Positions 1 through 64,000 of a stretch of DNA of 64,000 bases are shown piece by piece. Source of the stretch: Alphaproteobacteria bacterium. Lineage in GTDB: Bacteria > Pseudomonadota > Alphaproteobacteria > RF32 > CAG-239. The stretch covers positions 46,352-110,351 of the forward strand of contig JAZSBR010000010.1 in the NCBI GenBank assembly GCA_045602545.1, read 5' to 3'. Positions within the stretch are counted from its first letter, which is position 1, and each line of letters starts with the position of its first letter. The notes under the pieces are model-generated. The model saw nothing but the letters and a program-made list of their open reading frames with translations. It was not told where the DNA came from and made no database searches. The translations under genes were made by a program, and so were the position numbers.

Positions 1-800
1 TACAGAAAAAAGATTCTCACGTTAAAATCGTTAAATTAAAGCGCAACTTCGGGCATGAAATTGCCATGACCGCCGGTATGGACCATGCCAAAGGCGATGC
101 GGTTATTTTTATGGACGCTGATTTGCAACATCCGCCGTTTTATATTCCGAAAATGATTGAGGCTTGGCAAAACGGCAAGGAAATCGTTTTAACCAAACGT
201 GTTGACAATAAAGACACCTCAAAGCTGTATAAATTGTGCGCAAAAACATTTTATTATATTTTGAACAAATTTTCCGATCAGGAAATTATGGAAAGTGCGC
301 CGGATTTTCGTCTTATTGACCGCAAATATGTTGACTTTTTGAAGAACTTTAATGAGCAAGACAGGCTTTTTCGCGGGCTTTTGAGCTGGGTTATGCCAAA
401 TGAAAATGTTGAAATTATTGATTTTGTTGCGCCTGAGCGTTTCAGCGGACAGTCAAAATACAATTTTTTGGTATCGTTACGCTTGGCAATTAACAGCATT
501 GTTCAATTTTCGGTTTTACCTCTTCGCTTGGCAACATATTTCGGACTGATTACCGCGTTTTTAGCCGTACTTTTAGGCATATATGTTTTTGCGGAACATT
601 TCTTTTTGCACAACCCTACTCCGGGTTATGCGACTTTAATGATTACGGTAATTTTCTTGGGTTCGGTACAACTTATCGCACTCGGTATTATCGGAGAATA
701 TATCGGCAAAATTCATATGGAAGTTAAGAAACGTCCGCTTTATATGGCTGACTATATTGAGCAAAAGGCAAACAAAAATGGGGATAAAAAAGATATTTAA
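1..800 (+). CDS. Family-2 glycosyltransferase of the polyprenyl-phosphate sugar transferase type (ArnC/GtrB/LgmA-like); the 5' end lies left of the window
   Basis: The frame of ORF 66..800 stays open back to base 3 (..KLKRNFGHEIAMTAGMDHAKGDAVIFMDADLQHPP, with a DAD motif). Two C-terminal hydrophobic helices match the ArnC/GtrB layout. Confidence 0.8.
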   Translation, partial: QKKDSHVKIVKLKRNFGHEIAMTAGMDHAKGDAVIFMDADLQHPPFYIPKMIEAWQNGKEIVLTKRVDNKDTSKLYKLCAKTFYYILNKFSDQEIMESAPDFRLIDRKYVDFLKNFNEQDRLFRGLLSWVMPNENVEIIDFVAPERFSGQSKYNFLVSLRLAINSIVQFSVLPLRLATYFGLITAFLAVLLGIYVFAEHFFLHNPTPGYATLMITVIFLGSVQLIALGIIGEYIGKIHMEVKKRPLYMADYIEQKANKNGDKKDI

Positions 801-1605
801 TGCCGATGATTTCGGCATAAGCAAAGGTGTTAATGCCGCTATTGTAAAGGCTCATAAAGAGGGCATATTAAACTCCGCCAGTTTAATGGTGAATCAAAAA
901 TATGCACCTCAAGCAGTTGAACTGGCTTCAGATATGCCTGATTTGGAACTGGGATTGCACCTGAATTTGACTAACGAATATCCGGCAAGTAAAAAGGAGC
1001 AAATTCCCTTGCTTGTTGACGAAGAAGGCAAGCTTAAAAACGGCTTTGTGAACCTTTTGTTGCTTTCGCTGATACATAAAAAAGAATTTTCCAAACAGGT
1101 TGAAACGGAAATCAGAGCGCAAGTTCAAAAATATTTGGATTTCGGTTTAAAACTCAATCATATTGACGGGCATCGCCATGTGCATCTTATTCCGGCGGTA
1201 TTTAAGATTGTGAAAAAAATTGCCGATGAATATAAAATCAAACGCATTCGCACAATGAACGAAAACCTGTTTAACACCATTAAACAAAACAAGGATAAAA
1301 GCTTTTTGTTTGACGGCGGGTTAATAAAATATTTTGTTCTCCGGACCTTAACTTTTTGGAACGGATACAAGAGCGATGTTTATTTTTACACTATTTTATA
1401 CACCTGCAAAATCACTAAAGAGCGATTTAACAATGTGAAAATTCCGAGCGGATATAAGGCGGTTGAAATTATGATTCACCCCGGCATGCCGGAAATTGAT
1501 TGCAAATATTTGAGCGATGTGTGGGATGCCAATATCTTAGATAATTATCGCGCAAAAGAGTTGGAAACATTGCTTGATAAAGATGTGCTTAACGGGATAA
1601 ATTAA
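778..1605 (+). CDS. ChbG/HpnK (YdjC) family carbohydrate deacetylase
   Basis: MGIKKIFNADDFGISKGVNAAI..SASLMVN..HIDGHRHVHLIP is the YdjC-family signature. ATG 778 is preferred as the start, but 757 is possible. Confidence 0.75.
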   Translation: MGIKKIFNADDFGISKGVNAAIVKAHKEGILNSASLMVNQKYAPQAVELASDMPDLELGLHLNLTNEYPASKKEQIPLLVDEEGKLKNGFVNLLLLSLIHKKEFSKQVETEIRAQVQKYLDFGLKLNHIDGHRHVHLIPAVFKIVKKIADEYKIKRIRTMNENLFNTIKQNKDKSFLFDGGLIKYFVLRTLTFWNGYKSDVYFYTILYTCKITKERFNNVKIPSGYKAVEIMIHPGMPEIDCKYLSDVWDANILDNYRAKELETLLDKDVLNGIN

Positions 1606-1606
1606 G

Positions 1607-2077
1607 ATGATTAAGACTTTTATAAAGCTTTATCTTTGGGCGGAAAACATCTGGTTTAAGTTTCCGCAAAAGCTGAGATTTTTACTTGTCGGCGGCTTCA
1701 ATACCGTGTTTTCATATGCTGTCTTTTTCTCGCTTTATTGGCTTTTCAGCAACTTAAATATTTGGAATTTTGATAAAATCATAGTATCAAATGCGGCGCT
1801 TGTTGTTCAATATTGCATAACAATAAACTTATCGTTTATCACCATGCGCTATTATGTTTTCCAAAGTCACGGAAATTGGAAAACAGAGCTTTTAAAGGCC
1901 TGGAGTGTCTATGTCAGCCTGCTTTTCATCAATGCTCCGGTCATCAGTTTTTTGATTTGGCTCGGCATACATCCGTTATTGGCGCAAGCGCTTTATTTAA
2001 CCTTTTCAACCATTATCACCTTTTTATTGCATAAATACTATTCGTTTAGAAAAGCAGAACCTTCGGTGGCAGAATAA
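1607..2077 (+). CDS. GtrA-family small membrane protein
   Basis: 156 aa with four hydrophobic helices. The N-terminus KLRFLLVGGFNTVFSYAVFF is typical of the GtrA family. The gene abuts the deacetylase gene. Confidence 0.75.
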   Translation: MIKTFIKLYLWAENIWFKFPQKLRFLLVGGFNTVFSYAVFFSLYWLFSNLNIWNFDKIIVSNAALVVQYCITINLSFITMRYYVFQSHGNWKTELLKAWSVYVSLLFINAPVISFLIWLGIHPLLAQALYLTFSTIITFLLHKYYSFRKAEPSVAE

Positions 2078-2109
2078 AAAAATAATCTTAAATTTAAAGA
2101 CAAATTCAC

Positions 2110-2138
2110 TTGAAATCTAAAAAGATTTAGGCTATATT
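2110..2138 (+). promoter_or_regulatory. Sigma-70-type promoter for ssrA
   Basis: TTGAAA (2110-2115), 17-nt spacer, TATATT (2133-2138). Confidence 0.5.
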
Positions 2139-2140
2139 GA

Positions 2141-2420
2141 GGGTGTCAGTTTTTGCTGACTGTGACACCAGAGGCCTTATGAAATAGGTGTGTCGGACCC
2201 GAGGGCAGTACTCGGCACCTCCACCATATATGGGGGTGAAACAGGTTTGACGGTGCTCAATAAAGATATGTGTTGTGTCCGGTGAGATACCACCGTTATC
2301 GGTTCAAAATAAATGAATGCAAATGACAATTTTGCACCTGTTGCTGTAGCTGCTTAATAAGGCAAAAGCAACAAAATCAAATTCTTTAAGCTATGGTTAG
2401 CATAAAGTGGGGGATGAGCC
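2141..2420 (+). ncRNA. ssrA: Circularly permuted (two-piece) tmRNA; the outer boundaries are approximate
   Basis: The acceptor piece ends ..CACCTCC-A-CCA at 2216-2226. The coding piece starts GGGGGTGAAACAGGTTTGACGG at 2232. GGGGGUG pairs with CACCUCC to give a G3:U70 pair. The tag reading frame gca aat gac aat ttt gca cct gtt gct gta gct gct taa taa (2319-2360) encodes ANDNFAPVAVAA. Confidence 0.85.
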
Positions 2421-2466
2421 ACCCAGCAACAGAACGGCTCTTAACTTTATCAATAAGGGAAGAAAA

Positions 2467-2916
2467 ATGGTTAAGTTTGTTGAGAACATAAATTATGACG
2501 AGTTGGTGGAAAAATCACTGCGCAATGTCGTTTACTATGCCCTAAAGATTGTTGAAGAACAAGGTTTACCTGGCGAAAACCATTTTTATATAACTTTTAA
2601 GACCAATTATGCCGGAGTTATTGTTTCAAAAAATTTGAAAGCACAATATCCGGAAACAATGACGATTGTTTTGCAAAATCAGTTTGAAAATTTAACCGTT
2701 CGCCTTAATAATTTTTCGGTTGATTTAAGTTTTGGCGGCATTCCGCAGACGCTGACAATTCCGTTTGAAGCAATCACCTATTTTGCCGATCCGTATGCCA
2801 AATTCGGCTTAAGTTTCAGTTTGGATGATGCCGAGCCTGAAAGCATTGCCGCGCCTGAGGCTCCGCAAGGACAAACAGCGGAGGTTGTATCTATTGACAG
2901 TTTCCGGAAGAGATAA
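2467..2916 (+). CDS. sspB: SspB-like ClpXP adaptor (alphaproteobacterial type)
   Basis: YDELVEKSLRNVVYYALKIVEEQGLPGENHFYITFKTNYAGV..YPETMTIVLQNQF..FADP..FGLSF matches the alpha-type SspB core, and the C-terminal tail is acidic. The SD AAGGGA precedes ATG 2467. Confidence 0.7.
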   Translation: MVKFVENINYDELVEKSLRNVVYYALKIVEEQGLPGENHFYITFKTNYAGVIVSKNLKAQYPETMTIVLQNQFENLTVRLNNFSVDLSFGGIPQTLTIPFEAITYFADPYAKFGLSFSLDDAEPESIAAPEAPQGQTAEVVSIDSFRKR

Positions 2917-3123
2917 ATGCGCAAAATTTCCGTTTTAATTGCCGGTCAACATTCCACCAGTATTTCGTTGGAAGAAGAGTTTTTAGCGGAACTAAAAAAG
3001 ATAGCAACTAAGGAAAAAATCAGCTTAAATGAGCTGATAACAAAAATAGATTCGGAGCGCAAAACCACTAACCTTTCCAGCGCAATCAGGTTGTATGTTT
3101 TGGATTTTTATAAAAATAAGTAA
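2917..3123 (+). CDS. Ribbon-helix-helix (RHH_4-like) small protein
   Basis: 68 aa. The pattern GQHSTSISLEEEFLAELKKIA..SLNELI..SSAIRLYVL resembles the alphaproteobacterial RHH_4 family. Confidence 0.55.
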   Translation: MRKISVLIAGQHSTSISLEEEFLAELKKIATKEKISLNELITKIDSERKTTNLSSAIRLYVLDFYKNK

Positions 3124-3166
3124 GCTTTTCCCTCCCCGCATCTTTGCGATGCTTTTATTTTTTTCC

Positions 3167-3485
3167 TTTACAATCACAAAATTTTTTGCTAGCATAAATG
3201 CAGAATGGTTTTTTACCATTTCAAGAACCTTCGGGTTCGGGGCTGTCGTAGGCTCTTTGTTCTGAGTGATACACTATAAATGGTATCACTTTGTGATGCT
3301 GTTTTTTTTGTATCAAAATCCCCGCATTGGTTGGGGAGATTATAGCGTATGTTCAGGCTTGTTTTTCAAGCTAAAGGCTATAATAGTCATTGCTCAGAAC
3401 ATGATTTACGAACTCCCCGCCCACTGATTGAAAAACAGAGGGCATTTAAATTTTAAAAACAACCTTTTTAATGGGAGATAATAAA
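3167..3485 (+). promoter_or_regulatory. Promoter plus long structured 5' leader of LRR paralog 1
   Basis: TTTACA (3167-3172), 17 nt, extended -10 TGCTAGCAT (3187-3195). The first hairpin AATGGT/ACCATT is shared with the leaders at 44450 and 10961(-). Several further hairpins follow over ~270 nt before the SD GGGAGA. Confidence 0.55.
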
Positions 3486-4703
3486 ATGATAAATTTGAAA
3501 AATAAATCCGCTGTCATCTTGAACCCCGAACGAAGTGAGTGGGTGTCAAGATCTCATGTTACAGGTGTAGAGATTGTTGTTAATGACGGAGTTAAAACGA
3601 AACGTTACTCTGCAAAAAGAGATCTTTACGCCCGCTCGCCTAACGGCTCGAGGCTCAAGATGACTGCTCCGGCGTCGTGCCGTAAGGCACATAAACGCCG
3701 CTTCATATTTAATCCATGGATTCTTCGTTTCGTTTGTACTCCACTCAGAATGACGATTCCGACCCTTGCCCTCACTTTCATCCTTATCGCCACCACCGAA
3801 TCGTATGCGGAAGTTGTTAAAACATGGTCTTGCGGTGCGGTTTGCACAGCAAGTTTGGATTCTGATGGACTATTAACAATTTCGGGAACTGGAGCAATGA
3901 ATAATTATAGTACCACATATACAGATAATACTCGAACAAATGCACCATGGGGTTCTGATGAATACAGACTAGCCATTAAATCAATTAAGATAGATGATGG
4001 TATAACTTCAATTGGACATAGCGCTTTTAAGGGATTAAAAGAAGTAAAAACAGCTCAAATTAGTGACACTGTTAAAAATATAGGAGCTTATTCTTTTGCT
4101 TATAGCGGTTTAAATTCAGTTAATGTTCCTGATTCTGTACAAAGTGTTGGTATTTCATCCTTCAGCAGTTTTACCCCAAGTTGGTCTTTGGCATTAAAAG
4201 AAATGGTGATACCTGATAGCATAACATCAGCGCAAGTTGATCAGATTTTTATAAATTCAAGAGAGGGTAATAATAGTAGCTTGCCAACCATACGCTGTTT
4301 AGGTGATAAAGAAAAATGTCAAAACGCTTTAAATAAATATTTACCAACATCTGTTGGAGGAAGTTGCTCATCAAAATGTTTAAGTGCAAAGGTTAATATT
4401 TTACCCGTTATAGATGAAAAGCAATGCTTAGGTAAATACATATGGAAAAATCAAACATGCACAGCTATGTCAGAAAAAGAATGCAATAATGTTTCAAAAT
4501 ATTATTATGATGGAAAGGAATGCAAGAACAGACCTTCAAACAATATAATAGAATGCAATTATGAATATAGCGGTTATATTAAAGTCGGCAATTATTGCGC
4601 TTCACCTGAAGAAACTTATGCTAAAAAGCATTACACCCCGGCGGAAGCGAACAAGTGGCTAAATGATGATGATAACTATGTTATTTTAACATTTAAAAAG
4701 TAA
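3486..4703 (+). CDS. Secreted BspA-type leucine-rich-repeat protein, paralog 1 of 4; the true N-terminus is uncertain
   Basis: LRR_5-like repeats (ITSIGHSAFKGLKEV.., VKNIGAYSFAYSGL.., VQSVGISSF). The C-terminal part is Cys-rich and the protein ends YTPAEANKWLNDDDNYVILTFKK. A signal-peptide-like MTIPTLALTFILIATTESYA starts only at 3750. Alternative starts are 3471 and 3750. Confidence 0.7.
   Translation: MINLKNKSAVILNPERSEWVSRSHVTGVEIVVNDGVKTKRYSAKRDLYARSPNGSRLKMTAPASCRKAHKRRFIFNPWILRFVCTPLRMTIPTLALTFILIATTESYAEVVKTWSCGAVCTASLDSDGLLTISGTGAMNNYSTTYTDNTRTNAPWGSDEYRLAIKSIKIDDGITSIGHSAFKGLKEVKTAQISDTVKNIGAYSFAYSGLNSVNVPDSVQSVGISSFSSFTPSWSLALKEMVIPDSITSAQVDQIFINSREGNNSSLPTIRCLGDKEKCQNALNKYLPTSVGGSCSSKCLSAKVNILPVIDEKQCLGKYIWKNQTCTAMSEKECNNVSKYYYDGKECKNRPSNNIIECNYEYSGYIKVGNYCASPEETYAKKHYTPAEANKWLNDDDNYVILTFKK
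3511..3760 (+). repeat. Block of GC-rich nested-palindrome repeat elements lying in frame inside the 5' end of the LRR paralog 1 ORF
   Basis: GTCATCTTGAACC..GGTGTCAAGATC, and CGGCGTCGTGCCGTAAGGCACATAAACGCCGCTTC (homologous to CGGCGCAGTGACGCAAGTCACATAACGCGCCGCTTC in the 19319 repeat). The block ends in GAATGACGATTCC. Confidence 0.65.
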
Positions 4704-4984
4704 GAGCATTAAAAAATCATCATACATCATAAGCTTTTGAGCTCAATCAAAAGCTTATGATGCCTCCGCCTCAAAGGCTGGCATTAAAGGGCTTTGATTT
4801 TATCAGAGTCCTTTAATGCCAGATGGAAAAAGTCACTTATTTTGGCGCAACTTTTATTATTTTTAAATTTTCCCCTTCCTATTTTAAGGACCTTTTGAAA
4901 GATTAACACAAAAATGTGAAAAAAAATAAAAAAAGTGCTTGCATTTTAAAATTTATGTGTTATTAAATATCTCGTTCGCATGAT

Positions 4985-5059
4985 GCGGGTATAGCTCAGG
5001 GGTAGAGCGCAACCTTGCCAAGGTTGATGTCGTGGGTCCGAATCCCATTGCCCGCTCCA
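4985..5059 (+). tRNA. tRNA-Gly (anticodon GCC), CCA encoded
   Basis: A cloverleaf can be folded by hand: acceptor GCGGGTA/TGCCCGC, anticodon stem CAACC/GGTTG with loop TTGCCAA, T arm GTGGG/CCCAT. Confidence 0.9.
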
Positions 5060-5072
5060 ATTAAAACAAGAA

Positions 5073-5099
5073 AAGCTCCCTTTAGTGGGGCTTTTTTTT
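5073..5099 (+). terminator. Intrinsic terminator after tRNA-Gly
   Basis: AGCTCC..GGGGCT hairpin followed by a T8 run. Confidence 0.6.
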
Positions 5100-5125
5100 G
5101 TTTTAAAGATTAGCGGCAAAGGATG

Positions 5126-5172
5126 AGGACCCACGAAGGAGTGGTCCGACCACAAGCGAGAGGCAGACTTTA
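5126..5172 (+). repeat. 47-bp direct repeat, copy 1
   Basis: AGGACCCACGAAGGAGTGGTCCGACCACAAGCGAGAGGCAGACTTTA is identical to 5290-5336. Confidence 0.9.
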
Positions 5173-5217
5173 GGATGCCGGTGAGCAATAGCGAACGAGC
5201 GTAATGGAGGCAAAGCC

Positions 5218-5238
5218 AATCCCATTGCCCGCTCCAAT
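5218..5238 (+). repeat. Second copy of the tRNA-Gly 3' end (21 bp)
   Basis: AATCCCATTGCCCGCTCCAAT is identical to 5041-5061 inside and after the tRNA. It is followed by its own hairpin plus T-run (5244-5275). Confidence 0.9.
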
Positions 5239-5289
5239 AACAAATGAGGTCGCCTTTATGGCGGCCTCATTTTTTATTTAAATGGGAGT

Positions 5290-5336
5290 AGGACCCACGA
5301 AGGAGTGGTCCGACCACAAGCGAGAGGCAGACTTTA
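5290..5336 (+). repeat. 47-bp direct repeat, copy 2
   Basis: Identical to 5126-5172. Confidence 0.9.
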
Positions 5337-5490
5337 AGTCGAACTAACCCCAGCCTTTTCTAAAGCTAAATTTATATTTTTTCGAAATGAATGGAAATCG
5401 TGACCATCTGATGTAGGTTTTTTTCTTTGTTTCTTTTTAACATCTATGTTCTCGTTATACGCCTGATTTTCATTTTTAAATATCCGTACA

Positions 5491-5530
5491 AAAACAAAAA
5501 AACCGAGCGTTATTGCTCGGCTTTTTTTTT
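5491..5530. terminator. Bidirectional intrinsic terminator
   Basis: A-run, CCGAGC gttatt GCTCGG, T-run. It overlaps the stop codon of the minus-strand lipoprotein gene. Confidence 0.65.
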
Positions 5531-6200
5531 AGATATCAACCACGCCTACCGGCACGGCTGGATTCTTCTTTTTCAAGGCTTTAACAGCACTACTCGTAGA
5601 TTCCTGATCATATCGACCACCATCGTGACCAATCATGGTCCAAGCGCCGTCGCGGAAGCAGAGCTTGTCATAACTACCATCTTCTTTGAGATCAACGATG
5701 TAGATTTTTTCGTACGATACATCGGTGAGGAAATCTCCATCAAGATTGCGCAAGCTCCACAACCCCTTTGGGGTTTTTGTAAAAACCTTGTTGTGATCAA
5801 TTACGAATTCGTCTTTGGCAAAGGTGCCAATCACAACACCATTCTTGGTGTAGAGCATTGTCTTACCGGCCTTGGCGAAATGGACGATGTCACCATCAAC
5901 CTTATAGGCTTCATATCCACCAGAACCACGCTCGTTGCCGTCCTTGGTGAATATGCTGAAGGTTTTACCTGTGTAGGCAAGGACAAGATCCAGAGCCTTT
6001 TCGTAGGTAATCTTCGAGAACACCCCATCTGTGACAGGCGAATACTGCTCGCCGTACTTTTTAACGAGTTGGAAGCCGCCTTCTACCTGCTCGGCGTAGA
6101 TGTCACCGACAACCTGGTTTTTCACTGTTTCCTGCTCACCGCAGCTTACGAATGTGAGCGTTGCTATCGCAACCACTGCACAGAAAATAATTTTTTTCAT
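5529..6200 (-). CDS. Lipoprotein of unknown function with compositionally atypical coding sequence
   Basis: MKKIIFCAVVAIATLTFVSCGEQE has a signal peptide plus lipobox. C/G-ending codons are visibly more frequent than in neighbouring genes. A host-type promoter TTGACA-N17-TATAAA lies upstream on the minus strand (~6245-6275). Confidence 0.7.
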   Translation of the reverse strand: MKKIIFCAVVAIATLTFVSCGEQETVKNQVVGDIYAEQVEGGFQLVKKYGEQYSPVTDGVFSKITYEKALDLVLAYTGKTFSIFTKDGNERGSGGYEAYKVDGDIVHFAKAGKTMLYTKNGVVIGTFAKDEFVIDHNKVFTKTPKGLWSLRNLDGDFLTDVSYEKIYIVDLKEDGSYDKLCFRDGAWTMIGHDGGRYDQESTSSAVKALKKKNPAVPVGVVDI

Positions 6201-6381
6201 AATTTTTTTTGTTTAAATGTTAGACATAAATATAATAAAATCTAAAAATCTTTATACGCTATTTTTTTTGCTTTGTCAACCCCTTTTTGTCAAAAAAATA
6301 AAAAAATTTAAAAACTGTGCAAAAAAGACTTGATTATTTTTTGAATATATAATAAAGCTATGTTGTTTTACAAATGACTTT

Positions 6382-6467
6382 GCGGCCATGGCGGAATTGG
6401 TAGACGCGTAACGTTGAGGTCGTTATGGGCTAAGCCCGTGGAAGTTCAAGTCTTCTTGGCCGCACCA
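6382..6467 (+). tRNA. tRNA-Leu (anticodon GAG), long variable arm, CCA encoded
   Basis: Acceptor GCGGCCA/TGGCCGC, anticodon stem TAACG/CGTTA with loop TTGAGGT. Confidence 0.85.
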
Positions 6468-6517
6468 TTTGAAAACTTACTTTGAGTTGAAAACCAAAAA
6501 TCAAAGGAGTGCCGTAA

Positions 6518-7471
6518 ATGCTTAAAATTTATAAAACCGAAGAAGCCGGCAAATTGGTGAAACTCAAAAAATCTAAAACAATTTCAAAATCTTGGTTCAG
6601 CCTTATAAACCCGTCAGCAGAAGAGATTCGGCAGGTTTCTCAGCTTTTGAAGGTCGATTCGGATATTTTGCGCAATTCTTTGGATGCCGATGAACGTTCG
6701 CGAGTCGAGCTTGATGAAGGCATATTTTCAACCATCGTGAATTTACCGCTTTTGGATGAAGACGGAAATTTTGATACTTTACCTTGCGGTCTGGTATTCA
6801 GCGGTGATAATTTTTTGACGATTTGTTCGCGTGATAATCGTATTTTGAGTTCGTTTAATAAAAATACCGCCAAAACATTTGATACTCGTGAGCGCACAAA
6901 ATTTATGCTCTCGATTCTTTATAAGATTACGCAGTTTTATTTGCGCTATCTGGCAATTATCAACCGCAAAACCGAACACATTGAAGACGCATTGAAGCAA
7001 ACCACTCATAATGAAGAATTGTTTGATTTGATGGAAATTCAAAAATCTCTCGTCTACTTCACCACGGCTTTGCGCGATAATCAGCTCGTTTTGGAAAAAA
7101 TCCTGCGTATGACCAAATCTCCGGCAAGCGCGCGTCTCCTTGCCTTTACCGAAGATGATACCGATTTGTTGGAAGATGTTATCGTTGAAAACAAACAAGC
7201 TATTGAAATGGTTGATATGCATCGCTCAATTTTAGAGGGTATGATGGATGGTTTCGCCTCTATTATCAACAATAACTTGAACCAAATCATGAAGTTTTTG
7301 GCCGCCATCACGATTGTTTTATCTATCCCGACCATGCTCGGAACATTCTGGGGAATGAATGTTGCAGTGCCGTTTGCCAATATGACATACGGATTCGGTG
7401 CAGTTATCTCGCTTTCACTTTTGGGTACTTTGATTGTTATTCTCTTTTTCAAGAAAAAAGGTATGTTTTAA
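6518..7471 (+). CDS. corA: CorA-family magnesium/cobalt transporter
   Basis: 317 aa. A GMN motif (TFWGMNVAVPF) sits between two C-terminal TM helices. Confidence 0.8.
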   Translation: MLKIYKTEEAGKLVKLKKSKTISKSWFSLINPSAEEIRQVSQLLKVDSDILRNSLDADERSRVELDEGIFSTIVNLPLLDEDGNFDTLPCGLVFSGDNFLTICSRDNRILSSFNKNTAKTFDTRERTKFMLSILYKITQFYLRYLAIINRKTEHIEDALKQTTHNEELFDLMEIQKSLVYFTTALRDNQLVLEKILRMTKSPASARLLAFTEDDTDLLEDVIVENKQAIEMVDMHRSILEGMMDGFASIINNNLNQIMKFLAAITIVLSIPTMLGTFWGMNVAVPFANMTYGFGAVISLSLLGTLIVILFFKKKGMF

Positions 7472-7573
7472 GAACATTTCTTATCCCAACGATTTTTTTT
7501 ATTTTAGGTCTTGACAAAAATAGCTGATATTCTTATAGTACCGGCAAATACTAATTATTAAATCTTTAAGCTT

Positions 7574-7942
7574 ATGAAAAAGAAACTTCGCCTTTGGTTT
7601 TTGCGCTTTTGCGGAATCTTATGGGCCTTAGTAGAAACATTCGGTGCTTGGGCCGTTACCGCCCTTGTTGTGATGTGTATGTGTTTCGGGCTATCCTGCT
7701 TATGTAGCAGTTTCCCCTTAAGAAGCACAGGAGACATTGTTTTTGCAACTTCAGCATTTATGTCCTTTCTGGTGTTTGTGTATGTGATCATCAAGAACAT
7801 GCACTGGGCTAAACGAATTGCTGAGGAAAGCGAAGATGAAATTGACACCAAAGCCTTACTTTTAGGGTTTTCTGTGTTAATTACAATCGTTTTGTGCGTG
7901 ATTGCGGTTGTTGTATACCACTTATATTGCGCTATTATCTGA
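7574..7942 (+). CDS. Hypothetical small membrane protein
   Basis: 122 aa with three hydrophobic segments. The promoter TTGACA-N17-TATAGT lies at ~7511-7539, and a terminator follows. Confidence 0.5.
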   Translation: MKKKLRLWFLRFCGILWALVETFGAWAVTALVVMCMCFGLSCLCSSFPLRSTGDIVFATSAFMSFLVFVYVIIKNMHWAKRIAEESEDEIDTKALLLGFSVLITIVLCVIAVVVYHLYCAII

Positions 7943-7945
7943 CTT

Positions 7946-7978
7946 AACGACGGCTTTGTACATAAGCCGTCGTTTTTT
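7946..7978 (+). terminator. Intrinsic terminator
   Basis: AACGACGGCTT tgtacat AAGCCGTCGTT followed by TTTT. Confidence 0.7.
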
Positions 7979-8068
7979 GTTTATCCTCTCGCTTTATGAC
8001 TTGAAATTAAAAAAAATAATGCTAGCATAACAGATGTGCTTATGTATTTTTTTGAAAGGATAAAATTC

Positions 8069-9016
8069 ATGGAAACTTTTGCAATAGTTCTGGTTATTTT
8101 AGTCTTCTTTGTTTTGTTCAAATCCGTGGTTATTGTCCGCCAAGGTTATGAATATACCATTGAAAGCTTCGGAAAATATACGCGTATTTTAACTCCGGGA
8201 TTTCATATTTTGATTCCGGTTATTGAAAATATCGGCGCCAAAATCAGCCGAAAAGAACAGGTTTTGGACGTTCCTTCACAAGAAGTTATTACCAAAGATA
8301 ATGCCATGGTTAAGGTTGACGGAATTTTGTTTTATCAAATTCAAGATTCTGTTAAGGCCGCTTATCAAGTCGGCGATTTGCATGTTGCAATTATGAATTT
8401 GGTTATGACCAATATTCGTACGGTTATCGGCAGTATGGAAATTGATGAGTTGCTTTCTCAACGTGATATCATCAATCACCGCCTGCTCTCGGTTGTTGAT
8501 GAAGCAACAATGCCGTGGGGTGTTAAGGTTACACGTGTTGAAATTAAGGATATTAACCCTCCGCGCGATTTGATTGATGCCATGGCACGCCAGATGAAGG
8601 CCGAGCGCGACAAACGTGCCTCTATTCTGGAAGCCGAAGGTATGCGTCAATCTGAAATTTTGCAGGCTGAAGGTTTGAAACAGGCCGCCATTTTGGAAGC
8701 TGAAGGTAAAAGAGAAGCCGCATTCCGCGAAGCTGAAGCGCGTGAACGTGCCGCCGAAGCAGAATCAAAAGCTACCGATATGCTTTCTAAATCAATCTCT
8801 GAAGGTGAACCGCAAGCCCTTAATTATTTCTTGGGTATGAAATATATTGAGGCCTTAAAAGGTCTGGCATCTTCGCCAAACCAAAAGGTTTTGATGATGC
8901 CGGTTGATACGGCAAATGTCATCGGTACGGTTGCCGGTATTACAGAAATCGTCAAGGATTCTTTGCAAAAAGACAATGCTGTTGAAGCAAAAACATCTAA
9001 AGGAGCCAAAAAATGA
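8069..9016 (+). CDS. SPFH/band-7 (stomatin-like) protein
   Basis: N-terminal TM helix, then [49 protein letters not shown] and an A/E-rich coiled coil. The SD AAAGGA precedes ATG 8069. Confidence 0.8.
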
Positions 9017-9465
9017 TAGAAACTCCGGAAGTTGCGTGGGCAACAATCGGCTTAATGCTCACAATTTTTGAGTTGTTTGTTCCCGGAACATATTTAATCT
9101 GGTTCGGTCTTGCCGCTTTTGTGGTGAGCGGTTATACCTGGCTCACCGGTGTCGGCATAACCGACCAAATGATTGTGTTTGCCATATTCTCCGCTATATT
9201 TGCGTTTTTGGGATTGTATGTCTATAAGGCAATTTTTGAGCGCACGAAAGCTGATGACAAATACAAAGATTTGAATGATCCAGCAAAGCAATATATCGGT
9301 CGCATAGTCACCTTGACCAAAAATGTTGATGACAACAATACTAAAGTCAAAATCGGTGACACGGTTTGGCTTGCCTATTGCAAACAAAATTTGAAAAAAG
9401 GCGATAAAGCCAAAGTTACCGGCGTTAAAGACGGCGTTGTTTTGGTAATTGAAAAAGAAAAGTGA
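9013..9465 (+). CDS. NfeD-family membrane protein (partner of the SPFH protein)
   Basis: Three TM helices plus a C-terminal OB-like soluble domain ([20 protein letters not shown]). It overlaps the stop codon of the SPFH gene. Confidence 0.7.
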
Positions 9466-9614
9466 TTTTATAGTTCTCTCTAATTAGGTTGGAGTTAGGT
9501 GCTATTATGGCACCTAACTTTTTATATGAACAATCTTATAAAATGTTTCACGTGAAACATTTGGTTAAATATTTGATTTTTCACAATATTTTTATCATTG
9601 ATATAAGATTTTTC

Positions 9615-10724
9615 TTATTTTTTAAAGGTTATCACAACTTCGTTTTTGTCGTCGTTACGCAAAACTTGAGCCGCCTCGGCAGGAGTATAGCGAATGCGGT
9701 TGCACCATCCGCCCATGTCTTTGCAAACATCGGCACAACATGTGCGCTTACTTAAATCCGGCTCACGAACGCATTTTGCTCCATCCCAGTAGTAATTTGT
9801 TGAAGCACAAGTTTTATAATCGGCATAAAACAATTGACCTGTTGCATCATATGTTTGTCCTTTTACAGCGGAATATTCAGTCAGTTTTTCGTAAATATTC
9901 GAACAAGATGCTTTATCTCCGCGACATATTATTTGTACATTATTTACTAGAATATAATCACCCAATGATTGATAAGCTATATCATTCAATGTGTCTGGTA
10001 TAATTACCTGTACAAGACTATTGGAATCTTGCAAAGCACATTCTCCAATGCTTGTTACCGCATCACCGAAATCAACATATCTTAATTTTTTTTCATTATC
10101 AAATGCTCCGGCTCCTACACGTTCAACCGAATCTCCGATGGTTATATTTGTGACTTTTTTCATATTTCTGAATGCCTGTGATCCGATATTTTCAACGCCG
10201 GAAACATAAATTGATGTGATGTCTGCCGGCCACTGAGTATTTTGTCCTGTCTTACCCCAAGCATAATCATCCATTGTACCGACTGTTCCATCCTCTCCGC
10301 CGGTTATAGTTAGCTTTTGATTTTCCACCGACCAGCAACAATTTGTTCCGCATGATTGTTGTCCGGTTTCGCAATTTATATCGTTTATATCTGCCCATAA
10401 TTCAGCGGTTGTGGCGAGGGTTAAAATAAGGGCAAAAATTAGTACTTTAGCGAAACCAAAACTAAAATGGTCATACTTGAGAATTGCGGAGCAATTAACC
10501 GAGTATCTCGGCTGATTCTTTTTTGATTCGGCTGAGATTATCGGTTCGCTTGACGCGCCCGATAATGACAATCTTTGTTTTTTGCTTTTGCCGCTCAAGG
10601 TCAGGAATGACAGCGCTTTGTTTGTCTCGGTGTTGAAGATTACCACGTTAGAGCCTACAGCTCTTCCTAGTAATGGCATCGCCTTATTTATTTTTTCACT
10701 CTTAATTTCAAACATTTTTAACAT
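9615..10724 (-). CDS. Secreted BspA-type leucine-rich-repeat protein, paralog 2 of 4, with a repeat-derived N-terminal extension
   Basis: LRR_5-like repeats (VENIGSQAFRNMKKV.., VERVGAGAFDNEKKL.., VTSIGECALQDSNSL..). The protein ends RYTPAEAAQVLRNDDKNEVVITFKK. The start context AAAGAAAGGATGTTAAAAATG is homologous to that of paralog 4. Confidence 0.7.
   Translation of the reverse strand: MLKMFEIKSEKINKAMPLLGRAVGSNVVIFNTETNKALSFLTLSGKSKKQRLSLSGASSEPIISAESKKNQPRYSVNCSAILKYDHFSFGFAKVLIFALILTLATTAELWADINDINCETGQQSCGTNCCWSVENQKLTITGGEDGTVGTMDDYAWGKTGQNTQWPADITSIYVSGVENIGSQAFRNMKKVTNITIGDSVERVGAGAFDNEKKLRYVDFGDAVTSIGECALQDSNSLVQVIIPDTLNDIAYQSLGDYILVNNVQIICRGDKASCSNIYEKLTEYSAVKGQTYDATGQLFYADYKTCASTNYYWDGAKCVREPDLSKRTCCADVCKDMGGWCNRIRYTPAEAAQVLRNDDKNEVVITFKK
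10499..10680 (-). repeat. GC-rich nested-palindrome elements lying in frame in the 5' end of the paralog 2 ORF
   Basis: The coding strand GCCATTACTAGGAAGAGCTGTAGGCTCTAACGTGGTAATCTTC matches the reverse complement of 20961-21003 (GTCATCACGAGGAAGAGCCGCAGGCTCTGACGTGGTGATCTCC) at 35 of 43 positions. Confidence 0.65.
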
Positions 10725-10994
10725 CCTTTCTTTTTATAAATTGAACCAAAAGAAAAACCCGCTACTTTCGTTAAAAAAAGCGGGCGGATGTTCACAAACC
10801 GTATCTCATCAAACGGCTCGGCGCTTTCGTGCTAAAGCCTTATTATGACACCGACATCCGCTCCCAAAAAACGAACGAAGTCGGTATACACCAACAAATC
10901 GCAATCGCGACCAATGAGATAAAGGGTTGTGACGCCCTAAAACGGCTATAAGCCATTCTGCTTTTACACTAGCAAAAAATTTTGTGTTTGTAAA
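10725..10994 (-). promoter_or_regulatory. Promoter plus conserved structured leader of LRR paralog 2 (homolog of 44417-44698)
   Basis: Read on the minus strand: TTTACA (10994-10989), 17 nt, TGCTAGTGT (-10 at 10971-10966). A ~240-nt leader can be aligned with the paralog 4 leader and shows compensatory changes. Confidence 0.65.
10753..10784 (-). terminator. Intrinsic terminator at the 3' end of the paralog 2 leader
   Basis: Minus strand: CCCGCTTTTTT taacg AAAGTAGCGGG followed by TTTTT, about 30 nt before the SD. Confidence 0.6.
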
Positions 10995-11052
10995 GAAAAA
11001 AGTTTCGACCGCAAAAAGAAAAGGCTCCGGAAAACATCCGAAGCCCTTTATC

Positions 11053-13200
11053 TTAAAACTGATCCAAAAATGAACGCAAGCGCTTTGAACGCGACGGATG
11101 CTTGAGCTTACGCAAAGCCTTGGCCTCAATCTGGCGAATACGTTCACGCGTAACATTAAATTGACGTCCCACTTCTTCCAAAGTGTGATCCGTGTTCATA
11201 CCGATACCGAAACGCATGCGAAGCACCCTCTCCTCACGCGGAGTTAGCGAAGACAAAATCTTGGTGCAGGTTTCCTTCAAATTGGTATGAATGGCCGCAT
11301 CAATCGGTTGCAAGGCGTTTTCATCGGCAATAAAATCACCCAGTGAGGAATCATCCTCATCTCCGACCGGCGACTCAAGGCTGACCGGTTCTTTGGCAAT
11401 TTTCATAACCTTTCTTATTTTTTCAATCGGCATTGACAAACGTTTTGCCAGTTCCTCAGGCACCGGCTCACGCCCCATCTCAGCCAACATCTGACGCGAA
11501 GTTCTGACCAGCTTATTGATGGTTTCAATCATATGAACCGGAATTCTGATTGTGCGCGCCTGATCGGCAATTGAACGGGTAATCGCCTGACGAATCCACC
11601 ATGTCGCATAAGTTGAAAACTTATATCCGCGGCGATATTCAAATTTATCAACCGCCTTCATCAAGCCGATATTACCTTCTTGAATCAAATCCAAAAATTG
11701 TAATCCGCGATTGGTATATTTTTTCGCAATTGAGATAACAAGGCGCAAATTTGCCTCAATCATCTCTTTTTTGGCTCTGTCTGCCTCACGCTCGCCTTTT
11801 TTGATTGTATCAACCATGCGGCGATATTCACTAATAGGCAAACCGCACTCTTGCGCCATTTGCGCAACATTCTGGCGGATTTCCACAATTTCATCTTTAT
11901 ACTTTTTAACAAAAGACGACCAATTTTTATCTTTTAACGTTGAAATCTTATTTATCCAATTCGGATCAAGCTCGGAATTTTGATAAACTTCCAAGAAATC
12001 TTCACGTTTGATTTTGCAAGCCAAAGCATCACGCAACAGCTTGCCCTCATAGCCCATAAGCCTTTTGTTTATTTCATTGAGCTGTTCAACCAGCTGTTCA
12101 ACCTTGTTATTGTTCAAATGGATTGAGTTTATGAGTTCAATCAATTCTTTTTTAAGTTTAAGGTATTTATTTTCCGTAACCATTGAAACTTTTCTGCCCG
12201 CCAACACGGCCGCCATACGTTGATTTTGGATTTTTTTCAAGTCATCATAATAGCTTGAAATTTTATCCAATGTTTCAACCACCTGCTCCATAAGCATATG
12301 TTCCATAGCAGAAATCGGGGTTGTTGACATACCGACAGCAGCATCAGAATCTTGCTCCATTGCGGAAGCGCCCAATTCATCACCGGCGCCTAATTCATCA
12401 CTGCCGTCCGAATCGAGATCATCATTGTCATCATCAACCATCTTGTCATCATCAAGATCATCCAGCTCGTCATCATTGCCATCAATATCCATTGAAGAAC
12501 CTAAGTCATCATTGATATCATCAATGTCTTCATCAATAACATCAAGATTTTCATCATTTAAGTCTTTGGTGACCTTATCCAAATCTTCAACGGCGGAATT
12601 ATCATCCGAATCGTCATACACAATGGCTTCGCTGTCATCACCGTAGACAACTTCCAAATCAATTATATCACGGAGCTGAATCGTGCCGGCAAGAAGTTCA
12701 TCACGCCAGTTTGCAATGGCCTTCAAGGTGAGCGGGCTTTCGCACAAACCGCCTATCATAACGTTTTTACCGGCCTCAATGCGCTTAGAAATTGCTATTT
12801 CTCCTTCACGAGAAAGCAATTCAACCAAGCCCATTTCTTTTAAATACATACGAACCGGATCATCCGAACGGCTTAAATCCTTGGCGTCAAGATTACTTGA
12901 TTCTTCATATTCTTCATCATCAACCGATTCTTCATCATCGTCAACGGCATCATCTGCACCGATATCTTCTTCATCGGAAACAATGTTGATGCCCATTTCC
13001 GATATGGCCGACATAATATCCTCAATCTTATCGGAAGACAACTTACCCTCAGGAAGTGCCTTATTCAATTCTTCCATTGAAATATATCCGACAGCTTTGC
13101 CTTTTGCGATAAGGCGTTTGATTGCCGCACCCATAACATCACCGCTTGTATATTCCATACCATCGGTGCTATACATATCTTGATTATCTTTATCAGACAT
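11053..13200 (-). CDS. rpoD: Primary sigma factor RpoD with a long hyper-acidic insert
   Basis: Regions 1.2-4.2 are recognisable ([57 protein letters not shown], and [27 protein letters not shown]). Confidence 0.95.
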
Positions 13201-13339
13201 AACGTTCCTTAAAATCGATTTTATACCGCTTCATGCGGCAATAAATTTCGCTAGCAGAATACTAATAGTGAATTTAATTTAATTTGTCAACACTTGCTTT
13301 TCAATATTTTTAAAAAATTTTATTTTTTATCTGCCCTGA

Positions 13340-15700
13340 TCAGGCGGAAAGCTTAATACCCAAGGTCAAAATATTGCACCCGTCAGTATATTCATATTCG
13401 CAAATATCGGTCATCTGTTTAACCATAAAGATGCCGAGCCCTCCGACATTGCGCTCTTCAGCTGACTGCGTTAAATCAGGGTCCATATACGTAAGAGGAT
13501 TAAATTTTTTACCGCGATCCTTGAATATCAGCTTATAATATTTGTCATCGGTAACGCTCTCAATCGTAGCCATACCGCCTTTTTCATAGGCGTAACTCGC
13601 AATATTGGAAAAAGCTTCTCCGACCGCAATCAGCATATTTGAACGTGCTGTTTGCGATAATTGGTGCTTTTCCATGTCTGTTTGAACATATTCCAAAACG
13701 TTATCCATCTCGGCATTATCAGCCTTAACAACAAAAGTATCTTTTCCTTTTGCATTAAAAATCAGTTCAAGCATTGTAATATCATCGGATTGAAGGGCAC
13801 CTTTGGTAAATTTATTCATCTCTCTGCCCACTAATTGTAATGTTTTTTCAGCCGAACCTTTAACTTTGTTCAAAACCGCCGAAAGCCTGTCTTCGCCAAA
13901 GAATTTTCCTTTTAAATTTTGTGCCTCCGTAACACCGTCGGTATATAAAAACAACCTGTCACCCTGCTTTAAGGTTATGCTTTGCGAAGTGTACTTAATG
14001 TCCGGCATAATACCCAAAACCAGATTGCGCATTACCGGCAATTCTTTATATTCGCCATCCTGATATATAAACGGCGGATTGTGACCGGCACAAACATATT
14101 CCGTATAACCATTGGTAAGATTTATCTTTGCCACGAAAGCCGTCAAGAACATACTGTCACTTTTATAGCCGTCACAAAGTTCTTTATTGACCTGAGTAAA
14201 TATTTCAGAAGTTTGGCAGTTTGTCTGTGCAATGATTTTTATCAGAGATTTTGAAGTCATCATATATAGTGAGGCAGGAATACCCTTGCCGGCAACATCG
14301 GCAATCACAATCACCAAATGGTCTTTGTCCGTATAGAAAAAGTCATAAAAATCTCCGCCGACCTTCTGCGCTGCCTCCATAACGGCATAAAGCTCAAAAT
14401 TCGGATTAACCGGAAAATCGGTCGGCAGTGCCGATTTCTGAATTTTTTGCGCAATTTCCAACTCGCTGGCAGCTTTTTGCTGTTCGGCAACCGCTTTCTT
14501 TTCATCTGCTATAAGATTAAGGAGATTAACTCGCATATTGCGGAATGCTTTGGTAACAGTCCCAATTTCATCTGACGAAGATACTTCTGAAAGTTCTTCA
14601 GAAAAATTTCCTTTTCCGTATTGTTCGGCAATTTTGCTTAAGTTCAATAACGGCTTTGTCGAATAATGGCAGATAAAGCTGATTAAAATAAACAAAATAA
14701 CTAAAATAAAAAGCATGGCAATTAAAGCTCTTAACTGGAAGGCTTTAATCGGCTCAAAAAACTGTTCCTTCGGGAAGAACAGCCCCATTCCCCAGTTTAT
14801 ATATGGTATGTGCGTATAGAAAAAAACAACCGGCTCATGAACTTCTACATCTTTAACTATTTCCGGCAATTCCATCTGTCCGCTTTTTTCAAGCTCAAGC
14901 ATATTTTTGCCAACCTCGGCAAGTTCGGGAACCCCGTATTCTTCAGCCATATCATAAATTGTTTTAGTCAGATTAACATTCGAATACGGGTGAACAACGT
15001 ATAAACCTTTTTGAGAAAAAAGCACAAACTTTCCGCGCTCGTGAAACTGAATTTGTGAAATGCCTTGTTGAATTTTATCCAAGTGAACGGAAACCGATAC
15101 CAAACCGTTAAAATCATCGGCTCCTTTGAATTTGAATGGAATAATACAGGTCGTAACCATCGGTTTGTTTTCATTTTCAACATCCATATAAGGCTCGGTC
15201 CAAAAAATTTTTTCTTCCTTCGGAACTTCCTTAAACCACGGATAGGATTCGTACAAATCATCAATTTTTATTTTATTTAATTGAATTTCGTTATTTTGAC
15301 TTTCGGCTGTATAAAGAGTGCCTTGTTTATATGTTTCCGGCTCAAACACATAAATCCAAACATTTCCGAAATCGGAGCCGTAATAGTCCATTGTTTGTAC
15401 GGTTGAACGCATCAAATCTTCAAAAATCTTTTCATCTTTATTGGAAAATTTGCTTAAACTGTTTTTAAGAGTTTCCGCTGCCTGTTCTACTTCAATTGCG
15501 GTTTCCATCACCTGATCGGCAGAACGTTGCAACGATTTCTCGGCAATCTCGGAAATGTGCGACTCAAGAATCGGCGTTGTATAATCTTCAAAGAAAAAAA
15601 GCAACGCTGCAACACCGCAAAAAACGCTACCTAAAATACTTACTGCGAGTTTTGTGGTCAGTGAACGTTTCTTTAGCCAATTCCAGCCGCCTGATGCCAT
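13340..15700 (-). CDS. Membrane sensor with the domain order TM - Cache-like periplasmic domain - TM - HAMP - PP2C (SpoIIE) phosphatase - RsbW-like HATPase kinase
   Basis: Two TM helices flank a ~300-aa domain containing W..PY.D..MVT. HAMP region: DEIGTVTKAFRNM. PP2C region: GGDFYDFF..VIADVAGKGIPASLYM..LYTDGVTEA. C-terminal GHKL region: NVGGLGIFMVKQM. Confidence 0.75.
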   Translation of the reverse strand: MASGGWNWLKKRSLTTKLAVSILGSVFCGVAALLFFFEDYTTPILESHISEIAEKSLQRSADQVMETAIEVEQAAETLKNSLSKFSNKDEKIFEDLMRSTVQTMDYYGSDFGNVWIYVFEPETYKQGTLYTAESQNNEIQLNKIKIDDLYESYPWFKEVPKEEKIFWTEPYMDVENENKPMVTTCIIPFKFKGADDFNGLVSVSVHLDKIQQGISQIQFHERGKFVLFSQKGLYVVHPYSNVNLTKTIYDMAEEYGVPELAEVGKNMLELEKSGQMELPEIVKDVEVHEPVVFFYTHIPYINWGMGLFFPKEQFFEPIKAFQLRALIAMLFILVILFILISFICHYSTKPLLNLSKIAEQYGKGNFSEELSEVSSSDEIGTVTKAFRNMRVNLLNLIADEKKAVAEQQKAASELEIAQKIQKSALPTDFPVNPNFELYAVMEAAQKVGGDFYDFFYTDKDHLVIVIADVAGKGIPASLYMMTSKSLIKIIAQTNCQTSEIFTQVNKELCDGYKSDSMFLTAFVAKINLTNGYTEYVCAGHNPPFIYQDGEYKELPVMRNLVLGIMPDIKYTSQSITLKQGDRLFLYTDGVTEAQNLKGKFFGEDRLSAVLNKVKGSAEKTLQLVGREMNKFTKGALQSDDITMLELIFNAKGKDTFVVKADNAEMDNVLEYVQTDMEKHQLSQTARSNMLIAVGEAFSNIASYAYEKGGMATIESVTDDKYYKLIFKDRGKKFNPLTYMDPDLTQSAEERNVGGLGIFMVKQMTDICEYEYTDGCNILTLGIKLSA

Positions 15701-16008
15701 TACTCAATATCCATAATATTTGCAAATCCGACCATCTCAAAGATAGACTTGATTGACGGATCAATATTGATAATCTTCATTTTTCCGCCGTTGGCATTCA
15801 TAATCTTTTGAGCTTGCAAAAACACTCGCAAACCGGCAGAAAAGACATAATCCACTTCCTTGAGGTCAAAAATCAAATTTTTAACCCCTTCCAAATTAAG
15901 ATTTTCCATCATCGCCGGCGCCGTATTGGTATCCAAGCGACCTTTAACCTTACAAATCAATTCTTCTCCGTTTCTGATATTTTCTAATTCCATTTTACCC
16001 TCACTCAA
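15700..16008 (-). CDS. STAS-domain anti-sigma-factor antagonist
   Basis: 102 aa. The sequence LDTNTAPAMMENL..DLKEVDYVFSAGLRVFL carries the conserved phosphorylatable Ser context. The gene shares one base with the downstream sensor gene. Confidence 0.75.
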   Translation of the reverse strand: MSEGKMELENIRNGEELICKVKGRLDTNTAPAMMENLNLEGVKNLIFDLKEVDYVFSAGLRVFLQAQKIMNANGGKMKIINIDPSIKSIFEMVGFANIMDIE

Positions 16009-16049
16009 TTTTATTTTATTATATTAAACGTACCTTTTATAATAGTCAA

Positions 16050-16445
16050 TTATTTTACTTCAATAATCACCATTGATATCGCAACCGGATAATCATCGCT
16101 GATTGAAAGGTGCAATATCGGCTCTTTATACAGTTTTTGCATATATCTTAAAGCTTCTCCGCTTATTTTTAGAAGGGGCTTTCCTTCCTTGTTATGCAAA
16201 ACCTGAATATCTGCCAAAAATATCCCGTTGCGAAAACCTGTTCCCAATGCCTTAACAAAGGCTTCTTTTGCCGAATAACGTTTAGCAAGACTCGCCGCAA
16301 ACTTTTCTTTATCAAGGGGTTTCCCTTGCATAAGCTCTTTTTGCTCGTCTTTGCCTAAAATACGCGCGCCGAATCTTTCCAAAAACTCAAGGCTTTTGTT
16401 TAAGCGCTCCATATTTACAACATCACATCCCATACCTGCAATCAT
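16050..16445 (-). CDS. acpS: Holo-[acyl-carrier-protein] synthase
   Basis: MIAGMGCDVVNMERL..RILGKDE..LAKRYSAKEAFVKALGTG..ISISDD is the AcpS pattern. Confidence 0.85.
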   Translation of the reverse strand: MIAGMGCDVVNMERLNKSLEFLERFGARILGKDEQKELMQGKPLDKEKFAASLAKRYSAKEAFVKALGTGFRNGIFLADIQVLHNKEGKPLLKISGEALRYMQKLYKEPILHLSISDDYPVAISMVIIEVK

Positions 16446-16451
16446 AATAAC

Positions 16452-18590
16452 CTACCTGTTTGCTCGTGCAACATAACTTATTGATTTTGAAGCTTTTAAA
16501 GCCAGCACAATGGCATTGACCTGCTCAACGTTTTTAACATCAATATCAAGCAAAATTTCATAATAACTCATTGTGCGATATGTAATGTTTAAGTTGATAA
16601 TGTTTGAATCTGCCTTTGCCACAATGTTTGCCACATCTGCCAAAGCTCCCGGTTCATTACTTATCATCAGTTTTAAGCGCGCCGTATGCTTTTCATTTTC
16701 GGCATCGGCACCCCAATCAATATCAAGCCAGCGTTCAGGCTCGTTTTCATAATTCTTGAGCGATGCGCATTCAACCGTATGCACGGTAACGCCCTTACCG
16801 GTTGTGACAATGCCGACGATTCTATCCCCCGGAAGCGGGTGGCAACAGCCGGCAAAATGTACAGCCATGCCTTCAATCAAACCTCTGATTTTCAGCGAGT
16901 CTTTATTGTTTTTATCTTTTTTGAATGTCGGCAATTTGATGGAATTTACCATCTTTTCAAGCTTTGACTGCTTGTATGCCGGATGAATTGTGCGCAAAAC
17001 ATCCCAACCCGTAATCAGCCCTTCGCCGACTTTTGCATATATATCATCAACGCTTTCCGCCTCAAAATGGGCGGTATAATTAACCAGTTCTTTTTCCGAA
17101 AAAGTTTGGTCTTCAGCCTTAAACAACTTTTCTAAGATTTCTTTACCCAAAGCGATAAATTGCTCACGCTTGTTGGCGCGAACATAGCGCCTTATGGCAG
17201 CTTTTGCCTTTCCGGTAACCACAAATCTGTCCCATTCAAGCGACGGATGCTGATTTTTGGCGGTTAAAACTTCAATCTGGTCACCGTTTTGCAAAATCGT
17301 TCTGAGCGGTTTTATTTCTCCGTTGATTTTGGCTCCGACGCAGGTATCGCCCACATTTGAGTGAATTGCATAAGCAAAATCTACCGGAGTTGAGCCGACC
17401 GGAAGTCCTATCAAATCACCCTTAGGCGTAAAACAAAACACCTGATCATTATACATTTCAAGCTTGGTATTTTCCAAAAACTCATCAGGATTTTGCGCTT
17501 GATCCAAAATTTCCAGCAGCTCACGAATCCAGCGGAAGTTTTTGCCCTCCGTTCTTTGACCTTGCTTATATGCCCAGTGAGCCGCCACACCTTTTTCATT
17601 TACCTCATGCATTTCATAGGTGCGAATCTGCACTTCAATTCTGACATCAAACGGACCGATAACGCCGGTATGCAAGGATTGATATCCGTTCGGTTTAGGG
17701 GTTGAAATATAATCCTTAAACCGGCGCGGAACCATATGATATTTGCTGTGAATAATACCAAGCGCCTGATAGCATTCACCAACCGTATCAACGCAAATTC
17801 TAAACGCCATAATATCGGCTAACTGCTCAAATGAAGCATTTTTAAGTTGCATTTTGCGCCAAATTGAATAAGGACTTTTTTCGCGTCCTGAAATGGTGCA
17901 TTTAATGCCGTTATCCGCCATATCTTTTTCCAATTGGCGAATAATTTTCGGCACAATATTGCTTCCCTGTTCACGTAAAAAATTAAGGCGGGCAACAATG
18001 GAATCGTGCGCTTCCTTATATAATTCGGCAAAAGCGATTTCATCCATTTCTTCTTTAACTTCCTGCATACCGATTCTCTCGGCGAGCGGAGCATAAATAT
18101 CCAATGTTTCTTTGGCGATTCGCGCCCTCTTTTCCGGCGGACAGAAATGAAGCGTGCGCATATTATGAAGTCTGTCGGCAAGTTTGATAAGCAAAACTCT
18201 GATATCTTCCGACATCGCCAGAAGCAGTTTTCTGAAATTCTCTGCCTGCTTACTGCTACCGGATTTATGCTCAATCATTGCGAGTTTGGTCAAGCCGTCA
18301 ACCAGTTGAGCAACCTGATCACCGAACAACTCTTTAATTTCATCTAAAGTTGTGTCCGTATCTTCAACCGTATCATGCAATAACGCTGCAACAATAGAAG
18401 CACAATCAAGCTTAAATTTTGTTAAGATACCGGCAACTTCAATCGGGTGCGAATAATAAGGATCGCCTGATGTTCTCAGTTGCGAGCCGTGTTTTTTCAA
18501 TGCAAAGACATACGCACGGTTTAAGGCGTCCTCATCAGCATAAGGGTCATACGACTTAACCAAATCAACCAGTTCATATTGTCTTAACAT
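16452..18590 (-). CDS. spoT: Bifunctional (p)ppGpp synthetase/hydrolase (RelA/SpoT homolog)
   Basis: HD domain (YYSHPIEVAGIL..LLHDTVEDT), synthetase domain (GREKSPYSIWRKM..YQSLHT), then TGS and ACT regions. Confidence 0.95.
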   Translation of the reverse strand: MLRQYELVDLVKSYDPYADEDALNRAYVFALKKHGSQLRTSGDPYYSHPIEVAGILTKFKLDCASIVAALLHDTVEDTDTTLDEIKELFGDQVAQLVDGLTKLAMIEHKSGSSKQAENFRKLLLAMSEDIRVLLIKLADRLHNMRTLHFCPPEKRARIAKETLDIYAPLAERIGMQEVKEEMDEIAFAELYKEAHDSIVARLNFLREQGSNIVPKIIRQLEKDMADNGIKCTISGREKSPYSIWRKMQLKNASFEQLADIMAFRICVDTVGECYQALGIIHSKYHMVPRRFKDYISTPKPNGYQSLHTGVIGPFDVRIEVQIRTYEMHEVNEKGVAAHWAYKQGQRTEGKNFRWIRELLEILDQAQNPDEFLENTKLEMYNDQVFCFTPKGDLIGLPVGSTPVDFAYAIHSNVGDTCVGAKINGEIKPLRTILQNGDQIEVLTAKNQHPSLEWDRFVVTGKAKAAIRRYVRANKREQFIALGKEILEKLFKAEDQTFSEKELVNYTAHFEAESVDDIYAKVGEGLITGWDVLRTIHPAYKQSKLEKMVNSIKLPTFKKDKNNKDSLKIRGLIEGMAVHFAGCCHPLPGDRIVGIVTTGKGVTVHTVECASLKNYENEPERWLDIDWGADAENEKHTARLKLMISNEPGALADVANIVAKADSNIINLNITYRTMSYYEILLDIDVKNVEQVNAIVLALKASKSISYVARANR

Positions 18591-18676
18591 TACCGTCCTT
18601 TTTTAAAAAAACAAAACATATTACCTTATATAATATGTTTTGCTTTATTATTTATTAAATTGCAAGAGATTTTTTA

Positions 18677-19174
18677 TTAAAAATCCTCATCATCTGCGTC
18701 ATCAAACGAATCGTCAAAGCCTTCTTCGTCTTCATCACCGAAATCGGATTCTTCGTCTTCATCAAATTCCATATCAGACAATTCGGTATCGCTTTCAAGG
18801 TCAATGTCCTCATCGTTATCATGAATTTGCATAACTTGCGTCAAGTCCTCATCGCTGATCATATCGCTTGAAAATGTGGAATCCAAGCCGGCCAATTCTT
18901 TTTCGGCAGCCAAGATTTCAACTTCTTCTTCCTCAGGCTCTTCAACTTCAACATATTTTTGCTGACCTAATACGAGGGAACGTTGCAAATCTTCAATACT
19001 AACCTTATTTTCCGCAATTTCGCGCAATGCAACAACCGAATTTTTATCATTGTCGCGATCAACGCACAAATGCGCACCGGCAGAAATATCACGCGCACGT
19101 TGAGCGGCAACCATAACCAGCTCATAGCGACTCGGAACTTTATCAATACAATCTTCAACCGTAACTCTTGCCAT
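18677..19174 (-). CDS. rpoZ: RNA polymerase omega subunit with a long acidic C-terminal tail
   Basis: [30 protein letters not shown] is the RpoZ core. The last ~60 residues are D/E-rich. Confidence 0.9.
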
Positions 19175-19318
19175 TTTCAATCCTTTATCATAAGTTTAGA
19201 TTTTTGTTTAGAGCGTTTATACATTCAATCTTTTATAAATGCAAGATTTATTTTTAAAAAGATGAAAAAAACTGCTTATTCCTTAATCGGCATCCTTGGG
19301 CAAACTCTTTTTTCATAT

Positions 19319-19832
19319 TGTCATCCCTTGCGGTGTGCCAAAGCATCACCGCATCAAGGGATTTAAACTTTCGGCGCAGTGACGCAAGTCACATAACGCG
19401 CCGCTTCTATATTATTTTATATTGCAGCGGCGTTTTGTGCGATGAAATCGCCAACGCCGTATTTAGAGATTCCTTGAGCACCTGACGCGCCGCGCAGGTG
19501 CAGGAATGACAGTTTAAAAAAAGTCGTTTTTCTGTCATCCCTTGCGGTGTGCGGCGCATCACCGCATCAAAGGATCTTGAGTTTCGGCGCCGTGACGAAA
19601 GTCACAAAACGCGCCGCTTCTATATTATTTTATATTGCAGCGGCGTTTTGTGCGATGAAATCGCCAACGCCGTATTTAGAGATTCCTTGAGCACCTGACG
19701 CGCCGCGCAGGTGCAGGAATGACAGTTAAAATAAACTCGGTTTCTGTCATCCCTTGCGGTGTGCGGCGCATCACCGCATCAAAGGATTTCTGAGTTCGGC
19801 GCCGTGACGAAAGTCACACGATGCTCCGCTTC
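19319..19832. repeat. About 2.4 tandem copies of a ~213-bp GC-rich unit, each built from five nested hairpins
   Basis: Units start at TGTCATCCCTTGCGGTGTGC at 19319, 19533 and 19745. A central stretch of ~110 nt is identical between units 1 and 2. Hairpin examples: CGGCGC..GTGAC..GTCAC..GCGCCG, CGCCGC..GCGGCG, GCACCTG..CAGGTGC. Confidence 0.9.
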
Positions 19833-20006
19833 CTTTCCGGTCATATTCCGACTATTACTAAAGTAATATTGCAAGAATAAAAAAAATATGTTACAAAAAA
19901 CGCAGTATCTGAAAATTTTATTGAAGGTTACTAGTTTAAAATTTGTTTTAACTTAAACGTTTAAGAAAGGGTAATAAAATGTTAAATACAAAAAATAACT
20001 TTAAAG

Positions 20007-20018
20007 CTCTCTCTCTCT
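20007..20018 (+). repeat. (CT)6 dinucleotide tract between an SD/ATG and the pilin reading frame
   Basis: CTCTCTCTCTCT is read directly from the sequence. ATG 19979 is 103 nt (3n+1) upstream of ATG 20082. Confidence 0.95.
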
Positions 20019-20081
20019 ACAGAATCTGAGGTTTTAAACTCACACAAACTCCACACTTGCAATAACGAAAAAGGCCGTAGC

Positions 20082-20795
20082 ATGATTGAAATGCTCGGTG
20101 TTTTGGCCATTATCGGTGTTCTCTCTGTTGGTGGTATTGCCGGCTATTCAAAGGCAATGATGAAGTTCAAAACGAACAAAACCATCGACCAAATCGCTAT
20201 GACTGTTACAAACATTAGAACATTGTATGCTCAGCAGAAGTCATACAATGGTCTGAAGACGAGTAATGCGTATTCCATGGGTGTAACAGATGATGCTATG
20301 GGTAAAAGCGGCACATTAACCAATGCTTTTGGTGGCAATGTCTATATTGGTAGCGCAAAAAGCGGTGCTGTCGGCGAAGGTGATGATTATGGTGCATTCT
20401 TGGTAACATTCACCGGACTTCCTCGTGAAGCTTGTGTTGCTATTGCCACAAATGACTGGGGTTCAGGTTATTCTTCCGGTTTGCTTGGTATAGGTACAGG
20501 TGTTGAAGCCGCAGCTGCTCCAGCTGCTCCTGTTACAGGTTGGAATTTGTTGGATTATGTTATCAGCGACGCTTATGCTGCTGTTACTCAAGATACCGAC
20601 TCTAATGCGCAAAACATTCCTTGCGATGTAGATGGTAATTCAACTAATGGCGGTCAAAAAGGTTCTCTAATAAATGAGAATGCCGTAGCCTGTGCTATTG
20701 GCAATACTTCAGCTGCACTTTCTGTGGCTAAAGCAGCAACCGGTTGTGCTTGCGGTTCAGCAAACAAATGCGTTGTATCACTTAAATATTACTGA
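20082..20795 (+). CDS. Type-IV-pilin-like protein, paralog 1. Only the in-frame body is given here. The leader appears to be encoded upstream in another frame.
   Basis: (KGRS)MIEMLGVLAIIGVLSVGGIAGYSKAM is a class-III signal/N-terminal helix with Glu at +5. The protein ends CACGSANKCVVSLKYY, like the paralogs at 59683 and 60321. Confidence 0.75.
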   Translation: MIEMLGVLAIIGVLSVGGIAGYSKAMMKFKTNKTIDQIAMTVTNIRTLYAQQKSYNGLKTSNAYSMGVTDDAMGKSGTLTNAFGGNVYIGSAKSGAVGEGDDYGAFLVTFTGLPREACVAIATNDWGSGYSSGLLGIGTGVEAAAAPAAPVTGWNLLDYVISDAYAAVTQDTDSNAQNIPCDVDGNSTNGGQKGSLINENAVACAIGNTSAALSVAKAATGCACGSANKCVVSLKYY

Positions 20796-20857
20796 TGTCG
20801 GGTAGGATTACTCGCGAAATTCAGTAACTATTATTGTGAATTTCCTAAATTACGTAG

Positions 20858-20888
20858 CTCCGTGGGGCCTCCTCCCCACGGAGTTTTT
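20858..20888 (+). terminator. Intrinsic terminator after pilin paralog 1
   Basis: CTCCGTGGGG cctcct CCCCACGGAG followed by TTTTT. Confidence 0.8.
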
Positions 20889-20915
20889 ATTGTTTTCCTT
20901 ATAAAATATTTAAAA

Positions 20916-21003
20916 GTCATCCCTATTTTTTGCTTCGGCTTCGTTGAGGGACTCGCTCAAGGAGATCACCACGTCAGAGCCTGCGGCTCTTCCTCGTGAT
21001 GAC
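20916..21003. repeat. Solitary GC-rich nested-palindrome element
   Basis: It is bounded by GTCATCCC and GTGATGAC and contains AGAGCC tgc GGCTCT. It is homologous to the element inside the paralog 2 ORF. Confidence 0.7.
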
Positions 21004-21030
21004 AAACTCTATTCCGCCCACGTCTGGTTT

Positions 21031-23163
21031 TTATCTTTCTTCTTTTATTGCGTTTATTGCTTTAATAAACTCCGGATGAGCGGAAAAATCCTCTAAATCA
21101 ACCGGCAAACGACGGCGCCAATTAGGGTGCTTGTCGCGGTCCGTCCCAGGCAAATTCTGCATTTTATCAACACCGAAAATATCGGCTGCTTGCGCCAAAT
21201 ATACCTTGCTTGCACTCCGGCTCATATATTTTTCAGCCGCCGGCATAATGCCTTCCGGATAACCTTCGCCGTACAAATAATCAGCCTTGCGCTGTTCATC
21301 TGCCGGCCAAACTTTGGCATAATCAAGCGCCGCCAACAAATATTTGCGCTCAACCTCACGCGCCTTATATTGCTCGTTTTTCTCTTCTTCATTCAACATT
21401 TTCAAATCATACAAAGCCTGAATATCATAGCCGAACCAACGAGCCTTTAACGGTGCCATATCATGCGTGCCGATTGAACAAACAACATTTTCGGGATAGT
21501 CCTCAGGCATTTTGAACAAGCCCTGCCCGTTTTCCCAACGTTCTGCCCACAAAACGCTCAAAGAATATATCCCGCGCTCGTGCAACTTTTCAATAAATCC
21601 GTCCGGAACATTGCCTATGCTTTCGCCGACAATCATACACTTATTCAAATAGCTTTCCAAAGCCACAATGCCGAGCATATCATCAAAATCATAATAAACA
21701 TAAGTGCCGTTTTCGCCCTTATCCGGAATAATATAAAGGCGCATCAAACTCATCACATGGTCAATACGCAAAGCTCCGGCAAAGCGCATAGCCTCACGCA
21801 AAACCTTGATAAACGGCTGATAGGCTCTGCTTTTGAGCTGAAACGGATTAAACGCGCCCAAACACCAACGCTGTCCGCTCGGGAAAAAAGCATCAGGCGG
21901 AGCGCCGGCACCACAATCCTTGATGAACAAATCTTCATCTTGCCAAAGCTCCAAACTATCCTTGCTTAAACCAACCGGCAAATCACGATAAAGCCCGATT
22001 TTTAAGCCCTTCTCGCAGATAAATTCATAAACTTCATTAAGCTGTTTCTCGCATAAAAATTGCAGATATTTGAAAAAAGCAACTTCTTTTTCATGGCTTA
22101 AAGCAAATTCTTTAACCGCCTTTGAGCGCGGATTTTGCAACTCTTTCGGCCACGATTTCCAACCGCCGAAAACTTTGTTATGATATTCGGAATAAATTGC
22201 CTGATAGGTTGCCAAACTTTGCAAATCATCGCCCTTTTGAGTGCAATATGCCATAAATTCTTTTTCCTGCTTCGTGCCTGAAATTTTTGCAAAAATTTTA
22301 TGAAGCACGCGCATTTTTAAGTTATATACGGCAGAATAATCAATATCCGAGGCATTTCTTGCGCTTTCAAGCACTTTTTCCTCACCTCGTAGCATCTCAG
22401 GCTCAAAACCGGCAACTTTGTTTATATCAATATAAATAGGATTCAAAAACAAACGACTTATAGATGAATAAGGACTGGCATCTTCCGGAAAATCATGAAC
22501 CAACACATTCAAAGGATTTAAGCCGATTATATCTGCACCGTTTTGAGCGCAGATTTCCACCAGTTTTTTCAAATCAGAAAAATCGCCTACGCCCCAATTT
22601 TGCTTGCTTTTCAAGGCATAAAGCTGAGAGGCAAATCCCCAGATTTTTTGTTCTTCCAAAACCTTCGGAGTATAGCATTTTTCAGGTGTAATCGCCAAAA
22701 CGGAACGATATTTTTTTCCGCTCGTTTCCAACTCCAAATCATAATATTGCGGAGCCAAATTCTCGCTTATTTCCAGCATTTGACGCACATAATTTATCTT
22801 TCCCAAAGTGCGATTTTCTTCATTTTTGATTTCAAATTTCAGCTGATTAAACTTTGATTTTCCCTGCTCGCTAACTCTTAAAACATAATCTTGCGCTTGG
22901 TCTTGTGGCAAAACAACATCAATAATTTTGCTGTTTTCTTTCACCACATAAATCGGCTCAAACACATTAAGCCAACGTTGTTTTTCCAGCTTTTGCAACA
23001 GTTTTTCGCTATCATTTATGTTTTTAAGCTCAAACCCGAGGTAATTTACCATTTTGCGCAATGTTTCGTCATCGGCAACATATTCTTTTTGATTTTGCGC
23101 CGCATCGGTAAATTTGCGGGCAATTCCGAGTTTTTTTAATAAATTATCAAAGCTGTTTTCCAT
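21031..23163 (-). CDS. malQ: 4-alpha-glucanotransferase (amylomaltase)
   Basis: 710 aa with GH77 motifs (GLYRDLPVG, ALRIDHVMSL, IGESIGNVP, CSIGTHDM). Confidence 0.9.
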   Translation of the reverse strand: MENSFDNLLKKLGIARKFTDAAQNQKEYVADDETLRKMVNYLGFELKNINDSEKLLQKLEKQRWLNVFEPIYVVKENSKIIDVVLPQDQAQDYVLRVSEQGKSKFNQLKFEIKNEENRTLGKINYVRQMLEISENLAPQYYDLELETSGKKYRSVLAITPEKCYTPKVLEEQKIWGFASQLYALKSKQNWGVGDFSDLKKLVEICAQNGADIIGLNPLNVLVHDFPEDASPYSSISRLFLNPIYIDINKVAGFEPEMLRGEEKVLESARNASDIDYSAVYNLKMRVLHKIFAKISGTKQEKEFMAYCTQKGDDLQSLATYQAIYSEYHNKVFGGWKSWPKELQNPRSKAVKEFALSHEKEVAFFKYLQFLCEKQLNEVYEFICEKGLKIGLYRDLPVGLSKDSLELWQDEDLFIKDCGAGAPPDAFFPSGQRWCLGAFNPFQLKSRAYQPFIKVLREAMRFAGALRIDHVMSLMRLYIIPDKGENGTYVYYDFDDMLGIVALESYLNKCMIVGESIGNVPDGFIEKLHERGIYSLSVLWAERWENGQGLFKMPEDYPENVVCSIGTHDMAPLKARWFGYDIQALYDLKMLNEEEKNEQYKAREVERKYLLAALDYAKVWPADEQRKADYLYGEGYPEGIMPAAEKYMSRSASKVYLAQAADIFGVDKMQNLPGTDRDKHPNWRRRLPVDLEDFSAHPEFIKAINAIKEER

Positions 23164-25255
23164 AATATCTCTCCGGTTTACTTATTTCTATAACAACGGC
23201 GCTCCATGCAGGTATTTTAAGTGCTTTTCTGCCGTCTATTTCATTGTTTTGCGGATAGCTGTCCGAGCTGTCTGCCAAAATTTTCAAGCGGGCTTTGGCG
23301 CAAAATTCCGGCAAAATCCATTCTTTTTGAATCTGATTTGCATTATAAATCTGCAAATATGATTTTTCCTCGCCAAAAACAAAACACGCCAGTGATTTGC
23401 GGTTTTCATCAATCCAATCGGCATTTTCCATTTCTTTGCCGTTTTCCTTAAACCACATCAAATCACGCAATGTATGACGGGCAAATCTTTCAATTTTCTT
23501 GCCGTCAAAAAATCCGGAGCGAGCAAAAACATTCATACTCTTGCGAATCTTAATTAACTGTTTCACATAACGTGCAAGATTGCGGTCCTCATGATTGATT
23601 GCTTCCCAGACAATCCATGTTAAAACATTGTCCTGACAATAAGGATTGTTATTTCCGAACTGCGTGTTGCCAAACTCGTCACCGGCCGTTATCATCGGCG
23701 TGCCGAATGACATCAACAACGTTGTCAACATTGATTTTAAGCGAAGTCGCCGATTTTTTTTGATCTCGGCATTTTCCGTCAAACCCTCAACTCCGTTATT
23801 CCAACTCCAATTGGCATCGTTACCATCACGATTTTGCTCGCCGTTGACCTGATTATGTTTTTGATTATAACTAACCAAATCGCGCGCACAAAAACCATCA
23901 TGCGAAGTAATAAAATTAACACTGCTGTATATATCACGCTTGGCAAACCCGAAAATATCGCTTGAACCGCTCAAACGGCTGGCAAATTCGCCAACCTGAC
24001 GATTATGTCCGCACCAAAAACGGCGCACAACATCACGATAGCGGTCATTCCATTCACGCCAACTCGGAGGATATGCTCCAATTTGATAGCCCCCCATTGT
24101 GGCATCCCACGGTTCGGCAATCATTTTTACCTGGCGCAAAGTATCATCTTGTCGGGCGGAAAGCAAAAATCCGCTGTCTTGCGTAAATTTTTCTTTATAC
24201 CTGCTCAAAGATGTTGCCAAATCAAGTCTGAACCCGTCAACATGCATACTTTTTACCCAATAACGAAGCGAATCCATCACCAGAGTCAAAACATACGGAT
24301 TTTGCAAATTAAAGGAAGCACCGCAACCGGTTGTATCAAAATAAAAGCGCTTGTTTTGGGCATTGAGAGTATAATAGCTTTCATTATCAATTCCGCGATA
24401 GCACAGGGTCGGCCCCATCTGGTTGCCCTCAATCGTGTGATTATAAACAACATCCAAAATAACTTCTCGTCCGTTTTTATGCAAAGTTTTGACCATTTGC
24501 TTAAATTCATCTATATCATTATTTTGCAAATATTTCGGCTCAGGCGCAAAATATGAAAGCGTTTCATAACCCCAATAGTTGTCTATATACATACCGTCTT
24601 TTTCACCGAAAAACGCAAACACCGGTAAGAGTTCAACCGAACTGATGCCGAGCCAATTAAAGTAATTTATTACACTTTTGGAAGCTAATCCTAAAAATTT
24701 TCCGCGCTTAGAATCCTCAACCTTTGGATTAAGCATGGTATATCCGCGCACATGGGCTTCATAAATAACGGTCTTATCGGGCGTTATATTCGGGCGCTTA
24801 TCATTTTCCCAATCAAATGTATCATCAACAACCACCGCCTTAGGAACATACGGTGCGCTGTCAAGTGTGCTGAAAGATAAGTCTTTTTCCGCACTGTCCG
24901 GATTATAGCCGAAAAGAGCTTTATGCCAAATCAGCTTTCCGACCAATTTTTTGGCATAAGGATCAAGCAGAAGCTTATGATGATTAAAGCGCTTTCCCTC
25001 CAACGGCTTATATGGCCCGTACACACGATATCCATACACCTGCCCGGCTTGCAAACCCTCAATATATATGTGCCAAATATTATTCTCGTGAGCCGTTAAT
25101 TCATAACGTTCAAGCTCTTTGGCTCCGTTTTTATCAAACAAGCACAATTCAATTTTTTCGGCATTAGCAGAAAAAATGGCAAAATTAACACCGTTTCCGT
25201 CATAAGTTGAACCTAATGGATAAGCCGAGCCTGAAGAAAACTTGTGCATTTTCAA
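23147..25255 (-). CDS. glgX: Glycogen debranching enzyme
   Basis: 702 aa of the GH13 GlgX type (YPLGSTYDGNGVNFAIFS, VILDVVYNHT, GFRLDLA, IAEPWD, NFITSHDGF). Confidence 0.9.
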   Translation of the reverse strand: MKMHKFSSGSAYPLGSTYDGNGVNFAIFSANAEKIELCLFDKNGAKELERYELTAHENNIWHIYIEGLQAGQVYGYRVYGPYKPLEGKRFNHHKLLLDPYAKKLVGKLIWHKALFGYNPDSAEKDLSFSTLDSAPYVPKAVVVDDTFDWENDKRPNITPDKTVIYEAHVRGYTMLNPKVEDSKRGKFLGLASKSVINYFNWLGISSVELLPVFAFFGEKDGMYIDNYWGYETLSYFAPEPKYLQNNDIDEFKQMVKTLHKNGREVILDVVYNHTIEGNQMGPTLCYRGIDNESYYTLNAQNKRFYFDTTGCGASFNLQNPYVLTLVMDSLRYWVKSMHVDGFRLDLATSLSRYKEKFTQDSGFLLSARQDDTLRQVKMIAEPWDATMGGYQIGAYPPSWREWNDRYRDVVRRFWCGHNRQVGEFASRLSGSSDIFGFAKRDIYSSVNFITSHDGFCARDLVSYNQKHNQVNGEQNRDGNDANWSWNNGVEGLTENAEIKKNRRLRLKSMLTTLLMSFGTPMITAGDEFGNTQFGNNNPYCQDNVLTWIVWEAINHEDRNLARYVKQLIKIRKSMNVFARSGFFDGKKIERFARHTLRDLMWFKENGKEMENADWIDENRKSLACFVFGEEKSYLQIYNANQIQKEWILPEFCAKARLKILADSSDSYPQNNEIDGRKALKIPAWSAVVIEISKPERYYGKQL

Positions 25256-25256
25256 A

Positions 25257-27458
25257 TCACTTTCTTATCGGTTTTAAAACAATGGTTGAGAGCGGAGGAA
25301 GCACCAGTTCAATTGAATACGGACGACCGCTTATGCCATAATTTTGAGCCTGTTTAGGTCCTTCGTTTCTGACACCGCTTCCCCAATAATTTTTATCATC
25401 ACTGTTGAAAATTTCCTGATATGCGCAGGCCTCGCTTACACCGATACGATAGTTGTTGCGCACCACCGGCGTAAAGTTGCAAACCACAACCAAATAGTCA
25501 TCATAATTGTGTCCGCGACGGATATAAGAAATCACACTGTCATCACAATCAGAATGGTCAATCCACTCAAAACCGCGCGAATCAAAATCTTCTTCAAACA
25601 ATGCCGAGTTGCCTTTATACATTAAGTTCAAATCACGCACACAATTTTGCATACCCTTATACATCGGATATTCCAATAAATGCCAACGCAGACTTTCATC
25701 GCAGTTCCATTCCCAATCCTGAGCAAATTCGTTGCCCATAAACAAAAGTTTTTTGCCCGGATGCGTCCACATAAAGCCGTAATAGGCGCGCATATTGGCA
25801 AATTTTTGCCATTCGTCGCCCGGCATTTTGGAAAGCATTGAACCTTTGCCATGCACAACTTCGTCATGAGAAATCGGTAAAATAAAGTTTTCATTAAAGG
25901 CATACAAAAGTCCGAAAGTCAGCAAACCGTGATGATATTTTCTGTGTACCGGCTCATGGCTGATATAGCGAAGCGTATCATTCATCCACCCCATATTCCA
26001 TTTATAGCCGAAACCAAGTCCGCCTGCCGAAACCGGACGCGAAACCATCGGCCATGCGGTTGATTCTTCGGCGCAGGTAATCGTTCCCTTTGTTTGGGTA
26101 TAAACCATTTCATTCATCTTACGAATAAAGGCAATAGCCTCTAAGTTTTCATTTCCGCCATAAACATTAGGTATCCACTCACCTGATTTTCGCGAATAAT
26201 CAAGATAAAGCATTGAGGCGACCGCATCAACTCTTAAACCGTCAATATGAAATTCTTTGAGCCAATAAAGCGCGCTGGCACAAAGCAAATTGCAAACTTC
26301 AGTGCGCCCGAAATTATAGATTTTAGTACCCCAATCTTTATGCTCGCCTTTGCGCGGATCAGCATGTTCATAAAGGCATGTGCCGTCAAACTGAGCCAAT
26401 CCGTAATCATCTTTAGGAAAGTGCGCCGGCACCCAATCCATAATCACGCTGATACCCGCCTGATGGAACTTATCAATCATATAGCGAAAATCATCCGGAT
26501 TACCAAAGCGCGAAGTCGGAGCAAAAAGCCCCGTTATCTGATAACCCCATGAGGCATCCAAAGGATGCTCGCAAAGAGGCATAAATTCAACATGCGTAAA
26601 GCCCATATTGCTGACATAAGGTACCATATAATCGGCCAGCTCACGATAACTCAAAAACTGACTGCCGTTTTCGCCTTTTCTGCGCCACGAGCCTAAATGC
26701 ACTTCATAAATTGACATCGGACGGTCATAAGTATTGGTATTTTCACGCTGTTTGAGCCAAGCTTCATCATTCCATTTATAGTGATTGATGTCAAATACGA
26801 TGGAGGCATTTTTCGGGCGAATTTCCGAATAAGTCGCGAGCGGGTCAGCCTTACTTAAAATATAATTTTCCTGCGTTTTGATCTCATACTTATAAAGTTC
26901 ACCCTCTTTTAAGCCGGGAATGAAAATATCCCAAATTCCGCAACTGATATGGCGACGCATAACATCCGTTCTGCCGTCCCAGTTATTGAAATTTCCCACT
27001 ACCGACACGCGCTTGGCATTAGGCGCCCAAACGGCAAAACCGACACCTTTTACGCCATCAACTTCCATAACATGAGCACCGAGCTTTTTATATATATCAC
27101 GATGGTTGCCTTGGGCAAATAAATATTCATCAATATCGCCGATAAAAGAAGAGAATCTGTATGTATCTTCCGCAACATAAACATTTCCTTTATCGTTCGT
27201 AATACGGAATTTGTATTCAAAACCTTCCGTCTTTTCGGTATTCAGCTGGAAAAAGCCCCTGTCATCAAGCTTTTGCATCTGCCCCAATATTTTGCCTTTT
27301 GCGTCTATAACTTCCATTTTTGAAGCAAACGGTTGGAAAGAGCGGATAAATACTTTTTTTGTACCCTTGTTGCGATGAATTCCCAAAACGGCAAAAACAT
27401 TTGAATGATCACCGTTTATAATGGCATCAATTTCTTCTTTCGGTAACAGATTTTCCAT
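25257..27458 (-). CDS. glgB: 1,4-alpha-glucan branching enzyme
   Basis: 733 aa with GH13 GlgB motifs (VIMDWVPAHF, GLRVDAVASMLY, AEESTAWP, LPISHDEVVHGK). Confidence 0.95.
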   Translation of the reverse strand: MENLLPKEEIDAIINGDHSNVFAVLGIHRNKGTKKVFIRSFQPFASKMEVIDAKGKILGQMQKLDDRGFFQLNTEKTEGFEYKFRITNDKGNVYVAEDTYRFSSFIGDIDEYLFAQGNHRDIYKKLGAHVMEVDGVKGVGFAVWAPNAKRVSVVGNFNNWDGRTDVMRRHISCGIWDIFIPGLKEGELYKYEIKTQENYILSKADPLATYSEIRPKNASIVFDINHYKWNDEAWLKQRENTNTYDRPMSIYEVHLGSWRRKGENGSQFLSYRELADYMVPYVSNMGFTHVEFMPLCEHPLDASWGYQITGLFAPTSRFGNPDDFRYMIDKFHQAGISVIMDWVPAHFPKDDYGLAQFDGTCLYEHADPRKGEHKDWGTKIYNFGRTEVCNLLCASALYWLKEFHIDGLRVDAVASMLYLDYSRKSGEWIPNVYGGNENLEAIAFIRKMNEMVYTQTKGTITCAEESTAWPMVSRPVSAGGLGFGYKWNMGWMNDTLRYISHEPVHRKYHHGLLTFGLLYAFNENFILPISHDEVVHGKGSMLSKMPGDEWQKFANMRAYYGFMWTHPGKKLLFMGNEFAQDWEWNCDESLRWHLLEYPMYKGMQNCVRDLNLMYKGNSALFEEDFDSRGFEWIDHSDCDDSVISYIRRGHNYDDYLVVVCNFTPVVRNNYRIGVSEACAYQEIFNSDDKNYWGSGVRNEGPKQAQNYGISGRPYSIELVLPPLSTIVLKPIRK

Positions 27459-27646
27459 TGGCTTATAACTCCTTTTAAAGCAACATTTTAAATAATAACC
27501 GTTTCAAATTTTTAAATTATCGCCGGTAGGATAACTTTTTTAAAGAAAAATTGCAAGTAAAATAATTATTTTACTTTTAGCACTTTTTTGCTTTTTAAAC
27601 TTGACAAAAAAATCAAATTTTGTTATGATGCACGCGTGAGGTAAAA

Positions 27647-29254
27647 ATGAGTTTTTGGGAAAAATCAAATATTAAGGTTGCAGGATTGTTGCTGACGGGG
27701 CTGACATTGTTCGGCACCGAGTCGAATAATAATCATAAAGAAAACAATAGCGATCAAACTGTTAAAACAGACAGCCTTGATATAAAACCTATTGTAAAGA
27801 AACCTATTTTGAATATTTCATACCGAACCGACACTTTGGAAAAACGTTCGCCCATCCTTCTTTATAATCAAAACGGGAGCATTATCAGACATTATCGCGA
27901 TAATGATTCGTTATACCGTATGAAAATGCATCTTTTTGTTCATGAAGCGTGGCACACCCATAATCTTAATACCGGATTCAAGGTCAAATATAAACTTTCT
28001 CCGCAAAAATATCGCAAATTGTTAGCTCATGATGAAATTTCCGCAAATTTGGCGGCACTCAATTCTTTGATTTTGGAATATACATTTGCAGACAACAAAA
28101 AAGAATTTTTGGATAGTATATGTGCCAAAAGCAAATATTTTTCCTTTTACTTTGATGAAGTGGCAAAAGGAAATATCAATCCTTTAAGTTCGGATTTGAC
28201 AATGGTTGAAAAAGACCGCTCTTTAAGAATGAACGGTATTATGAAAGTATGGATGGAGCGCTCGTATCCTGCCTATTGTGAAAGGCAGAAAAGAATGCTC
28301 TTCAGATATCTGCAACGCAACGGTATATATGAAGAAAATGAAAGAGCTTATAGTAAAGTTTTGCATGAAATGTATGATATCGGTGGTATTGATTTTTGGA
28401 AATATGCAAAATCAGACATTAAACTTAATGATATTGCCATTATTGACGACTTAACCAAAATTAGCACCTTTCCGAAAGAAAATAAAATTCTTTTTGCTGA
28501 AATCAAAAAATATGCTCCGATGGTAGAAAAAATTGAGAATGATAAACAACGTGCCTACGCCATTCAGCATTTGCTGATTGCTTCGGAAATTAAAGCTGAA
28601 ATTAATGAAAAAAACTACATTATTGATAATAACCTCACCGGTATTTTATATAACAAAATAAAAACTCGTTACGCAAATGACCCGACATTTTTCGCTTTTG
28701 TAAAACATTCCAGCATAGGCACAAAACCTTCCGGATTAATAAAAGATGTTAATGCGCCGTCTTTAGATGATTTTATCGGCAAAATATATGATTTTGACGG
28801 CATCAATCTTAAAGATAAAATAGCAAACTTTACTCACATTGATCTACCTTGGCAACCGGATAAGTTCTGGAATATGTGTAATGTTGGAAGCCTGTTTTTA
28901 TCAGAATGGAGTGATATACCGGTAGCTTATATTAACACCTTACCTAAAGACAAAAATATTCAAGTTACATCGTCAAAAACTATTGCGACAAAATATGTTA
29001 ATCAACATCGTTCAAGCAAGCAATATGTTGATATTCCGAACTTTAATGAACCGATATTGATTGCCTTAAACCAAGATCAGATGCAGAAATTAAAAAACAT
29101 TTATGCTGATTTTTATAACATGGAAGAAACCAAAGAATTTTCTCAAGACAATATTGAACAGTTGCGCGGATTGAAACAAAACAAAAAGAAATCTGCTAAA
29201 AACACAATGTACGCAAACCGTAAAAGGAAAAATTCAAATGGAAAAACCCGCTGA
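27647..29254 (+). CDS. Hypothetical exported or membrane-anchored protein carrying an HExxH motif
   Basis: N-terminal hydrophobic segment VAGLLLTGLTLFG. HEAWH lies at 27941-27955 with a Glu 27 residues after the second His (AHDEISANL). The promoter TTGACA-N17-TATGAT lies at ~27601-27630. Confidence 0.45.
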   Translation: MSFWEKSNIKVAGLLLTGLTLFGTESNNNHKENNSDQTVKTDSLDIKPIVKKPILNISYRTDTLEKRSPILLYNQNGSIIRHYRDNDSLYRMKMHLFVHEAWHTHNLNTGFKVKYKLSPQKYRKLLAHDEISANLAALNSLILEYTFADNKKEFLDSICAKSKYFSFYFDEVAKGNINPLSSDLTMVEKDRSLRMNGIMKVWMERSYPAYCERQKRMLFRYLQRNGIYEENERAYSKVLHEMYDIGGIDFWKYAKSDIKLNDIAIIDDLTKISTFPKENKILFAEIKKYAPMVEKIENDKQRAYAIQHLLIASEIKAEINEKNYIIDNNLTGILYNKIKTRYANDPTFFAFVKHSSIGTKPSGLIKDVNAPSLDDFIGKIYDFDGINLKDKIANFTHIDLPWQPDKFWNMCNVGSLFLSEWSDIPVAYINTLPKDKNIQVTSSKTIATKYVNQHRSSKQYVDIPNFNEPILIALNQDQMQKLKNIYADFYNMEETKEFSQDNIEQLRGLKQNKKKSAKNTMYANRKRKNSNGKTR

Positions 29255-29579
29255 TTTATTGGAAGCCTTTTCTCCACTTTTAGTGGAAAATCATATCAGA
29301 ATGCTGACAATTGCCAATTGCATTATCGCTGAAAATAAAGATGAAAAAACCACTTTTTCCATCACAGAAGACGATTTCAAAAAAATGACGGAAAATGAAC
29401 TGCAATCTCCGCTTATCGGCATAAATTTGCAATATGATGAAAAAACACAAAAACTAAGCGCCAACATTGAACAAAGCTTGTATGATGCTTATGCCAACAA
29501 ACTTATGCGCGAGGTTGCTCTGCTTTATAAAGAGAATTATTTTCATCGTTACGATAAGTTCATTCGTTGTGAAAAATAA
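29238..29579 (+). CDS. Hypothetical protein (113 aa) overlapping the end of the preceding gene
   Basis: The ORF overlaps the upstream gene by 17 nt. I recognise no motif. Confidence 0.4.
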   Translation: MEKPADLLEAFSPLLVENHIRMLTIANCIIAENKDEKTTFSITEDDFKKMTENELQSPLIGINLQYDEKTQKLSANIEQSLYDAYANKLMREVALLYKENYFHRYDKFIRCEK

Positions 29580-29652
29580 AAGCGATTGACTTTTTTTTAT
29601 AAAAAGTGCTATAAAGAGTTTAAATTTTAATTATTAACTAATCCCTACAATT

Positions 29653-30486
29653 ATGAACACAATTGAGAAAATTGCCGAAATGGCAAAAGAAATGTCGTGG
29701 CATGAAATCATGGAAAGATTTATTTTGCCGCAAGTGCTGAAAAAAGGCGGTCAGGCCCGCAATTATCAGATTTCTGACGAATACATGACCGTTGTTGCCG
29801 AGTATGCGCCGCTCATTCAGCGCGACCAACAGACGGCAGCTATTTTGCTTGAATTTGCCATGCAGCGAATTTCCTGCGGTGCGGTGAAACACGCATATCA
29901 GGGGGCAGCAATCAACGTTCCTCAGAAATACGTGTACTATTCAACGTTTCAAGACCATGATGTGCCAATGAGCGATGCTTGTTTTGACTTTTTGCAAAGA
30001 GGTCTGCCTTATGCTTTGATTTCTAGCAATCCTAAGGTCAAGAAACATGCCTCAGCAATTCTGTTCGGGTTGATTTACAATCTTGATTTTGAAACCGGTG
30101 AACCGTTAAACGGCTATGCTCTCGGAAATATCAAAACTCCGGCAAAAGAGATTCAAAGCTGGGCATGGGAAACTGCTCTTATTTTTGTGCCGTTTGAGGA
30201 GTTTTGGCCAAAGTTGGTTGATGATAACTGGCTCAAATACAAGCGCTTTTTTGTCAGCAACTGGGAAAAAATCGGAGTGCGAAAGTTTCACAAGAAGCTG
30301 GCTCAGAGAATGCCCCCGCAAAAGGCTTGGCGAGAACTTGCCATTGACGGATGGGAACGACACATCGGCTTTTTTCATGACTACTGGCCTATGGTAGATA
30401 AAGATTTATTCTTTGAGACTATCGGCGTTTCAGGATTGGCTCAAAAAGCCAAGATTTCTCTGAAAATCAAGTATTATTCGGATTAA
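29653..30486 (+). CDS. Hypothetical protein (277 aa)
   Basis: It has its own promoter, TTGACT-N17-TGCTATAAA, at ~29586-29615. The coding sequence looks richer in G/C than its neighbours. I recognise no motif. Confidence 0.5.
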   Translation: MNTIEKIAEMAKEMSWHEIMERFILPQVLKKGGQARNYQISDEYMTVVAEYAPLIQRDQQTAAILLEFAMQRISCGAVKHAYQGAAINVPQKYVYYSTFQDHDVPMSDACFDFLQRGLPYALISSNPKVKKHASAILFGLIYNLDFETGEPLNGYALGNIKTPAKEIQSWAWETALIFVPFEEFWPKLVDDNWLKYKRFFVSNWEKIGVRKFHKKLAQRMPPQKAWRELAIDGWERHIGFFHDYWPMVDKDLFFETIGVSGLAQKAKISLKIKYYSD

Positions 30487-30548
30487 ACAAAAGATAAAAG
30501 GCATCGGAACTTCCGATGCCTTTTGTTGTTATCATCAAAAAACACTTA

Positions 30549-31241
30549 TCAATAGCTTTTCGGATCATCGGGATCACGCAAAACATATCCGCGTCCCCAA
30601 ACAGTTTCAATATAGTTCTTACCACCCGAGGCATTTTCAAGTTTTTTGCGCAACTTGCAGATGAACACGTCAATAATTTTGAGTTCAGGCTCATCAATAC
30701 CGCCGTAAAGATGGTTCAAGAACTGGTCTTTATTAAGGGTTGCACCTTTACGCAAAGAAAGCAGTTCCATAATGCCGTATTCTTTGCCGGTAAGATGCAG
30801 AGTTTTTCCTTTTACCGTAACGGTTTGAGTATCAATATCAATTTCAACATCACCGGTTTTAATGATTGAATTTGAGTGTCCCTTTGAACGGCGAACAACG
30901 GCTTGAATGCGCGCCAAAAGTTCAGCCTTATCAAAAGGCTTGGTCAAATAGTCATCAGCGCCGTATCCCAAACCTTTAACCTTTTTATCAGGTTCGGTAA
31001 GACCTGAAAGAATCAAAACCGGCGTTGTGATTTTGGCACTGCGCAAATTTTTCAAGACTTCATAACCGTTCATATCCGGCAACATCAAATCCAAGATTAT
31101 GATATCATAGTCATAAAGTTTTGCGATATCCAATCCGTCTTCACCCAAGTCTGTTGCATCTACAACCATTCCTTCTTTTTTAAGCATGGTTTCAATGCTT
31201 TGCGAAACAGCATAATCGTCCTCAACTAGCAATACTCTCAT
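30549..31241 (-). CDS. ctrA: Cell-cycle response regulator CtrA
   Basis: [96 protein letters not shown] is very close to the CtrA signature. Confidence 0.9.
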
Positions 31242-31419
31242 TTGTTTTTTACCTTTCAAAATCTATCCTTGTTCGTGATTGCATTATGAAAAAAATATTT
31301 TAAAAATAAAAGTGGTTGTTAACAATTATTAACAAGATTATATTTTTTTTTGAAAAAAGCTCAAAAAAAGCTTGCAATTAAAAATTAAATAGGTTAGTAA
31401 TCTGAATACCTTTTAAGCC

Positions 31420-31495
31420 GGTTCCATCGTCTAGTGGTCTAGGACATGGCCCTCTCAAGGCTAAAACACGAGTTCAAATCTCGTTGGAATCACCA
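31420..31495 (+). tRNA. tRNA-Glu (anticodon CUC), CCA encoded
   Basis: Acceptor GGTTCCA/TGGAATC, D arm GTCTAGTGGTCTAGGAC, anticodon stem TGGCC/GGCTA with loop CTCTCAA. Confidence 0.85.
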
Positions 31496-31504
31496 ATAAA
31501 AATT

Positions 31505-31532
31505 AACCTCCCAACAGGGAGGTTTAATTTTT
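31505..31532 (+). terminator. Intrinsic terminator after tRNA-Glu
   Basis: AACCTCCC aaca GGGAGGTT followed by a T-rich run. Confidence 0.7.
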
Positions 31533-31739
31533 GTTTGGCATTCCAAAACGCTATTCGAGATTTGAACTCGGGACGCTGGAGGAAAATAAACAAGCTTTGA
31601 TGCTTGTTTATTGATGAAAATTAAAGAATTTTTCTTTTTTTTACAAAAAAGACTTGACAAAATGCGGGGGGGGGTAAAATGGAGTTATAAGAAGCGATTC
31701 TTTATTTTGTATAGCAACTTTTATATAAGGAGAAAAGCA

Positions 31740-32420
31740 ATGAAATTAAAAGATAAAATAAAAACTGTTGCCATAGGTATGGTTACTGCAGTAATGACTT
31801 CTTGCGGTTTTAAGAGTAATAAAGCGGAGGTCGTTGAAAGACACCCTAGTGTGCATGCATTTGATGATTCATCTCGTCCTAGAATGAGTGACTATAGACC
31901 TTTAGGTTGGATGTCTATAAGTGGAATCCCTTTGGAAAATGACGATTCTATTGATGTTAAAAAGCGTCACGAATGGCAAGAAAAATTGGATAATGCCGGG
32001 ATTCCTGTTGCCAAAAAAGGAGAAAACGATACCGACTCCTTATTGATAAGTGTGGAAGAAAAAGACGGAAAACTGCAAAATCCGAGATATGGACTGAACC
32101 CTAGCGCTGAAATTCAAGCTGTAGAGCGAGTTGACGGATATGCTATAGAACGTGAGGGGAAGACGCAAAAGGTTAATAAGTTTGATAAATCATATTTTGG
32201 TGTTGAAAACGTGAAAGAGGTCAAAAAACGTGTTACTGAAAACATAGCTGTTGTAAAAAATAAAGAGGTGGAAAAAACTTTGAAAGAAGGTGATAAGATT
32301 AATGGACACGTTGTTAAAGAAGATGGCAAAAGTCCGACAATACAAGAAGAACGTGATGAACCAACCGGAACAAAGGTGACTACGTTTAACTATACCAGAA
32401 ATTATAATTACAAAGAATAA
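31740..32420 (+). CDS. Lipoprotein of unknown function
   Basis: MKLKDKIKTVAIGMVTAVMTSCGF has a lipobox. The SD AAGGAG precedes ATG 31740, and the promoter TTGACA..GGTAAAAT lies upstream. Confidence 0.65.
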   Translation: MKLKDKIKTVAIGMVTAVMTSCGFKSNKAEVVERHPSVHAFDDSSRPRMSDYRPLGWMSISGIPLENDDSIDVKKRHEWQEKLDNAGIPVAKKGENDTDSLLISVEEKDGKLQNPRYGLNPSAEIQAVERVDGYAIEREGKTQKVNKFDKSYFGVENVKEVKKRVTENIAVVKNKEVEKTLKEGDKINGHVVKEDGKSPTIQEERDEPTGTKVTTFNYTRNYNYKE

Positions 32421-32606
32421 TAACATAATAACATCTAAAGCGCCTCATCTGATTGGGGCGTTTTTTATGCCTTTGAAACACCCATACATCTTCATAAAAA
32501 CACTTTGTAACTCTTTGTTTTTACGGCGCTTTTAAAAAAATATGTTATTTTATGAAAAAAGTGCTTGATTTTTATTTTTTTATATTGTATATATTGCTTC
32601 GTTGAT

Positions 32607-32682
32607 GGGTGCTTAGCTCAGCTGGAAGAGCATCTCGTTTACACCGAGAGGGTCGGGAGTTCGAACCTCTCAGCGCCTACCA
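32607..32682 (+). tRNA. tRNA-Val (anticodon UAC), CCA encoded
   Basis: Acceptor GGGTGCT/AGCGCCT, anticodon stem TCTCG/CGAGA with loop TTTACAC, T arm GGGAGTTCGAACCTCTC. Confidence 0.85.
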
Positions 32683-32687
32683 CTTGA

Positions 32688-32714
32688 AAGCCGTCCTTTG
32701 TGACGGCTTTTTTG
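32688..32714 (+). terminator. Intrinsic terminator after tRNA-Val
   Basis: AGCCGTC ctttgt GACGGCT followed by TTTTT. Confidence 0.75.
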
Positions 32715-32728
32715 ATTTATAAAAATCC

Positions 32729-32753
32729 CTCGCGTTTTAATCTCGCGTTTTAA
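32729..32753 (+). promoter_or_regulatory. Tandem direct repeat (2 x CTCGCGTTTTAA, 13-bp period) just upstream of the N-ATPase promoter
   Basis: CTCGCGTTTTAA t CTCGCGTTTTAA. An extended -10 TGCTAAAAT lies at 32774-32782, and there is no good -35 hexamer. Confidence 0.45.
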
Positions 32754-32790
32754 GATAAACTTAAGATTTTTTTTGCTAAAATATCGGTAA

Positions 32791-34269
<1,479 letters not shown>

Positions 34270-34271
34270 AA

Positions 34272-34676
34272 ATGCGCCTTATCATCTGCACACCGCTCGG
34301 AGAAGTATTGAATAAGGAAATTCAAAAAATTTCGTTGGAATTTTTGAACGGATATCATACTTTTCTGCCAAAGCACATAGATTTTGCCTCGGTTTTAAAA
34401 CCGTCTATCGCAACCTATACCTTGGAAAACGGCGAGCAGAAATATATTGCCTGCCATACGGGAATTGCCGTAAAAAAAGGAAAAAACATTACTTTAAGCG
34501 TCAGACAGGCCATTTTGAGCGATACTCTTGATGAGTTGAAAAAAACAATTCTGCAGGAATTTAAGAAAAACGATGAGCAAAGAAAAGAGCTTAATACGGC
34601 AATGGCACGCTTGGAATTAGGATTACTCAGAGGATTTAACAACTTGAAAGGAGAAAAGTTTGACGGAGGAATTTGA
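34272..34676 (+). CDS. atpC: N-ATPase epsilon subunit
   Basis: 134 aa. The call rests on its position after atpD and its F1-epsilon-like size and beta-sandwich N-terminus. Confidence 0.7.
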   Translation: MRLIICTPLGEVLNKEIQKISLEFLNGYHTFLPKHIDFASVLKPSIATYTLENGEQKYIACHTGIAVKKGKNITLSVRQAILSDTLDELKKTILQEFKKNDEQRKELNTAMARLELGLLRGFNNLKGEKFDGGI

Positions 34677-35004
34677 AAATAAAAATGCCGAAGAAATATC
34701 ATCCGAATTGGCTCGCAAGGCTGTTATGATGAAGATGAAAAAAGAGCAAAATATCGGCGTTAATCTTGGTTTTGTTGCCGCACTCGGAGGTGTGATAATT
34801 GTCCCTATCCTCTTGGGAATTTGGGGCGGAACATTTTTAGATACACATTATCCGGTGCACTTTTCATGGCGTCTTTCGTTAATTTTTTGCGGATTTGTCT
34901 GGGGAATGATAAACGCCTTCTTTTGGATTAAGATTGAAGAAGAAAAAATTGCCGCATCAGAAAAAAAATTGCAGTCCGAAATTGAAAAGGAGATGAAAAA
35001 ATGA
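34660..35004 (+). CDS. atpQ: N-ATPase AtpQ (AtpI/AtpZ-like) membrane protein
   Basis: Two TM helices (ALGGVIIVPILLGIWGGTFLD..LIFCGFVWGMINAFFWI), and third position in the operon. Confidence 0.65.
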   Translation: MTEEFENKNAEEISSELARKAVMMKMKKEQNIGVNLGFVAALGGVIIVPILLGIWGGTFLDTHYPVHFSWRLSLIFCGFVWGMINAFFWIKIEEEKIAASEKKLQSEIEKEMKK

Positions 35005-35330
35005 CAACACCGGATATCTGGACAACAGCCTGGAATGCGGCTCCGCTTTGGCGCCTGATTTTTGCCTTTTTCTGCGGAATTGCCGTTGGTTTTGCATATT
35101 TTCAAAGCATGCGTTGGAGCATAAATCATTTAGATGATTTCAAACATAAAATCCGGATGTTTGCTTTAATGGCGTTTTTGCGAATTACCATGTTTTTTGG
35201 CGTCTTGATGCTTGTATGTGAACGCAATTTGATATTGATTTTAATCTACATTCTGTCGTTTTTCATTACCAAAATGTTTATTGTAGCCATTGCCAAAGGC
35301 TTAATCAAAAAAGAGGATAACGAAAAATGA
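35001..35330 (+). CDS. atpR: N-ATPase AtpR membrane protein
   Basis: 109 aa with three hydrophobic helices (LWRLIFAFFCGIAVGFAYFQSMRW), and fourth position in the operon. Confidence 0.65.
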   Translation: MTTPDIWTTAWNAAPLWRLIFAFFCGIAVGFAYFQSMRWSINHLDDFKHKIRMFALMAFLRITMFFGVLMLVCERNLILILIYILSFFITKMFIVAIAKGLIKKEDNEK

Positions 35331-36064
35331 TATTTAAAAACGTTGATTTTTCAAAACTTTTTGATTTGCCCTCACCTGACAAACAGCTGGGGCTGGAGAG
35401 TTATGAAGCAATCACGCTTTTTGATTTTTGCGGATTTCCGATAAATGTTACGATATTCAACAGCTGGCTGGTAATTATGCTCATCACTGCCGTATGTTAT
35501 TTTTCAACGCGCAATCTGAGTGCAAATAAAGCCCCTTCAAAATGGCAACTTTTGCTTGAAACGCTTGTAACTTGGTTGCAAAAAGAGGCAAAAGAAGCCT
35601 CAGACAGCAAGAACAATCAATATTTGGGCATGGCAATGGGGTTGTTTTGCTTTATTTTTACTTGTAATTTATTGACTTTTATTCCGTGGTTTCGTCCGCC
35701 GACAGCATCTTTAAGCACCACCATGGCTTTGGCGACGATAGTCTTTATGGCAATACCTTATTTTGCCGTAAAAAATGCCGGAATAAAGAGCTATTTTAAG
35801 AAATTTATCGAACCGGTGCCTCTGTTGTTGCCGATGAATATTTTCAGCGAAATTTTTTCGGTTTTGGCAATGGGGTTGCGTCTGTTTGGAAATATGCTTA
35901 GCGGAGTGATGTTTGCTTCAATTTTAAGCGCCTTCATTCCGTTTATCGCACCGCTTGCGATGCAAAGTTTAGGCTTGTTGACCGGAACGATTCAGGCCTA
36001 TATTTTTGCACTGCTGGCAATAGTTTATTCTTCTTCCGTGAAGAAAAAAGATGATGTTAACTGA
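35327..36064 (+). CDS. atpB: N-ATPase a subunit
   Basis: The conserved stator arginine context LAMGLRLFGNMLSG, and a polytopic membrane protein. Confidence 0.85.
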   Translation: MIFKNVDFSKLFDLPSPDKQLGLESYEAITLFDFCGFPINVTIFNSWLVIMLITAVCYFSTRNLSANKAPSKWQLLLETLVTWLQKEAKEASDSKNNQYLGMAMGLFCFIFTCNLLTFIPWFRPPTASLSTTMALATIVFMAIPYFAVKNAGIKSYFKKFIEPVPLLLPMNIFSEIFSVLAMGLRLFGNMLSGVMFASILSAFIPFIAPLAMQSLGLLTGTIQAYIFALLAIVYSSSVKKKDDVN

Positions 36065-36087
36065 ACTTTTAAGAAAGGAAAAATAAA

Positions 36088-36357
36088 ATGGATTCATATG
36101 CAATAATCGGAGCTGTTTCAATTTTGGGTGCCTGCATTTGTATGGGTATCGGAAGTTTGGGCTCGGCTTTGGGAGAAGGAAATGCCGCGGCTGCCGCTTT
36201 GCAAGCCATGGCACAACAACCGGACGAAGCCGGACGCATCAGAAGCACCATGTTTGTAACTCTTGCAATGTTGGAAACCACCGCACTTTATGCGTTGTTG
36301 ATTGCCTTTTTGGCGATTTATGCAAACCCGTTTTGGAATTATGCAATCACACAATAA
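36088..36357 (+). CDS. atpE: N-ATPase c subunit with a Na+-type two-carboxylate ion site
   Basis: Hairpin protein with the loop QQPDEAG. Helix 2 carries LETTALY (E, T, T, Y) and helix 1 carries GEG at the position of the Q/E ligand. Confidence 0.85.
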   Translation: MDSYAIIGAVSILGACICMGIGSLGSALGEGNAAAAALQAMAQQPDEAGRIRSTMFVTLAMLETTALYALLIAFLAIYANPFWNYAITQ

Positions 36358-36381
36358 CTAAAACGAACTGAAAGAGATGAA

Positions 36382-37155
36382 ATGAGCATTGATTTTTTTA
36401 CCTTGTGCGCGCAAATCATCAATCTTTTGATTTTGCTGTTTTTGCTCAAAAAATTTTTATACCTTCCGATTTTGAAAGTTTTGGAAGAGAGAAAAAAACT
36501 GCTTGAAAATGAGTATAAGGTAGCGGAAATTGCACGTAAAAAAGCCGAAGTTTTAGAAAAAAACGCGCAAGAAAAATATTCTGAGATTGAACATGAAAAG
36601 CAAAAAATTTTGGCTCAATCTCATGAAAAAGCTGATGCCTTAGAGCAAAAGCTTTTAGCTGTGGCTGAGCAAGAATTCAGCAAGGCACGACAACAATGGA
36701 AAAATAAACTCATCTCTGAACAAAGCACCTTTGATTTGGCTTTGCAAAATCTGATTGCGGAATATTTTCAAAAGTTTGCAACCGGTGCGCTTGATCAGAT
36801 GGCGGATATTTCCTTAAATGAGCTGTTTTTAAATAAATTAATGCAAAAAATTTCGGCGCAAAAACAAGATAAAAAATCAGAATTTGTACGCGACTTTTTA
36901 GTCTCCGGCGAGCTTGAACTGGTCAGTGCCGAAAATTTTGATACCAAAACCAAACAACGGTTTAAGGAGTTTATCAAAAACGAATTTATGCTCAATGAAG
37001 ATTTCAAAATAAAATTTTCAACCGATAAAAATTTGATATGCGGTGTGGTGTTAAAAAATAAAGAGCAAATGATTGAATGGAATTTGGCTGAATATATTTC
37101 AGAGTTTTCCAATAATTTGAATACGGCGGTGTCCTCTCTGATAAACAAGGAATAA
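36382..37155 (+). CDS. atpF: N-ATPase b subunit (long form; the operon has no separate delta gene)
   Basis: N-terminal TM helix followed by a long charged coiled coil; 257 aa. Confidence 0.75.
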   Translation: MSIDFFTLCAQIINLLILLFLLKKFLYLPILKVLEERKKLLENEYKVAEIARKKAEVLEKNAQEKYSEIEHEKQKILAQSHEKADALEQKLLAVAEQEFSKARQQWKNKLISEQSTFDLALQNLIAEYFQKFATGALDQMADISLNELFLNKLMQKISAQKQDKKSEFVRDFLVSGELELVSAENFDTKTKQRFKEFIKNEFMLNEDFKIKFSTDKNLICGVVLKNKEQMIEWNLAEYISEFSNNLNTAVSSLINKE

Positions 37156-37159
37156 GACA

Positions 37160-38671
37160 ATGATAAGCGGTGAAAAAACATTTAAGGCGATTGATGAAAC
37201 AATCAAAAATACCAAAGCCGAATTAAAAAAGAGCGAGATAAGCACCATTATCTCAATTTCAGCCGGCACGGCAACCGTCAGCGGTTTGGAAAATGTAAAA
37301 ATGGCGGAATTGCTGGAATTTGAAGGCGGTGTTTCAGGCATGGTGCAAACCTTGGATAGAGATTCGGTCGGCGTGGTTTTCATCAATAAGCCGGATAATT
37401 TAAAAGCCGGTGACAGGGCAAAGCGCACAAATCGCGTTTTGGATGTTCCGGTCGGCGATAATCTTTTGGGTCGCGTAGTTAATTCGCTCGGCGAGCCTTT
37501 GGACGGGAAATCTCCGATTGTTTCAAAAACGCGCCGTGCCGTTGAAGTTGACGCCTATGCGATTATGGACAGAGCGCCGGTTGATGAACCTTTGCAAACC
37601 GGCATAAAAGCCATTGACGCATTCACTCCCATCGGGCGCGGTCAACGCGAACTTATTTTGGGAGATCGCCAAACCGGAAAAACGGCTATTGCCGTTGATG
37701 CCATCATAAATCAGAAAAACAGCGGAGTAATCTGCATTTATTGCGCAATCGGTCAGCGCAACTCAGCTGTTGCCGGTGTTATTGCCGAATTGAAAAAAGC
37801 CGATGTGATGCAAAATTGCGTGGTTGTGTGTGCCGGTGCCGATGATACGGCCGGAATGCAATATATTGCTCCGTATGCCGCCACCTCAATCGGAGAGCAT
37901 TTTCTTGAGCAAGGCAAAGATGTTTTGATTGTTTATGATGATTTGACCAACCACGCCAGAGCATATCGTGAAATGTCGCTTTTGTTGCGCTGTCCGCCGG
38001 GACGTGAGGCTTTTCCTGGCGACATATTTTATATTCACTCGCGATTATTGGAGCGCTCAACAAAACTGTCTTCCGAATTGGGCGGAGGCTCATTGACTTC
38101 ATTGCCGATTGTTTCTACCGAAGCCGGTAATATTTCCGCCTATATTCCGACGAACATAATTTCCATTACGGACGGGCAGATTTATCTTTCAACCTCACTT
38201 TATCAGCGCGGAATTTTGCCGGCGATTGATACGGGGCGCTCGGTTTCACGAGTGGGCGGAGATGCACAGCTTCCGGCATATAAAAGTCTTGTCGGTCCGT
38301 TAAAACTGTTTTATTCGCAGTTTGAGGAATTGGAATCTTTTACCAAATTCGGCACTCAGCTTGATAAAGAAACAATGGGGCGCCTAAACCGCGGTAAGGC
38401 AATCCGTGCGGTTTTGGAGCAAAAGCAATATTCGCCGATGAAAGCAAGCGATCAGATTGCCGTTTTTTCTGCCACAAATGCCGGATTGTTTGATAATTTG
38501 TCAGCCCAAAACATCAAAAAAACCGAAAAAATTGTTTGCGAAGTATTCAATACGCATTTCAAAGATTTAATCCGCAACATTAACAATTCAAAAAAAATAT
38601 CGGCTGAGCAAGTTGAAAAAATGGTTGAAGCGTTTTCTCAAGCCCTTAATTCTACCGATTGGGAGCAATAA
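37160..38671 (+). CDS. atpA: N-ATPase alpha subunit
   Basis: Walker A GDRQTGKT, and LIVYDDLTNHARAYREMSLLLRCPPGREAFPGDIFYIHSRLLER. Confidence 0.9.
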   Translation: MISGEKTFKAIDETIKNTKAELKKSEISTIISISAGTATVSGLENVKMAELLEFEGGVSGMVQTLDRDSVGVVFINKPDNLKAGDRAKRTNRVLDVPVGDNLLGRVVNSLGEPLDGKSPIVSKTRRAVEVDAYAIMDRAPVDEPLQTGIKAIDAFTPIGRGQRELILGDRQTGKTAIAVDAIINQKNSGVICIYCAIGQRNSAVAGVIAELKKADVMQNCVVVCAGADDTAGMQYIAPYAATSIGEHFLEQGKDVLIVYDDLTNHARAYREMSLLLRCPPGREAFPGDIFYIHSRLLERSTKLSSELGGGSLTSLPIVSTEAGNISAYIPTNIISITDGQIYLSTSLYQRGILPAIDTGRSVSRVGGDAQLPAYKSLVGPLKLFYSQFEELESFTKFGTQLDKETMGRLNRGKAIRAVLEQKQYSPMKASDQIAVFSATNAGLFDNLSAQNIKKTEKIVCEVFNTHFKDLIRNINNSKKISAEQVEKMVEAFSQALNSTDWEQ

Positions 38672-39540
38672 TGACGATTGAAGCCTTGCAAAAACGCATA
38701 AAAACAACTGAAGATTTGCGCGGAGTTGTCAGCACAATGAAGGCTCTGTCCTCTGTGAGTATTTTGCAATTTGAGCAAGCGAACAATCACTTAAAACGAT
38801 ATCGCGAAAATTTAAGCGATGCCTTTCAAGCGCTTGCTTTGAGCCAAGGTTTACCCGATATCATAAAAGAAAAATCAACACCGCGCCATTTGATGATATT
38901 AATCGGCTCAGACAGCGGAATGGTCGGTAAGTTCAATAAAGAAGTTTTAAGCGAGGCCGAAACCAGACTGAAAAACAATAAAATAAACATTCAAGATGTT
39001 TGGTTTATCACGGTCGGAAAACGCATAACGGCCTTAGCCGAGCAAAAAAACTTAAAAATCTTTGCCAAATATGCCTCGGCAAATTCGCTTAAAATAGTTA
39101 ATTCTCTTGCCGAAACACTGATTATAAAAATTGATGAAGCAACCAGAAAAAAGCACATAAATAATGTGCAAATATTATACCACAAGCGCATAAAATCAAC
39201 CTCGGTAATTTTGGAGCATCAGACCCTTATTCCTTTTAATTATGAAAAAATGAAAAAACTGCGCGAGAAGAAATGGCCGACAAATAATCTGGTGCAAACC
39301 GATTTAAAAAAAGATGTTTTTTTCAGCGAAATCGTCAATCAAATTTTGTGCATATCATTAATCAGTTTTTTGAACTTTTCGCTTATTTCCGAGCATTTTA
39401 TCCGTATGACCAACATGCAGGCGGCCGAAAAGAATATTGATGAAAAACTATCGGAGATGAATCTTCTTTTTCAACAGCAACGCCAAGAAGAAATCACCGG
39501 CGAACTGATAGACATTGTTGCCGGATATCAGGCAATGTAA
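38671..39540 (+). CDS. atpG: N-ATPase gamma subunit
   Basis: MTIEALQKRIKTTEDLRGVVSTMKALS.. at the N-terminus and EITGELIDIVAGYQAM at the C-terminus. The ATG overlaps the atpA stop (TAATG). Confidence 0.8.
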   Translation: MTIEALQKRIKTTEDLRGVVSTMKALSSVSILQFEQANNHLKRYRENLSDAFQALALSQGLPDIIKEKSTPRHLMILIGSDSGMVGKFNKEVLSEAETRLKNNKINIQDVWFITVGKRITALAEQKNLKIFAKYASANSLKIVNSLAETLIIKIDEATRKKHINNVQILYHKRIKSTSVILEHQTLIPFNYEKMKKLREKKWPTNNLVQTDLKKDVFFSEIVNQILCISLISFLNFSLISEHFIRMTNMQAAEKNIDEKLSEMNLLFQQQRQEEITGELIDIVAGYQAM

Positions 39541-39584
39541 AAAATATAAAACAGCGATTTTTTTCTTATACATCTGTTTTTTCT

Positions 39585-39822
39585 TTGACTTTTGAAAATC
39601 TTTTTGCTAATATAAATCCAGAGCATAAAAGGCTCGGAGGTATCCTATCCTCAGATATAACATAAACTTCTGACTATATGGTCGGAAGGTGGTAGAATAA
39701 AGATAGCAGTATCTGAATATATCGCACTATTTGTTATATCATAGTTAGGATCTTCCGGCCTCCGTTTCGGGGGTTTTTCTTTTTGTGCCGGATGGAATAA
39801 TTTTTTAGAAAGGAAAATTAAA
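39585..39822 (+). promoter_or_regulatory. Promoter plus long leader of LRR paralog 3
   Basis: TTGACT (39585-39590), 17 nt, TGCTAATAT (-10 at 39608-39613). The ~200-nt leader has several hairpins and a terminator. Confidence 0.55.
39759..39778 (+). terminator. Intrinsic terminator inside the paralog 3 leader
   Basis: CCTCCG ttt CGGGGG followed by TTTTT, ~45 nt before ATG 39823. Confidence 0.55.
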
Positions 39823-40536
39823 ATGAATAAGTTTGTTTTAATAGGTGCATTTATATTATATTTTGCGACTCCAAAAGTTTCTTCTGCCGCGTGTGATTAT
39901 GGTGATTTTTCCTGTAATGGAATGACCGGTGATAGTGCCTATTGTTGCTATACCGATCTTGACGGAGACGGAAAAAATATTTCAATATATAAAGATCCGG
40001 CTGCCGGAGATAATGAAGCTAGTGTGGGATATGGAGCCTTTTGGGAAAATGAAACTATAGAAAACGTTTATATAGATGAAGGAGTTACTTCAATCAAACC
40101 TAATGCTTTTGATTCGGCAACAAATTTAATCAGTGTAGAGATGCCATACATTCAAACATTGGAAAGTGAAGCTTTTGCAGAAGCAACTAATTTGACGGAT
40201 ATATACATATCAGATTTACAGCACATAGGCGAATATGCTTTAGCAGGTACTTCAATTGATTATATAGAATGCCATAATACTATGACATTTTGTGAAACAT
40301 TAAAAAATACATTTCCAGTGAATCTGCAAGATAATTTTTATATAAACGAAATATATCAAGAGCCAGAATCTCCGCAAATAACAAAAACTGATTGCTACAA
40401 TCAAGGTAAAGTCCTTTGGGATAACACTTGTGTTGATGAATACCCGTTCGCTAAGAAACGTTGGACGCCGGCGGAGGCAAATGAGTGGCTTCACGATGGA
40501 AATGATAATTTTGTAGTAATAACTTTCAAAAAATAA
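39823..40536 (+). CDS. Secreted BspA-type leucine-rich-repeat protein, paralog 3 of 4
   Basis: Signal peptide MNKFVLIGAFILYFATPKVSSA. LRR_5-like repeats (VTSIKPNAFDSATNL.., IQTLESEAFAEATNL.., LQHIGEYALAG). The protein ends KKRWTPAEANEWLHDGNDNFVVITFKK. Confidence 0.8.
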   Translation: MNKFVLIGAFILYFATPKVSSAACDYGDFSCNGMTGDSAYCCYTDLDGDGKNISIYKDPAAGDNEASVGYGAFWENETIENVYIDEGVTSIKPNAFDSATNLISVEMPYIQTLESEAFAEATNLTDIYISDLQHIGEYALAGTSIDYIECHNTMTFCETLKNTFPVNLQDNFYINEIYQEPESPQITKTDCYNQGKVLWDNTCVDEYPFAKKRWTPAEANEWLHDGNDNFVVITFKK

Positions 40537-40542
40537 ACAAAT

Positions 40543-40575
40543 AAAGGCGTCTATTAAAAAGCGCCTTTATTTTTT
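40543..40575 (+). terminator. Intrinsic terminator
   Basis: AAAGGCG tctattaaaaa GCGCCTTT followed by a T-rich run. Confidence 0.7.
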
Positions 40576-40706
40576 ATTATAATTATTTTTTCTGGGGAAA
40601 ACGTTTATTTTCTTGCATTTATTTTTATTTGTTGTATTACAGTGCAATAAAACCGAAAATTTTCGGATTGTTTTGTATTGAAAAATTTTAGATTAAGGAA
40701 TTAAAA

Positions 40707-42053
40707 ATGGCATCATTAGCAGAAAGAATGGCGGCTGGCTTGGATATGTCCGCCTTTAGTAAAGCTGAGGACTTGAAAAAAAGATTGTGGTTCACGATTA
40801 TGGCTTTAATCGTATTTCGTTTGGGTACATATATCCCGCTTCCGGGTATCAATCCGCAAGTTTTGGCTGATATGTTCAACCGCAATCAAAACGGCATTTT
40901 GGGTATGTTTAATATGTTTTCGGGCGGTGCGCTTGAACGTATGACGATTTTCGCCCTCAATATTATGCCATACATTTCAGCTTCCATCATCTTGCAACTC
41001 GGACAATCGGTTATTCCGTCATTGATGGCGCTTAAAAAAGAAGGTGAAGCCGGTCACCGTAAAATTGTGCATTATACCAAGATTTTGACCGTTTTCATCA
41101 CCATAATTCAAGGTTATGGAATCGCTGTGGGCTTGGAGAGTGTTTCCGGTGCCAACGGCGCGTCGGCGGTTATGATTGACAGCTTTGTATTCCGCTTTTC
41201 AACCATTGTTTCATTGGTCGGCGGTACAATGTTTATCGTTTGGCTAGGTGATCAGATAACCGAACGCGGTGTGGGCAACGGCTCTTCTCTTATCATTACC
41301 GTGGGTATTATTGCCAACATTCCTAATGCTTTGGCGCAAACCTTTGAATTGGGACGCGCCGGACAAATGTCTATATATACCATCATCATGCTTTTGGTTA
41401 TGGCTTTGGCTTTGATTTATTTAATCGTGTTTGTTGAACGCGCTCAAAGAAAAATCATTATTCAATATCCGAAGCGCCAGATGGGCATGCGCATGATGTC
41501 GGTTGAAAGCTCACACTTGCCGCTCAAAATCAATCCGACCGGTGTTATTCCGCCGATTTTTGCCAGCTCTTTGTTGCTTTTGCCGATTACGATTGCCAAT
41601 ATTTCGGCTGAAAAAGGCCCGTCTTGGGTACAAACTTTGAGCCAGCTTTTGAGCCATGGACAACCGCTATATCTGGCACTTTATGCCTTGCTCATTTTGT
41701 TCTTTACGTTCTTTTATACTTCGGTTGTGTTCAATCCGACAGAAACTGCCGACAATTTGAAAAAGCACGGCGGATTTATTGCCGGTATCAGACCGGGAAA
41801 AAATACTGCGGACTATTTGGATTATGTTATCACTCGTTTGACGATGGTGGCTTCTGTTTATTTGGTCTGCCTCTGCATCTTGCCGGAAATCTTAATCAGC
41901 AAGCTCGGTGTGCCGTTTGTTTTGGGCGGAACAACCCTGCTCATCGTGGTTCAGGTTACGATGGACTTTGTGAGCCAGATTCAATCACACTTGTTTGCTT
42001 ATCAATATGAAGGCTTGCTCAAAAAAGCTGCCTTGGTTAAGAAAAAACGCTAA
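40707..42053 (+). CDS. secY: Preprotein translocase subunit SecY
   Basis: 448 aa with 10 TM helices. Typical sequences: LKKRLWFTIMALIVFRLGTYIPLPGI and ALNIMPYISASIILQL. Confidence 0.95.
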   Translation: MASLAERMAAGLDMSAFSKAEDLKKRLWFTIMALIVFRLGTYIPLPGINPQVLADMFNRNQNGILGMFNMFSGGALERMTIFALNIMPYISASIILQLGQSVIPSLMALKKEGEAGHRKIVHYTKILTVFITIIQGYGIAVGLESVSGANGASAVMIDSFVFRFSTIVSLVGGTMFIVWLGDQITERGVGNGSSLIITVGIIANIPNALAQTFELGRAGQMSIYTIIMLLVMALALIYLIVFVERAQRKIIIQYPKRQMGMRMMSVESSHLPLKINPTGVIPPIFASSLLLLPITIANISAEKGPSWVQTLSQLLSHGQPLYLALYALLILFFTFFYTSVVFNPTETADNLKKHGGFIAGIRPGKNTADYLDYVITRLTMVASVYLVCLCILPEILISKLGVPFVLGGTTLLIVVQVTMDFVSQIQSHLFAYQYEGLLKKAALVKKKR

Positions 42054-42062
42054 AGGAACTTA

Positions 42063-42731
42063 ATGACTGAAAATAAAAAAGGCTTGTTTGTTGTTCTTAC
42101 CGGCGCCCCTGGGTGCGGTAAGGGCACGCAAGCCCGAATATTAAAGGAAAGAACCGGAATTTGCCATCTTTCAACCGGTGAAATGCTTCGTGAATTTGCC
42201 AAAAAAGATACTCCTTTGGGACGTGAATTAAAGGCAACTCTTGAACGCGGAGAATTTGCCACCGATGAAATGATTATCGAAATGGTGAAAAACCGCATTG
42301 ATGAAGATGATTGCAAAAACGGCTTTATTTTAGACGGCTTTCCGCGCACCATGCCTCAAGCTGAAGTTTTGGAAGATCTGCTGGCGGAAAAAGGCATAAA
42401 GCTTACTTGCGTTTTGGAAATTCAAGTTCCTGATGAAATAATTATGGAGCGCATTTTGGGGCGCTATGCCTGCATGAAATGCGGTGCCGGTTATCATGAT
42501 AAATTCCAAAAGCCGAAGGTTTACGGTGTTTGTGATGTATGCGGAGGAGATGAATTTTCACGCCGAAAAGACGATAATCGCGCAACCGTGCAAAATCGCT
42601 TGGTCAACTATCGGTTGTTGACCTATCCGACTATTGCTTTTTTTGAAAGAAAAGGTTTGCTAAGAACGGTTGACGGCACCGGCACGATTGAAGCCGTAAG
42701 CAAAAAAATTGAAGAAATTTTGGGTCAATAA
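42063..42731 (+). CDS. adk: Adenylate kinase with a Zn-type lid
   Basis: P-loop GAPGCGKGTQ and a lid with CMKCG...CDVCGG. Confidence 0.95.
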   Translation: MTENKKGLFVVLTGAPGCGKGTQARILKERTGICHLSTGEMLREFAKKDTPLGRELKATLERGEFATDEMIIEMVKNRIDEDDCKNGFILDGFPRTMPQAEVLEDLLAEKGIKLTCVLEIQVPDEIIMERILGRYACMKCGAGYHDKFQKPKVYGVCDVCGGDEFSRRKDDNRATVQNRLVNYRLLTYPTIAFFERKGLLRTVDGTGTIEAVSKKIEEILGQ

Positions 42732-42754
42732 TCATAACATAAGGACTTTAACAG

Positions 42755-43162
42755 ATGAAAAAAGATGTTGCCGCAGGTTTGATAATGTGTGACGGCTTAA
42801 TGTTGATTGCTCAACGTAAACACGGCAAAAGTTTGGAATATAAATGGGAATTTCCGGGCGGAAAGCTGGAAAAAGGCGAAACCTTGGAAGAGTGCCTTGC
42901 CCGTGAAATGATGGAAGAAATGGGCTTGGAAGTTTATGTTCGTGATGCTTTTGTTGTCAGCTCTTATGATTATGATTTCGGCACTATTGTTTTGCATTCT
43001 TTCTGGGCAACCTGCAAAAGCAAGGATATTCCGGTTGTTTTGGAGCATGAGCAATATAAGTGGGTTAATCCGCGCGATTTGCCGAAATATGATTTTGCCC
43101 CTGCCGATAAGCCGATTATTGAGGCAATTTTAGGTTTATTGCCGAATTTGCCGGAGTATTGA
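42755..43162 (+). CDS. mutT: NUDIX hydrolase (MutT-like 8-oxo-dGTP diphosphatase)
   Basis: Nudix box GGKLEKGETLEECLAREMMEEMGL. Confidence 0.75.
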   Translation: MKKDVAAGLIMCDGLMLIAQRKHGKSLEYKWEFPGGKLEKGETLEECLAREMMEEMGLEVYVRDAFVVSSYDYDFGTIVLHSFWATCKSKDIPVVLEHEQYKWVNPRDLPKYDFAPADKPIIEAILGLLPNLPEY

Positions 43163-43167
43163 TTTTT

Positions 43168-44397
43168 ATGCAATTAAGCGCAAAATATCAGGCTGTTTTG
43201 GAGATTTTGGAAAAGGTTTTTCAAGACCAATATCCTGCTGACAACATCATCAAGGAATATTTGCGCTCTCGTAAATATATCGGCTCAAAAGACCGCAAAT
43301 TTATTACCGAAACGGCATGGAATATTATTCGCCACCGCTCAAGGCTGGAGTTTGATTGCGGATTTAATAAGCCGGAAGCGGTTTGCGATACGCGCATGCT
43401 TCTTTTGGCTTATCTCAAAGATGAAGATTTTGATATCATCGCCGACGGCTCGCAATATGGCTTGGCGGAGCTAAGCTCAAAAGAAAAAGAGGCTTTAAAA
43501 AATTTAAGCACGGAAGTTTATCCCGATTATGTGGAAAAAGAGTGCCCGAAATGGCTGTATAAAAAAATCAACAATCCGGCGCTGGTGGAAAGTTTGAATG
43601 ATAAAGCTCCGGCGGATATCAGAGCCAACTTCATTTCACGCGAGGATGCGAAAAACAAACTGCAAAAAGAGGGGCTGTTTTTTTCGTTTTCGCCATATTC
43701 GCCGTATGGTTTGCGCTCGGCAGAAAGAGTCAACTTACAAAATTGCATAGCCTATCAAAACGGCGAAATAGAGGTGCAAGATGAGGCATCGCAACTTGGC
43801 GCTATTCTCTGCGATGTCAGAAAAGAGCATAAAATCATTGACTATTGTTGCGGCGGCGGAGGCAAAAGTCTGCTCCTTGGTATGATATTAAAAAACGAGG
43901 GCGAAATTAAGGCGCATGATAAAAATATTAAACGTATGGACGGCTTAAAAGCGCGCGCCGAGCGTTTGGAAATTAAAAATATTTCTGTTACGCAAGCCTT
44001 AAAGCCGAATGAAAAATTTGACCGCTTTGTGATTGATGCGCCGTGTTCGGGAAGCGGAACCTGGAGGCGTTCGCCTGATGCCAAATATCGCTTAACCCCG
44101 AAGCAATTAAGGAGTATTGAGCAGGCGCAAGCCGAAATTTTGGAGATTGCTTATAAACATCTCAGCGACAAAGGGCGCATTATATATATGACTTGCTCGG
44201 TTTTGGCGGAAGAAAACGAAGAGCAAATTGCCCGCTTTTTGGAAAATCATTCCGACATGACAACTTTAAACATGCAAAACCTGTGGGAGCGCAAGCTTGA
44301 ACTGCCCTATCCTTTTGTGGAAACGCGTTATCTTAAATGCTCGCCGTTAACCACGCATACCGACGGCTTTTTCGTTTGCGTTTTGCAAAGAAAGTAA
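43168..44397 (+). CDS. rsmB: RsmB/Sun-family 16S rRNA m5C methyltransferase
   Basis: SAM motif IIDYCCGGGGKS, catalytic FDRFVIDAPCSGSGTWRR, and YMTCS. Confidence 0.8.
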   Translation: MQLSAKYQAVLEILEKVFQDQYPADNIIKEYLRSRKYIGSKDRKFITETAWNIIRHRSRLEFDCGFNKPEAVCDTRMLLLAYLKDEDFDIIADGSQYGLAELSSKEKEALKNLSTEVYPDYVEKECPKWLYKKINNPALVESLNDKAPADIRANFISREDAKNKLQKEGLFFSFSPYSPYGLRSAERVNLQNCIAYQNGEIEVQDEASQLGAILCDVRKEHKIIDYCCGGGGKSLLLGMILKNEGEIKAHDKNIKRMDGLKARAERLEIKNISVTQALKPNEKFDRFVIDAPCSGSGTWRRSPDAKYRLTPKQLRSIEQAQAEILEIAYKHLSDKGRIIYMTCSVLAEENEEQIARFLENHSDMTTLNMQNLWERKLELPYPFVETRYLKCSPLTTHTDGFFVCVLQRK

Positions 44398-44416
44398 GGG
44401 TTTAGTTATTTTTCCT

Positions 44417-44698
44417 TTGACATTAGAGGTTTTTTATGATAGCCTTAATTCAGAATGGTGAGTTACCATTTTAGGGCGTGAGAACCCTTTATTCCACTAG
44501 TCGCAAAAGCATAGCGACTTAAAAGTTGTATGCCGATAGTTCGTTCATCTAATGGAGCGGATGTCGGTGCAATAAGGCTCCTTAAAAAGCGCGAAAACGC
44601 CGAGCCGATCAGTGGAATACGGTTTCTCAACATCCGCCCGCCTTTTCTTAGGATAAGAATGACGGGTTTTTCTTTAGCTTAATTTAATAAAAGAAAGG
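44417..44698 (+). promoter_or_regulatory. Promoter plus conserved structured leader of LRR paralog 4 (homolog of 10725-10994 on the minus strand)
   Basis: TTGACA (44417-44422), 17 nt, TGATAGCCT (-10 at 44440-44445). The leader starts near CAGAATGG (44451) and has about six helices that are conserved, with compensatory changes, relative to the paralog 2 leader. Confidence 0.65.
44637..44671 (+). terminator. Intrinsic terminator at the 3' end of the paralog 4 leader
   Basis: CCCGCCTTTTCTT aggat AAGAATGACGGG (imperfect stem) followed by TTTTT, ~28 nt before ATG 44699. Confidence 0.55.
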
Positions 44699-45625
44699 AT
44701 GTATAAAATGAGTGCATATTTTAGTAAAAATTTGATTTTAAGTTTAGGTGTGGCAACGATGTTATCATTAGCAATAGGCGAATCGCGGGCGGAAACAACC
44801 TGCACTTGGGAAGGAACAAAGCTGATTATCGGTGGAAGTGGTGAGTTTTCCGGCTGCGATTCGGTATACGATGATGACGATAATGAAATTGATTGGGGCG
44901 AACAGCAGGTAAAAATAACCGAAATTGAGTTTGGAGATGGTATTACGGCTCTAGGAAATTATGTTTTTGATAATGTCCCTAATTTAACAACACTAAACAC
45001 CAATAATATAACTACAATAGGAGAGGAATGTTTTGATAATTTGCAAAGCCTCTTGAAAGTTACTATGCCTAAAGTTGAGCGTATAGAAAATTGGGCTTTT
45101 GAAAATTCTAATAACCTTATAAGTATAGAACTTCCATCTTCACTTGTTTATGTTGATTCTGATGCTTTCAGAACATATAATGACATAGAATTTATTATTC
45201 CTGATAATCTAAAATTTGTCTCTGATGAATACGAGTGGTTATGGAATACGGATGCCTTAAATGATACAGATGAAGGATTAGTGATATTTAAATGTAAAGG
45301 CAACAGCGAAAAATGCAAAGAAAACATACAAAAATATATGGTTGATGCATCTAACGTTAGCAGTAAACAGGTTATTTTTGATGCCGGAGATCATAAAGAA
45401 TGTCTTAAATCTGCAGATGATGATTTAGAATATTATCATACTGGAACAGAATGTGCCGAGTTGCCAGAAAGCGGAAATATAACTTGTGACAGCGGTTATG
45501 CCGATTATAACGGAAATTGTTATGCTCAATTACCTTTTTCAAAAAAGCGTTGGACGCCGGCAGAGGCAAATGAGTGGCTTCATGACGGAAATGATAACTT
45601 TGTGGTGATTACGTTTAAGAAGTGA
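44699..45625 (+). CDS. Secreted BspA-type leucine-rich-repeat protein, paralog 4 of 4
   Basis: Signal peptide ..LILSLGVATMLSLAIGESRA. LRR_5-like repeats (ITALGNYVFDNVPNL.., ITTIGEECFDNLQSL.., VERIENWAFENSNNL..). The protein ends KKRWTPAEANEWLHDGNDNFVVITFKK. Confidence 0.8.
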   Translation: MYKMSAYFSKNLILSLGVATMLSLAIGESRAETTCTWEGTKLIIGGSGEFSGCDSVYDDDDNEIDWGEQQVKITEIEFGDGITALGNYVFDNVPNLTTLNTNNITTIGEECFDNLQSLLKVTMPKVERIENWAFENSNNLISIELPSSLVYVDSDAFRTYNDIEFIIPDNLKFVSDEYEWLWNTDALNDTDEGLVIFKCKGNSEKCKENIQKYMVDASNVSSKQVIFDAGDHKECLKSADDDLEYYHTGTECAELPESGNITCDSGYADYNGNCYAQLPFSKKRWTPAEANEWLHDGNDNFVVITFKK

Positions 45626-45789
45626 TTTATTTAAGAAATCATCAAACATCATAAGCTTTTGAATGTATCAAAAGCTTATGATGCCTCCGCCTAAAAGGCG
45701 GGCAAATAAAGGTCTTCTTTCAGAAGGCCTTTATTTGTTGGAATATTTTATATAAACATAATTGCCGCGTCGCATTCTAAAAAATACTC

Positions 45790-45850
45790 CTCTCAATGAC
45801 AATGCAGAGTATCATTCACTTCGTTCTTAGATGACGATGAGGAAGATTCT
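45790..45850. repeat. Solitary palindromic repeat element
   Basis: ..CAATGACAATGCAGAGTATCATTCACTTCGTTCTTAGATGACGATGAGGAAG has the same GTCAT/ATGAC-bounded hairpin style as the other elements. Confidence 0.45.
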
Positions 45851-45963
45851 TAATACCAATGCTACCGCTCAAGATAAAAAATTGAAAAACTCGGCAAAAA
45901 TGATTGACTTTTCAAGCACATTGACTATTATTCAGCCTATATTATAAACAAGGGGAAGAAAAT

Positions 45964-46542
45964 ATGTTGATTTTTAGTTTTGCCGTACTTTTAATGTTGG
46001 CTTATGCGTGGCCGGCATTGGCAAACCCTGCCTGCGCCGTATGCACAGTGGGTGTTGTAGTTGGTCTTGAATTTGCCCGTAATTTGGGTGTTGATGACGG
46101 AGTGATTGCTATTTGGGCAGGCGCTTTGCTCGCCTTAATCGGCTATTGGACAATCCTCTGGTTTGATAAAAAAGGCTGGAATTTTAAGTTCCGCAACCCT
46201 TTTTTAATGTTGCTTTCATTGTCGCTTATCGGCGGTGTTTATATCAAAGATTTGGTTTATACCCCGCGCCCGATTGCCGTTTTTTATCTTGATCCGTTTT
46301 TGTTTTGCGCAATTGCCGGATTTTTGATTTTGATATATTCATCCGTTTTTTATCAATGGATGAAGGCTAAAAACGGCGGACATGCGCATTTCCCGTTTGA
46401 AAAAGTTGTGTTGCCGATTGCGCTGTTGACCTTGGCAAGCTATGCCGTTGATTATTACGATTTTTGCCAACCGCAAACTGATGTCGTTCAAACGTCTTCT
46501 TTGGCCGATGACGGCTCGGATATTTATAATTTCGGCGAATAA
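45964..46542 (+). CDS. Hypothetical polytopic membrane protein
   Basis: 192 aa. It has a signal-like N-terminus with CAVC and about five hydrophobic segments, and it abuts the next gene. Confidence 0.5.
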   Translation: MLIFSFAVLLMLAYAWPALANPACAVCTVGVVVGLEFARNLGVDDGVIAIWAGALLALIGYWTILWFDKKGWNFKFRNPFLMLLSLSLIGGVYIKDLVYTPRPIAVFYLDPFLFCAIAGFLILIYSSVFYQWMKAKNGGHAHFPFEKVVLPIALLTLASYAVDYYDFCQPQTDVVQTSSLADDGSDIYNFGE

Positions 46543-47391
46543 ATGCTTGATATTTTTATTGAAACTTTAATTGACAACTTAAAGCTGTTTCCGTTTTTGT
46601 TTGCGGCATATTTGTTGCTGGAATATCTGGAACATAAGGCCTCGGCGCGCACGCTTGAATGGGTGGCAAAGTCTGAAAAAAAAGGCGCGTTTTTCGGCGC
46701 TTTATGCGGAATTATTCCTCAATGCGGATTTTCGGCAGCGGCGGCAAATTTTTATGCCGCACGCATAATCACCCGCGGTACCTTGATTGCCATTTTTTTA
46801 TCAACCTCTGATGAAATGTTGCCGATTATGCTTGCTCAATCAATGCCGTTGAAAATCATAATTGCGATCATCGGCTATAAATTCGCTTTCGGCTTGATTT
46901 GCGGGCTTATGATAGATTTTTATCGCAAAGCAAAACCGCTTAATGCCGACATAACAACCCTGTGCCATGAGGCAAATTGTCCGTGTGAAACAACCGATTC
47001 GTTGATGAAGGCGGCTTTTTTCCACTCGTTTAATATCACGATTTTTATCTTTATAGTTTCCTTGATTTTGAACTTTTCGATTGAACTTTTGCCATTCAGC
47101 CTAAGCGGTTTGCACTTTTTGCAAATGCCTTTGCTGGCTGAACTTTCAGGCGCGCTTTTCGGGCTTATTCCGAATTGCTCGCCGTCAGTGATTTTAACTC
47201 AGCTTTATATTGAGGGCGGCATAAATTTAAGCACCATGCTCAGCGGAACCTTAACCGGCTCGGGCGTCGGACTTTTAATTTTGTTTAAGGTTAACCGCAA
47301 ATTAAAGGAAAACCTAAAAATACTCGCTTTGCTTTATATTCTGGGTGTTTTCGGCGGATTGATAAGCAATTTATTCAGCGTTTTTTCTTGA
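46543..47391 (+). CDS. ArsP_2-like putative 10-TM metal exporter
   Basis: LKLFPFLFAAYLLLEYLEH..GALCGIIPQCGFSAAAANFYAARIITRGTLIAIFLSTSDEMLPIML matches my memory of that family. The function is not established. Confidence 0.55.
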   Translation: MLDIFIETLIDNLKLFPFLFAAYLLLEYLEHKASARTLEWVAKSEKKGAFFGALCGIIPQCGFSAAAANFYAARIITRGTLIAIFLSTSDEMLPIMLAQSMPLKIIIAIIGYKFAFGLICGLMIDFYRKAKPLNADITTLCHEANCPCETTDSLMKAAFFHSFNITIFIFIVSLILNFSIELLPFSLSGLHFLQMPLLAELSGALFGLIPNCSPSVILTQLYIEGGINLSTMLSGTLTGSGVGLLILFKVNRKLKENLKILALLYILGVFGGLISNLFSVFS

Positions 47392-48678
47392 AATCTTAAC
47401 ACTGTTGCGTGACGGTTGAGGCATAACCTTAAACCCGTTCTTATAGTTCTCAATCTTATTCAAAAGCTGATAATCAGGGTATCCGTCTTGTGGTAAATGA
47501 GCCTTTTTCTGAATTTTTTTAATACCTTCTCGGGTTTTAGGCCCCAACTTTCCGTCTTCCTTCAACTTTGGCGAAAAAAGCTTGTTGTGGAACTTTTGAA
47601 TTTTCAAAATTTCATCAGAATTCATCACATATTGTGACGATGCCTCCATCGGCAAAACTTTTTTATTTTCATGCTTGATATAATCAGCCAAAATTGCCAC
47701 CGCCAAAGCATAATTATCAGAGCGATTCCAAATCATGATGCGCTTGAAATTACCGAAAACAATATAAGCAGGACCTTTTCTGCCGTCAGGCAAAATTACC
47801 GAACCTTTCATCTCGTCATCAAAATTCAAATCACTTCCGTCATACGACTTAACCCCGAGTTTTTTCCATTCGGCAACGGATTTTGTGGTCTTTCTTCCGG
47901 AAATTTCAAAATCAAAATCCCATGGCAGGGAAACGCGCTTTCCCCACGGCTCGTCTTTTTTCCAGCCTAAGCTTGAAAGATAATTGGCTGCTGAAGCAAT
48001 TGCATCATCAAAATTATCCCAAATATCCGCAATACCGTCTCCGCTGCCATCAACGGCATAGTGATTATAAGTTGACGGCATAAACTGAAAATGACCCATT
48101 GCGCCTGCCCAAGAACCGCGAATTTTATCGCCGTCAAGTTTTGTTTTATCCATTATTTTAAGCACATTATAAAGCTCGTTTTTGAAAAAATCGGAGCGAC
48201 GGTTTTTATAACTCAAATTGGTAAGACTGTCAATTAAGTGATACTGCCCCTTATTTTTGCCGAAGTTTGTTTCAATCGCCCAAAATGAGATCAAATAATA
48301 AAGCGGAACGCCGTATTTTTCTTCTGTTTTAGCATATTTTTTCTTCAAAATTTTATACTGCTTGCGCCCCTCTTTAACGCGAGCCTCATTAACAAGACGA
48401 TTAACATAATTGCAGGTTGTCAAAACAAATTCGGTTTGCTTTTTATCTTGCTGAACAACCGCCGAAACCTTGTGATAATAGTTTTTACCTTTATATGCGG
48501 CATCAATGGTTTTTTGCGAGATTCCCTTTGAAATCATCTCTCGCTTCAAATTTTCAAGCCACTTTGTCCACTGTGCCGGCGGTTCATCGGATGTGCTTGC
48601 AAAAGCATTAACACTCATCATAACCGCAAAACAAAAACAGAGCAAAAATTTTATTTTTTTAAGAGCATTCACCATCAT
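47371..48678 (-). CDS. Lytic murein transglycosylase (MltB/SLT_2 type) with a C-terminal peptidoglycan-binding domain
   Basis: GSWAGAMGHFQFMPSTY and DAIASAANYL, then a C-terminal EDGKLGPKTREGIKKIQKKAHLPQDGY. The start is taken at MMVNALKKIKFLLCF (signal peptide), directly after the rlmN stop. Confidence 0.8.
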   Translation of the reverse strand: MMVNALKKIKFLLCFCFAVMMSVNAFASTSDEPPAQWTKWLENLKREMISKGISQKTIDAAYKGKNYYHKVSAVVQQDKKQTEFVLTTCNYVNRLVNEARVKEGRKQYKILKKKYAKTEEKYGVPLYYLISFWAIETNFGKNKGQYHLIDSLTNLSYKNRRSDFFKNELYNVLKIMDKTKLDGDKIRGSWAGAMGHFQFMPSTYNHYAVDGSGDGIADIWDNFDDAIASAANYLSSLGWKKDEPWGKRVSLPWDFDFEISGRKTTKSVAEWKKLGVKSYDGSDLNFDDEMKGSVILPDGRKGPAYIVFGNFKRIMIWNRSDNYALAVAILADYIKHENKKVLPMEASSQYVMNSDEILKIQKFHNKLFSPKLKEDGKLGPKTREGIKKIQKKAHLPQDGYPDYQLLNKIENYKNGFKVMPQPSRNSVKISRKNAE

Positions 48679-48682
48679 AAAA

Positions 48683-49750
48683 TTACGAGCTTTCCTTTTT
48701 TGATTTAAGTTGTCCGCAGGCTGCCAAAATATCTTGTCCTCTGGCAACGCGTACCGGTGCGGCAAAACCGGCATTTTCCAACTCTTTGGCAAAAGCCGAA
48801 ACTTGTTTTACCGGACTCGGAGCAAATCCGCACCCCGGCCACGGATTAAACGGAATTAAATTGAAGGTTGCGCGGATTTTGTATTTTTTCATTAAGTTAA
48901 TCAACTGATGCGCGCAATCAAGAGAATCATTTACGCCGTCAAGCATCAGATATTCAAAGGTAATATAGCGACTGCCGTCACCGCCCTGATATTCCTGACA
49001 AGCGCGCAAAACTTCTTCTATCGGGTAACGATTGTTAATCGGCATAATTTTTGAGCGCAATTCATTGTTCGGAGCATGTAAAGAAACGGCTAAACGCACG
49101 CCGGTTTCTTTTAAGGCATTCACGATTTGCGGAGCAATACCGGAGGTGGACATTGTGACTCTGCGACGCGATATGGCAATTCCGTCACCGTCGGTCAAGA
49201 TTTTTAAGGCTTTTATGGTGTTTTCCGGATTATGCAGAGGTTCGCCCATTCCCATAACCACAATGTTTGATAAATAACGTGTTTCATTGGTAGGGCTGGG
49301 CCATTCGCCATAAGTATCGCGCGCCACCATAAATTGGCTGACGATTTCGCCGGCGGTTAAGTTTCGCGTTAATTTTTGGCTTCCGGTATGGCAAAACTTA
49401 CAACCTACGGCACAACCGACTTGAGTTGAAATACAAACGGCTCCGCGATCAACTTCTGGAATATAAACCATTTCAACGCGCTGACCGTCCGAAAATTCCA
49501 AAAGCCATTTGCGTGTTTTATCGGAGGATAATTGTTCGGCAACAATTTTCGGACGGGTAATCGTAAAATTTTCAGCCAATTTTTGACGCAAATTAAGCGA
49601 AAAATTGCTCATCTTCGCAAAATCGGTTTCACCGTGAAAATAAATCCATTGCCAGAGTTGTTTCGCCCGAAAAGACTTTTCGCCGAGTCTGGCAATTTGC
49701 TCGGCGAGTTCATCTTTACTTAATCCTATAAGTTCAACCTTATCAGCCAT
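48683..49750 (-). CDS. rlmN: 23S rRNA/tRNA adenine-C2 methyltransferase RlmN (radical SAM)
   Basis: CISTQVGCAVGCKFCHTG, plus GMGEPL and MSTSG. The start MADKV overlaps the upstream stop (TAATG); 49765 is also possible. Confidence 0.9.
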   Translation of the reverse strand: MADKVELIGLSKDELAEQIARLGEKSFRAKQLWQWIYFHGETDFAKMSNFSLNLRQKLAENFTITRPKIVAEQLSSDKTRKWLLEFSDGQRVEMVYIPEVDRGAVCISTQVGCAVGCKFCHTGSQKLTRNLTAGEIVSQFMVARDTYGEWPSPTNETRYLSNIVVMGMGEPLHNPENTIKALKILTDGDGIAISRRRVTMSTSGIAPQIVNALKETGVRLAVSLHAPNNELRSKIMPINNRYPIEEVLRACQEYQGGDGSRYITFEYLMLDGVNDSLDCAHQLINLMKKYKIRATFNLIPFNPWPGCGFAPSPVKQVSAFAKELENAGFAAPVRVARGQDILAACGQLKSKKESS

Positions 49751-50265
49751 TATTTTTTCTTGCACTTGGAAGAAATTGCCTGATAAGCCGAAGTAAAGCC
49801 TTTAAGCGAATAAGTATCTTTGGTGGTTGTACCGCGTGCCGACACACCGTCTGCAACTAATTTATCACCGCGTTTCATTGCTGATATGAGTTTTGTATCT
49901 TCATCGGTGCTGGTTGTCCAAGCCTTATCACCTTCCGTAAAGGTTTTATTGAAAATCTGATTGCCTACTTTTACTGTGAACGGAGCTTGCGGCTTGAAAT
50001 TATATCCGGCAACGAAGCTGACTTCATCATAAGCTTTTTCAGCCGGACGATGCGTTACGACGGCATAGATATCACCGCGCTTTTTGTATTTTCCCTCATC
50101 CTTTTTCGGCGTTGATGACATATAACAAATAATATTGTTTCCGCTACCGTATGTCCAAGCAGTCCAATCGCCGTACTCACCCAAAACCTTTGGTGTTTCG
50201 GCACTATTGGCTAAACCTGTCGAAAAAATGAGAGCGCACACGACTAATAAGTATTTTTTCATCAA
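49750..50265 (-). CDS. Invasion-associated-locus-B (IalB) family periplasmic protein
   Basis: Signal peptide, then GDWTAWTY..ICYMSS..AVVTHRP..DKAWT..RGTTTKDTYSLKGFTSAYQAISSKC. The position upstream of rlmN is the same as in many alphaproteobacteria. Confidence 0.65.
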   Translation of the reverse strand: MMKKYLLVVCALIFSTGLANSAETPKVLGEYGDWTAWTYGSGNNIICYMSSTPKKDEGKYKKRGDIYAVVTHRPAEKAYDEVSFVAGYNFKPQAPFTVKVGNQIFNKTFTEGDKAWTTSTDEDTKLISAMKRGDKLVADGVSARGTTTKDTYSLKGFTSAYQAISSKCKKK

Positions 50266-50364
50266 ATTTATCCTCTTAAGATTTTTACCCTTCTTGCATT
50301 ATAGATAAAAATTATATATAAAGGGTTAACAAAAAGTAAAAATTAACCAAAGGACACACAAAAT

Positions 50365-51600
50365 ATGATGCGACCGGAATTTTTGGATATGTCTGAAATA
50401 TTGTATGACAAGCATATTGTCTGGCTCTTCAGGGCTGTGGAAGATCATGGCGGAAGCTTGCGCTTTGTAGGCGGAACCGTGCGTGATGCTATTGCTCATG
50501 TGAGCGGATTCGGTCTTGATTTGGCAACCGATTTATCGCCTGATGAGCTGGTGGAAGCATGTGTTGACAGCGGACTTAAAACCGTGCCTATCGGCTTAAA
50601 ACTTGATACAATAGGTGTTATTCTTAATAATAGAATTCTGGAAGTTTCATCTTTGCGCAAAAACATTACTACCGAAAACGGAAAAGAAGTTGTTACTTTC
50701 AGTGATGACTGGAATGTTGATGCCTCGCGCCGTGACTTGACCATAAATGCGGTTTATGCCGATTTGCGCGGAAATGTATTTGATTATTATAACGGTATTG
50801 ATGATTTGGAAAAAGGTGTTGTTCGCTTTATCGGAAGTGCGGAAAACAAAATTAAAGAAGATTATTTGAGAATTATGCGTTTTTTCCGCTTTTATGCCAT
50901 TTTCGGCAAAGGGAAACCGGATAAAGAAGCTTTAAGCGCTTGTATAAAACTTAAAGACGGCTTACGTACAATTGCCATTGAACGAGTGCGAGATGAATTT
51001 TTCAAAATTCTGGTTGCTCCTAATGCCTACAATTCCTTAAAGCTGATTTTTGATAATGATATTTTAGGCTTTTTTCTGCCTAAGCCGAAAAGCGTTAGCG
51101 CTTTCAAAAATCTGGCGGAAATAATTGATGAAGCCAAAATTGAGCCGAACTTTTTGCGCCGTCTGTTTGTTTTGTATCAACCGAATGCAACAAAAGCCGA
51201 AAATATTGCAAATGTTTTGCGCTTAACCAAAAAACAAAAGACAACCTTTATAAACTGGGCAAAAATTGAGGTTGATCAAAACAACATAATGACTAAAGAA
51301 ATGCGCTTGAAGTTTATTTATCGCTACGGCAAAGATTTTTGCATGGATAAAATTTTACTCACCTGCGCCATTGCTGGTTTCAAAACCAATAAACTACCTG
51401 ATGTTTTGGAAGAAATAAAAAACGCCGTTGTGCCTATTTTCCCGATAAAGGGACGAGATATAATAAACAAAAACTCTGATCAAAACGGGCAAAACATCGG
51501 CAAAACTCTGGAATTTTTGGAACGTCGCTGGATTGATTCTGATTTCAGTTTAACCAGAAATGAATTGTTGCAAATCGCCGAAAATTGTTCAAAGGACTGA
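50365..51600 (+). CDS. cca: CCA-adding tRNA nucleotidyltransferase / poly(A) polymerase family protein
   Basis: RFVGGTVRDAI..DLAT..RRDLTINA..ED.LRIMRFFRF are head-domain motifs. Confidence 0.8.
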   Translation: MMRPEFLDMSEILYDKHIVWLFRAVEDHGGSLRFVGGTVRDAIAHVSGFGLDLATDLSPDELVEACVDSGLKTVPIGLKLDTIGVILNNRILEVSSLRKNITTENGKEVVTFSDDWNVDASRRDLTINAVYADLRGNVFDYYNGIDDLEKGVVRFIGSAENKIKEDYLRIMRFFRFYAIFGKGKPDKEALSACIKLKDGLRTIAIERVRDEFFKILVAPNAYNSLKLIFDNDILGFFLPKPKSVSAFKNLAEIIDEAKIEPNFLRRLFVLYQPNATKAENIANVLRLTKKQKTTFINWAKIEVDQNNIMTKEMRLKFIYRYGKDFCMDKILLTCAIAGFKTNKLPDVLEEIKNAVVPIFPIKGRDIINKNSDQNGQNIGKTLEFLERRWIDSDFSLTRNELLQIAENCSKD

Positions 51601-51603
51601 TTT

Positions 51604-52137
51604 ATGAAGCTTTATCACTATGTGGCAAAAGGTAATGATGTTTTAAAAAAAGGCTTGCTTTCTTTTGCAAAGAATCCGAATGCCAATCTGAAACACTATT
51701 TCAAACGAACAGGCGGTAAAACCACTCATAAAGAAATTTGCCAATGGATGGAAAGTTGTTTTGTCGGTCGCAGTCGCGCCATCAGAGCTTTTTCCGAGCC
51801 TATTAAATGGAGCGAAAAAAGCATTCATTGCTTAAAAGATTTTATTGATAATGCGGATAGATTTGAAATTGATATTTCCGCCATGGATAAAGACGGCTTG
51901 ATTGAAGCTGTTTATGTAAGTCCGTCAATTTTAGATTTTCCGGATATAACCGAAGAAAAAGGCATGGATGAAATATTGCAAAAATTAAACGGCATTCAAG
52001 ATATTGACTATTCACCGATAGATTGGAGCGTGTGCGATGATGAATTGAAACATCGTTTTGCCTATGTGCGCTATTATCTGATTGTGGTTAAAGGCGGAAT
52101 TATAGCACCGAAATATTTGAAAATCGCTAATTTGTGA
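51604..52137 (+). CDS. Hypothetical protein (177 aa), probably co-transcribed with cca
   Basis: The ORF starts 4 nt after the cca stop. I recognise no motif. Confidence 0.45.
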   Translation: MKLYHYVAKGNDVLKKGLLSFAKNPNANLKHYFKRTGGKTTHKEICQWMESCFVGRSRAIRAFSEPIKWSEKSIHCLKDFIDNADRFEIDISAMDKDGLIEAVYVSPSILDFPDITEEKGMDEILQKLNGIQDIDYSPIDWSVCDDELKHRFAYVRYYLIVVKGGIIAPKYLKIANL

Positions 52138-52164
52138 TAATTTGAAAAATCTGCGATTTTTTGC

Positions 52165-52199
52165 TTGACAATAAAAAAATAATAGAACTAATATAGAAC
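52165..52199 (+). promoter_or_regulatory. lexA promoter with an alphaproteobacterial-type SOS box
   Basis: TTGACA (52165-52170), TAATAT (52189-52194), and GAAC taatata GAAC at 52185-52199 overlapping the -10. Confidence 0.7.
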
Positions 52200-52225
52200 A
52201 AATTTCATGTTCATCGGAGGATTTT

Positions 52226-52879
52226 ATGCTCACAAAAAAACAATACAATCTGCTTTCATACATCAACAAAATCAACAAAGAAACAGGTCAATGTCCCTCT
52301 TTTGATGAAATGAAAGAAGCCGTGGGATTGCGATCAAAATCAGGTATTCACGCCTTATTAAATTCTTTGGAAGAACGCGGATTTATCAGGAAAATTCCGC
52401 ACAAGGCTCGCGCGCTGGAAGTTATAAAATTGCCGAAATTCAAACCTCAAGCCGTTTTGGAAGAAGAGCATAAACGTGAAGAAGCAATCCGTAACGGTTC
52501 GGTTCAAATTCACTATTACGGCAAAATTGCCGCCGGTCTGCCGATTGAAGCTTTGGCTGACAACACCGAATGTTTGAGCGTCCCTTATGAAATGGTTTCT
52601 AACGGAAAATTTTATGCCTTAAAAATTGAAGGTGATTCTATGATTGAAGCCGGCATATTAGATGGTGATACAGCCATTATTCGCCAGCAGGATCAAGCTC
52701 ACAACGGGCAGATTGTGGTGGCGCTGGTCAATAATTCGGAAGCAACCTTGAAAAAGCTGAAAAAGGATGGCGATTTTATAAATCTTATTCCTTGCAACAA
52801 AGACTACTCAATTCAGCGCTATGATGCTAAAAATGTCAAAATTCAGGGAATTTTAAGCGGAATTATTCGCAAATATTAA
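52226..52879 (+). CDS. lexA: LexA repressor
   Basis: N-terminal winged helix (PSFDEMKEAVGLRSKSGIHALLNSLEERGFI), cleavage-site and protease motifs (AAG.., GDSMIEAGILDGD, ATLKKL). Confidence 0.95.
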   Translation: MLTKKQYNLLSYINKINKETGQCPSFDEMKEAVGLRSKSGIHALLNSLEERGFIRKIPHKARALEVIKLPKFKPQAVLEEEHKREEAIRNGSVQIHYYGKIAAGLPIEALADNTECLSVPYEMVSNGKFYALKIEGDSMIEAGILDGDTAIIRQQDQAHNGQIVVALVNNSEATLKKLKKDGDFINLIPCNKDYSIQRYDAKNVKIQGILSGIIRKY

Positions 52880-52935
52880 CAATTGCTTGACTTTTTTGTA
52901 TTACACTGCCCATCATAGTCAACCGGAGTAATACC

Positions 52936-53649
52936 ATGAGTGATGATATAAAAGTTTCAAAATTCAACCTTTTTGTTAATTTTGTTGTACTCTTAACCCC
53001 GTTCATTTTTATTATTTGCGGGGCGTATTTCGGGTATTTCGGGTTTTATATGCGCAACAAATTCAATAAAACCTTTGAAGATTTTCAAACCATTGATAAG
53101 AACATTAAGCAAAATCACTACGGCACATACAAAAATTTTGATACCCAATATGTTGCTTTGAGTAATTTTCTTCCCTATGATTTGGAGGTCAAAAATTCTT
53201 CCTCTCAAACACCGATTGTTAAAAATCGTTTCGGTGGTAATATGTTTTTTTATGAAGCGCTCAATTCCGAGGCGGAGCGCACTTTGTATTATGGTTTGAT
53301 TTCCGACCCGAAAAAATATAAAAATATTTACACCGGAGTTTCAGCTTATATCATTCTTTTAACCGGTTTAAGTAGTTATGAATGCCAAAAATTAGCCACC
53401 CATGATTGGGCGAAAATAATGCCGAATTACATCGGAATAGAAGTTTCTTCTTTGGAAAATAATCAGATATATAACGGTTTTACAAAGTTGAAGACAAGCT
53501 TTATTCCCGATTCTGAAAATGACGCTCTGTATTATAATTCCATAAAAGATAAGGGCTATATTTCCGTTCGCCCTTTGAGTGATACAAGAGCAAAAGAAAA
53601 ATGCAATTGCAAGTCAGACAATTGCACTTTTGCCATAAAATTAAAATAG
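52936..53649 (+). CDS. Divergent member of the pilin-like family that lacks the class-III signal
   Basis: It shares NRFGGN.., TGLSSYECQKLATHDWAK and a C-terminal CNCKSDNCTFAIKLK with the three pilin-like paralogs. Its N-terminus is a plain hydrophobic anchor. Confidence 0.6.
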   Translation: MSDDIKVSKFNLFVNFVVLLTPFIFIICGAYFGYFGFYMRNKFNKTFEDFQTIDKNIKQNHYGTYKNFDTQYVALSNFLPYDLEVKNSSSQTPIVKNRFGGNMFFYEALNSEAERTLYYGLISDPKKYKNIYTGVSAYIILLTGLSSYECQKLATHDWAKIMPNYIGIEVSSLENNQIYNGFTKLKTSFIPDSENDALYYNSIKDKGYISVRPLSDTRAKEKCNCKSDNCTFAIKLK

Positions 53650-53656
53650 TGTTTTG

Positions 53657-54364
53657 TTATTCTTCCGATTGCTCAATCTCGTGATCATCAATTGAATAAC
53701 CGGTTGCTCTGATTGTGCGAATATAATCCGGACCGAATTCATTTAAGGCTTTTCTCAAGCGACGAATATGCACATCAACCGTGCGCATTTCAACATAAAC
53801 GCTGTTTCCCCATACTTCTTTTAATAAATCATCTCGCGAAAATACCTGACGCGGATTGGTCATCAACAACTGCAAAATACGAAATTCCGTCGGTCCGATT
53901 CTGATATAGTTTTCTCCTCGAAAAACTTTTTTCTGAACAGAATCCAAACGAATATCCTGAAAAACATATTCCTTTTTTGAACTTGTCAAAACCGTGCTGA
54001 CACGACGCAAATTTGTTCTGATGCGCGCCAACAGCTCCGGAACAGAAAACGGCTTAGTCACATAATCATCAGCTCCGGCAGACAATCCCTTAACTTTGTC
54101 TTCTTCCTGTCCTTTTGCCGTCAACATAATAATCGGGATATTTTTGTATTCCGGATTGTTACGAATAATCTTGCAAAGTTCAAGTCCGGACATTTCCGGC
54201 AACATCCAATCCAGAAGTATTAATGATGGTGCATGTTTTTCAACGGCTGCAATAACCCGATTACCGTGAGCGATACAAACAGTTTTATAACCTTCTTTTT
54301 CCAAGTTATATTTTAGCAAAAGAGAAATAGCCTCTTCATCTTCAACAATCATAATCGTAGCCAT
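53657..54364 (-). CDS. phoB: OmpR/PhoB-family response regulator (PhoB-like)
   Basis: IMIVEDEEAI..LILLDWMLPEMSG..IIMLTAKGQEEDKVKGLSAGADDYVTKPFSVPELLARI is close to PhoB, and a winged-helix C-terminus is present. Confidence 0.65.
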   Translation of the reverse strand: MATIMIVEDEEAISLLLKYNLEKEGYKTVCIAHGNRVIAAVEKHAPSLILLDWMLPEMSGLELCKIIRNNPEYKNIPIIMLTAKGQEEDKVKGLSAGADDYVTKPFSVPELLARIRTNLRRVSTVLTSSKKEYVFQDIRLDSVQKKVFRGENYIRIGPTEFRILQLLMTNPRQVFSRDDLLKEVWGNSVYVEMRTVDVHIRRLRKALNEFGPDYIRTIRATGYSIDDHEIEQSEE

Positions 54365-55014
54365 TATTTTTCTCCCGTATCTTTAAGTTTTTGAATAACT
54401 TCTTGCGGATTTTCCGCCTTAAAAATCGCACTTCCGGCAACCAAAACATCAACACCATTTTGCACACATTGTTTTGCGGTTTTAAGATTTATACCGCCAT
54501 CTGCTTCCAACGTGATATTTTTGCCGGCAATCAGCTTGCGAAGTTCGGCAATTTTTTCAAGCTGATCAGTCATAAATTCCTGCCCGCCAAATCCCGGCTC
54601 AACAGTCATAACCAAAATATTATCAATTAAATCAAGATAAGGAATTACCCTAAAAGCCGGTGTTTTCGGCTTTATGGAAATTCCCGCTTTAATATTTTGC
54701 AATTTTATTTGCGCCAAAGCTGATGCAACATCCTTAGTGCTTTCCAAATGAATTGTCAGCATATCGGCACCGCATTTTGCAAACATCGGTATAATTTTTT
54801 CCGGCTTTTCCACCATAAGATGCACATCAAAAAACAAATTACTGCGCCGTCTTAAGCTTCTAACCAACGAAGGACCGAAACTCATATTCGGCACAAAATG
54901 TCCGTCCATTATATCAAAATGCAACCAATCAGCGCCGGCATTTTCTGCCGTCTTCACCGCCTCAGCTAAATTTCCCTGATCGGCAGCCAACAAACTCGGA
55001 GCCACTAATACCAT
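54364..55014 (-). CDS. rpe: Ribulose-phosphate 3-epimerase
   Basis: PSLLAAD..HFDIMDGHFVPN..DVHLMV..VMTVEPGFGGQ. Confidence 0.95.
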   Translation of the reverse strand: MVLVAPSLLAADQGNLAEAVKTAENAGADWLHFDIMDGHFVPNMSFGPSLVRSLRRRSNLFFDVHLMVEKPEKIIPMFAKCGADMLTIHLESTKDVASALAQIKLQNIKAGISIKPKTPAFRVIPYLDLIDNILVMTVEPGFGGQEFMTDQLEKIAELRKLIAGKNITLEADGGINLKTAKQCVQNGVDVLVAGSAIFKAENPQEVIQKLKDTGEK

Positions 55015-55095
55015 TTATATCTCCTTACACTTTTTTTATATTATATAACAGCAAATCCTAAAAAAGTGCTAAAGATAATAATCTGAAAATCAGTT

Positions 55096-57729
55096 TCAGG
55101 CTGCAATAAGCGACTTAACTTTTTCAATAGCCTCTGAAATCTTTGAAACATCGGTTCCGCCGGCTTGAGCCATATCAGGTCTTCCGCCACCGCCTTGTCC
55201 GCCTAAAATGCCGGCTGCGGCACGCACTAAATCAACCGCATTATATTTATCGGTCAAGTCTTTGGTAACACCCACGACAACCGATGCTTTGCCGTCTTTA
55301 TCCGAGCAAAGAACAACAATGCCCGAGCCGAGATTTTGACTTATGTCATCAACAAAAGCTTTCAGCTCTTTCGGGTGCGTATCCGGCACAACTTTGCCGA
55401 CAAATTTTACCCCGTTTATCGTTTCGGCTTCATTGGAATTTGAAGCTTTTCCGCCGGCTAAACTCTTTTTAAGATTAAAGATTTCATTTTCCAGTTTTTT
55501 GCGCTCTTCCAACAGTGAAATTACACGGTTTTCCAACTCACCGGTACCGATTTTCAGGCTGTTTGCAACATTATGCAATTTGTCTTCAACCGAGCGGATA
55601 TAATCCTCAGCCCCGACACCTGTCACGCACTCAAGACGGCGCACACCGGCAGCCACCGCCGATTCGCTTAAAATATGGAAATAGCCGATGTTTCCGGTAT
55701 TTGAAACATGCGTTCCACCGCAAAGTTCGCGTGAAAACGGTGCTTTTTCATCACCCATTGTCACAACGCGCACATCATCGCCGTATTTTTCATCAAACAA
55801 TGCCATTGCACCGAGCTTAACCGCCTCGTCTTTGTTCATAATTACCGTATTAACCGGCAAATTGTTGCGAATTTGCTCATTTACGATGTCTTCAACTGCT
55901 CTGATTTGCTCTTTTGTAATCAACTTCGGGTGCGAAACATCAAAGCGCATTCCGTCCGGTCCGACTGATGAACCTTTTTGCTCAACGTGATCGCCCAGAA
56001 TCATGCGCAACGCTTTGTGAGCCAAGTGCGTAACCGAGTGATTGGCGCAGATTTTCTTTCGGTTTTCTTCATTTACGGCAAAATTGGCAAACATACCGAC
56101 TTTAACCGTGCCTTTTTTCAATTCGCAAACATGAACGGTTAAACTCTCAAGTTTGTGCTTGGTATCAATAACTTCAGCTTCAAAATCTTTATTAACGATT
56201 GTTCCGATATCGCCGATTTGACCGCCTCGTTCGCCATAAAACGGAGTTTGATTTGCAACCAATTCAAATTTACCGCTTGTTACTTCTTCAATCTCTTTAT
56301 CATTTTGTACTAAAGCTTCAATTTCGGCATCTGATTTCAAGGTATTATAGCCCAAAAATTCGCTTGAACCGCATTTGTCTTTAACGCCATACCAAACTTT
56401 TGCCACGCCTTCATCACCGGAACCGGCCCAATTTTTGCGGGCTTCTTCTTTTTGTTTTTGCATCGCGGCATTAAAGCCTTCAACATCAACCTCCATATTT
56501 TTGGCCTTCAAGGCATCTTGCGTCAAATCAAGCGGGAATCCGTATGTATCATAAAGTTTGAACGCAACTTCACCTTTGAGCTTATCACCGCGACCGAGGT
56601 GTGAAATTTCTTCATCCAAAAGCTTCATACCTTTATCCAAAGTACGACCGAAGCGCTCTTCTTCAATTTTGATGGTTTCTTCAATAAGTTTTTCTCTGGC
56701 ATAGAGTTCCGGATAAGCATCACCCATTTCTTTTTGCAAAGTCGGCAGAAGTTTATAAATCATCGGGTCTTTAACGCCCAAGAGATAAGCATGACGCATT
56801 GCACGGCGCATAATACGGCGCAAAACATATCCCCTGCCCTCATTTGAAGGCAACACTCCGTCGGCAATCAAGAAACTGATTGAACGCAAGTGATCGGCAA
56901 TAACGTTATGAGAAGCTTGCAACGGACCGTTCGGATCGGTATTGGCAATGTCGGCAATAGCCTTGATGATGTGTTGGAACATATCGGTTTCAAAATTTGA
57001 ATGCACACCTTGCAAAATGGCGGCAATACGCTCCAAACCCATACCGGTATCAATTGACGGACGTTTCAAGTTGATGCGTGACCCGTCCGGCAAATCTTCA
57101 AACTGGTCAAACACCAAGTTCCAAATTTCAATAAATCTGTCGCCGTCTTCTTCAGGCGTCCCCGGCAGACCGCCCCAAACCTCCGGACCATGGTCATAAA
57201 AAATTTCCGAGCTAGGACCGCAAGGACCGGTATCACCCATCTGCCAGAAATTGTCTTTGGTGGCAATGCGGATAATTCTGTCTTCCGGCAGTCCGGAAAC
57301 TTTTTTCCAGATATCATGGGCTTCATCATCATTATGATATATCGTAACAGCCAACTTTTCTTTCGGCAGTCCGAAATCTTTGGTCAGCAGTTCCCAAGCA
57401 TAAGGAATTGCATAGTCTTTGAAATAATCGCCGAACGAAAAGTTGCCGAGCATTTCAAAAAACGTGTGGTGGCGCACATCATAACCGACGCTATCCAAAT
57501 CATTATGCTTTCCGCCGGCTCTGACACTTTTTTGCGCCGTTGTGGCTCGGGTATAATCTCTGGTTTCATTTCCCGCCAGAATATTTTTGAATTGCACCAT
57601 ACCTGAGTTTGTAAACATTAATGTCGGGTCATTATCCGGCACCAGAGAGGAAGAAGGCACAACCTTATGCCCGTTTTTTTCAAAATAATCCAAAAAAGTT
57701 TTGCGAATTTGATTTACGCCGACAGTCAT
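55096..57729 (-). CDS. alaS: Alanine--tRNA ligase
   Basis: The start is taken at MTVGVNQIRKTFLDYFEKNGH. Class II motifs and the editing-domain sequence HSVTHLAH..CGGTHV are present. Confidence 0.95.
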   Translation of the reverse strand: MTVGVNQIRKTFLDYFEKNGHKVVPSSSLVPDNDPTLMFTNSGMVQFKNILAGNETRDYTRATTAQKSVRAGGKHNDLDSVGYDVRHHTFFEMLGNFSFGDYFKDYAIPYAWELLTKDFGLPKEKLAVTIYHNDDEAHDIWKKVSGLPEDRIIRIATKDNFWQMGDTGPCGPSSEIFYDHGPEVWGGLPGTPEEDGDRFIEIWNLVFDQFEDLPDGSRINLKRPSIDTGMGLERIAAILQGVHSNFETDMFQHIIKAIADIANTDPNGPLQASHNVIADHLRSISFLIADGVLPSNEGRGYVLRRIMRRAMRHAYLLGVKDPMIYKLLPTLQKEMGDAYPELYAREKLIEETIKIEEERFGRTLDKGMKLLDEEISHLGRGDKLKGEVAFKLYDTYGFPLDLTQDALKAKNMEVDVEGFNAAMQKQKEEARKNWAGSGDEGVAKVWYGVKDKCGSSEFLGYNTLKSDAEIEALVQNDKEIEEVTSGKFELVANQTPFYGERGGQIGDIGTIVNKDFEAEVIDTKHKLESLTVHVCELKKGTVKVGMFANFAVNEENRKKICANHSVTHLAHKALRMILGDHVEQKGSSVGPDGMRFDVSHPKLITKEQIRAVEDIVNEQIRNNLPVNTVIMNKDEAVKLGAMALFDEKYGDDVRVVTMGDEKAPFSRELCGGTHVSNTGNIGYFHILSESAVAAGVRRLECVTGVGAEDYIRSVEDKLHNVANSLKIGTGELENRVISLLEERKKLENEIFNLKKSLAGGKASNSNEAETINGVKFVGKVVPDTHPKELKAFVDDISQNLGSGIVVLCSDKDGKASVVVGVTKDLTDKYNAVDLVRAAAGILGGQGGGGRPDMAQAGGTDVSKISEAIEKVKSLIAA

Positions 57730-57928
57730 TTTTTTATCCTTATGTTTTTGTTGTTTAATTAACATATTGCGCAACAATAGCGCATTAAAATAAACTTGTC
57801 CAGCATAATTTTTGCTCTTGCAAATAAAATTATCATTAAAAAAACTCTTGACAATGCACAAAAAAGATATATAGATATGCTCGCTTTTTATACAATTATA
57901 ATATTATTAACTAAAAAACAAAAAAACT

Positions 57929-58081
57929 ATGGCAAACAAGTTTAGAAAATCAACTCGTGAAGAGAAAAAGAAAAAGGCCGTGCAGAAAAAACAACGTCCT
58001 CAGACAGAATACCAACGTACCCGTGACATGGAAAAGCGCCGCCGTAAGAAGGGCCACAACGGTGTCCTTGACGAACTATAG
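57929..58081 (+). CDS. Candidate small, highly basic protein (50 aa), absent from the ORF track
   Basis: atg..tag encodes MANKFRKSTREEKKKKAVQKKQRPQTEYQRTRDMEKRRRKKGHNGVLDEL. It is bracketed by TTGACA-N16-TATAGA (57848-57875) and a strong terminator. There is no clear SD. Confidence 0.35.
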   Translation: MANKFRKSTREEKKKKAVQKKQRPQTEYQRTRDMEKRRRKKGHNGVLDEL

Positions 58082-58111
58082 TTCTTGTTCTTGCTTTTAA
58101 ATCTGTTTATT

Positions 58112-58149
58112 ACGACCCCCGAAACACTGATTTCGGAGGTCGTTTTTTT
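58112..58149 (+). terminator. Intrinsic terminator
   Basis: ACGACCCCCGAAA cactga TTTCGGAGGTCGT followed by T7. Confidence 0.8.
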
Positions 58150-58384
58150 ATTTTATGCTCTAAATTTATCTTTTCAGCCGTCCAAAAGGCAAAAAAAATC
58201 GCTTATAAAACAAAAGGTTATAAAAATAATGCACAGATATTAACATTATTGCTATTTTTTTTAAAAATCTTATTGAAAAATTTACAATTCTTGCTTAATT
58301 TAGTGAATGTATTAATTGTAATGCAATTAAAGTAACTTTCGTAGCAATACGAAAAATTGTATAAAACCATATGGAGAAAATAAA

Positions 58385-58849
58385 ATGAAAAAACTTTTAA
58401 GTTTATTCTGCGCAATTGTTTGCTTGTCAGGTTGTTCTATGTTTGGTGCTGATGGCGGTTTGTTCAGCGGCGCTGACTGCGAATCAAGATTGGCTCGTGA
58501 CTTTGCCGAAAACTCTACTGATACTGTATTCTTCGCATTTGACAGCTCTGCACTTTCTGCTGAAGCTCAAGCTGCTTTAGATACTCAAGCTGCTTGGCTC
58601 AAAAAGCATGACAGTGTGAACGCAATCGTTCAAGGCTACTGCGATGAAAGAGGTACTCGTGAATACAACTTGGCTTTGGGTGAACGCCGTGCCAACGCTG
58701 TAAAACAATACTTGGTATCTCAAGGTATTGATGAAAGCAGAATTTCTACCATTTCTTATGGTAAAGAAAGACCTGCTGTTCTCGGCAGCAACGAAGCCGC
58801 TTGGGCTCAAAACCGTCGCGCTGTTACGGTTATCAGCTCTGCAGAATAA
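58385..58849 (+). CDS. pal: Peptidoglycan-associated lipoprotein (OmpA-like domain)
   Basis: Lipobox CLSGCS, then FAFDSSALS..GYCDERGTREYNLALGERRANAV..SYGKERP. Confidence 0.9.
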   Translation: MKKLLSLFCAIVCLSGCSMFGADGGLFSGADCESRLARDFAENSTDTVFFAFDSSALSAEAQAALDTQAAWLKKHDSVNAIVQGYCDERGTREYNLALGERRANAVKQYLVSQGIDESRISTISYGKERPAVLGSNEAAWAQNRRAVTVISSAE

Positions 58850-58912
58850 TTCACTTATCTGAATTAATAGAAAAGACGCTCTTGATTTAGAGCGCCTTTT
58901 TTATTTTCTGCC

Positions 58913-59176
58913 TTAATTAACTTTTCTGGTAAAACTCTCTGTCTTTAATTCTATCGTTTCATACGGAAAGTGCTCATTTATGCTCTGATTGTTTGCCGCA
59001 TTAAAAACTTCCTGAGCAAAAAGCTTTTGCGCCAAATATACCAGATAAAGCGGTTGTTCAAGCTTAAGGTGTCCCAAAACCTCAATCAATGCATCAAAAT
59101 TATCATAAATCGTGCCGACGCAATACAAATGGTTTTTCAACTCTTCATTATTTTGGTTTAAGTCACTGTAATTCAT
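58913..59176 (-). CDS. Hypothetical protein (87 aa)
   Basis: ORF only; I recognise no motif. Confidence 0.35.
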   Translation of the reverse strand: MNYSDLNQNNEELKNHLYCVGTIYDNFDALIEVLGHLKLEQPLYLVYLAQKLFAQEVFNAANNQSINEHFPYETIELKTESFTRKVN

Positions 59177-59298
59177 ATTAAATCTCCTCTAACAAAGTTA
59201 AAGAAGATATATTTGTAAATTTTCTTTTTTAAATCTGAAAAAAATGCCATATTGACACTAAAAAGTGTTTATTTATAGCGATTCGCACCAAGTTGGTG

Positions 59299-59490
59299 TT
59301 ACATTATTTCATGCTTTTTGGGAATATGATGGTTGACCCGCACAATTTCTTTAGGTTGAAAATAAATGTTGTGATTCCATCCGTCAACAATACCATCTAT
59401 CAAAACGCGATTAACAAAGCGCTTCTCCGCCTCAGGCAAATCAAGCGAAAAATTAGAAATTATGAATTTACTCACATCGTATTTTTGCAT
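59299..59490 (-). CDS. Hypothetical protein (63 aa)
   Basis: ORF only; I recognise no motif. Confidence 0.3.
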   Translation of the reverse strand: MQKYDVSKFIISNFSLDLPEAEKRFVNRVLIDGIVDGWNHNIYFQPKEIVRVNHHIPKKHEIM

Positions 59491-59682
59491 CTTTTTTCTC
59501 CTAACAACTTAAATATAAACAATTTTTTGCGTTTTGAAAGGCTGGTTAATCTAAAGTCTATATTTACAACTTTCATCAAAGATTTTTCGGAGTCGTCAAA
59601 GCATATTAGAAAAAAACATATGTTTGTTGACGATGAAAAAAAAGTGTGCTAAGAATACTTATCAAAAGAAAAGGAGTTTACA

Positions 59683-60309
59683 ATGTCAAATAATAATTTC
59701 GGACGTTCAATGATTGAAATGATAGGCGTTTTGGTGATTATCGGCGCACTTTCGGCCGGCGGTATTGCCGGATATACAAAGGCTCTGCACCAAAACAAAG
59801 TGAATAAATCAATTGAGCAAATCGGTGTAATCAGCGGTCATCTTTCCACAATCGGCGCCAACGGCGGCCTTTATACCGGTATGAGCAACAAATCTGCCAT
59901 AAAATTAAAGGCAGTTCTGCCGGAAATGAATCCTTCGGGAACAAGTTTGAAAAATCCGTTCGGAGGTGATGTAGAAATAAGTTCGGCAAAGCTTTTAAGT
60001 GACGGCGGTGATGATCAGGCATATTCCATAAAATACAGCGGGCTTGATAAACAGGCTTGCTTGGCGTTGGCAACAAATGACTGGGGATCAGCAAAAAATT
60101 CATCATTCATCGGAATTGTTGCAGGCCCTTCCGCTTCATTAAACACTGACAGCCTTTATCTTAAATGCCCGGGACAAAAGGCTGCTCTTACTTCAGTTGT
60201 GGGTTGCAATAACGGGACAACACTCGGAATACCTATACCGGTTAGCGAGGCAACAACCATTTGTTCAACCTGCGGAAACAGCTGTGCCGTTGCCCTTAAA
60301 TATTATTGA
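59683..60309 (+). CDS. Type-IV-pilin-like protein, paralog 2 (short leader)
   Basis: The SD AAGGAG is present. MSNNNFG|RSMIEMIGVLVIIGALSAGGIAGYTKAL has Gly at -1 and Glu at +5. The C-terminus is CSTCGNSCAVALKYY. The promoter TTGACG-N17-TAAGAA lies upstream. Confidence 0.8.
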   Translation: MSNNNFGRSMIEMIGVLVIIGALSAGGIAGYTKALHQNKVNKSIEQIGVISGHLSTIGANGGLYTGMSNKSAIKLKAVLPEMNPSGTSLKNPFGGDVEISSAKLLSDGGDDQAYSIKYSGLDKQACLALATNDWGSAKNSSFIGIVAGPSASLNTDSLYLKCPGQKAALTSVVGCNNGTTLGIPIPVSEATTICSTCGNSCAVALKYY

Positions 60310-60320
60310 GGAGATTTGAT

Positions 60321-61031
60321 ATGATAGATAATATAAGCAGATTCGCACAGAGCGGAAGAAGTATGCGAACGAAGTGTGATGCAAATGCGCCGACTTTTTT
60401 GAGTGCCGTGTACATAAATAGTACACAAACGAAAAAAAGACAAGCAGGTGCACCGCAATACGGTCGCAGTATGATTGAGATGCTGGGTGTGTTGGCCATC
60501 ATAGGAGTGCTTAGCGTTGGCGGAATCGCCGGCTATACAAAAGCAATGATGAAGTCAAAAGTCAACTCAACCGTTGAAACAATGCTTACAATCGCTTCCA
60601 ATGTACGTACATTGACATTGCGCACCAAAAACTATGATAATCTGGCAAAAGTTGCCATTAAAATGAAAGCTATTCCTGAAAAGGCTCTTAACGGCAGTTC
60701 GCTCGGGGCAAATACCTTTGGCGGCAGCGTAGGACTCGGAGAATTTTATAATAAATCGTTTTATGTTGCCATGAACGGCTTGCCGAGAGAAGCTTGCGTT
60801 GAGATTGCTTCAAAAGATTTCGGCAGTGCCTTGGTTTATGCCGGCGACGGTGATTTTGGCGCCAATAAATTATCATCGCTCGAAAATACAAACTTAAAAT
60901 TTGCCAATCCGGCTTGTTCTTCGGCTGCCCCTTATTATTGCCTGAAAAAACCAATGAGTCCGGCAACCGCGGCGCAAGCTTGCAGTTGTGCGGTGTCAAG
61001 CGGTTGCAGTGTAGCCCTCATAATGTTTTAA
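60321..61031 (+). CDS. Type-IV-pilin-like protein, paralog 3 (48-residue leader)
   Basis: The SD GAGGAG lies 7 nt before ATG 60321. ..QYG|RSMIEMLGVLAIIGVLSVGGIAGYTKAM, with a C-terminal CSCAVSSGCSVALIMF. Confidence 0.75.
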   Translation: MIDNISRFAQSGRSMRTKCDANAPTFLSAVYINSTQTKKRQAGAPQYGRSMIEMLGVLAIIGVLSVGGIAGYTKAMMKSKVNSTVETMLTIASNVRTLTLRTKNYDNLAKVAIKMKAIPEKALNGSSLGANTFGGSVGLGEFYNKSFYVAMNGLPREACVEIASKDFGSALVYAGDGDFGANKLSSLENTNLKFANPACSSAAPYYCLKKPMSPATAAQACSCAVSSGCSVALIMF

Positions 61032-61167
61032 TTCAGCTCAAACAGCTTTATTACGCATGTTAATTTTAACGGTCAATTAACATGCGTTTCTGTTTTATAA
61101 AAAAAATCTTGACATAATTTCCAAAATCAGTTATTGTGAGTTCATTAAACCAAATAATTTATATAGT

Positions 61168-61665
61168 ATGAGCAAGAAAATCAAAAAATCCCGCTTGTGG
61201 ATTTCCGGCGTCGGAGAAGCTCTGGCGTTTGGATTTTTGAACAACTGCGCGATTGTTCCTTTTATTGAAGGAGCAAGACCTGTAAGTTGGACGTATCTGG
61301 TTCTGGCACTCTCGGTCATGCTTGGCATCGGAGGTGCGCGTGATGTGGTCTTGCGCCAGTTCCGCTATCTCGGCTCGGTAATTAAAGAGCGAGAGAAGTC
61401 GGAGGTAGGCACTAAAGGCCTTATTTCAATGAAGGTCTGGATTCCCACCATCGGTTGGTGTCTGGCTTTGGGCTTTGTATGCAACTGTTGCATATACCCG
61501 TTTTTTGACATCGGCGAGGTAAGCTGGGAAGGTCTGCTTGCGACGCTAAGCGTACTGTTAACTGTGAGCGGTGTGCGTGAGTACAAGATTTATTCTGCCG
61601 ACCGCAAGGTCCTGCAGGAAAAAGGCTTGGAGATGGACGCAAACCCAACAGAGTTCAGTGACTAA
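61168..61665 (+). CDS. Hypothetical membrane protein made of two tandem 2-TM modules
   Basis: WISGVGEALAFGFLNNCAIVPFIEGARPVSWTYLVLALSVMLGIGGARD aligns with WIPTIGWCLALGFVCNCCIYPFFDIGEVSWEGLLATLSVLLTVSGVRE. Confidence 0.55.
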   Translation: MSKKIKKSRLWISGVGEALAFGFLNNCAIVPFIEGARPVSWTYLVLALSVMLGIGGARDVVLRQFRYLGSVIKEREKSEVGTKGLISMKVWIPTIGWCLALGFVCNCCIYPFFDIGEVSWEGLLATLSVLLTVSGVREYKIYSADRKVLQEKGLEMDANPTEFSD

Positions 61666-61707
61666 TCAAAAAAGAAGGCTCTCAACCGAGAGCCTTCTTT
61701 TTTGATT
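61665..61707. terminator. Bidirectional intrinsic terminator shared with pgk
   Basis: AATCAAAAAAGAAGGCTCTC aacc GAGAGCCTTCTTTTTTGATT. Confidence 0.8.
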
Positions 61708-61718
61708 AGTATTGAAGC

Positions 61719-62927
61719 TTATTTCTTCATTACGGCAACGCCCGGAAGTTCCTTACCTTCCATCCATTCCAAGAAAGCACCGCCTGCTGTTGAAATATAA
61801 GTAAATTTGTCGGCAACACCGGCACTCTCAAGCGCTGAAACCGTATCACCGCCGCCGGCAACCGTGGTCAGTTTTCCGGCAACAGTTAATTCGGCAGCCT
61901 TATCGGCAACAATATTTGTGGCATTGTCAAACGGTTTTAACTCAAACGCACCAAGCGGTCCGTTCCAAACCAAAGTTTTGCATTCCTGCATTTTGTCGCA
62001 GATATCTGCAATGGTTTTTTCGCCCACATCAAGTAAGTTTCCGCCTTCCGGAATATTATCCAAAGCAACGGTTTTATGCTCGGCATTTGCGGCAAATTCT
62101 TTTGCCCAAACCAAATCTGACGGCAGGATAATTTCGCAATTGTTGGCTTTTGCCGTTTCCAAAATTTCTTTTGCCGTATCAAGCATATCCATCTGCACCA
62201 GCGAATTACTCTCGTTAATGCCGTTATAGCCCAAAACCTTCAAAAAAGTATGAGCCATACCGCCGGAAATCACCAGCTTGTTCACCTTTTTCACGAGGTT
62301 GTTCAACAAATCAAGCTTGGTTGAAACCTTTGAACCGCCGACAATCGCCATCAGCGGGCGCTGAGGATTATTCAATCCGGAAGTTAAGGCATTAACCTCT
62401 TCAGCCATCAACAAACCCATTGCGGACGGCAATTCTTTTGCAGCGGCAACCATTGAAGCATGCGCGCGGTGAGCAGTTGAAAAAGCATCGGAAACATAAA
62501 CATCAGCCGGCTTAACCAATTCTTTTGCCCAAGCTTCGTTGCCCTTTTTCTCTTCGTCATAAAAACGCAAATTTTCCAAGAGCAAAACTTCATCGGCACC
62601 CATATTTTTAACGGCTTTTTCAACCTTATCGCCGATGCAATCATCAACAAACACAACCTTAGAGCCTAAAGCCTTTTCGAGTTCCGGTGCAACATGGGAA
62701 AGCGAATTTTTCATATCGCCCTTGCCTTCCGGACGCCCGAAGTGTGAAATAACCACAACCTTAGCGCCTTTACTCATAAGTTTTTTAATGGTCGGAACCG
62801 TGCGGTCAATGCGGGCTGTGTTGGTAACCTTAAAATTTTCATCCATCGGCACGTTTAAATCGGCGCGAAGCATAACAACTTTGCCGTTCAAATCACCTAA
62901 ATCTTCAATAGTTTTATATTCTTGCAT
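61719..62927 (-). CDS. pgk: Phosphoglycerate kinase
   Basis: LRADLNVP.., SHFGRPEG.., GGGDT. Confidence 0.95.
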   Translation of the reverse strand: MQEYKTIEDLGDLNGKVVMLRADLNVPMDENFKVTNTARIDRTVPTIKKLMSKGAKVVVISHFGRPEGKGDMKNSLSHVAPELEKALGSKVVFVDDCIGDKVEKAVKNMGADEVLLLENLRFYDEEKKGNEAWAKELVKPADVYVSDAFSTAHRAHASMVAAAKELPSAMGLLMAEEVNALTSGLNNPQRPLMAIVGGSKVSTKLDLLNNLVKKVNKLVISGGMAHTFLKVLGYNGINESNSLVQMDMLDTAKEILETAKANNCEIILPSDLVWAKEFAANAEHKTVALDNIPEGGNLLDVGEKTIADICDKMQECKTLVWNGPLGAFELKPFDNATNIVADKAAELTVAGKLTTVAGGGDTVSALESAGVADKFTYISTAGGAFLEWMEGKELPGVAVMKK

Positions 62928-62992
62928 TACTTTTCCTTTTTTTCATCACAAATCCCCACCGATTTTGCTCGGTGGGGACTTATTGTCATAGA

Positions 62993-64000
<1,008 letters not shown>

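Follow-up and report, generated by a model that had tools for sequence, protein, structure and literature searches.

What is the RNA that precedes the gene of an LRR_5 (BspA-type) protein on the minus strand of contig JAZSBR010000010.1, and what might it do for the expression of that gene? The stretch of alphaproteobacterial DNA analysed here, 64,000 nucleotides long and hereafter named the window, had been annotated in a first pass that recorded this leader (copy B), a second one ahead of a paralogous gene, and a riboswitch-like layout with terminator and antiterminator. The first half of the question can be answered: the leader is a structured RNA of about 220 nt, which belongs to a new, previously uncatalogued RNA family. 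As for the second half, we favour, at a rough probability of one half, a cis-acting leader working as a bistable transcription-attenuation switch for a regulon of surface proteins.

Leader copies in the window

A blastn comparison of positions 10700-11010 of the minus strand with the window matched 44432-44710 of the plus strand (72.5% identity, 284 nt, E 1.5e-34), as expected from the earlier statement that the two leaders align over their whole length; no other full-length match to the copy B leader was found inside the window by this method. On the minus strand, from 10994 to 10740, TTTACA-N17-TAGTGT is followed by a hairpin at the 5' end, by roughly 160 nt of core, by a hairpin rich in G+C with its U-tract, and by a ribosome-binding site (RBS) and an ATG; the layout is identical on the plus strand from 44417 to 44710, ahead of the paralogous LRR_5 gene. 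Each leader ends in the hairpin and U-tract, 45-60 nt 5' of its LRR_5 gene (Table 1). They share a multi-branch fold, with z scores of -5.5 (copy B) and -4.1 (second copy) against dinucleotide shuffles. All the invariant blocks listed in the first-pass annotation are present in both copies; they had been described as single-stranded and turn out to be mostly base-paired in one or both of the conformations discussed below. An exact-sequence look-up of the two LRR proteins, with either start codon, returned no match.

The window carries a third, diverged leader, which we name type 2. Its promoter and 5' hairpin P0 (3160-3211) are common to copy B (blastn, 88% over 52 nt), it has the same architecture as the main family (z -6.8), and five homologues, forming with it a sister family, were found in other loci.

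The promoter proposed for copy B has a mixed standing. The two hexamers with their N17 spacer are in place, and the family form TTTACA-N17-TAnnnT recurs: of 133 unique copies, 78 are preceded by a pair fitting the degenerate pattern T[TC][TG][AG]C[ATC]-N16-18-TAnnnT, in most cases with its end 27-30 nt ahead of GGGCGT; TTTACA occurs in 48 and N17 in 71 of the pairs found. A generic sigma-70 scan, however, did not detect it. Since generic scanning likewise missed the terminator of copy B, the loop of which exceeds 8 nt, conservation within the family was used instead for both elements.

Table 1. Features of the three leaders and of their downstream genes, in window coordinates
Feature	Position	Strand	Basis or remark
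Type 2 leader (third, diverged)	3237-3424	+	Covariance model R1, 27.5 bits, E 1e-4 in the whole window; not convincing by score, because antisense strands of true copies score similarly, so that the assignment rests on context
LRR_5 gene downstream of type 2	3471-4703	+	
LRR_5 (BspA-type) gene downstream of copy B	9615-10715	-	Pfam PF13306, E 2.9e-14
RBS AAAGGA of that gene	10724-10729	-	ATG at 10713-10715
Leader copy B	10740-10965	-	Homologue of second copy
Intrinsic terminator hairpin, copy B (GCCCGCU ... AGCGGGU)	10753-10785	-	MFE fold; U-tract 10747-10757
Conserved core, copy B	10780-10940	-	R1, 129.3 bits, E 4e-28, by construction, as the copy is in the training set
P1 3' strand with invariant 3' block (ACGGUUU-GUG-AACAUCCGCCC)	10782-10802	-	RNAalifold, pair counts
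P2 3' strand (GAUGAGAU)	10803-10810	-	Predicted fold, duplex energies
Helix X 5' arm (GCCGU)	10813-10817	-	Pairs with ACGGU at 10798-10802
P4 (GGCU ... AGCC) with inner hairpin, State A	10815-10839	-	MFE fold, pair counts
P3 hairpin (AUACCGAC-UUCGUUC ... GAGCGGA-U-GUCGGUGU)	10848-10887	-	Pair counts
Helix Y 5' arm (GAGCGGAUG)	10855-10863	-	Pairs with CAUCCGCCC at 10782-10790
P2a hairpin (GUCGC-GAUU-GCGAU)	10898-10911	-	MFE fold
P2 5' strand (AUCUCAUU)	10913-10920	-	Pairs with 10803-10810
P1 5' strand (GGGCGU-CAC-AACCC)	10924-10937	-	Pairs with 10782-10802
P0, 5'-end transcript hairpin (AGAAUGGCU/AGCCGUUUU; AATGGCT/AGCCGTT)	10939-10959	-	MFE fold
-10 hexamer TAGTGT, copy B	10966-10971	-	Weak; family form TAnnnT; sequence, family pattern
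-35 hexamer TTTACA, copy B	10989-10994	-	Sequence, family pattern
Promoter of second copy (TTGACA-N17-TAGCCT)	44417-44445	+	Read from sequence
Second leader copy	44448-44680	+	Homologue of copy B
Conserved core, second copy	44471-44641	+	R1, 140.7 bits, by construction, as the copy is in the training set; fold predicted
Terminator hairpin and U-tract, second copy	44636-44676	+	Sequence, predicted fold
LRR_5 gene after second copy	44708-45625	+	

Homologues and their genes

Two exact patterns were used to collect homologues. The first, built from two blocks (GAGCGGATGTCGG...ACATCCGC) and searched in species-representative genomes, gave at least 52 true copies, all in about 11 metagenome-assembled genomes of uncultured Alphaproteobacteria from human gut, rumen and reticulum; one of them, RGIG4812, has at least 19. 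Some ten copies among the matches listed belong to a bin labelled 'Eubacteriales', a doubtful label, because elsewhere the DNA of this bin is 85% identical to that of the window. Sixty high-GC matches to the same pattern, in Actinomycetota and other phyla, were discarded as chance or coding occurrences (dnaA, ftsA-like and other genes). The second pattern, anchored on other blocks so that neither the P3/Y block nor the last part of the 3' block was constrained, gave at least 124 copies in metagenomes of human gut and rumen, 78 of them unique. Together the scans amount to at least about 170 copies beyond the window, with 10 to 20 or more copies per genome; since each pattern fixes different blocks, the apparent invariance within this collection is inflated and its taxonomic range is a lower bound. 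Many of the metagenome copies are strain variants, and the cell counts used below are therefore not counts of independent events. Model R1, applied to 50 loci, found one new copy only, together with antisense self-matches of 18-31 bits.

The orientation of the leader towards its downstream gene is constant. In 160 of 173 copies among the matches listed, an ATG-initiated open reading frame of at least 50 codons starts 20-62 nt (median 46) after the 3' block, so near the leader that there is no room for another promoter and that these genes must depend on read-through. Among the matches listed, 46 downstream products are autotransporters (PF03797) and 38 are prepilin-like proteins (GRSMIEMLGVLA); the others are lipoproteins, some with a PEGA domain, LRR_5 proteins and, occasionally, an EcoRI-like methylase or a Stealth/GT8 enzyme. 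The proteins encoded downstream are all exported. Such a surface-protein regulon is not a metabolic pathway that would hint at a ligand.

A long-range fold

The first of two folds, State A, was derived with RNAalifold from 52 cores, and its pairs were counted in 120 unique full-length leaders. It is the predicted ground state, in which helices P1 and P2 close a junction that holds P2a, P3 and P4. Its cells are paired in 95.9% of cases, against 28-52% when the partners are slid by 1-3 columns, controls which are not to be read as probabilities. P1, a long-range helix that had escaped the first-pass annotation, comprises in its inner part a U-A pair, three variable pairs, AA(A):UU(U) and CC:GG. 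Each of the variable pairs occurs as four pair types, with 37, 53 and 69 double-sided changes among the 120 sequences. Its outer part, GGGCG:CGCCC, is invariant within the family, and covariation within the main family is silent on this segment as it is on the core of helix Y (see below), both of which hardly vary.

P2 is still more diverse, with 98 distinct 5' strands among the 120 leaders; the duplex formed by a strand and its own partner has a mean energy of -11.75 kcal/mol, compared with -3.56 kcal/mol for non-own partners. In P2a two columns covary by mutual information (G-C 117, A-U 12). P3, with the family form GCCGAU-UUCGC / GCGGA-U-GUCGGC, has A-U in place of G-C at its base in 10 sequences; pair 136-185 occurs as G-C (76), G-U (33) or A-U (10), pair 151-174 as C-G (41), U-G (29) or U-A (18), and UUCGC/GCGGA changes jointly with UCUGUC/GGACGGA. 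Its 3' arm doubles as the 5' arms of helices Y and Z of the alternative fold. P4 is paired in 97.5% of cells, with one-sided changes only. At the 5' end of the transcript P0 differs in sequence from copy to copy, while its mean energy over the family (-8.05 kcal/mol) is well apart from that of shuffled sequences (-2.77 kcal/mol). The three helices that had been said to covary between the two window copies are P2 (ATCTCAT/ATGAGAT), P0 (AATGGCT/AGCCGTT) and the lower part of P3 (ACCGAC/GTCGGT), and all three hold across the 120 unique homologues.

A second fold using the same strands

The 3' half of the leader, taken alone, is predicted to form another structure, State B, a three-way junction made of helices Y, Z and X and resembling that of the sRNA-Xcc1 family. 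In the same 120 sequences Y, Z with its inner hairpin H, and X are paired in 96.6% of cells, and there are compensatory changes in X and H. Helix Y, which closes this junction and has the family form GRRCGGAUG:CAUCCGCCC, is paired in 99.9% of cells and is also displayed by the sub-threshold alignment to sRNA-Xcc1; two leaders (L220 and L231) show a double change there, GGAUGU becoming GGGUGU together with ACAUCC becoming ACACUCC. Z has the form UCGGNN:N'N'CCGA, and hairpin H, flanked by AAUAA on both sides, changes for example from GGC/GCC to GAC/GUC. In X, pair 232-273 is G-C in 111 sequences and A-U in nine, with zero single-sided changes. X and State A are mutually exclusive, because X overlaps the inner part of P1 as well as P4 and contains the 3' strand of P2 in its loop. 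Covariation supports two exclusive folds of the leader, both maintained in evolution.

The sister family is instructive in this respect, as it retains P1, P3, Y and X by compensatory changes with altered sequences. The inner part of P1, GU-NNN-AA / UU-N'N'N'-AAC in the main family, becomes GUCGUAA/UUACGAAC, varying to UUAGCAG/UUGCUAAC and others; P3 passes from UUCGC/GCGGA to UCCCCGA/UCGGGGA, and X from GCCGU/ACGGU to GUCAU/AUGAU. Y, which is GCGGAUG/CAUCCGC in the main family, is there GGUCGGGGAG/CUCUCCGGCC, with up to 10 bp and -16 to -19 kcal/mol. This covariation of Y across families is the best evidence that the pairing is functional, and the helix between GAGCGGAUG and CAUCCGCCC proposed at the outset is in this sense real as a pairing potential.

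Whether Y is also an antiterminator is another matter. That it could sequester the CCC with which the terminator begins, as had been suggested, is plausible; yet of the predicted folds of isolated 3' domains, where the core of Y is found in 103 of 120 sequences and X in 89, 85 of 120 show Y side by side with the terminator, and this does not establish such a role, so that Y would be a weak antiterminator in the main family. When fully formed in the sister family, Y shares four nucleotides with the terminator 5' arm, and in three of six isolated 3' domains it is predicted to take the place of the terminator. Two other roles for these nucleotides were considered and dropped. Y might have been a tertiary contact within State A, the internal loop of P3 docking on the bulge of P1; against this stand the lengths of the helices, which disagree, and the covariation of X, a helix in conflict with P2. 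ACAUCC might have been an anti-Shine-Dalgarno element, as it would pair with the RBS GGAUGU in copies of the window and RGIG types; inspection of the other subfamily showed GGAG-type sites, which do not pair with it.

The terminator and the contested block

The intrinsic terminator attributed to copy B, hairpin and U-tract, is indeed present, and its stem is kept by compensatory change: at one pair G-C is found in 58 sequences, A-U in 35 and G-U in 22. The family mean of its energy is -11.2 kcal/mol, against -5.5 kcal/mol for shuffled sequences. Its 5' arm, (G)CCCGC, begins inside the invariant block CAUCCGCCC, which has three competing partners, namely the 5' GGGCG of the outer part of P1, the P3 arm GRRCGGAUG that forms helix Y, and the 3' arm of the terminator itself.

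We compared the corresponding states over 120 leaders, with energies that are nearest-neighbour predictions and that ignore tertiary contacts, ligands and co-transcriptional kinetics. The unconstrained minimum free energy has a mean of -79.3 kcal/mol, and State A with the terminator, in which P1 slips to GGG:UCC and GU:AC, a mean of -78.5 kcal/mol. State A with GGGCG:CGCCC in place and the terminator excluded comes at -76.1 kcal/mol (2.45 above), and State B with the terminator at -59.9 kcal/mol (18.6 above), a difference in stability such that State B would form only with the help of a factor or through kinetic trapping. In a nascent transcript that lacks the 3' arm of the terminator, the 5-bp helix GGGCG:CGCCC belongs to the predicted optimum of 114 of the 120 sequences. 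Whichever 5' start is used, 97 to 110 of the 120 predicted minimum-energy folds contain the terminator. We can read this in two ways: the terminator being predicted in nearly all states, termination might be constitutive; and thermodynamics alone predicting termination nearly everywhere, any read-through has to come from kinetic effects or from a factor.

Comparison with known RNAs

Searched at the Rfam gathering thresholds, the whole window gave only a permuted alpha-type tmRNA and four tRNAs, and nothing at the leaders, in keeping with the earlier description of the motif as unassigned. With Rfam 15 at E values up to 10, sRNA-Xcc1 (RF02221) was the sole recurrent match and no riboswitch was matched. 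The whole of the RF02221 model aligns to the 3' half of the window copies with 26.2 and 23.4 bits, and to 16 of 18 homologue loci with 28.7-40.2 bits (best E 7.7e-4), all below its threshold of 53; the type 2 leader does not match it at all. A literature search on the invariant strings, and on links between Xcc1 and riboswitches, found no description of the leader motif.

sRNA-Xcc1 was verified by Northern blot as a free 88-nt sRNA of Xanthomonas (PMC2996969), has seven copies in Xylella (PMC12189769) and precedes symE in integron cassettes of Xanthomonas (10.1101/2025.06.18.660453). The leader segment from GRRCGGAUG to CAUCCGCCC aligns to the whole model of 87 positions; in both RNAs a closing helix surrounds two hairpins, the first with an A-rich internal loop (AAUA / AAUAA); GCCGU...ACGGUUUU.GA.C and a U-rich tail are common to both; and both are multi-copy elements placed upstream of a gene in the same orientation. 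The two also differ: whereas Xcc1 stands free, with about 88 nt, the domain is here part of a leader RNA of some 220 nt, which refolds it by the pairing of its 5' domain (P1 and P2) and has a separate terminator hairpin, and the hosts are gut Alphaproteobacteria with surface-protein genes downstream, not symE.

In gene context the c-di-GMP-I and -II riboswitches come to mind, which recur many times within a genome, in front of adhesin and pilin genes (PMC7423583). As in riboswitches, the present domain is a structured and covarying 5' UTR; it may also compete with a terminator, the 5' arm of which is overlapped by CGCCC, though the predicted folds keep the terminator in most states. It differs in having no Rfam riboswitch match at the permissive E value and in that its alternative fold involves almost the whole RNA, not an expression platform only. 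Protein-dependent antiterminators and the four-segment attenuator of the trp type may also be compared with it. As in the latter, the 5' and 3' arms of P3, the 3' block and the 3' arm of the terminator would be segments 1 to 4, and the 1:2, 2:3 and 3:4 complementarities are kept in two diverged families, while the long-range P1/P2 adds a fourth competitor for segment 3. In contrast with trp, the leader has no positionally conserved leader peptide, as 95 of 120 leaders have ATG reading frames with a minimum of 15 codons, but with starts scattered from 0 to 180 nt; copy B is without the only recurrent AUG, located in UAUGCCGAU, and a leader-peptide attenuator was rejected on these grounds. Finally, the Brt RNAs of Bartonella are multi-copy RNAs of about 200 nt with a terminator, placed upstream of the trp regulator genes, which encode DNA-binding proteins. 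By description they are close to the present leader, being alphaproteobacterial, multi-copy, structured, of similar length and with a terminator directly 5' of a gene; surface-protein genes take here the place of those for DNA-binding proteins.

A possible switch and its rivals

In the reading that we favour, each leader would be transcribed from its own sigma-70-type promoter. State A would form as GGGCGU-NNN-AACCC and the variable strand pair with the 3' strand (P1 and P2), P3 sequestering GRRCGGAUGUCGG, and this fold together with the terminator would represent the off state by default. State B would have the 3' half folded through Y (GRRCGGAUG with CAUCCGCCC), Z (UCGG with CCGA) and X (GCCGU with ACGGU). 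The formation of the terminator would be decided by the holder of the last CCC of CAUCCGCCC, either the 5' GGGCG of outer P1 or the GRR of Y, and read-through would follow if outer P1 kept its register on CGCCC, or if the three-way junction allowed Y to take the CCC. An effector, small molecule or RNA-binding protein, may shift this balance, which would coordinate adhesin, pilin, autotransporter and lipoprotein genes at once.

Another explanation, unlikely in our view, is that the locus is mainly an sRNA gene, whose product, terminated at about 220 nt or processed to an Xcc1-like 3' fragment, acts in trans, for example with Hfq, the downstream gene being expressed by leaky read-through. This would account for the full-length match of the 3' half to the family of Xcc1, a free sRNA and multi-copy in Xylella, for a terminator predicted in nearly all states, and for tandem copies with no reading frame between them (L114 and L194); moreover, the leader has A-rich AAUAAG repeats and a U-rich tail, which we take to resemble Hfq-binding features. 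It sits badly with the fixed distance and orientation of 160 of 173 copies before a start codon, where a separate promoter has no room, and with covariation that keeps the P1/P2 fold, needless for a free RNA of the Xcc1 kind. Twenty near-identical trans-acting sRNAs in one genome would also be unusual.

It is rather improbable that the leader is a constitutive 5' UTR module without switching, a strong promoter followed by a nuclease-resistant leader that sets expression or mRNA stability, or a shared target for a trans-acting repressor. The conservation of promoter and P0 along with the leader, the position of State A as by far the most stable fold and the exported nature of all downstream products would suit such a module; a strong terminator inside it would be counter-productive, and the covariation of X and H, with that of Y across families, argues for selection on a fold incompatible with State A. 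A repeat acting at the level of DNA, that is, a promoter cassette kept alike by gene conversion or used in recombinational phase or antigenic variation of surface proteins, fits the many copies per genome and the downstream classes (adhesins, pilins, autotransporters, lipoproteins, methylase, Stealth capsule gene), which are typically phase-variable, but is very improbable, since copies within one genome differ by compensatory helix changes and keep strand-specific G-U pairs, the mark of selection on RNA and not on DNA, with a constant orientation towards the gene; nor were flanking inverted repeats noticed in passing.

What the leader may mean for its hosts

Returning to the attenuation switch, we may consider a bolder version of it, which we hold as doubtful: a new riboswitch class, whose aptamer would be either the three-way junction of the Xcc1 type or State A with its four-way junction. 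Responding to a global signal, for instance a second messenger of the nucleotide kind, it would switch on 10-20 or more genes for adhesins, pilins, autotransporters and lipoproteins. Were this true, sRNA-Xcc1 would by extension be a cis-regulatory sensor and not a trans-acting sRNA; the resemblance provides a functional lead for this orphan family of plant pathogens. Covariation for two complete, mutually exclusive folds of one RNA is a rare case, and makes the leader a good model of RNA bistability. If it is indeed a switch, a single RNA element would coordinate most of the surface proteome in widespread uncultured bacteria of the human gut and rumen, and it would offer a direct handle on how these Alphaproteobacteria sense their host and attach to it.

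Transcriptional context and lineage

A strong intrinsic terminator closes rpoD just upstream of the copy B leader promoter, and copy B is therefore transcribed as an independent unit. The 88-aa and 115-aa reading frames that a mechanical ORF list places over this leader are probably not genes, because conservation there is at the RNA level.

The alpha-type permuted tmRNA of the window, taken together with a G+C content of 40%, places it in a low-GC alphaproteobacterial lineage. About ten leader copies are found in a bin that bears the title 'uncultured Eubacteriales bacterium' (assembly CAVGVF01; loci L001, L011, L026, L036, L043, L051, L081, L096 and L105). L043 is 85% identical to window positions 58219-58850, and this bin is probably an alphaproteobacterium under a wrong label.

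Features of the window and of homologue loci (L numbers) from other genomes or metagenomes
Feature	Location	Strand	Remark
tmRNA, alpha-type, two-piece (permuted)	window 2106-2446	+	RF01849, 217 bits
Type 2 leader with promoter and P0	window 3160-3470	+	5' of LRR_5 gene 3471-4703
Type 2 homologue	L088:3799-4054		
Type 2 homologue	L165:5601-5800	-	
Type 2 homologue	L178:6524-6753		
Type 2 homologue	L156:11891-12052		
Type 2 homologue	L106:7374-7592		
Tandem leader pair	L114:475-967	-	
Tandem leader pair	L194:3140-3600	+	
C-terminal motif, LRR_5 gene of copy B	window 9615-9700	-	
C-terminal motif, LRR_5 gene of second copy	window 45540-45625	+	
Intrinsic terminator, 13-bp stem	window 11019-11049	-	end of rpoD (11053-13200)
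ORF, 88 aa	window 10582-10848	+	over copy B leader
ORF, 115 aa	window 10809-11156	-	over copy B leader

Leader variants

A second, diverged family, type 2, keeps the promoter, the 5' hairpin P0 and the overall architecture of the main family, from which its conserved blocks differ (GGAGCUGUCGUAAGCUC, UCGGGGAGC, GCGUAUGUUCA, AUGAUUUACGAACUCUCCGG); it matched no family in Rfam. At two loci, two complete leaders follow each other at a spacing of about 270 nt with no intervening ORF, the second preceding a PEGA lipoprotein gene, and these pairs may represent a tandem-switch arrangement, or hint at free-standing RNAs.

Downstream genes

A few leaders precede gene classes other than surface-protein genes, namely an orphan EcoRI-like adenine methyltransferase (PF13651; L119, L125, L165) and a capsule-type Stealth/glycosyltransferase (Stealth/GT8; L113). 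Genes of both kinds are often phase-variable in other bacteria.

All proteins encoded downstream of window-type leaders and of those typical of RGIG4812, a metagenome-assembled genome with many leader copies, share a conserved C-terminal motif of about 25 aa (also in ORFs at L004, L010, L014, L017, L027 and others). Its window form is R(Y/W)TPAEA..L..D..N.VVITFKK, and its RGIG4812 form is RYTLPEADxxTSNDNENMIEWIFE. Unmatched in Pfam among the proteins scanned, the motif looks like a sorting or secretion signal common to these proteins.

Follow-up and report, generated by a model that had tools for sequence, protein, structure and literature searches.

A CT-repeat tract in the leader of a type IVb-like prepilin gene as a probable slipped-strand switch in an uncultured rumen/gut alphaproteobacterium

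Introduction

How can a pilin gene be translated if the only well-placed start codon lies in a different reading frame from the pilin itself? This question is raised by a locus in the window, by which we mean the whole 64-kb stretch of DNA analysed here. The window is a chromosomal stretch of an alphaproteobacterium, with a two-piece alpha tmRNA and housekeeping genes that include relA/spoT, rpoZ, rpoD, glycogen genes, ATP synthase, secY, lexA and alaS. A first-pass annotation, made from the window alone, had noted that a (CT)6 tract separates the pilin from its ribosome-binding site and ATG, and had proposed a slipped-strand ON/OFF switch in which one added CT unit, or two deleted ones, would restore the frame. 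We investigated the reading frames of this locus, the identity of its product and the distribution of tract lengths in related contigs, and weighed the proposed switch against other explanations.

Results

Reading frames and leader anatomy

The ATG at 19979 opens an ORF of 16 codons (MLNTKNNFKALSLYRI, followed by a stop), which crosses the tract and ends at TGA 20027-20029. The pilin lies in the +1 frame relative to this ATG (20082 minus 19979 equals 103), and was mechanically called as an ORF from ATG 20082 to 20795. Its frame is open from 19986, directly 3' of a TAA at 19983-85, and reads IQKITLKLSLSTESEVLNSHKLHTCNNEKGRS-MIEM, with no ATG, GTG or TTG between 19986 and 20082. Our reading confirms the first-pass annotation in the Shine-Dalgarno sequence, in the coordinates of the ATG and the 16-codon ORF, and in placing the pilin body in another frame that lacks a start before 20082. 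ATA codons at 19986 and 19995 were considered as alternative starts and rejected, being badly spaced from the Shine-Dalgarno sequence. The features of the locus are collected in Table 1.

Table 1. Coordinates of features at the pilin locus and of the paralogous pilins, in window positions. A slash marks the predicted cleavage point.
Feature	Position	Strand	Remarks
Candidate sigma-70-type promoter: TTGCAA 19869-19874, 17-nt spacer with A8 run, TACAAA 19892-19897	19869..19897	+	
Shine-Dalgarno sequence GAAAGGG	19965-19971	+	ends 7 nt 5' of ATG 19979
Start codon and leader part 1 (MLNTKNNFK plus base 1 of Ala)	19979..20006	+	ATG frame
(CT)6 tract, CTCTCTCTCTCT, proposed slipped-strand switch	20007..20018	+	(Leu-Ser)n in ON alleles
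Leader part 2, TESEVLNSHKLHTCNNEKG	20019..20075	+	pilin frame; out of frame with ATG 19979 in the assembly
TGA stop, closing the ATG-frame ORF when the tract is (CT)6	20027..20029	+	frame reading
Mature type IVb pilin (predicted), RSMIEMLGVLAIIGVL...KYY and stop	20076..20795	+	Pfam, AlphaFold/Foldseek, PDB sequence match
Intrinsic terminator, 12-bp stem, T-rich tail	20856..20895	+	3' of the pilin gene
Paralogous pilin, 7-residue leader MSNNNFG/RSMIEM, no repeat tract	59683..60309	+	
Paralogous pilin, 48-residue leader ...APQYG/RSMIEM, no repeat tract	60321..61031	+	

The three codons immediately 5' of ATG 20082 (ggc cgt agc) encode G-R-S. The paralogs at 59683 and 60321 spell the same residues with other codons (gga cgt tca and ggt cgc agt, respectively), which bears out the earlier observation of three different codon sets. 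A prepilin-peptidase site is predicted between Gly 20073-75 and Arg 20076-78, and cleavage there places Glu at +5 and A-I-I-G at +11 to +14, likewise as first described. Within leader part 2, the substitutions between the window and contig L005 comprise 5 synonymous and 4 non-synonymous changes when read in the pilin frame, against 1/8 and 0/9 in the other frames; those between L005 and L006 comprise 3 synonymous and 0 non-synonymous, against 0/3 and 0/3. These small numbers appear to favour the pilin frame 3' of the tract, and we take them as supportive only.

A consensus promoter scan made no call for the pilin gene. The pattern TTGCAA-N17-TAnAAA is retained in the divergent loci L005 and L006/L007, and this conservation is our sole basis for suggesting that the gene may have a promoter of its own. 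The gene is probably monocistronic. No Rfam RNA family was matched at the pilin locus.

Identity of the product

Pfam and the PDB matches of an AlphaFold model identify the predicted protein as a type IVb pilin. The Pfam families PilS_N and Bundlin were matched at 45 and 35 bits (cut-offs about 22), with N_methyl at 17.3 bits, under its cut-off of 21.2. The AlphaFold (AF2) model, built from 42 homologues, has a mean pLDDT of 86 and a pTM of 0.80, and its best 16 Foldseek matches in the PDB are all type IVb pilins (E down to 4e-6), among them 9iuf (ETEC type IVb pilus), 8uhf and 3hrv (TcpA), 3fhu (PilS) and 3s0t (CofA). The nearest solved relative by PDB sequence search is 1q5f, S. Typhi PilS; sequence identity to solved pilins is 12-23%.

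The features of a class III signal peptide are present, with Gly at -1, Glu at +5 and a hydrophobic alpha1-N helix, and the 42 homologues show little or no variation in the N-terminus G/RSMIEMLGVLAIIGVLSVGG. Less typical is the +1 residue, which is Arg in at least 90% of the 42 aligned homologues and not the hydrophobic residue that is otherwise a mark of such pilins. Classical type IVb pilins have Met, Leu, Val, Trp or similar at this position, and against this comparison set, which is one of general knowledge, we treat Arg at +1 as an unusual, variant feature and not as grounds for exclusion from type IVb.

A protein search returned more than 7,300 matches to this pilin family, whose sources are MAGs of uncultured Alphaproteobacteria. 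Across the family, the shortest leaders have 5 residues and the longest more than 50. The predicted leader has 33 residues in (CT)7 alleles, a long one as in type IVb pilins (roughly 15-30 residues), and the paralog at 60321 has one of 48, so that long leaders are normal in the family and one of 33 residues would be ordinary. Using tblastn within the window, we found no silent pilS-type cassettes, the matches being the two paralogs and a single pilin-like ORF of remote similarity. The main ORFs that we scanned across the window include no ATPase, platform protein or prepilin peptidase, which counts against the switch discussed below.

Rarity of the tract

No dinucleotide run in the window other than the (CT)6 tract exceeds 4 units, and none of 100 dinucleotide-preserving shuffles contained CTCTCTCTCTCT; its presence is therefore more than chance. 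A repeat tract of another kind in the window is the G9 promoter tract at 31666-31674. The repeat unit is not a multiple of 3 and lies inside a coding region, so that each change of one unit shifts the frame of ATG 19979 relative to that of the pilin.

Tract lengths in related contigs

We read the homologous leader in 16 related contigs (L001 to L016), giving 17 with the window. The DNA of the relatives came from ENA (MEGAHIT, scaffolded) and Logan assemblies, and from the MAG RUG410 (L005, "uncultured Rhodospirillaceae bacterium"), a match in a DNA pattern scan of GTDB species genomes. In JGI metagenome DNA, patterns spanning the tract gave no match. The DNA-level counts leave out protein P0008 and the MIEM-start proteins P0039, P0047, P0051 and P0057.

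Table 2. Tract length and predicted state in the window and 16 related contigs.
Tract	State	Contigs	Number
(CT)4	ON	L006, L007	2
(CT)6	OFF	window, L004, L005 (RUG410), L009, L010, L011, L012, L013, L014, L015	10
(CT)7	ON	L001, L002, L003	3
(CT)8	OFF, other frame	L016	1
(CT)10	ON	L008	1

Tracts of 4, 7 and 10 units join the ATG to the pilin (MLNTKNNFKALSLSTESEV...NEKG/RSMIEM), and those of 6 and 8 break the frame. By this reading, and with all comparisons made between assemblies, 6 contigs are ON and 11 OFF, 10 of the latter with exactly (CT)6 (Table 2). The first-pass annotation had named a (CT)6 fixed in all relatives as the result that would count against its proposal; the comparison gave 4, 6, 7, 8 or 10 units, and therefore a different outcome. 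Both changes that it had expected to restore the frame occur in nature, as (CT)7 alleles (one unit more) and (CT)4 alleles (two fewer, reading ...FKALSTESEV...). The fusion stood while its spelling did not, as the (CT)7 product reads ...FKALSLSTESEV... and not ...FKALSLSLSTESEV..., which has one LS too many.

In-frame products were additionally identified by protein search. The start of P0005, P0006 and P0008, MLNTKNNFKALSLSTESEVLNS..., matches the predicted (CT)7 fusion exactly, and the codons of leader part 1 are also the opening codons of these proteins. P0027 has a leader ...KALSTESEV, as expected of (CT)4, and that of P0040 reads ...KALSLSLSAEPE. The start MLN...FKALS(LS)n is common to P0005, P0006, P0027 and P0040, and to P0008 and P0121, these last two at the protein level only. 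P0121 was the one ON leader added by a search with the leader alone, which returned short fragments, missed known full-length ON alleles and showed further long leaders within the pilin family. Among the best 120 homologues, 13 start at MIEMLGVL, like the call in the window.

Conservation of the leader and of the pilin ORF

The tract is perfect, without interruption, in all 17 contigs, including the divergent leaders L005 (another species-level MAG), L006 and L008 (about 77% identical DNA). The GAAAGGG sequence is unchanged in all contigs that reach that far upstream except L008, which has GGAAAGGA. In L004 and L010 the leader is extended by an insertion of 102 nt, which preserves the frame. 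L006 also encodes a paralog whose leader is homologous but lacks the tract (MLNTKNTFKPFRKKSEAV...), corresponding to a non-switching version.

A complete pilin ORF is present in 11/11 OFF and 6/6 ON contigs. In the OFF contigs it spans 202-240 codons (nine alleles with a called protein; the length in RUG410 is not included). In all (CT)6 alleles no stop interrupts the pilin frame between the pilin and the TAA at 19983-85, a triplet overlapping codons 2-3 of the leader ORF, and in the (CT)8 allele (L016) this frame opens immediately 5' of the tract.

The pilin bodies are hypervariable between strains, OFF alleles being about 55-70% identical, and the 5' module (promoter, leader and alpha1 helix) and the 3' end with its terminator are conserved. 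This combination is as expected of an exposed, selected surface antigen.

Tract lengths on shared haplotypes

The flanks of the tract are near-identical in 13 close contigs, with 7 variable sites in 188 nt, and on these flanks the tract has three lengths. The haplotype with C at 19996 carries 6 (L011), 7 (L001) or 8 units (L016), and that with T at 20044 carries 6 (L009, L010, L015) or 7 (L002, L003). For one haplotype to carry several tract lengths, the tract must have mutated more than once, or recombination must have acted within about 10-30 nt. The 19996 T>C change (L001, L011, L016) is synonymous in the ATG frame (aat>aac, Asn). L001 and the window are 95.8% identical across 4.5 kb of acpS-relA-rpoZ and have the gene at the same chromosomal position, and the tract of L001 is (CT)7; on this sequence evidence, we regard them as the same species and the same locus with different repeat numbers. 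Three pairs of contigs from different samples (L002/L003, L006/L007 and L011/L012) encode the same pilin protein, and in 3/3 the two repeat numbers agree.

Discussion

A slipped-strand ON/OFF switch at (CT)n in the prepilin leader is probably the best explanation of this locus, judging from the assembled sequences. The proposal of the first-pass annotation is supported by the length polymorphism, by the occurrence of both ON and OFF alleles, by the intact ORFs and by the shared haplotypes. In this uncultured rumen/gut alphaproteobacterium, the product of the gene at 19979-20795 would be a prepilin for a type IVb-like pilus, with a leader of about 33 residues cut off at G/RSMIE. Slipped-strand mispairing during replication would add or drop 2-nt units, thereby joining the pilin to the frame of its only start codon or separating it from that frame. 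Repeat numbers equal to 1 modulo 3 (4, 7, 10) would be ON. With 6 units translation would end at TGA 20027, and 8, presumably also 5 or 9, would be OFF in the other frame. The window allele would thus be one unit short of ON, and its reading frames suggest that it is OFF or at best makes a leaderless product. Changes in tract length would leave the mature pilin untouched, as the Leu-Ser repeats fall in the discarded leader. Such changes may be frequent and reversible within a population, and the OFF state would presumably mean no pili, with a benefit such as escape from phage or host pressure.

The alternative that survives best, although we consider it unlikely, is that the polymorphism is stable or the gene is on its way to being lost, (CT)6 being an inherited null that has spread among strains and the tract varying on evolutionary timescales only. 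This would fit the (CT)6 majority (10 of 17 contigs, and 10 of 11 OFF), which may partly reflect one null spreading by descent or recombination, and the agreement in repeat number where different samples share an identical pilin. It would also fit the length of the tract, six to seven units being few for a hypermutable dinucleotide repeat. Cut-offs for predicting phase-variable dinucleotide tracts run from 6 to 8 units (PMC5953494), so that the tract is at or below them, six units standing at the lower cut-off (6) and under the stricter one (8) of PhasomeIt analyses. A null allele, however, would not be expected to keep the pilin ORF complete and the leader frame open in 11/11 OFF cases, nor to leave the tract free of interruption in every lineage, divergent ones included. 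The OFF pilin bodies are moreover too different from each other to be copies of one dead gene, and the 6, 7 and 8 units on one flanking haplotype require repeated mutation of the tract.

A second possibility, which we hold to be very improbable, is that ATG 20082 is the true start, giving a functional leaderless MIEMLGVL... protein, with the 16-codon ORF unrelated or a regulatory uORF. An AAAGG stands 7 nt upstream of this ATG, the same spacing as that of the Shine-Dalgarno sequence of ATG 19979, and gene callers choose this Met in the 13 homologues noted above. However, the AAAGG is merely the conserved Glu-Lys-Gly codons, and both conservation and an open pilin frame extend across the G-R-S codons and the full upstream leader. 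Near-identical alleles run the leader from the upstream ATG, and the leader ends in G/RS in all other family members examined. By established knowledge of pilin processing, a product starting at Met+3 would lack the peptidase site and have its Glu at position 3, not 5.

Programmed recoding, which seems to us a very slight prospect, would have the ribosome (or RNA polymerase) slip by 2 nt on CUCUCU in (CT)6, yielding a set low level of the (CT)7 protein. In formal terms a dinucleotide repeat is perfectly suited to -2 slippage: the Ser-UCU and Leu-CUC tRNAs could re-pair on it, and a -2 shift from it reaches the pilin frame. Moreover, (CT)6 is the commonest allele among the natural assemblies. 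Against this, the tract lacks a Shine-Dalgarno-like element or pause codon, and the fold of 19960-20110 (z = -0.97) offers no significant stimulatory structure. In-frame alleles (4, 7, 10) occur, so that the out-of-frame state is not conserved, unlike that of true recoding sites; and efficient -2 frameshifting is rare in bacteria. We give equally little credence to a combination of the two mechanisms, a heritable DNA switch with programmed low-level recoding, in which (CT)6 would be a preferred resting state that is not fully OFF, ribosome slippage on CUCUCU or RNA-polymerase stutter yielding, as a small and constant share, full prepilin with the sequence of the (CT)7 product. That the (CT)6 count of the window is an artefact of assembly or sequencing can be rejected: some sequencing chemistries err at repeat tracts, but nine further contigs, independent of one another and produced by different studies and assemblers, also have (CT)6.

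For the slipped-strand switch, which we prefer, the closest parallel is in H. pylori, whose genes oipA (hopH), sabA and hopZ have CT repeats where the signal peptide is encoded. In oipA the repeats lie in the signal-peptide coding region, with 5-11 CT in ON and OFF alleles (PMC10564699), and sabA provides a further CT-repeat precedent (PMC2715451). These genes share with the present locus the CT unit, its position in a 5' region coding for a cleaved N-terminal peptide, the setting of the frame by the number of units, and similar counts. They differ in target, which here would be a type IVb prepilin with a class III leader and in H. pylori is an outer-membrane protein with a Sec signal peptide, and in host, which here is an uncultured rumen/gut alphaproteobacterium. 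In H. pylori the switching has been measured.

The Neisseria precedents are a poly-C tract in pilE, a poly-G tract in pilC and, where the opa signal peptide is encoded, (CTCTT)n. As proposed for the present locus, slipped-strand frameshifts in a simple repeat turn a pilus or surface protein of Neisseria ON and OFF (PMC5610331, PMC5953494), and in both cases the pilin body is hypervariable between strains with conserved ends. The pilE tract, however, is a homopolymer that lies within the semivariable part of a mature type IVa pilin, whereas the tract described here is a dinucleotide in the discarded leader of a predicted type IVb pilin.

Within type IVb, CofA (ETEC CFA/III), TcpA (V. cholerae), PilS (S. 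Typhi) and BfpA resemble the present protein in fold, long leader, G at -1 and Glu at +5, and differ in the +1 residue, as described above (G/RSMIE here). We know of no classical type IVb pilin gene with a repeat switch in its leader, and literature searches returned no report of one in any prepilin leader, nor of any repeat switch among these rumen Alphaproteobacteria. The proposed device, a repeat-slippage switch, would be a known one in a new host and a new position.

Contingency loci have so far come mostly from cultured pathogens, such as Neisseria, Haemophilus, Helicobacter and Campylobacter. If our model is true, the same device sets the state of a major type IVb-like pilus subunit in an abundant uncultured lineage of rumen/gut Alphaproteobacteria; more than 7,000 members of the pilin family occur in public data. 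The MIEM... calls in 13 of the 120 closest homologues are then likely to be truncated annotations, representing OFF alleles of a longer prepilin. From the OFF majority among the assemblies it would seem that selection often acts against piliation, with phages or the host as possible sources of this pressure. As a design principle, placing the repeat in the cleaved leader of the prepilin would allow Leu-Ser expansion while sparing the mature pilin.

Possible recombination between pilin leaders and divergence within the pilin family

In two related contigs (L004, about 270-372; L010, about 670-772), the putatively phase-variable prepilin leader, which carries the (CT)n tract, contains an insertion of 102 nt that preserves the reading frame, predicting a product that reads ...NNDGRLLSICEEGAQSFLSDVYGNGYTSEKKASKFEQSG|RSMIEM. 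Because this insertion resembles the long leader of the pilin paralog at 60321 (window 60387-60470; about 73-74% DNA identity), it suggests that the leaders of paralogous pilin genes have recombined with each other. The 60321 paralog, the third pilin gene, has a leader of 48 residues, in which the cleavage motif occurs a second time, as SGRSM (residues 11-15; window 60321-60470), ahead of the real site ...QYG|RSMIEM; this inner copy may have been left over from a former processing site or from a duplication.

In at least 90% of 42 aligned homologues, drawn from a family of more than 7,000 pilins, the mature protein is predicted to begin with Arg (G|RSMIE; window 20076-20078). Charged residues at +1 are unusual among type IV pilins. 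We additionally identified a fourth, distant pilin-like ORF (see table), which retains the ...EC..LATHDW... and C-terminal CxC...C...K motifs and has a hydrophobic N-terminus that lacks the G|RSMIE site; it had no Pfam match at 1e-5.

Features identified in the window
Feature	Position	Details
Repeat, 213-bp unit	19319-19832	2.4 copies, 92% match; in the interval from rpoZ to the pilin promoter
Distant pilin-like ORF, 237 aa	52936-53649	About 23% identity to pilins; tblastn E about 5e-6
Strong promoter-like site, TTGACA-N15-TAAAAT	31654-31680	Spacer filled by a G9 run
Putative lipoprotein gene, MKLKDKIKTVAIGMVTAVMTS|C..., 226 aa	31740-32420	Downstream of the promoter-like site
BspA-type leucine-rich repeat ORFs (four)	3471-4703, 9615-10724, 39823-40536, 44699-45625	Pfam LRR_5
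Two-piece (permuted) alphaproteobacterial tmRNA gene	2106-2446	Rfam alpha_tmRNA, 217 bits

Genomic surroundings of the pilin gene

In other strains, represented by L002 and L010, the leader-bearing pilin gene adjoins DNA from the 5' end of alaS and its upstream region, whereas in the window the two are 37 kb apart. The matching segments (L002 1348-1529 and L010 1-242) align with the 5' end of alaS and the region upstream of it (window 57586-58008) at 93-94% identity, which points to a rearrangement between pilin loci, to an additional expression site, or to short contigs having been assembled as chimeras.

Immediately 5' of the candidate pilin promoter, the window holds the 213-bp repeat. In related strains this position is occupied by another repeated element (L001, about 4540-4860; L015 and L016 likewise). 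The region appears to be a hot spot for small mobile or repetitive elements. The A8 run within the promoter spacer (19879-19886) is identical in length in all close relatives examined, and thus gives no sign of variation.

Other genes and a possible second contingency locus

The two-piece tmRNA gene confirms the alphaproteobacterial class of the organism. The four leucine-rich repeat ORFs, dispersed in the window amid housekeeping genes, probably encode surface proteins.

Finally, the 15-nt spacer of the promoter-like site is filled by a G9 run (31666-31674), and the putative lipoprotein downstream had no match in Pfam. This is the classic arrangement for transcriptional phase or volume control, as a run of G10 or G11 would bring the spacer to its optimal length of 16-17 nt. 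The G9 promoter may constitute a further contingency locus, additional to the pilin (CT)n tract, in the same genome.

Follow-up and report, generated by a model that had tools for sequence, protein, structure and literature searches.

What kind of RNA, if any, is encoded between positions 44417 and 44698 of the window (the whole 64,000-nucleotide stretch of DNA that was analysed), and what does it do to the LRR protein gene that follows? An earlier note on this DNA, made from the letters alone, had read the region as a structured leader in which a terminator competes with an alternative pairing, and as one of two such copies that match no familiar riboswitch core. According to the comparative analysis described here, the region belongs to a family of large and conserved structured leader RNAs, present in several copies, in uncultured Alphaproteobacteria. 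The evidence for this family, its kinship with RNAs of phage origin and the possible ways in which it acts are considered in turn.

A multi-copy family of leader RNAs

The leader under study, copy A (44451-44675, forward strand), and a second one, copy B (10961-10745, reverse strand), are paralogs. In a blastn comparison, 44417-44698 aligns with the reverse complement of approximately 10713-10979 at 72.5% identity over 284 nt (E = 1.5e-34), which bears out the homology to the reverse complement of 10725-10961 that had been claimed. Both copies fold more stably than shuffled sequences (z = -4.6 for copy A and -5.3 for copy B), and 0 of 200 shuffles fold equally well. Copy B, with its predicted promoter (TTTACA 10994-10989 and TAGTGT 10971-10966), P0, clamp, junction and terminator, occupies 10745-10994 on the reverse strand upstream of an LRR_5 paralog (9615-10724), and is scored at 120.1 bits by the family model R1. 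Where two leaders had been counted in the window there are four related ones, the additional two lying at 3238-3426 and 39637-39764.

Outside the window, about 76 distinct homologs of copies A and B were collected from metagenome contigs. Of 120 metagenome hits, some 33 were removed as chance matches in high-GC coding DNA. Housekeeping proteins on some of the homolog-bearing contigs are 77-89% identical to those of the window. Leader copies that have their own promoters and are followed by no ORF are also present, as tandem pairs. The plasmid collection of cultured references contains no leader match, and the phage collection yielded one partial match, on an unannotated human-faecal contig named 'Bacteriophage sp.'. 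The single hit of the pattern AATAAGCCGAGCCG..CGGTTT in a viral scan was rejected as a chance match within a tRNA cluster. A contig scan with an LRR protein alignment returned only 4 loci, 0 of them with the leader RNA. The contig carrying the protein P0002 begins 60 nt before the gene, so that no leader is found on it.

Promoter, 5' hairpin and clamp

The RNA, of about 230 nt, comprises a promoter-proximal 5' hairpin, a long clamp (helices S1, Pa and Pb) that closes a four-way junction, and an intrinsic terminator. The promoter of copy A (44417-44445, forward strand) consists of a -35 element TTGACA at 44417-44422, a 17-nt spacer and a -10 element TAGCCT at 44440-44445, and it represents a family-wide, sigma70-like motif, TTGACA/TTTACA-N16-18-TAnnnT, which 68 of 73 distinct members carry at this position, with 6-9 nt between its end and the 5' hairpin. 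The TTGACA-N17 promoter proposed for copy A thus has its counterpart in nearly the whole family, although a simple scan with the strict consensus does not call it. Transcription of copy A is predicted to start at about 44451-44453; for the leaders in general, we infer start site, termination and read-through.

The 5' terminal hairpin P0 (AGAAUGGUG / UACCAUUUU, 44452-44472, taken from the minimum-energy fold) has a counterpart of variable sequence in essentially all family members and shows a compensatory change between copy A and copy B (AAUGGC..GCCGUU). In a weak match of the Rfam c4-a1b1 model to the homolog L087, P0 takes the place of hairpin 1 of that model.

The clamp begins with S1, whose 5' strand GGGC (44474-44477; RNAalifold columns 3-6, paired with 208-211) is paired in 100% of the alignment cells and can adopt two registers. 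In one of them GGGC pairs with GCCC 44636-44639 and blocks the terminator, while in the other GGG pairs with UCC 44633-44635, which is compatible with the terminator and is used by the minimum-energy fold. Only 0.9-4.8 kcal/mol separate the two, the terminator-blocking register lying above the minimum-energy fold. The next helix, Pa, joins UGAGAACC (44479-44486) to GGUUUCUCA (44621-44629), and Pb joins AUUCCACUA (44491-44499) to CAGUGGAAU (44610-44618); by alignment with model R1, their strands are the counterparts of the phage P1 sites a1 and a' (Pa) and b1 and b' (Pb). Three pairs of Pa covary strongly (CG 30/AU 23/GC 6; GC 32/AU 24; AU 26/GC 18/CG 9/UA 4), and Pb, which is variable in sequence and in length (7-15 bp), shows changes on both sides in all 7 aligned pairs. 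The Pa/Pb duplexes are cognate-specific: the mean energy with the own partner is -18.1 kcal/mol versus -7.6 kcal/mol with foreign partners, and the own partner is the best one for 51 of 60 sequences.

Covariation over the expanded alignment of 59 distinct sequences is strong. In total, 93.4% of cells are paired, versus 30-47% when the partners are slid, and 251 cells are changed on both sides, versus 33-81 in the slid controls; 0 of 500 shuffles equal the observed values for S1, Pa, Pb, H1 and H2. G-U pairs are numerous in these helices. The earlier note had already named AATGGT/ACCATT (P0), ATTCCACT/AGTGGAAT (Pb), AGTCGC..GCGACT (H1) and GCCGAT/GTCGGT (the base of H2), all of which extend across the 59 sequences, and its demand for covariation in a larger alignment is answered by the figures above. 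It had, however, overlooked Pa, and part of what it listed as shared unpaired blocks is in fact paired: GGGC with GCCC in S1, GAGAACC with GGUUUCUC in Pa, and UUCGUUC with GAGCGGA in upper H2.

Junction interior

Inside the clamp lies hairpin H1 (AGUCGC-AAAAGCAUA-GCGACU, 44499-44519), with 96.6% of cells paired and changes on both sides in 4 of 6 pairs. Its loop nucleotides GCAUA (44509-44513) probably form a pseudoknot with UAUGC (44529-44533), as read from the alignments rather than from a statistical test; the counterparts are ACAUA with UAUGU in L087 and GCGCAU with AUGUGC in L109. Hairpin H2 follows, and its 5' arm is region 1 (GCCGAUAGUUCGUUC, 44532-44546), which sequesters region 2. In the two helices of H2 (helices 5 and 6), 96% and 85% of cells are paired; G-U pairs are frequent there, as are changes on one side only. 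At the base of H2 the alignment shows an A-U versus G-C change in copy B and L045.

Region 2 (GGAGCGGAUGUCGGUG, 44554-44569), the middle strand, is identical in copies A and B and has two possible partners: region 1, with which it forms H2, and region 3 (ACAUCCGCCC, 44630-44639), with which it forms the P1 stem of a c4-like fold. The region 1:2 duplex amounts to -17 to -20 kcal/mol within type 1, the subtype of copies A and B, and to -3 to -10 kcal/mol across subtypes; the region 2:3 duplex amounts to -17 to -21 kcal/mol. Region 3 can pair either with region 2, as an antiterminator, or through its last CCC with region 4, as part of the terminator. Within type 1 the 2:3 pairing is nearly without informative variation, both strands having been fixed by the search pattern used for homolog collection, and its two outer pairs are mismatched in 12-15 of the 59 type-1 sequences; the support for this pairing rests on comparison with five diverged sequences and on the Rfam models sRNA-Xcc1 and C4, both of which align region 2 with the 5' strand of their closing stem. 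The first nucleotides of region 2 (44554-44556), GGG or GGA, stand at the position expected for an RNase P cut and constitute a candidate site on sequence grounds.

Between regions 2 and 3, a central part (AAUAAGGC ... GCCGAGCCG, 44570-44610), conserved in the alignments, would take the place of hairpin 1 and of the 5' half of hairpin 2 in a c4/sRNA-Xcc1-like fold. Its covariation is limited to CGGCN/NGCCG (UA 30, GC 6, CG 1) and CCGU/ACGG (GC 55, AU 3). In the same fold the 3' strand of Pb becomes the loop of hairpin 2, while the 3' strand of Pa stays single-stranded and links this hairpin to the closing stem.

Terminator and gene start

The intrinsic terminator (CCCGCC..GACGGG followed by UUUUUCUUU, 44637-44675, forward strand) is a family-wide feature, since a hairpin that starts at the same CCC and is followed by a U-tract occurs in 76 of 76 distinct members, and the terminator previously placed at 44637-44671 can be retained. 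Its stem covaries (CCCGCC:GGCGGG, CCCACC:GGUGGG, CCUACC:GGUAGG), and its first three C's are the 3' end of the clamp. A simple terminator scan misses the copy A hairpin because its stem is long and interrupted.

The protein gene starts 15-35 nt past the U-tract, and at most loci the ORF begins 45-60 nt after CAUCCGC, which leaves no room for a further promoter. For copy A, the start codon had been set at ATG 44699; ATG 44708 is more likely, being preceded by the Shine-Dalgarno sequence AAGGA (44695-44699), and AAAGGAUGU-N5-AUG is common to copies A and B. The database protein P0001, of 305 aa, is consistent with the start at 44708. The gene (44695-45625 with its Shine-Dalgarno sequence, forward strand) encodes a secreted protein of the LRR_5 (BspA) type (Pfam LRR_5, E = 1.9e-18).

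Diverged leaders with the same logic

The two further leaders of the window represent subtypes of their own. The type 2 leader (39637-39795, forward strand), upstream of an LRR_5 paralog at 39823-40536, keeps Pa, Pb, the three strands CUUCUGACU / GGUCGGAAG / CUUCCGGCC and a terminator CCUCCGUUUCGGGGG followed by U's; model R1 scores it at 17.8-18.2 bits (E = 0.007-0.009), and it has relatives at L131:589-743 and L130:659-794. The type 3 leader (3160-3440, forward strand), upstream of an LRR_5 paralog at 3471-4703, matches copies A and B in its promoter and P0 (3160-3221, blastn) and keeps the S1/Pa/Pb clamp and the strands CCCC / GGGGAG / CUCCCCGCCC, with a different and longer interior. With filters off, model R1 scores it at 24.1 bits (E = 2.6e-4) at 3238-3426; one relative is L128:4291-4480.

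In all three subtypes region 2 (GGAGCGGAUGUCGG in copy A) is complementary both to the upstream region 1 and to a region 3 that runs into the terminator. Types 2 and 3 retain the 1:2, 2:3 and 3:4 complementarity with subtype-specific sequences, and C-G to U-A changes are matched in both partners of the middle strand. The junction interior has been replaced wholesale, while the clamp and the three-strand competition have been kept. The core of the earlier reading was a conserved, structured leader in which the 5' arm of a terminator overlaps a competing pairing (GCGGAUGU/ACAUCCGC); it is strengthened by the recurrence of this logic in two diverged subtypes.

Kinship with c4, sRNA-Xcc1 and IsrK

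At gathering thresholds, no Rfam family matches the window or 15 loci of the family, so that the motif is unassigned, as the earlier note had it, as far as gathering scores are concerned; its 3' half, however, consistently matches RNAs of the c4 kind below threshold. In this half, sRNA-Xcc1 reaches 23-39 bits and C4 30 bits. More specifically, sRNA-Xcc1 (RF02221, gathering score 53) scores 23.4 bits on copy A and 27-39 bits on 12 other members, while the best score of C4 (RF01695, gathering score 45 bits) is 30 bits, on L096, and c4-a1b1 (RF03163) scores 20.6 bits against a gathering score of 46.7, the C4 and c4-a1b1 matches being limited to one or two members. The isrK model (RF01394) reaches 33 bits (gathering 50) in the 5' domain of L087, and this Rfam model also matches the a1b1 region of P1. 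In the reverse direction, the best match of model R1 in 2 kb of phage P1 lies at 48249-48410 and places Pa on a1:a' and Pb on b1:b'. Pa and Pb, which covary and are cognate-specific, map onto these two P1 pairings. The c4-like structure fits 94.9% of cells, most of its columns being fixed by the search pattern and only two pairs covarying. Taken together, the sequence comparisons point to a distant kinship between the family and the c4 immunity RNA of phage P1.

The resemblance extends to the order of elements. The immI C4 locus of P1 and P7 likewise has a promoter, a 5' hairpin, a small G/C hairpin with a1 in its loop, and b1 directly behind this hairpin. There follows a two-hairpin domain with a closing stem, a shape that the 3' part of the present leaders may also take; the loop of its hairpin 2 is b', and a' lies unpaired ahead of the closing stem's 3' strand. 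In both, a1:a' is nested outside and b1:b' inside, and the element is co-transcribed with the gene that follows, as predicted here. Moreover, the a and b sequences differ between P1 and P7 on a conserved scaffold, as they do among the present copies (PMC5320573). Unlike C4, the leaders described here lack a2/b2 targets over the downstream ribosome-binding site, have an intrinsic terminator overlapping the closing stem, and use region 1 and H1 to lock the c4-like domain into a four-way junction. They are also chromosomal, multi-copy and alphaproteobacterial, and precede surface or methylase genes, whereas C4 belongs to a phage antirepressor operon.

Antisense action of the P1 type, on a2/b2 over the ribosome-binding site, was tried and rejected: the pairing energies with the own and with foreign downstream regions are equal (b' -6.47 versus -6.49; a' -5.18 versus -5.22), an exact copy of the a1-like 7-mer is seen downstream of the leader in 1 of 71 members, and the 64-kb window contains no second pair of a and b sites elsewhere.

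Among the Rfam models, sRNA-Xcc1, an RNA of Xanthomonas integron cassettes, matches the 3' domain best; the match spans all of its positions 1-87 and includes the closing stem, an AAUA-rich hairpin and the motif GCCGU..ACGGUUUU..A.C. It is found in several, sometimes tandem, copies per genome and is multi-copy in Xylella (PMC12189769). Nevertheless, sRNA-Xcc1 is only about 87 nt long, whereas the domain here sits in a leader of about 225 nt with a 5' clamp, and it has been described as a trans-acting sRNA and not reported as the leader of a protein gene. By analogy, IsrK appears to be the closest functional precedent for a leader within the c4-like superfamily. At its locus in the Salmonella prophage Gifsy-1, transcription from one promoter yields two interacting isoforms, a short RNA that ends at a terminator and an mRNA made by read-through (PMC4825925); IsrK differs in controlling translation of a downstream prophage ORF and in lacking a c4-like 3' domain. 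The c4, IsrK and sRNA-Xcc1 RNAs are all described as trans-acting RNAs, not as attenuators (PMC5320573, PMC4825925). The Group 1 C4-like sRNAs of Acinetobacter baumannii form a large chromosomal family in a single genome, with variable specificity loops, and are apparently processed from longer transcripts (PMC5320573). In contrast to the present leaders, they are gammaproteobacterial and reach the Rfam C4 model, and there is no report of them as leaders of surface genes in which a clamp is combined with an overlapping terminator.

How the leader may act

The downstream genes of the family are varied and comprise LRR adhesin-like, pilin-like and outer-membrane proteins, glycosyltransferases and DNA methylases. 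A Pfam survey of 55 downstream proteins found LRR_5, EcoRI_methylase, OMP_b-brl, TRL, PEGA, Hexapep, glycosyltransferases, N6_Mtase, Sulfatase and others, and no theme of metabolism or transport of one compound among them. The description of the region as a leader in front of a surface-protein gene therefore fits copy A, which precedes an LRR_5 gene, and is too narrow for the family, which precedes many unrelated genes.

The reading to which we lean, at about even confidence, is that of a transcription attenuator that acts in cis and derives its architecture from an RNA distantly related to the 'a1b1 + c4' leader of phage P1. The terminator lies between the predicted promoter and the gene, and both S1 and the 2:3 pairing make use of its first CCC. 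As in classical attenuators and riboswitch platforms, four strands allow 1:2, 2:3 and 3:4 pairings and the 5' arm of the terminator is shared with the antiterminator, while, unlike in classical attenuators, leader peptide, T-box features and known aptamer or protein-binding motifs are lacking. In the closed state, with regions 1 and 2 paired and the clamp formed, the terminator would form, an RNA of about 225 nt would be released and the gene would be off. Pairing of region 2 with region 3 in the c4-like fold, or a slip of S1 into its distal register, would remove the base of the terminator and allow read-through into the gene. The isolated 3' part does fold in the c4-like manner, with 2:3 paired and the terminator truncated. 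The idea of an attenuator is supported in that the competing pairing exists. It is weakened in that the closed fold, which includes the terminator, is favoured by 14-17 kcal/mol over the proposed antiterminator fold, which makes the default state look 'off'. If the closed state is the thermodynamic default, read-through would need region 2 to be freed or region 3 to be held, possibly by a protein, by a trans RNA acting on the locus-specific Pa/Pb, by a small ligand, by RNase P processing or through the kinetics of co-transcriptional folding. Masking of a1/b1 in silico, considered as a trigger, left H2 and the terminator in the minimum-energy fold. Phase variation by slipped strands was likewise rejected, the tract lengths being identical in 7 samples of one locus. 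A bolder extension, which we regard as a long shot, is that the short terminated RNA acts in trans through the Pa/Pb 'address' on nascent transcripts of the same locus, as a self-addressed switch derived from phage immunity circuits.

The element could instead be primarily a small-RNA gene, although we consider this rather unlikely. Its product would be a self-inhibited precursor of about 225 nt, with the c4-like domain hidden by a1/b1 and region 1, and read-through into the gene would be secondary; RNase P would cut before GGGCGG/GGAGCGG to give a c4-like antisense RNA of about 100 nt ending at the terminator, and the processed RNA or the short leader would act in trans via Pa/Pb, for instance on its own locus as IsrK does. 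The predicted promoter and terminator of its own, the tandem copies without an ORF, which fit an RNA product with a role of its own, the folding of the isolated 3' part exactly as sRNA-Xcc1/C4 and the Pb sequence particular to each copy all agree with such a gene. So do the precedents: the c4 of P1 and the multi-copy C4-like RNAs of A. baumannii are cut from longer transcripts at GG(W) (PMC5320573), and the short form of IsrK targets, in trans, the read-through transcript made from the same locus (PMC4825925). However, there is no a2/b2-like target downstream, where own and foreign energies are the same, nor a second a+b site pair in the window, and the full-length RNA buries a'/b' in a clamp of 17-24 bp and does not form the c4-like stem, so that RNase P would lack its substrate. 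The element regularly stands just ahead of a Shine-Dalgarno sequence and start codon, too close for a promoter to fit in between, and this speaks for a functional link to the gene. The four-way junction might also be the aptamer of a riboswitch for a small molecule, such as a second messenger, whose binding would stabilise S1 or 2:3 and turn on a regulon of surface genes. Its size, high conservation, multiple helices, probable pseudoknot and many invariant unpaired nucleotides would suit an aptamer, the overlap between closing helix and terminator is typical of 'on' riboswitches, and tandem copies occur. A regulon of adhesins, pilins and envelope proteins would also be reminiscent of the genes under cyclic-di-GMP riboswitches. 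Yet no Rfam 15 riboswitch family matches copy A at E <=10 or 13 loci at E <=1, types 2 and 3 exchange the junction interior and keep the clamp, which is not how aptamers evolve, and the mixed set of downstream genes, without a metabolic theme and with DNA methyltransferases among them, together with the kinship to an antisense RNA that works without a ligand, makes a metabolite riboswitch less likely; overall we hold it to be improbable.

A last reading places the function in the DNA: mobile cassettes made of a promoter and a gene would recombine or invert at the inverted repeats, and the RNA structure would be a by-product. Pa and Pb are indeed inverted repeats around some 130 bp, the units resemble single-gene cassettes set between housekeeping genes, and, going by a title (Chen et al. 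2011) cited in PMC12189769, sRNA-Xcc1 lies in integron cassettes. Some metagenome copies even join the 5' arm of one copy to the 3' arm of another, but these may be assembly chimeras between near-identical repeats. What makes this reading highly improbable is that the opposite strand would have an A-C mismatch in place of each of the many G-U pairs, that model R1 is strand-specific (90-168 bits on the forward strand versus <=25 bits on the reverse), that the repeats differ from copy to copy and so conserve no single recombinase site, that promoter, terminator and Shine-Dalgarno sequence keep a fixed order and spacing, and that 7 samples of one locus show no inversion or change of length.

Significance

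The leaders constitute a new family of structured RNAs, supported by strong covariation, which numbers at least about 76 distinct members in three subtypes and is captured by no Rfam 15 model at threshold, from poorly studied, uncultured Alphaproteobacteria. They extend the c4 / sRNA-Xcc1 / IsrK group of phage-derived RNAs to this class and point to a new job for c4-like RNAs, that of a leader before many unrelated cell-surface and DNA-methylase genes. To our knowledge, the role of the a1/b1 sites in P1 has never been settled; with the clamp there is now, for the first time, strong comparative evidence for an intramolecular pairing of a'/b' with the upstream a1/b1 in c4-type RNAs. Should the doubtful self-addressed switch prove true, it would imply feedback and heritable on/off states for each locus, the independent switching of dozens of surface-protein, pilin, envelope and DNA-methylase genes per genome, and thus an RNA-based phase variation that needs neither DNA rearrangement nor repeat slippage. 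If the attenuator is a conditional switch, it would provide these bacteria with regulon-wide control of the cell surface and would represent a compact natural RNA device with a variable 'address' helix.

Two paralogous leaders and their genes

The window, an alphaproteobacterial segment with a G+C content of about 40% and a two-piece alpha-type tmRNA found at 2106-2446 by Rfam search, contains two homologous leaders, copy A at 44451-44675 (+) and copy B at 10961-10745 (-). The sequence of 44417-44698 agrees with its description in the earlier note, and the homology claimed there between copy A and the reverse complement of about 10713-10979 was recovered with 72.5% identity over 284 nt (E = 1.5e-34). 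Both leaders fold far better than dinucleotide shuffles (z = -4.6 for A and -5.3 for B), and directly 3' of each lies a gene for a BspA-type LRR_5 protein. The start proposed for the gene behind copy A, ATG 44699, is disfavoured, as the SD sequence AAGGA at 44695-44699 points to ATG 44708; a database protein of 305 aa fits the latter start.

The LRR_5 paralogs of the window are located at 3471-4703 (+), 9615-10724 (-), 39823-40536 (+) and 44699-45625 (+). A 27-residue C-terminal tail, KKRWTPAEANEWLHDGNDNFVVITFKK, is almost invariant in all four and in 19 database relatives, and may serve in sorting or anchoring; outside it the proteins are 25-60% identical. Long N-terminal ORF extensions precede the signal peptide at 3471-3750 and 10400-10724, as well as in the database proteins P0005, P0010, P0011, P0015, P0023 and P0050, with KNKSAVILNPE and SVSYETLVGGTTTTGR as recurring blocks. 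These extensions may be conserved non-coding or repeat DNA called as ORF, or real cytoplasmic extensions.

A family of homologous leaders

Type-1 leaders were collected by scanning metagenome contigs with an exact pattern of three blocks common to copies A and B, which fixes 25 positions in every sequence. The scan gave at least 120 stretches; among the matches listed, about 33 were spurious hits to high-GC coding sequence and 87 were true homologs (68 distinct), with homology over the whole ~230 nt, beyond the pattern itself. Four of the contigs (L121, L092, L057, L052) encode housekeeping proteins 77-89% identical to window proteins and therefore come from related Alphaproteobacteria. A covariance model, R1, built from 59 distinct sequences, found 92 forward-strand copies in the collected loci at 85-168 bits, including second copies on one contig and tandem pairs, while the reverse strand reached at most 25 bits. 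A further stretch, L126 7495-7540, carrying the block AAGCCGAGCCG...CGGTTT, was rejected as a chance match antisense to clustered tRNA genes in an IMG/VR contig.

Tandem pairs of complete elements ~270 nt apart, each with its own promoter and terminator, occur in L007, L024, L033 and L119, where the first element has no ORF behind it. Some copies (L053, L108, L016, L007:784-935, L024:154-305) combine the 5' arm of helix Pb of one copy with the 3' arm of another; L108 joins an L028-type 5' arm to an L118-type 3' arm and gene. Such non-cognate arms, seen in several loci, could be real recombination between copies or chimeras of near-identical repeats, which metagenome assemblies may hold. Seven samples of one locus showed no change in repeat length.

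The downstream set is very diverse, composed of cell-surface and DNA methylase genes, and is not a metabolic pathway. Pfam matches among 55 downstream proteins include LRR_5 (4), EcoRI-type adenine methylase (3), OMP beta-barrel (3), TRL, PEGA, hexapeptide transferases, GT1 glycosyltransferase, N6_Mtase, a sulfatase-type enzyme and an opacity-type porin, and lipoproteins and prepilin-like proteins are also frequent behind type-1 leaders. The window has a prepilin-like family of its own, with the N-terminal motif GRSMIEMLGVLAIIGVLS, at 20082-20795, 59683-60309 and 60306-61031 (all +). Its relatives stand directly 3' of type-1 leaders in many other contigs; an R1 search of the window found nothing upstream of these three genes.

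Conserved structure

The structure was derived from a MAFFT alignment with RNAalifold and from an independent pair count. A 5' hairpin, P0, is the first element, followed by a clamp of three helices, S1 (GGGC:GCCC), Pa (in copy A UGAGAACC:GGUUUCUCA) and Pb (AUUCCACU:AGUGGAAU). Within the clamp lie hairpin H1 (AGUCGC..GCGACU), hairpin H2 (GCCGAU..UUCGUUC with GAGCGGA..GUCGGU) and a central conserved part, AAUAAGGC..GCCGAGCCG. The compensatory changes reported from two copies extend to the family: standard pairs fill 93.4% of cells, against 30-47% with the partners slid, both-side changes occur in 251 cells, against 33-81, and none of 500 shuffles was as high. Pb varies in sequence and length (7-15 bp); in an alignment-free comparison its duplex energy was -18.1 kcal/mol with own and -7.6 with foreign partners, and the own partner was the best in 51 of 60 sequences. 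G-U pairs are numerous in the pair count across the alignment, which, together with the strong strand specificity of R1, places the structure in the RNA of the given strand. Compensatory variants read in the alignments also suggest a pseudoknot between the H1 loop GCAUA and UAUGC before H2.

All transcript features were deduced from sequence. A predicted promoter, TTGACA/TTTACA-N16-18-TAnnnT, was recognised in 68 of 73 distinct members, both members of tandem pairs included; its end lies 6-9 nt 5' of P0. The terminator proposed for copy A recurs as a hairpin and U-tract in 76 of 76 distinct members, starting exactly at the CCC that ends ..CAUCCGCCC, and its stem covaries among them. The first ORF usually begins 45-60 nt past CAUCCGC, that is 15-35 nt past the U-tract, behind an SD sequence, which leaves no room for another promoter.

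Alternative pairings

The competing pairing that the earlier note saw overlapping the 5' side of the terminator is present: region 2 (GGAGCGGAUGUCGG; 44554-44569 in copy A) is complementary to region 3 (ACAUCCGCCC; 44630-44639), whose last CCC is common to the terminator. With region 1 (44532-44546) region 2 forms H2, and with region 3 it forms the closing stem of a c4-like fold. In type-1 leaders regions 2 and 3 are uninformative on this pairing because the search pattern fixes them; two natural G to A variants weaken outer 2:3 pairs and keep H2.

Diverged leaders precede two other LRR genes of the window: type 2 at 39637-39795 (+; R1 match 39637-39764) and type 3 at 3160-3440 (+; R1 match 3238-3426, only with filters off). 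With relatives reached through LRR homologs (L131, L130, L128), type 2 rests on three sequences and type 3 on two. Both keep the S1/Pa/Pb clamp with sequences of their own, and in both a middle strand is complementary to an upstream strand and to a terminator-flanking strand (CUUCUGACU / GGUCGGAAG / CUUCCGGCC in type 2; CCCC / GGGGAG / CUCCCCGCCC in type 3). Where type 2 has a C-G to U-A change, both strands that pair with the middle strand carry the matching change, and the 1:2 and 2:3 duplex energies are both subtype-specific. These diverged leaders are the decisive support for the switch pairing. The promoter and 5' hairpin of type 3 are almost exactly those of copy B, with a different, longer interior.

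Switch energies were obtained by constrained folding. The lowest-energy structure combines the closed four-way junction with the terminator. Forcing S1 into the GGGC:GCCC register, with loss of the terminator base, costs only 0.9-4.8 kcal/mol, and forcing the c4-like stem costs 14-17 kcal/mol. Masking the a1/b1 equivalents in silico did not flip the fold; when folded alone, the 3' part takes the c4-like form and its terminator is truncated.

Probable kinship with c4-type RNAs

The earlier note saw no match to known riboswitch cores. At gathering thresholds this stands, since Rfam 15 gave no family on copies A and B, nor on the element in any of 15 loci; matches below threshold suggest a kinship with c4-type RNAs. 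The sole match on copy A RNA at E up to 10 is sRNA-Xcc1 (44555-44647, 23.4 bits; gathering score 53), and at relaxed thresholds this model matches the 3' domain of 12 members at full length (27-39 bits), C4 matches that of one member (30 bits), and the 5' domain of L087 matches isrK (33 bits) and c4-a1b1 (20.6 bits).

The annotation of phage P1 (AF234172) runs promoter P1c4, a1, b1, c4 RNA, a2, b2, icd, and the leaders share the order and nesting of the a1/b1/c4 parts. A small G/C hairpin holds P1 a1 in its loop, as GGG-[Pa 5']-CCC does the a1 equivalent here, and the Pb 5' strand follows immediately in the place of b1. Hairpin 2 of P1 c4 has b' as its loop, and a' is a single strand 5' of the closing-stem 3' strand; here the Pb 3' strand is flanked by CCG and ACGG, and the Pa 3' strand stands just 5' of ACAUCC. 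In a search of 2 kb of P1 (both strands, filters off), R1 has its best match at 48249-48410 (11.5 bits, E = 0.009), aligning Pa on a1:a' and Pb on b1:b'. This alignment and the sub-threshold Rfam matches are suggestive of homology but no proof of it; the common topology could in principle be convergent. The isrK model also matches the P1 a1b1 region and the following terminator-like hairpin (L127, 48230-48311, 35 bits). By this match IsrK and the P1 a1b1 leader may be one kind of element, though Rfam has them as separate families.

Unlike P1, the leaders lack a2/b2 sites: the variable loop paired no better with its own downstream sequence (-6.47) than with foreign ones (-6.49), nor did a' (-5.18 and -5.22), and the 64-kb window holds no second a+b site pair. 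In place of these sites they have an extra strand upstream (region 1), H1 and the overlapping terminator. In Acinetobacter, chromosomal C4-like RNAs present in multiple copies have been described (PMC5320573); that paper gives phages and orders of the beta- and gamma-proteobacteria, not Alphaproteobacteria, as carriers of c4 (PMC5320573 citing Weinberg 2010; PMC2864571).

Proposed attenuation and its alternatives

The evidence best supports a conditional intrinsic-terminator attenuator, which would derive from a c4-type leader. In the closed junction the terminator would form and a short RNA be released; with regions 2 and 3 paired, or S1 in its distal register, transcription would read through into the gene. 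On this model the default state looks 'off'. A serious rival, compatible with attenuation, gives a role in trans to the short RNA or to a processed c4-like product. IsrK, which acts in this way on the read-through isoform of the locus that encodes it, is a precedent (PMC4825925), and the ORF-less tandem copies, each with a predicted promoter, fit this view.

Less probable is a metabolite riboswitch: the leaders match no known aptamer, the downstream genes are a mixed set, and the interior of the junction is exchanged from one subtype to the next. A DNA-level role of the repeats is unlikely, as G-U pairs occur, the structure is strand-specific and the repeats are not conserved in sequence.

The observation of the earlier note holds, and there is more to it than the single stretch could show. 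We rate the leaders as belonging with known kinds, c4-like RNAs and terminator/antiterminator leaders, and the family is of interest to RNA biologists and to the study of these uncultured Alphaproteobacteria.
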